Source of the DNA: Candidatus Jordarchaeia archaeon
GTDB lineage: Archaea > Asgardarchaeota > Jordiarchaeia > Jordiarchaeales > Jordiarchaeaceae
DNA: 14,644 nucleotides
Assembly (NCBI GenBank): GCA_029856435.1
Contig: JAHQXB010000159.1
Span: 1 to 14,644 of the forward strand
Direction of reading: 5' to 3'
The notes under the pieces were generated by a model, which saw only the letters and a program-made list of their open reading frames with translations, ran no database searches and was not told where the DNA came from. This document shows positions 1 through 14,644 of this stretch, piece by piece (position 1 is the stretch's first letter; every line of letters starts with the position of its first letter). Both the position numbers and the translations under genes were made by a program.

Positions 1-57
1 ATGCTGTTTAGGTGGAAATATCCTCACTGGTATTTGTGGCCAAACTTCAATAACAAA

Positions 58-633
58 TTAGGAGACATCAAACCCTACAACAATAGACCCCAGTTCCGGT
101 TTATTCTCTTCCCCAAGCAACCCCTTCAAATACGCATCACCAGCACGATTACAGAAAGCTAAAACCACATTTCTAACCCCAACCCTTCCCTCCAACTCTT
201 CCATTTTGAATCCCCTACTAACAAAAAGAGTGGGGCCCACCTTTTCACTCCTCAGCCTCCGCACCCTCTCCGGAAAAATAACAAGATTTCTACCAAAAAC
301 ACGCACCTCCTCACAAAACTCAGACTTAACCCCCTCAACATCATCAGTTATGAAACCAACAACCACATCCCCCTGCCACAAAACCACATGCGGACCCCTA
401 GGCCACACAAAACTCATATCCGTGGAGCACGCAACCACCACCTCCCTAGACAAAGCTTCCCGAAGACCCTCATTAAAAACACGGCAACCAACCATAACAT
501 GTTCCTCCCCCTCTAACTCACACCGCAAAAGAGAACCACGCTCAACATCATCCAAAACCCTAACCCTTCTGACACCAGGAACCCCACCTAGAAAAGCAAG
601 AACACCATCCACAAGACTCAACCCATCAGACAC
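58..633 (-). CDS. Hypothetical protein, about 191 aa
   Basis: The ORF track gives 58..762. The first 43 codons look like G/T-rich noncoding sequence. GTG at 633 (or TTG at 636) follows GGTG motifs, and from there the protein has a globular, charged composition (SDGLSLVDGVLAFLGGVPGVRRVRVL...). No family recognised. Confidence 0.7.
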   Translation of the reverse strand: MSDGLSLVDGVLAFLGGVPGVRRVRVLDDVERGSLLRCELEGEEHVMVGCRVFNEGLREALSREVVVACSTDMSFVWPRGPHVVLWQGDVVVGFITDDVEGVKSEFCEEVRVFGRNLVIFPERVRRLRSEKVGPTLFVSRGFKMEELEGRVGVRNVVLAFCNRAGDAYLKGLLGEENKPELGSIVVGFDVS

Positions 634-1300
634 CAAGACACCACACCAAAAATTCCTTTTCAACCACAAGAAAACCCAAATATCCATCCACAATTTGCAA
701 AAAATGCAGAACCCATCCAGATTCGCCGTGAAAGCTTCAACTTGTCCAAGGCACATTAACAAATGCAGTTTTTAAATACCTTTCGAGTTTATCCAGCAAT
801 TTGTAAAATAAAACACATAGTGGAAAAAGAGGAATTAAAGAAAAACGACTTCTCATTTTTGTGGACTTAATCGGATGGGCGAGGAGAAGCTAAATTTTTA
901 TTAAAAAGTTTGGGAAAGTAAAGGGGCATAATTAATTTGGTGTCGCCTGCTGCGTGTCATTTGTTTTTCGGCTTTTGTCACACCCCTTTATTCTTGAGGG
1001 CATTCTATTTACCTTTATGGGTTTTTCCTCTATGAGAATTTCAATCCCTCCTCCGAGTAATCCCCCTGGAGCTTGAGTATCTCCTCTGGTGGAGTTGCAT
1101 ACGCCCCTAGTTTTTCAGGCAGTTTCTCGACTGGAATTACATGGCACTTTTAGCCACACCACCAAACAATAAAACACCCCCTGAAACACGACAAAACCAT
1201 CCACAAAAAAATAGATCCACAACAATAATTAGAAGTACTACTATACTACCAATAAGACAACACAAATCTAAAAAACAATCCCCAGCAAAACAGTCACAAA

Positions 1301-1391
1301 CAGCGGAAACCTTTTAAACAACCCCCAAGAAAATACAATTGAAACTCAAAACAAAAAATGCCAAACAAAAACGAATAAGGGTGATTTAGAA
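1301..1391 (+). promoter_or_regulatory. Putative archaeal promoter and RBS of lsrF
   Basis: GGAAAC (BRE-like) followed by TTTTAAA (1312-1318, TATA-like). GGGTGA at 1379-1384 lies 7 nt before ATG 1392. Confidence 0.45.
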
Positions 1392-2183
1392 ATGGATTGG
1401 GGAATGAAAAATAGACTATCCCGAATAATAAACCCAAAAACCGGACACACCGTAATGCTCGCAGTAGACCACGGCTACTTTCAGGGGCCGACGTCCGGTT
1501 TGGAGCGTCCGGGTGAGGTTATCACTCCGTTGCTTCCTTGGGCTGATGCGGTGATGCTTACTCGTGGTGTGCTTCGTAACACTATTGATGCTACTATTTC
1601 TAACCCTGTTGTACTTAGGGTTAGTGGTGGTACCAGTATTCTTAAGGATGATTTGAGCAACGAGGATATTACTACTTCAATGCGGGATGCGGTTCGCCTC
1701 AACGCTGCAGCTGTGGCTCTTTCAATCTTTGTTGGTGCGCCTAATGAGAAGCAGACTTTGGTGAACTTAGCGAGGTTGGTTGATGAGGGTGAAGAGTATG
1801 GTATGCCGGTTTTGGCTGTTACTGCTGTGGGTAGAGATATGGTGCGTGATGCTCGTTATTTGGGTTTGGCTAGCCGCATCGCCGCTGAGCTTGGTGCAAG
1901 CATGGTGAAAACGTATTACTGTGAGAATTTTGGGAAGGTGGTGGAGGGTTGCCCGGTTCCCATAGTTATTGCGGGTGGTAAAAAGATTCCGGAGCCTGAA
2001 GCGTTGAAGCTGGCCTACAATGCTATCCAGGAGGGCGCTGTGGGCGTGGACATGGGCCGAAATATTTTTCAGAGTGAGGATCCTATTGCCATGATTCAGG
2101 CTGTTCGTTCCATTGTTCAAGAGGGTTATACGCCGGATGAGGCTTTGGAGCTGTTTAATAGTTTGAAGGGTAAGAAGAAGTAG
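1392..2183 (+). CDS. lsrF: LsrF-like class I (DhnA-family) aldolase/thiolase (3-hydroxy-5-phosphonooxypentane-2,4-dione thiolase family)
   Basis: [13 protein letters not shown]-terminus, [30 protein letters not shown] with the Schiff-base Lys, IAGGKK and [10 protein letters not shown] are all typical of the LsrF subfamily. Confidence 0.9.
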
Positions 2184-2237
2184 TTAGAAAATGGGCGTAT
2201 TTTCTTCTTTTTATTGATTTGATGTGGGGAGATTGTT

Positions 2238-3263
2238 TTGCGTGTGGCTATGTATTATAATAATAATGATGTTCGGTTGGAGGAGATGCCTAAGCCTAAG
2301 ATTGGTCCTGGTGAGGTTTTAGTTAGGGCTATGGCTTGTGGTGTTTGTGGTAGCGATGTTATGGAGTGGTATCGGGTTAGGAAGGCTCCCCGCGTTTTGG
2401 GTCATGAAATGACTGGGGAGTTTGTTGAAATCGGTGCGGGTGTGAAGTATAGGATTGGGGATCGGGCTTTTGTCTCGCATCATGTTCCTTGTAATACTTG
2501 TCGGTACTGTTTGACTGGCCATCATACTGCTTGTGAGACTTTGCATACTACTAATTTTGATCCGGGTGGTTTTGCGGAGTTCGTTCGGGTTCCTAGTTTG
2601 CAAGTGGATCGTGGGATTTATTTGTTGCCTGATGATATGAGTTTTGAGGTTGGGACTTTTATTGAGCCTTTGGCGTGTTGTGTTAGGGGGCAGAGGCAGG
2701 CTGGAGTTAGGCCGGGTGACTCAGTCTTTGTTATTGGGACGGGTATTTCTGGGATTTTGCATATATTGTTGGCTCGCAGTCTCGGTGCCGGGATGATTAT
2801 TGGTTCAGATATTAGTAGGTATCGTCTTGATGCTGCTAAGAGGTTTGGTGCTAATGCAGTTATTGATGCTAGGGAGGGGGATGTTGCTGAGAGGCTTCGG
2901 GAGGTTAATGACGGCAGGCTTGCTGATAAGGTGTTTGTGTGTACGGGTGCGGTTCAGGCTGCGGAGACTGCTTTGAGGTGTGTTGATAGGGGTGGCACGG
3001 TTCTGTTTTTTGCGGTGCCTGAGCCGTCGATTAATGTTGCGGTGAATTTTAATGAGATGTGGCGAAATGAGGTTACTTTGACTACTTCTTATGGTGCTAG
3101 TCCCGCCGATTTGGCGACTGCGCTTGAGCTTTTGCGTTGGGGTAACTTGAATGTTAGAGATATGATTACGCATCGTTTCGGTTTGGCTGAGGCGGGTGAG
3201 GCGTTCAAACTTGTTGCCAAGGCTGAGAACTCCCTTAAAGTTATCATAGAGCCTTACAGATAA
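2238..3263 (+). CDS. Zn-dependent medium-chain dehydrogenase (sorbitol/L-iditol/threonine dehydrogenase-like)
   Basis: TTG start. Catalytic Zn motifs CGSD and GHE, structural Zn CNTCRYC...C, EPLAC, and Rossmann GTGISG are present, with C-terminal ITHRF...KVII. Co-oriented 54 bp after lsrF. Confidence 0.92.
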   Translation: MRVAMYYNNNDVRLEEMPKPKIGPGEVLVRAMACGVCGSDVMEWYRVRKAPRVLGHEMTGEFVEIGAGVKYRIGDRAFVSHHVPCNTCRYCLTGHHTACETLHTTNFDPGGFAEFVRVPSLQVDRGIYLLPDDMSFEVGTFIEPLACCVRGQRQAGVRPGDSVFVIGTGISGILHILLARSLGAGMIIGSDISRYRLDAAKRFGANAVIDAREGDVAERLREVNDGRLADKVFVCTGAVQAAETALRCVDRGGTVLFFAVPEPSINVAVNFNEMWRNEVTLTTSYGASPADLATALELLRWGNLNVRDMITHRFGLAEAGEAFKLVAKAENSLKVIIEPYR

Positions 3264-3631
3264 TTTTCATGGTTTTTTCTTTTCAACTATTATTTTTTGG
3301 GAGTTGTGGGGGTTTGGTGTGGTAGGAGTTTTGTGAAGTGTTTGTGTGATTTGTTGGGTGGGTTTTTTGAGCCGTGCTGGTGTGGAATCTGCTTTACGTG
3401 TTTGATTAGGATTCTGGGTGTGTATGTGTTTTTTAATCGAAAAATTTTTTCACTGATGTGAAGTATTGTGTGAGGGCTGCTTGAGGGGGAGATATTAGTA
3501 GCTGGGAGGATAGTTCATTGTATCTTTCTTTGCTGCATATTGTGAGTTGATGTGTGATTGTGGAATGAGAGCAGTTGATGAGGTTTTGCCTGTTGTAAAG
3601 TTTTTGAGCTGGCGAGGTGAATAGAATATCG

Positions 3632-3866
3632 AAATGTTCCTCAAAGGGAACAATTGGAGAAAACCAAGCCACGCTGTGCGGATGAAGCTTGGGATATCCG
3701 AAAAGGGCTTCGGTACGTTCGGCAGCGGGCGAGTGCCAGGCTCGATGTCTGGCATAGGGGCTGTTGTGAACCAGCCCATAACTGAGGCATTGCCGTCCAG
3801 TGAACTTAGTGGTGTTGTTCGAGGCACGACCTCAGAAGCCGCCCTTCTCAAAGGGTGGTAGCTCAC
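3632..3866 (+). mobile_element. Non-autonomous IS200/IS605-family remnant: right end plus structured omegaRNA/reRNA-like scaffold, no tnpA/tnpB
   Basis: Ends in GAAGCCGCCCTT-CTCA-AAGGGTGGTAGCTCAC: a 9-bp subterminal hairpin (3838-3846/3851-3859) followed by TCAC (3863-3866), the typical IS605-group right-end layout. The block is more GC-rich than its flanks and carries several further hairpins. A hairpin at 3635-3652 shares CTCAAAGGG with the right-end hairpin. Confidence 0.65.
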
Positions 3867-3905
3867 TGATAGGGCAAAAGGGTTTGTGGTGTGGAGGGGT
3901 GTATT

Positions 3906-4220
3906 TTAGGTTTCGCTGTTCCAGTCTAGGTCTTCGTCTTTGTCTCTGTCTTTGAGTGTGGCAGTGAGCTGTTTTTCGAGGTTTTGGAAATAGTCTGTTA
4001 TGTCGAATGTGAAGCATTTTTGGTGTCCGCAGTACTGGCATTCGGTTTCCAGCACGTCATAGCTTCTGTTTTCGCTGTGAATTAGGTGCTGGATGTGTAG
4101 TTTGTAGGCGTTTATTTTGCCGCAGCTTCCGCAGGGTTGCTGGGATATGAAGATGTATTCGTCGCGCACACATTTTACCTCGACGGCCTTATCTTTATCC
4201 AACTTGTCCATCTGTTTCAT
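3906..4220 (-). CDS. Small Zn-ribbon-like hypothetical protein
   Basis: 104 aa with PCGSCG and ECQYCG CxxC pairs, DEY and YDVL motifs, and FTFDITDYF. GGTG lies upstream of the ATG, with TTTATCTA (TATA-like) further upstream. Confidence 0.8.
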   Translation of the reverse strand: MKQMDKLDKDKAVEVKCVRDEYIFISQQPCGSCGKINAYKLHIQHLIHSENRSYDVLETECQYCGHQKCFTFDITDYFQNLEKQLTATLKDRDKDEDLDWNSET

Positions 4221-4373
4221 CTCGCACCATTGTTTCCTTGGGTTAGCTTGTTAGAAGGGAAGCACCTTATTATAGATAAATGTTCCCCCCTTTTGGTTTT
4301 TGCTTTGTGAGGTGTTATTATTTTCGGTTTTTGGAATTTTTGTGTCTCTTCCCTTCTCTGCTTGTCACTTAGT

Positions 4374-4470
4374 TCAGCTTATAGGTACCACTATCATAGG
4401 GGCTAGGAGCTTGAAGGAGGCCAGTTTTGGCTAGGTGAATTAAAGGGGGCCTCTGGGTAGCTACCTTTAA
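4374..4470 (-). pseudogene. Short degenerate N-terminal remnant of a PIN-domain (DUF3368-like) toxin
   Basis: Minus strand reads KVATQRPPLIHLAKTGLL, then after a frameshift KLLAPMIVVPIS*. This matches the VVxDxSPLIxLAKIGxLxLL...IxVP start of the PIN proteins usually paired with UPF0175. It overlaps the end of the UPF0175 gene. Confidence 0.55.
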
Positions 4471-4756
4471 TTTCTTTGATTTCACGCTTTATCTCCTCTA
4501 AGGTTGCTGGGAAGGGGATGTTATACCGTTTTAGGCTGTCAAGATTCTCTCTGTATGTTGCATCAGCCATTTCGACGGCGCGCCACACTGTAATTTTTCT
4601 CTCCCTCAGGAGTTGTAGGGCCTCCTTCAGCTTGAACTCTCTTATACCTTGCTTCAACATTTCTCTGATAACTACTTATCTGTCAACGCCCCTCTTTTTC
4701 GAAATTCTAAGTTCCTCTAGTATTTCCCTTTCCACTCTTGAAGAAACAGTTTCCAT
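4403..4756 (-). pseudogene. UPF0175-family (RHH + HTH) putative antitoxin with an in-frame premature stop
   Basis: ATG 4756 METVSSRVEREILEELRISKKRGVDR, TAA at 4678-4676, then the same frame continues VVIREMLKQGIREFKLKEALQLLRERKITVWRAVEMAD...NIPF. This joins track ORFs 4676..4858 and 4403..4660. Confidence 0.8.
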
Positions 4757-5049
4757 GTGTATACATTTTATTATACTTGTAAGGATGGGGTAGCCGAAAT
4801 TTTTTTCTGTGTTGAGGGTCAATTTTTCGCGAATTTCCAAGTTCTTTTTGGGATGCAAGTTTTTTGCGTGTCTTGTTTGGAGCGCGGTTTTTGGCTGTTT
4901 GCTTGTGTCTTTTTTCCGTTGGGCAAAAGAAAGAATGAAAAAGAGCTTTTAGATATGGGAGTCTTTTTATCGCTTTTGGAGGGGCCATAATCTCGAAAAG
5001 CTATAGCCTTTAAATTGAATCCGCACTGAAAAAGTCGAATAATGTGTCA

Positions 5050-5074
5050 AAGCCCTTTTATGGGCTTCTTTTTT
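5050..5074 (+). terminator. Hairpin plus T-tract (terminator-like)
   Basis: AAGCCC-TTTTAT-GGGCTT followed by C and a run of T. Function is uncertain because no + strand gene ends directly upstream. Confidence 0.3.
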
Positions 5075-5117
5075 ATTGAAACTTATACCATATAATTAGT
5101 TATGGAGGTTTTGTGTT

Positions 5118-5327
5118 ATGACCTGCTATTTTAGGCATATACAAAATATTTTCGGGAAGGCGGGAATAACTGTTACGGAGAGAAACAAGAGGGAAATCGA
5201 TCGAGTCATTCATCGCATTGTGGGTGTGGAATATAAGAATTGTTCAGCTGTTTGGAGGGAGGTTAAGAAGAGAATAGCTGAGGATGAAGATGGATTTATT
5301 TCAGAGCTTAAGAAGGCTTGGGGCTAG
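5118..5327 (+). CDS. Small hypothetical protein (MTCYFRH N-terminus)
   Basis: 69 aa with a GGAGGT RBS at 5104-5109 and GAAACTTATA (BRE/TATA-like) at about 5078-5087. Helical, charged composition. It resembles a small conserved protein family of anaerobic archaea (from memory, not searched). Confidence 0.8.
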   Translation: MTCYFRHIQNIFGKAGITVTERNKREIDRVIHRIVGVEYKNCSAVWREVKKRIAEDEDGFISELKKAWG

Positions 5328-5475
5328 TGCTTTCCACACATACTTGTAAATCCTACAAAAGGGAATGTAGTTGAACTGGGGGTATGGTGGAGGGGGATTA
5401 GCCCTTCAATTTTTCAGTTTTGTTGCTTATCGAGTGGTAAAACTTTTTTCAACGGTTGAGGAATTTGGACTTACA

Positions 5476-5580
5476 GGGCTAGATACGTACAGATATATGT
5501 TTTATTATGTTGATACGTATATACAGTTAATTTTATATGTTAGTTTGTACAATTTATGAGTACAATTATTGATGGAGGAG
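5476..5580 (+). promoter_or_regulatory. Promoter and candidate operator repeats upstream of the methyltransferase cluster
   Basis: GATACGTA at 5482 and 5512, TTTTATAT (TATA-like) at 5531-5538, GTACAATT at 5547 and 5560, and GGAGG RBS at 5574-5578. Confidence 0.5.
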
Positions 5581-5587
5581 AAACAGA

Positions 5588-7084
5588 ATGCCCAAACCCG
5601 GTGTTCCTTTACCGTCGCGTGGATTGTGGAAATTGTTAGATAAAGAAGAATTGGATATAATTGATGCTGCCGGTTACAAAATTCTGCAAGATGTGGGCGT
5701 CTTCATAGATGATGAGGGACTGCTGAAGATGGCTGAGGAAATGGGATGCAAGGTAGACTATGGAAAGAAGGTTGTTACAGAGATTCCTGAACACATAGTT
5801 AAAGAGAATGTGCGCAAGGCTCCTAGAAGCTTCATATTAGCGGGTAGAGTTCCGGAGTGGGATGTTGTCATTGAGGGACCAGCAAGAAAGCAGTTCTGGT
5901 CGGTGGAAAGCGGAGCCACAGATTTCCTTGAGTGGGATAAAGAGAAGAAGACATATTATCGCAGGAGAGCAAGCGCAAAAGATGTTTTGTATGGAGCCAA
6001 AATCGTTGACGGCATAGATGACTTCGATTTCAACATCTACATTTGGGATGCTGCTGAAGAGGGGCAAAAGGGACTACCCTCAGAACTAAACAAGATGAAT
6101 GCCATGCTCCAAGGCACTGTGAAGTGGGCTGGCCACCTATGCACAACAGTTTCTAAAATTGAGGAATACGATTATGTGGAAAGGCTGGGTGAACAGGTAG
6201 CGGGAGGCGCAGAGGAGCTAAGAAAGAGACCACTCTTCTGGACCGTGTACAACTACATTGGTACACTGCAGTTGAACAGGTTCAATAGCTGGTTGTTTAG
6301 AGCTTCAGTTAAACACCATTGGCCAATAATGCCCGCCGTGACTGCTGCTGCACCTTTACAAGGCCCAGCTATGGCCGCGGGAAACACTGCAATTAGCCAT
6401 GCGGGTGTACTCTTCATGATAGCGCTTAAACAGTTCCACGACCCGGGTATAGCGGCGGCGGTAAACAACATAGTTTTCTGCTTAGATCCATGGACAGGAA
6501 GAGGAAATGCTTACTCTCCGCATTTTCTGTTCGGCTCGGGAGCCATGAATCAGCTATGGCACGAACTCTACGGTCTTCCAACCACACAGTATGGTGGCAC
6601 ATTCGCGGCAAGCCTCGACCAGCAAATCTTCAATCTTTCGAGGTGGATGGCTTTACAAATGGCGATGGGGACAGACATGATATTTATACAGTGTGGAACT
6701 GAAGCCTTTGATCCTGCGTTAATACCTATAACTGCTGAGATAGCAAGGGCGGGTAGATGCACTATGGCTGAATTTGATCAGATCCTTCCCACACCTGAGA
6801 ATCTTGCTCTTGACGTGATTAAAGAGGTTGGAGTCAAGGGAGAGAAATGGATGACACACAAATATAATCTTGATCGCATGAAGAGGTTCCCCAAAACTTT
6901 CTGTCTTGATGACAGGGCCTTCGACGCTTGGCTGCAGGCTGGTGCACCATCTTGGGCTTATGATATTTGCAGGGAGAAATTGAAGGAGTTGGAGAAGCAC
7001 GAACCGGAGCCACTGCCGAAGGATGTGGTTGAGCGGATGAATGCCATTGTGAAAGAGGGAAATGAGAAGCTGAAGGTGGGATAA
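5588..7084 (+). CDS. mttB: MttB-superfamily (trimethylamine methyltransferase family) substrate:corrinoid methyltransferase, non-pyrrolysine, divergent
   Basis: 498 aa with LDKEELDIIDAAGYKILQDVGV, APRSFILAGRVPEWD, GPA..AGN...SHAGVL, LYGLP, ENLALDVIKEVG..G...THKY, DDRAFDAWLQAG and C-terminal HEPEPLP. There is no in-frame TAG. The symbol denotes family only; the substrate is unknown. Confidence 0.88.
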   Translation: MPKPGVPLPSRGLWKLLDKEELDIIDAAGYKILQDVGVFIDDEGLLKMAEEMGCKVDYGKKVVTEIPEHIVKENVRKAPRSFILAGRVPEWDVVIEGPARKQFWSVESGATDFLEWDKEKKTYYRRRASAKDVLYGAKIVDGIDDFDFNIYIWDAAEEGQKGLPSELNKMNAMLQGTVKWAGHLCTTVSKIEEYDYVERLGEQVAGGAEELRKRPLFWTVYNYIGTLQLNRFNSWLFRASVKHHWPIMPAVTAAAPLQGPAMAAGNTAISHAGVLFMIALKQFHDPGIAAAVNNIVFCLDPWTGRGNAYSPHFLFGSGAMNQLWHELYGLPTTQYGGTFAASLDQQIFNLSRWMALQMAMGTDMIFIQCGTEAFDPALIPITAEIARAGRCTMAEFDQILPTPENLALDVIKEVGVKGEKWMTHKYNLDRMKRFPKTFCLDDRAFDAWLQAGAPSWAYDICREKLKELEKHEPEPLPKDVVERMNAIVKEGNEKLKVG

Positions 7085-7087
7085 GAG

Positions 7088-7750
7088 ATGTCTGAGAAGG
7101 AAAAAATCTTGAAAAAGTTGGCAGAGGCAGTCGTGAATTTTGATGAGGCTGCGGCTATGGCTGCTGTGGATGAGGCGATTAAGGCAAAGATTAACCCTGT
7201 TGATGCTCTCACTAAGGGACTTACTGTGGGTATCAAGGAAGTTGGCGATAAGTTTGGGAGAGGCGAAATCCCTCTACCCTTCTTGATGTTGTCCGCTCAG
7301 GTTATGGAAAAGGCTTCTGAAAAGCTCCAGCAACACATCCCGAAGGAAGAAGTTCCCGAACCCTTGGGTGTAATGGTGATTGGAACCGTTGAAGGCGATA
7401 TACACAACTTGGGCACAAACATTGTTACCGCCGTGTTCAGCGCGTCCGGAATTAAAATGTACAATATTGGCGTTGACCAGCCAGTAGACAATTTCATAAA
7501 AAAGGCCCTAGAAGTCGATGCTGACATTATTGGGGCATCAGCGCTTATGAGCAATACACTTCAGCAGCAAAAGTTTCTAGGCGAGGCCCTTAAGAAAAGG
7601 GGGCTCAGAGACCGGTTCATATATATGGTGGGCGGTGGAGCCTTTCCCGGTGAAGAATGGTTAAAGGAAGTAGACGCCGACGACTATGCCACAGACGTAA
7701 TTATAGGGCTGGAAAAAGCCAAAAAACTCCTAGAAGAAATAAAAGAATAA
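7088..7750 (+). CDS. Corrinoid (B12-binding) methyl-acceptor protein, MttC/MtbC/MtgC-like
   Basis: N-terminal four-helix cap (LTKGL..GIKEVGDKF..GE..LP.LMLSA), GTVEGDIHNLG (DxHxxG), GASALM (SxL) and YMVGGG. Starts 3 nt after the mttB stop. Confidence 0.93.
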   Translation: MSEKEKILKKLAEAVVNFDEAAAMAAVDEAIKAKINPVDALTKGLTVGIKEVGDKFGRGEIPLPFLMLSAQVMEKASEKLQQHIPKEEVPEPLGVMVIGTVEGDIHNLGTNIVTAVFSASGIKMYNIGVDQPVDNFIKKALEVDADIIGASALMSNTLQQQKFLGEALKKRGLRDRFIYMVGGGAFPGEEWLKEVDADDYATDVIIGLEKAKKLLEEIKE

Positions 7751-7851
7751 CAATGTGAAAGGAAGACACTACACATCCACTCCTTTCTTTTTTTATTTCA
7801 AAGTTTTAGCGGAGCTAACAAAGAGAAGAGCCTTATGGGTGAGAGTTCGAC

Positions 7852-9789
7852 ATGGCTTTAGAAGTGGAGGTAACTTTTCAGCCTGAGGGTAAACGTGTAA
7901 GGGTTAAACTTGGCGAAACGTTATTAGAGGCAGCCAAACATGTGGGCGCTGATTTAACCTCGATTTGTGGAGGTGAGCGTACCTGTGGAAAATGTAGGGT
8001 CATAGTTGAGAGGGAGAGGGAAAACGCTGGCTCCATAATGGATGTGGAGAGGAAATTTTTATCCTCAGAAGAGATAGCCGCAGGTTATAGATTGGCTTGC
8101 TGCACACAACTCAGGGGTAACCTCACGGTTAGAATACCGGAGGAAAGTAGGACTGGTCGCCAAAGGCTTCAAGTTGAAGGAATAGAAACTCCAGTGAAGC
8201 TAGAACCCCTCATAAACAAATACTTTCTTAGATTGTCGAAACCATCCCTTCAGGATCCTAAAGCTGACTTTGAAAAACTGTTGGAGGAATTACAGTCTCA
8301 ATATGGTCTTAATGATTTGGAAATAAGTTTCGATGTTCTTCGAAGGCTGCCAATTATTTTAAGAGACGGTGAATGGAAGGTAACAGTTACCACCTGGAGG
8401 AACGATACCATAATTGGTGTAGAGCCCGGGGATACGACACGTAGAATCTTTGGTTACGCTGTGGACATTGGAACCACGAAACTCGCTGGTTATCTCCTTG
8501 ACCTAACTACGGGAAAGGTGGTTGCAGTGGATTCATTGATGAATCCGCAGATACCATACGGAGAAGATGTCATAACAAGAATTACTTATGCTACGAAGGG
8601 AGTTAAGGAGCAAAAGGATCTTCAACAAGTAATTGTCAATGGTGTAAACCAGCTCCTTAAAGGGCTCTTGGAAAAGACAGATGTCAATCCAGAAGAGGTT
8701 TACGAAGTGGTTGCGGTGGGCAACACTGCCATGCATCACCTCTTTCTAAACATTTGCCCCAAATTTTTAGCCTTGTCACCGTACCCTCCTGCCATTAAAA
8801 GGGGATTAGATGTTAACGCAGAAAAAATTGGGATACAAATTAATCCGAACGGTAACGTTCATGTTCTTCCCGTGATAGCGGGGTTTGTGGGAGCGGACGC
8901 TGTTGCGGTAATTTTGGCGACCGAGATGTACAAAAGAGACGAACTTTGCATGGCGTTAGACATTGGGACAAATACAGAAGTCTTTTTGGGAAACAAAGAT
9001 GGGATATTTGCGTGTTCCTGTGCTTCAGGCCCTGCTCTTGAGGGGGCTCGCATAAAGTATGGGATGAGGGCTGCGAGTGGCGCAATTGAGAGGGTGAAAA
9101 TAGATCTCAATACTCTTGATGTTAATTATTGGACTATAGATAATGATAAGCCTCACGGGATTTGCGGCTCGGCTATGGTAGACATTTTAGCAGAGATGTT
9201 GAAGGCCGGAATAATAGATGTTTCTGGGGTTATGAATAGAGACTTGGCCTCAGATAGGTTGCGTTCTGGAAAAGCGGGGCTTGAGTTTGTGTTAGTTTGG
9301 AGGGAAGAAGCCGCTACAAAGGAGGACATAGTTTTCACCCAGAACGACATTAAGGAGATTATTTTGGCAAAATCAGCTATACACACGGGAACCATGACGC
9401 TCATGAGAAAGAAGGGCATAGTTGAGGCGGACATAGATATACTCTTCATTGCCGGGGCCTTCGGCTCCTATATAGACCCGGAAAACGCGAGAATAATAGG
9501 TATGTATCCCGAGGTACCACTGGAAAAGGTGAAGATAGTAGGTAATGCTGCGGGAACTGGGGCAAGAATGGCCCTAGTTTCCAGTGCAGCCAGAAACACC
9601 ACTGAAGAAATATCGAAAAAGGTAAAGTATGTGGAGCTCGCGGCAGAACCCAACTTTCAATCAGAGTTCCTTAACTCGTATTTCTTACCTTACGCAGACC
9701 TATCGAGGTATCCACAAACCAGCGAGCTACTAAAAAAATTGGGTAGGTACCCAAAAAGGCCTCCAGTATATTTTCCAAGTAAAACCTAG
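7852..9789 (+). CDS. ASKHA-domain reductive activator of corrinoid proteins (DUF4445/RACo type) with N-terminal [2Fe-2S] ferredoxin
   Basis: CGGERTCGKC...RLACC 2Fe-2S motif, AVDIGTT, NPQIPYGEDVITR, GFVGAD, DIGTNTE, SCASGPALEG, GICGS, AGAFGSY and GNAAGTGA. Confidence 0.93.
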   Translation: MALEVEVTFQPEGKRVRVKLGETLLEAAKHVGADLTSICGGERTCGKCRVIVERERENAGSIMDVERKFLSSEEIAAGYRLACCTQLRGNLTVRIPEESRTGRQRLQVEGIETPVKLEPLINKYFLRLSKPSLQDPKADFEKLLEELQSQYGLNDLEISFDVLRRLPIILRDGEWKVTVTTWRNDTIIGVEPGDTTRRIFGYAVDIGTTKLAGYLLDLTTGKVVAVDSLMNPQIPYGEDVITRITYATKGVKEQKDLQQVIVNGVNQLLKGLLEKTDVNPEEVYEVVAVGNTAMHHLFLNICPKFLALSPYPPAIKRGLDVNAEKIGIQINPNGNVHVLPVIAGFVGADAVAVILATEMYKRDELCMALDIGTNTEVFLGNKDGIFACSCASGPALEGARIKYGMRAASGAIERVKIDLNTLDVNYWTIDNDKPHGICGSAMVDILAEMLKAGIIDVSGVMNRDLASDRLRSGKAGLEFVLVWREEAATKEDIVFTQNDIKEIILAKSAIHTGTMTLMRKKGIVEADIDILFIAGAFGSYIDPENARIIGMYPEVPLEKVKIVGNAAGTGARMALVSSAARNTTEEISKKVKYVELAAEPNFQSEFLNSYFLPYADLSRYPQTSELLKKLGRYPKRPPVYFPSKT

Positions 9790-9920
9790 TTTACGTTGAT
9801 TAATGTTACTTAATTAGTGATTTGAAGCAGGATAAGAAAAATGATTGAAAAATGCTTGAGTGAAAAATCGACACATTGTTGTCTGATGATGGTTAAATTG
9901 TCAGTTATGTGTTAAGGGTG

Positions 9921-10841
9921 ATGAGTTTGTTCAAATTTGAGAGAGAACAAAAAATTTTTGATGTGGCCGGCGTCAAAATTGGAGGACAGCCGGGGCAGCT
10001 TCCCACTGTAATGATTGGAACCATTTTCTATCATAAGGATAAAATTGTGAAAGACGAAAGGACAGGAGAGTTTGACAGGGAGAGCGCTGAAAAAATTCTA
10101 ATGGCTGAAGAGGAAATATCTTCCAAAACTGGTAATCCCAGAATAGTTGATGTTTGCTCTTCGTGGCCTCAGGCCTTTGAGAAATTCATTGACTTCGTGG
10201 CTGATACCATTGATGGACCGTTTTGCATTGATGGAACAACTGCTGATGTTAGGATGGCTGGAGCTAAATATGTTGGGGAAACCGGCTTGTCGGAACGCGT
10301 TATTTATAATTCGATAGCTCCAGAAATTAAGGAGGCGGAGATTTCAGCGATTAAAGAGGCGAAGATAAAAACTGCAATCCTACTGCTGCTTAACACAGAA
10401 AAGCCGCTTATCGCCGGGAGGTTAGAGGTAATTGACAAATTACTGGAGAAGGCAAGAATGGCAGGCGTAGAGAACATACTCATAGACACAGCGGTATTCG
10501 ACATACAGGACCCTGGACCCACGGGCAAAACCATTTATTTAGTTAAGGACAGGTATGGTTACCCAGCGGGATGCGGAGCCCATAACGCCATAGACATTTG
10601 GCACAAACGCAGAAAACTAAGCCCAGAAACATATTTTGCCAGCAGTCTAGTCGCCAACATTTTACCCGTAGTAATGGGAGCCAATTTCATGTTATACGGC
10701 CCCATCAAGAACGCAAACAAAATATATGTTCCAGTTGCAGTTACAGACGCATACATAGCCTACACCATGTGGCAAGAATACAATTACATGCCCTTAGCAA
10801 AAAGTCACCCCTTCTTTAATCTAAGTAAAATAGCTACCTAA
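9921..10841 (+). CDS. mtrH: MtrH-family methylcorrinoid:tetrahydromethanopterin/tetrahydrofolate methyltransferase (stand-alone MtrH/MtgA-like)
   Basis: FKFEREQKIFDVAGVKIGGQPGQLPTVMIGTIFY, KTGNP, IDGTTADVR, IYNSI, GCGAHNA and GANFMLYGPI. The track start is GTG 9909; ATG 9921 after AGGGTG is the more likely start. Confidence 0.9.
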   Translation: MSLFKFEREQKIFDVAGVKIGGQPGQLPTVMIGTIFYHKDKIVKDERTGEFDRESAEKILMAEEEISSKTGNPRIVDVCSSWPQAFEKFIDFVADTIDGPFCIDGTTADVRMAGAKYVGETGLSERVIYNSIAPEIKEAEISAIKEAKIKTAILLLLNTEKPLIAGRLEVIDKLLEKARMAGVENILIDTAVFDIQDPGPTGKTIYLVKDRYGYPAGCGAHNAIDIWHKRRKLSPETYFASSLVANILPVVMGANFMLYGPIKNANKIYVPVAVTDAYIAYTMWQEYNYMPLAKSHPFFNLSKIAT

Positions 10842-10999
10842 ACTACCCAGTTAAAGTTTATACCCAAAAGAAAAAGGAGCACTATCAGCACACTTATCCC
10901 CCATTTGAGAGACATGCTAATAACGAAACTGTCGATCCTTCAGAAAACCAAAAATTTATCCTCCCTAAGTTGTTCTTCCTCTATTTTTTTCTTAACCAC
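10838..10999 (-). pseudogene. Possible small single-pass membrane protein gene interrupted by TGA
   Basis: GTG 10999 MVKKKIEEEQLREDKFLVF, TGA at 10942-10940, then RIDSFVISMSLKWGISVLIVLLFLLGINFNWVV* in the same frame. Charged N-terminus followed by a hydrophobic helix. Confidence 0.35.
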
Positions 11000-11245
11000 C
11001 TATCATATTGATGTCACACAAGAACGAAGGATTAATTTTATGGGGGGTAGTAAAGTTTTTCTTGCGTTTCTGGGCGGTAACTAAGGCAGCAAAAAAAGTA
11101 AGGACTCTACAATTTAATAATTATCAACATGTTTGACGACCAGTTCTGGGCTTATTTTTTATTTAATCCTAGAATATGAATGCAGAGGGGGGATAATCCA
11201 CATTGCTGTCTGAGGGAAATAAGTTTGACGATTTGGGCCTTTTGT

Positions 11246-11653
11246 TCAAAGTTTTTGGGGCGGTATTCTTTCTATTTCTTTGACTTCGTAGATGGGGTCT
11301 TTGATATTATTTTTTATCGTTTAGCAGGGCTGTTGATGCGTAGAGGGAGTCGAAATATGTTAGTCCAGCTATTTTGCCGCGTAGCTCTGAAGCCTTGAGT
11401 ATAATCTCTGAGGTTGATGTTTTCTCATCTAGGTTGGGTATCTTCCAAGGGCTGCGATTTCTGCTCTTATATAACTTTCACGTATCCTTTTGATTTGTGG
11501 ATGAGCTCATATTCCAGGTAAGCCGATGTTGTGACTGCAAAGTTTTTTTTATCCTTTTTCCTTAATTTTTAGAAATAGGGTGTCAGCCACGTTGTGGAGA
11601 TTATCCGAAGAGTTTACTAACACTATTAGTAGGTCAACCTCTATTATTGGCAT
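11246..11653 (-). pseudogene. vapC: VapC/PIN-domain toxin pseudogene with multiple frameshifts
   Basis: Minus-strand fragments in different frames: MPIIEVDLLIVLVNSSDNLHNVADTLF, AVTTSAYLEYELIHKSKG, IPNLDE...SEIILKASELR..IAGLTYFDSLYASTALLND, and KDPIYEVKEIERIPPQKL*. These cover the PIN acidic motifs. It lies 23 bp downstream of an AbrB-type gene. Confidence 0.85.
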
Positions 11654-11676
11654 GTTTCCCATACCCTGCTTCTCAT

Positions 11677-11910
11677 TCAATTATTGAGCCCGCTTGCTAG
11701 ATGCTCAACATTTTCATATGTGGTGTTTGGATCTCCTCTCTTTCCTTTGAGAAAGATGTAGAGGCCTTGCAGTACTCGGATTTGGATTAGACCCTCCTCC
11801 TTTTTGATGACTTGCCATTCGAGTTTGTCCCCGGTTTTAATTCTCCTAAGCTGTCTCATTTTGCTGGGAACCGTCGCCAGACCTTTTTTGCTAACCGTCC
11901 TAGTCTCCAC
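11677..11910 (-). CDS. AbrB/MazE/SpoVT-family DNA-binding protein (VapB-like antitoxin)
   Basis: METRTVSKKGLATVPSKMRQLRRIKTGDKLEW matches the AbrB pattern (S/T-x-K-G-x-x-T-I/V-P...R...I..GD.L). GGAGGT RBS precedes GTG 11910. Confidence 0.8.
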   Translation of the reverse strand: METRTVSKKGLATVPSKMRQLRRIKTGDKLEWQVIKKEEGLIQIRVLQGLYIFLKGKRGDPNTTYENVEHLASGLNN

Positions 11911-12193
11911 TAATAAATACCTCCATCTCTAAGAAAAGAAAAAAATAAGTATAATGTAACTTCTAGCAAAAAGTTTGTCTCACAATTTTCAGAGTTGCCC
12001 TGTTTCTCTATAGACTTTCCATTTAATTTTTTCCTTTTCGCTTCCAGAAAGTATGGTTTTTCCGCCTTTTTTGGGAAAAGAAGCCTTAAATAACCCCGGT
12101 CAAGGATAGGTTTAGGAAAAAATTAATGAGAAACTCTATAGCAATGTGATAAGAATTAGCTTTTTGGGTGAGGAATTATTTCTGGTGGTATTT

Positions 12194-12520
12194 TTACATG
12201 AACAGTATTAGCGTGGTGATTGTGGCTTGTTGTTGGGCTAGATATTGGTAAATCAGGTAGTAAAGGTAAAGTCCCAGATACTGGGTTACTCTCCCCATGA
12301 TTTCTGCGATGACTGGGAGAAACCATTCCCATCTAACGGATATCCCGATAACAAAGAGGCATACAATTAGGGATATGGCGGGTCCTATGCGGTGCCAAGA
12401 AGTTATCAGTTTTAATAGGTTCCAGACGAAAAGGACTAGTCCAACCACGAAGAGAAAACCGAAGAATAGATTTAATATATCGTGCATTAGAGGGTTGAAA
12501 AGTAGCCAGTATACATCCAT
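12194..12520 (-). CDS. Small multi-pass membrane protein, about 108 aa
   Basis: ATG 12520 (MDVYW) follows GGAG/GAGG. It has 3-4 hydrophobic segments. The track start is GTG 12568. Confidence 0.7.
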   Translation of the reverse strand: MDVYWLLFNPLMHDILNLFFGFLFVVGLVLFVWNLLKLITSWHRIGPAISLIVCLFVIGISVRWEWFLPVIAEIMGRVTQYLGLYLYYLIYQYLAQQQATITTLILFM

Positions 12521-12816
12521 ATCTGAGACCTCTTCTCCTAATTTCAAGTAGGGGTATATAAGCTCCACGAAAACAAGCTTAATAACAGTGAAGAGAAGTA
12601 ATACCTGAATGCTACCCTTTATGAGAATGTTGTCGGTTCACCTATGAGAATAGAAGCTTAAATGCTTATTACAATTCTATGTATATTTTTGTCAGTTTTG
12701 CGATTCATCGAAATGATTTTAACTTGTTTTTATCTTATACATTACTCATATTAAACGTAGGAGCAGCACTTTTCACCTACTGTTTCTTATCATCAGTTGT
12801 TTGAAGGCTTAATGGG

Positions 12817-13992
12817 ATGTGTCCTGAGAAATTTTGGAAACGCGAAGATGGAAAAGATGGTTGGAAAGATGATGAGATGGCCGACTTACATTGGCACATT
12901 GATACTCCGGAATACGTCATTAGGGGGGCGGTGATGGCAAGCATTCCTCAGGGGATTCTTCCGCCCAGTGTGTTCGTTTTTGCGACCTGGACTAATAGCG
13001 GAGTGAACTTTTCATACTTTGTTTCGCCAGAAAGAGATTTAGACTTGGAGTATGCTAGGAGGAATGGGGTCTCAGTGGGTGTTCGTGGAACCGTGACTGG
13101 CGGCTGCTCTTGGACGGATAAGGGAAGTCCGGGTAACGCGGTGGGATTTAGTAGAAACCATCCTAAGTGTCCCTCCACCCTAAGTGATCTTTATAGAATT
13201 GTTTTTACAGCTTATGCGGATGCCATCAGTGAAGAATATAGTGTTAAAACCAGGTTTAGACCCATAAATGACATTGAAGTTCTTTGTGATGATAGTGTTT
13301 GGAGGAAGTTTGGTTTGGCGGGTGGATTGGAGTCCTCAAGTTTTCTAGCTGTTGGAAACTCTGTACAATTAACTGAGGTTCCCTGGGACCTAGTGGACAA
13401 GGTTATTATTCCGCCTCCCGAAAAGTTTGCGGACAAGGAAACTAAAACCCTCAGAGACCGGTCAACCTTCTTCAACAAGGTTGTTGGAAGAGAGGTGTCC
13501 TTTGAAGAGCTAGAGATGGTTTTAAAGAGGGGAGTAGAAAAGGCCTTCAATGTCACATTTGTCCCAACCAAAATTTATTGGGAGGACATCCCGTTTTACA
13601 ACAGTATAAAGAAGCTGCTCACTTCCGAGGACTGGTTTTACGCCCGAACGGAAAGAAAAAAGTTCCAGAACACACCCATAACCCCAGACGTGAAAAGGGG
13701 AGAGGCACTGGATAAGAGTCCTCAGGGACCACTGGTAAGAGTAACTGTACTAGTGAAGAACGAAAAGATATACAATATTTTAATCACTGGCTCAATACAT
13801 GCAGCCCCCATAATTCCAGAATCCCCAATAGACACCATGGAAAGAGAACTACAAGGAACAGCGGCAGAAAAAAATGCAGTTAGAGAAAAAGTGGAAAAAA
13901 TATTCAACACGGAATCCTACCAGATAATGAATATCACACCAGAAAAATTCACAGAAATCATAATGAAAGCAATCAAAGCAGCGACACCATAA
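12817..13992 (+). CDS. lplA: Divergent lipoate-protein ligase family protein (BPL/LplA/LipB catalytic domain fused to an LplB-like C-terminal domain)
   Basis: PPSVFVFATW, DLEYARRNGVSV, FRPINDIEV...WRKFG with the conserved Lys, IPPPEKFADK, EDWFY, and C-terminal G.LVRVTV.....I..ILITG...AP. The start codon is uncertain (12817 or 12877). Confidence 0.8.
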   Translation: MCPEKFWKREDGKDGWKDDEMADLHWHIDTPEYVIRGAVMASIPQGILPPSVFVFATWTNSGVNFSYFVSPERDLDLEYARRNGVSVGVRGTVTGGCSWTDKGSPGNAVGFSRNHPKCPSTLSDLYRIVFTAYADAISEEYSVKTRFRPINDIEVLCDDSVWRKFGLAGGLESSSFLAVGNSVQLTEVPWDLVDKVIIPPPEKFADKETKTLRDRSTFFNKVVGREVSFEELEMVLKRGVEKAFNVTFVPTKIYWEDIPFYNSIKKLLTSEDWFYARTERKKFQNTPITPDVKRGEALDKSPQGPLVRVTVLVKNEKIYNILITGSIHAAPIIPESPIDTMERELQGTAAEKNAVREKVEKIFNTESYQIMNITPEKFTEIIMKAIKAATP

Positions 13993-14167
13993 AAAGGGCT
14001 AACTGCAGCATAGAACCGCTGTTCCCTAGGTTAGAGAGCTCAACATTTTAGATGTCAAATTTCACGTTTCAGTTTTTGTGGATTTTCATCCTTTCCGATT
14101 TTACCTATATTGCGTCAAGCCCCTAAATTTGGGCGGGACCGGGTTAATCGACAGTTTATGAATAGTT

Positions 14168-14477
14168 AACTTTAGAAAACTTCACAGTATGCCAATCAGG
14201 AAAATATAGTTCTACATTACCTATAAATCGATTGAGCAAGGCTTAAAACCAGAATTCGTGGAAGCTAAAAACACATCCAAGACATACCCTATATGTGGCG
14301 AAACCAGTAAGCCGATTGGGCATATCTTCAAATGCAAAGGATGCGGCTTCCAAGCGGATAGAAACCTAGCAGCCGCATGGAACATAGCCTCCAACGTGGG
14401 GTGCTTCACCTTTGCTCCCGAAAGCCACCTATGAAGCCTTAAACGCTAAGGTGGAACGAGTGGTTACAAAACATTAA
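14168..14477 (+). mobile_element. tnpB: IS200/IS605-family tnpB 3' remnant (pseudogene)
   Basis: Reads NFRKLHSMPIRKI*FYITYKSIEQG..PEFVEAKNTSKTYPICG...IFKCKGCGFQADRNLAAAWNIA, then after a frameshift WGASPLLPKATYEALNAKVERVVTKH*. This is the TnpB Zn-ribbon and RuvC-III. There is a TAG at 14207-14209, and the first Zn ligand reads Tyr instead of Cys. Confidence 0.88.
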
Positions 14478-14490
14478 CTACTTGACAACG

Positions 14491-14644
14491 TTGACACTCT
14501 CCACGGCTGAAGCCGGGAGACTCCTGCTTCTAAGGTTTTCATCGGCTCTGTGTTCATTGCCCTTTTTAGGCTTCCACCTCACTCCATTCCACCTTAGCGG
14601 GGGCTGTGCCACCAGCCCGTTAACCTCGCCTCCATGGAGGCTAT
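14491..14644 (-). mobile_element. 3' tail and right end of a second IS200/IS605-family (tnpB) element, running off the window edge
   Basis: Minus strand reads ...VNGLVAQPPLRWNGVRWKPKKGNEHRADENLRSRSLPASAVE, resembling archaeal TnpB tails. It is followed by a subterminal hairpin (CTCC-A-CGGCT-GA-AGCCG-GGAG, + strand 14499-14519) and terminal GTCAA at 14495-14491. Confidence 0.65.

Follow-up and report, generated by a model that had tools for sequence, protein, structure and literature searches.

A probable corrinoid methyl-transfer module in a Candidatus Jordarchaeia genome, built around a divergent, pyrrolysine-free member of the MttB superfamily

Four adjacent genes in a Ca. Jordarchaeia (= Freyarchaeia) MAG are likely to encode soluble proteins that together form a cobalamin-dependent methyl-transfer module. 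It would run catabolically, demethylating a substrate and handing the methyl groups to a pterin and the Wood-Ljungdahl pathway (WLP). The genes encode four recognisable protein families with their cofactor motifs in a conserved linkage, and the downstream pathway is encoded in the same genome. “The window” is used here for the whole stretch of DNA that was analysed (14,644 nucleotides), which is 98% identical to another Ca. Jordarchaeia MAG. The four genes are as follows.

5588..7084, plus strand: MT-I, a pyrrolysine-free, divergent MttB-superfamily substrate:corrinoid methyltransferase, 498 aa (Pfam MTTB, E 1e-27)
7088..7750, plus strand: corrinoid protein with a helical cap and a Rossmann B12-binding domain, His-on DxHxxG, 220 aa
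7852..9789, plus strand: RACo-type ATP-dependent reductive activase with an N-terminal [2Fe-2S] ferredoxin domain and an ASKHA ATPase, 645 aa
9909..10841, plus strand: MT-II, an MtrH/MtgA-family methyl-corrinoid:pterin methyltransferase (PF02007, E 8e-85)

The original prediction had described four adjacent, co-oriented genes spanning 5588-10841, and all of these ORFs were confirmed on the plus strand; judged by their domain matches, the four family assignments are far beyond chance. From the sequences we infer the direction of flow, H4MPT as the acceptor, and the class of substrate. A methylated compound would be bound in the TIM-barrel pocket of MT-I, which would pass the methyl group to the neighbouring corrinoid protein in its Co(I) state. 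From the resulting methyl-Co(III), the MtrH-like MT-II would carry the methyl group over to a pterin, most probably H4MPT, and the pterin-borne methyl would enter the H4MPT WLP, either toward acetyl-CoA via CODH/ACS or toward oxidation via Mer, Mtd, Mch, and Ftr. The RACo, with ATP and its [2Fe-2S] domain, would bring corrinoid that had lapsed to Co(II) back to the reduced state.

MT-I matches the MttB superfamily (PF06253 / COG5598) over residues 14-489 with 96.8 bits (cut-off 25), far below the scores of the two other paralogues in the genome (378 and 332 bits). Its AF2 model (pLDDT 93.3) shows a TIM-barrel fold with MttB/MtgB-type N- and C-terminal extensions, and Foldseek matches the model to MttB 7xcl (TM 0.86), MtgB 2qne/9yce (TM 0.82), and 4yyc (TM 0.82), with about 505 aligned columns in each case. 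No in-frame stop or TAG interrupts the ORF; its Thr338 aligns with Pyl334, a column at which 7 other genes of the alignment carry an in-frame stop. We considered whether MT-I is a Pyl-dependent MttB and ruled this out: there is no UAG, the TIGR02369 score is 181 (cut-off 525), Phe366 occupies the Tyr364 position of MttB, and the Pyl-MttB clade is separate from MT-I in both trees (support 99). The MT-I subfamily stands apart from Pyl-MttB and from both same-genome paralogues in the FastTree phylogeny (support 100). In the LG+C20 tree the tight clade of MT-I is recovered with support of 100, and the subfamily forms one side of a branch. In these trees, where the characterised enzymes are represented by Pyl-MttB, MT-I does not fall inside a characterised clade, an outcome on which the original prediction had depended. 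The subfamily is rare and deep, with members in Jordarchaeia, Hodarchaeota, Methanomethylicia, and Promethearchaeota, and in one Deferrimicrobium; the bacterial homologues found are at most about 30% identical to MT-I, except for the Deferrimicrobium member (35%).

The corrinoid protein has both domains of the methylotrophic type (B12-binding_2, E 2e-19; B12-binding, E 7e-18) together with the DxHxxG motif (DIHNLG, residues 104-109), and its scores are all below the equivalog cut-offs (MtbC 176/350, TIGR02370 175/215, MtgC 165/310). Together with MT-I it forms what we take to be a textbook pair, with a solved homologue in 7xcn. In the RACo, the Fer2, RACo_linker, Raco_middle, and RACo_C_ter domains were all found (C-terminal E 4e-96), Cys39, 45, 48, and 83/84 are present, and the AcsV score is 551 (cut-off 800). 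An assignment of this activase to RamA was ruled out, its TIGR04270 score being 163 (cut-off 500).

MT-II belongs to the MtrH/MtgA family (PF02007, 285 bits; NF002142, 310 against a cut-off of 287). Its true start is probably ATG 9921, which follows a GGGTGA ribosome-binding site and gives a protein of 306 aa, as in relatives. The possibility that it is the MtrH of the membrane MtrA-H complex was rejected, with TIGR01114 at 263.8 (cut-off 271.4) and the other mtr genes absent from the window. Its PDB matches are MtrH 8z9u (243 bits), MtgA 6sj8 (227 bits), and the Mtr-complex MtrH 9qtp (185 bits), so that its similarity to the H4F-dependent MtgA is about the same as that to archaeal MtrH.

The genome that was searched for marker genes is 97.8% complete. 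It encodes Ftr, Mch, Mer, CdhC, and CdhD/E, with no gaps in the H4MPT branch or in the archaeal CODH/ACS; neither McrA nor FTHFS was found in it. Given the absence of McrA and a complete H4MPT WLP, the best reading is that methyl groups leave the substrate for the corrinoid, pass to a pterin, and end in acetyl-CoA. This genome check for mcr and WLP genes had been suggested with the original prediction, and its result makes the predicted delivery of methyl groups to a pterin and the WLP a sensible reading. It is unlikely that the acceptor of MT-II is instead tetrahydrofolate, or that the methyl group travels onward to CoM or another thiol via an MtrA-MtrH fusion. Such routes would be in keeping with several observations: the match of MT-II to MtgA is above that to the Mtr-complex MtrH, an MTHFR-like gene adjoins mer, the single MtrA match in the genome is fused to an MtrH (on C95), an MtrAH fusion is encoded by Jordarchaeia (PMC9723677), and CoM synthesis is predicted for Freyarchaeia (PMC11291895). 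However, no FTHFS was found alongside a complete H4MPT branch and CODH/ACS, and McrA, which would consume methyl-CoM, is missing.

Likeness to MtgB/MtgC/MtgA plus an activase had been claimed for the architecture of the module, and the four family assignments support this. The MtgB/MtgC/MtgA system of Desulfitobacterium hafniense (glycine betaine:tetrahydrofolate) shares a non-Pyl TIM-barrel MT-I, a DxHxxG corrinoid protein, and an MtrH-like MT-II, and its MT-II methylates a pterin. The window differs from it in an MT-I that is 21% identical to MtgB and does not conserve Y97, R312, H348, and F356, in an MT-II that falls below the MtgA equivalog cut-off (NF047990, 258 vs 550), and in an acceptor that is probably H4MPT, whereas that of MtgBCA is H4F. 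The MtoABCD system of Methermicoccus shengliensis and Archaeoglobus resembles the window in being archaeal and in having both a dedicated activase (MtoD) and an MtrH-like MT-II (MtoA), which takes the methyl group from MtoC to H4MPT, not CoM; its MT-I, MtoB, is not known to belong to the MttB superfamily, and the system uses methoxylated aromatics. Among solved structures, MT-I is closest to the MttB of Methanosarcina (7xcl, 23% identity, profile 187 bits), from the trimethylamine:CoM system MttB/MttC/MtbA/RamA, whose MttC is of one type with the window corrinoid protein. In contrast to that system, the window has an MT-I without pyrrolysine (Thr338 at Pyl334, Phe366 at Tyr364; PMC9842639), an MT-II of MtrH type rather than URO-D type, and a RACo with a [2Fe-2S] domain rather than a RamA, and its genome has no Mcr.

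Clusters of mttB-like, mtbC-like, and mtrH genes have been published for Freyarchaeia/Atabeyarchaeia (PMC11291895), Culexarchaeia (PMC9723716), and, in outline, Jordarchaeia (PMC9723677), along with the inference that a non-Pyl MttB-like enzyme acts on a quaternary amine or an unknown methylated substrate and feeds H4MPT/THF (PMC11291895, PMC9723716). As the cluster type and its interpretation are already in print, the original description of the module as an undescribed system has to be withdrawn. The Freyarchaeia, Atabeyarchaeia, and Culexarchaeia clusters draw on the same families (a non-Pyl COG5598 MT-I, a COG5012 corrinoid protein, and MtrH), and they agree with the window in host class and in an inferred WLP role in archaea without Mcr. 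A COG3984 activase is common to the window and the Culexarchaeia clusters and is listed for Culexarchaeia only. New here are the placement of the subfamily, the loss of the betaine ligands, the MtrH/MtaA partner swap, and the thermosome neighbour elsewhere. Neither the loss of the betaine residues nor the MtrH/MtaA alternation is mentioned in PMC11291895 or PMC9723716, and PMC11291895 has no terms for the thermosome, SCP2, and nitroreductase-fold neighbours seen here.

The substrate question turns on the pocket of MT-I. MtgB holds glycine betaine with a cation-pi pair (Y97/F356) and carboxylate ligands (R312/H348), and the acid-anchoring Arg (R312) is kept in all five characterised quaternary-amine enzymes (PMC13080624). 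In a profile alignment to 2qne (profile-to-sequence, about 21-22% identity, without model coordinates; the 2qne chain index is the native number + 16), Y97, R312, and H348 correspond to S108, T333, and I367 of MT-I, and F356 is part of a 4-residue insertion absent from the MT-I clade. At the R312 column the residues of the tight clade are T, A, C, S, or Q; Arg does not occur there. This column (MT-I 333) is seldom Arg among the sampled uncharacterised MttB homologues as well, and we dropped the missing Arg as a unique mark of the MT-I clade. Because there is no pyrrolysine and no evident MtaB-type zinc site in MT-I, the substrate would have to carry an already activated methyl group. By its pocket residues, MT-I probably acts on a substrate without a carboxylate or phosphate group and not on a betaine, which would make a non-acidic onium compound the likelier candidate. 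Of the earlier suggestion that the substrate is probably a quaternary amine, a family-level guess is what stands, the acid-anchoring Arg of the characterised quaternary-amine members being Thr, Ala, or Cys in the MT-I clade.

A betaine system isofunctional with MtgB, MtcB, MtpB, MtyB, or MthB, which would use glycine betaine or a similar quaternary amine bearing a carboxylate or phosphate group, looks quite improbable. It would suit a non-Pyl MT-I, every characterised non-Pyl member of the superfamily being one that acts on a quaternary amine (PMC13080624, PMC12155760), and an architecture equal to that of MtgBCA; it is also what published annotations assume (PMC11291895). Against it stand the replacement of all four MtgB glycine-betaine ligands, R312 included (PMC13080624), the low identity to MtgB (profile 134 bits, vs 187 for MttB), the Pfam score of 97 bits next to the 378 and 332 of the other paralogues, and the absence of a BCCT-type transporter from the window.

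The intergenic gaps are 3, 101, and 119 bp, in gene order, the corrinoid gene thus starting 3 bp past MT-I. The identical four-gene order is found, at 94-99% identity, in two further MAGs, L030 (Ca. Jordarchaeia QZM_A3) and L031, and the fully co-oriented layout is specific to the species group of the window. On a wider scale, MT-I, the corrinoid protein, and RACo/RamA are clustered in Jordarchaeia, Hodarchaeota, Methanomethylicia, and Promethearchaeota. Almost all loci of relatives that extend far enough preserve the pairing of the MT-I and corrinoid genes, and a RACo or RamA lies a few kb from MT-I in almost all lineages, an MT-II in most. Ordinary MttB loci rarely have such neighbours (RACo 7/43, MtrH 1/43, URO-D 2/43). 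Two noncoding stretches bear on transcription.

5330..5587, plus strand: AT-rich stretch upstream of MT-I, whose start is preceded by a GGAGGAG ribosome-binding site
7784..7799, plus strand: T-rich tract (TTTCTTTTTTTATTTC), 34 nt past the corrinoid gene

The first is a probable promoter candidate, in which GATACGTA is present twice (about 5483-5520), followed by TTTTATATG. The second is possibly an archaeal terminator and/or an internal promoter. A scan for bacterial-type promoters and terminators yielded about as many hits as expected from shuffled sequence (19 vs a mean of 15.6, and 11 vs 7.3), archaeal promoters being outside its scope. Rfam and tRNA scans of the window returned no matches, and a repeat search of the flanks returned short chance-level pairs only. 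The neighbourhood of the module contains no transporter and no genes evidently devoted to breaking down a demethylated product. Co-transcription, on which the original prediction also depends, fits the tightly coupled MT-I and corrinoid genes; for all four genes it is not assured, given the T-rich tract and the closed genome of the same genus (G005), in which mtrH is not adjacent. One could go further and regard the genes as neighbours and not one unit, with only the MT-I/corrinoid pair dedicated and the RACo and MtrH serving other corrinoid systems. We hold this to be decidedly improbable. The two wider gaps, the T-rich tract, the locus without MtrH in G005 and that without an adjacent RACo in L021, and the 4 MtrH, 3 MttB-like, and many URO-D genes of the genome are in its favour, but they are set against the recurrence of RACo/RamA and MT-II near MT-I, the rarity of such flanks at ordinary MttB loci, and the gene order kept in L030 and L031.

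The MT-II partner of MT-I is MtrH in Jordarchaeia, Lokiarchaeia, and Promethearchaeota (most Asgard loci examined). In Methanomethylicia and one Hodarchaeota locus, it is an MtaA/CmuA-family CoM methyltransferase (NF004889, 327-365 bits, cut-off 244). This swap suggests that the MT-I/corrinoid pair feeds the methyl carrier encoded beside it, and it argues for the demethylating direction. A reverse, biosynthetic methylase, in which MtrH loads the corrinoid from methyl-H4MPT and MT-I methylates an acceptor, is highly improbable: corrinoid methyl transfers are reversible in principle and no transporter or catabolic genes are nearby, but onium synthesis from methyl-H4MPT would, on established thermodynamics, be energetically uphill, the MtaA-type partner in methanogenic Methanomethylicia is a substrate-consuming methylotrophic layout, and the MttB-superfamily enzymes characterised so far all demethylate their substrates (PMC13080624).

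Elsewhere, loci of the MT-I subfamily usually have a dedicated thermosome paralogue next to MT-I; the window has none. There are seven Cpn60_TCP1 genes in this genome. The best match to the MT-linked thermosome (C70, 51%) sits some 1 kb away from the end of a contig, with no methyltransferase genes up to 12 kb from it, and hence linkage to the module cannot be claimed. Nothing relevant on a thermosome/chaperonin link to MttB/MtrH clusters was found in the literature. Tentatively, the MT-I subfamily could be a new functional class for a kind of methyl donor new to the superfamily, non-acidic and, in view of an SCP2-like neighbour, possibly hydrophobic or carrier-bound. The dedicated thermosome paralogue would then aid the maturation of MT-I, and the donor would fuel both Asgard acetogenesis and Methanomethylicia methanogenesis. 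If this were true, MoxR/VWA would also assist MT-I maturation in Methanomethylicia, and one compound would feed MtrH and H4MPT in Asgard archaea, and MtaA and CoM in Methanomethylicia.

Methanomethylicia are a methanogen class with cultivated members, and the MT-I subfamily, which is small and well delimited, is common to them and to Asgard acetogen candidates. Its substrate would therefore bear on carbon flow in hot-spring and sediment Asgard archaea as well as on methane formation. The general view of corrinoid methyl transfer would stay as it is; the value lies in substrate discovery and in a possible role for pathway-dedicated chaperonins. Non-methanogenic methylotrophy in Asgard/TACK archaea is so far a genomic inference.

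Two minor observations concern the remainder of the window. GcvH is mentioned near mtrH in PMC11291895, and the small ORFs of the window gave no match to it. The other concerns an ORF at the window's start.

58-636, minus strand: conserved ORF

Searches with this ORF against Pfam, NCBIfam, and the ESM Atlas came back empty and Foldseek gave no significant match; VIA-align alone gives a consistent, moderate nitroreductase-fold signal.

The four open reading frames of the module lie on the + strand at the coordinates originally predicted, and their family matches agree with the components named there. As judged from its sequence, this is a real and intact four-component corrinoid methyl-transfer module:

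5588-7084, + strand: MT-I, the MttB-superfamily methyltransferase (Pfam MTTB, 96.8 bits)
7088-7750, + strand: corrinoid protein (B12-binding_2 and B12-binding; DIHNLG at residues 104-109)
7852-9789, + strand: RACo, the ATP-dependent reductive activase (Fer2, RACo linker, middle and C-terminal ASKHA domains; ferredoxin Cys 39/45/48/83)
9909-10841, + strand: MtrH-family MT-II (Pfam MtrH, 285 bits)

No equivalog cut-off of NCBIfam was reached by any of the four (score/cut-off: MT-I, TIGR02369 181/525; corrinoid protein, MtbC 176/350 and MtgC 165/310; activase, AcsV 551/800 and RamA 163/500; MT-II, mtrH 263.8/271.4 and MtgA 258/550), and the sole model passed was an MtrH-family subfamily model (310 vs 287). 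For MtrH, the ATG at 9921, which follows a GGGTGA, is a more plausible start than 9909. The intergenic gaps are 3, 101, and 119 bp. With only 3 bp between them, the genes for MT-I and the corrinoid protein almost certainly share a transcript; given the TTTCTTTTTTT tract 34 nt past the corrinoid stop codon and the two longer gaps, co-transcription of RACo and mtrH with this pair is not assured.

The AF2 model of MT-I (pLDDT 93.3) superimposes on Methanosarcina barkeri MttB with a TM of 0.86 at 23% identity and on Desulfitobacterium hafniense MtgB with a TM of 0.82 at 21% identity, so that its predicted structure makes MT-I a genuine MttB-superfamily TIM barrel over its full length. It is nevertheless an outlier, scoring 97 bits in Pfam, where its two genomic paralogues reach 378 and 332. 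When 1.84 billion cluster representatives were searched exhaustively with phmmer, only 21 matches came back at E<=1e-30, and a single full-length 50%-identity cluster covers its tight clade. Two trees, from FastTree (155 rows) and IQ-TREE under LG+C20 (66 rows), agree in their placements. The tight clade (support 100) comprises Jordarchaeia- and Lokiarchaeia-labelled MAGs, Hodarchaeota, and Methanomethylicia; its sister is a Promethearchaeota/Helarchaeota group with one Deferrimicrobium sequence, and together they form a subfamily of 22-39 rows, all on one side of a branch. In both trees, this subfamily stands apart from the two genomic paralogues and from the Pyl-MttB clade (support 99), which was identified from seven genes whose in-frame stop coincides with MT-I column 338; the phylogenetic check called for by the original prediction thus puts MT-I outside the Pyl-MttB clade. 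Orthologues occur in 4/5 same-genus and 4/5 sister-family genomes, and in 2 of the 20 other Asgard genomes searched, where both matches are weak.

The neighborhoods of these relatives are informative about the direction of methyl flow. The MT-I and corrinoid genes are adjacent in nearly all loci long enough to show it, and a RACo or RamA-like activase lies within a few kb of MT-I in nearly all. The MT-II partner is MtrH in most loci of Jordarchaeia, Lokiarchaeia, and Promethearchaeota; in Methanomethylicia, which are methanogens, and in the sole Hodarchaeota locus, it is a URO-D protein exceeding the cut-offs of the MtaA/CmuA and methylcobalamin:CoM methyltransferase subfamilies. One MT-I/corrinoid pair that is coupled to either a pterin- or a CoM-directed MT-II therefore reads as a substrate-demethylating front end, and this swap is the main argument for the demethylating direction. 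The control was 43 loci with ordinary MttB-superfamily genes, each 9 kb or longer; one had a neighboring MtrH, two had a URO-D, and seven a RACo.

The source MAG (3.54 Mb, 97.8% complete, 5.7% contamination), of which the window is an entire 14.6-kb contig (C48), offers somewhere for the methyl group to go. CdhC, CdhD/E, Mch, Mer, and Ftr were all found, so that an H4MPT-type Wood-Ljungdahl methyl branch and CODH/ACS are present and an outlet exists for methyl-pterin from MT-II. FTHFS was not found in this genome, and an MTHFR-like gene adjoins mer. In the genome check that had been proposed, McrA was not found, and the single MtrA match is fused to an MtrH. The fusion, a single 511-aa open frame (contig C95, 505-1926; loci L007/L009), is already known for Freyarchaeia and Atabeyarchaeia (PMC11291895). 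The genome holds four intact MtrH-family genes and one remnant, and three MttB-superfamily genes. We consider it likely that MT-I would pass a methyl group from its donor to the corrinoid protein and MT-II from there to H4MPT, for entry into the Wood-Ljungdahl pathway.

It is important to note that this reading, although right in kind, was in print before. Valentin-Alvarado et al. (2024) described, for Freyarchaeia (= Jordarchaeia) and Atabeyarchaeia, clustered genes encoding MttB-like (COG5598), MtbC-like, and MtrH proteins, assigned the MttB-like proteins to "a previously uncharacterized group," and inferred a non-Pyl methyltransferase that acts on a quaternary-amine or unknown substrate and supplies THF or H4MPT (PMC11291895). 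Kohtz et al. (2022) gave a like description and inference, activase included, for Culexarchaeia (PMC9723716), and Sun et al. (2021) described Jordarchaeia as methylotrophic acetogens (PMC9723677). The suggestion that the system was undescribed does not hold; the module is a further example of a published cluster type.

As for the substrate, 30 members of the clade were combined into a profile, whose alignment to solved chains (~22% identity) mapped residues at the sequence level. In this alignment, Pyl334 and Tyr364 of MttB correspond to Thr338 and Phe366 of MT-I, and the Gly110-Thr111 cis-peptide, which in MttB touches the corrin (PMC9842639), corresponds to S108-G109. Among the glycine-betaine ligands of MtgB (numbering offset 16, checked on R312, H348, F356, and Y97), Y97 becomes S108, R312 becomes T333, and H348 becomes I367; F356 falls in a four-residue insertion missing from the MT-I clade. 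R312 is conserved in MtgB, MtcB, MtpB, MthB, and MtyB and binds the acidic group of the substrate (Picking et al. 2026, PMC13080624), and its loss in MT-I therefore disfavors a betaine-type or phosphorylated donor. This argument is limited by the ~22% identity and by the rarity of Arg at the same column among the uncharacterized MttB homologues sampled. The substrate is probably not a betaine, and probably one common to Methanomethylicia.

Of 14 distinct loci of the subfamily, at least 12, the bacterial Deferrimicrobium locus among them, contain a divergent thermosome subunit (thermosome_alpha, 375-481 bits) within the cluster; none of the 43 control loci does. Thermosome (Cpn60_TCP1) paralogues and SCP2-like proteins in loci from relatives are as follows:

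L022:10218-11966, L024:6158-7855, L026:10560-12287: thermosome paralogue
L027:4296-6047, L028:6133-7818, L043:4809-6329: thermosome paralogue
L047:13416-14942, L048:3431-5101, L115:7441-9006: thermosome paralogue
L024:2732-3124, L027:10210-10602, L029:1972-2364, L034:1911-2300, L026:5001-5351: SCP2-like protein

The linked paralogue may be a pathway-dedicated chaperonin; our literature search found nothing relevant on a chaperonin link to MttB/MtrH clusters. No chaperonin was found in the window or its closest relatives (L030, L031, and L021). Homologues of the MT-I gene in L030 (Ca. Jordarchaeia MAG QZM_A3) and L031 match it at 98% identity, and both loci share the four-gene order. In a closed genome of the same genus (G005), the layout is chaperonin / corrinoid, MT-I / RACo, and no MtrH lies within 8 kb; this indicates that the co-oriented four-gene order is derived in the window's species group. 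The source genome has an unusually high seven Cpn60_TCP1-family matches (contigs C70, C55 [two], C160 [three], and C5). The three on C160 adjoin another MtrH gene, and two of them carry an in-frame stop (TGA, TAA). In Methanomethylicia and Hodarchaeota, the MT-I/corrinoid pair is found together with the SCP2-like protein (sterol-carrier fold, ~130 aa); Methanomethylicia loci have, in addition, MoxR (AAA_3) and VWA genes and one more corrinoid protein. The 43 ordinary MttB genes have none of these four as neighbors.

Further features of the window are as follows:

58-636, - strand (ORF as listed, 58-762): conserved protein, ~192 aa
1392-2183, + strand: LsrF-type aldolase/thiolase (NF006081, 425 bits; cut-off 297), upstream of the module
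2238-3263, + strand: zinc alcohol dehydrogenase, upstream of the module
4403-4660, - strand, and 11677-11910, - strand: small antitoxin-like ORFs on either side of the module
5118-5327, + strand: 69-aa ORF (MTCYFRHIQNIF...), directly upstream of MT-I
12817-13992, + strand: 391-aa protein, 2 kb downstream of mtrH

The 58-636 protein has no match in Pfam or NCBIfam and recurs 2-8 kb from the MT-I cluster in Jordarchaeales, Lokiarchaeia-labelled, and Hodarchaeota sequences (loci L021, L022, L032, and L026; genomes G004, G006, G007, and G010). When its AF2 model (pLDDT 91.6) was compared by VIA-align, ~40 of the 44 best rows (Z 5-8) were nitroreductase/FMN-oxidoreductase folds, and the protein may have an accessory role in handling flavin or cobalamin. 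The 391-aa protein, 93-94% conserved in L030 and L031, has no Pfam match and only weak lipoate-protein-ligase matches (LplB/LplA, E ~1e-8, far under cut-offs). GcvH, which is encoded near mtrH in related genomes (PMC11291895), was not found in the window. The 69-aa ORF, which has no family match and is followed by a hairpin and T-run at 5388-5417, is 86-88% conserved in L030 and L031 and was not found in more distant loci. The antitoxin-like ORFs match UPF0175 (31 bits) and, weakly, a MazE-like family (E 0.003). Only L031 shares the synteny of the aldolase/thiolase and alcohol dehydrogenase; in other lineages, these genes show no linkage to the MT-I cluster. Positions 2001-4000, spanning the alcohol dehydrogenase gene and the small minus-strand ORFs after it, show a GC skew of +0.36 to +0.43 and an AT skew of -0.27 to -0.29.
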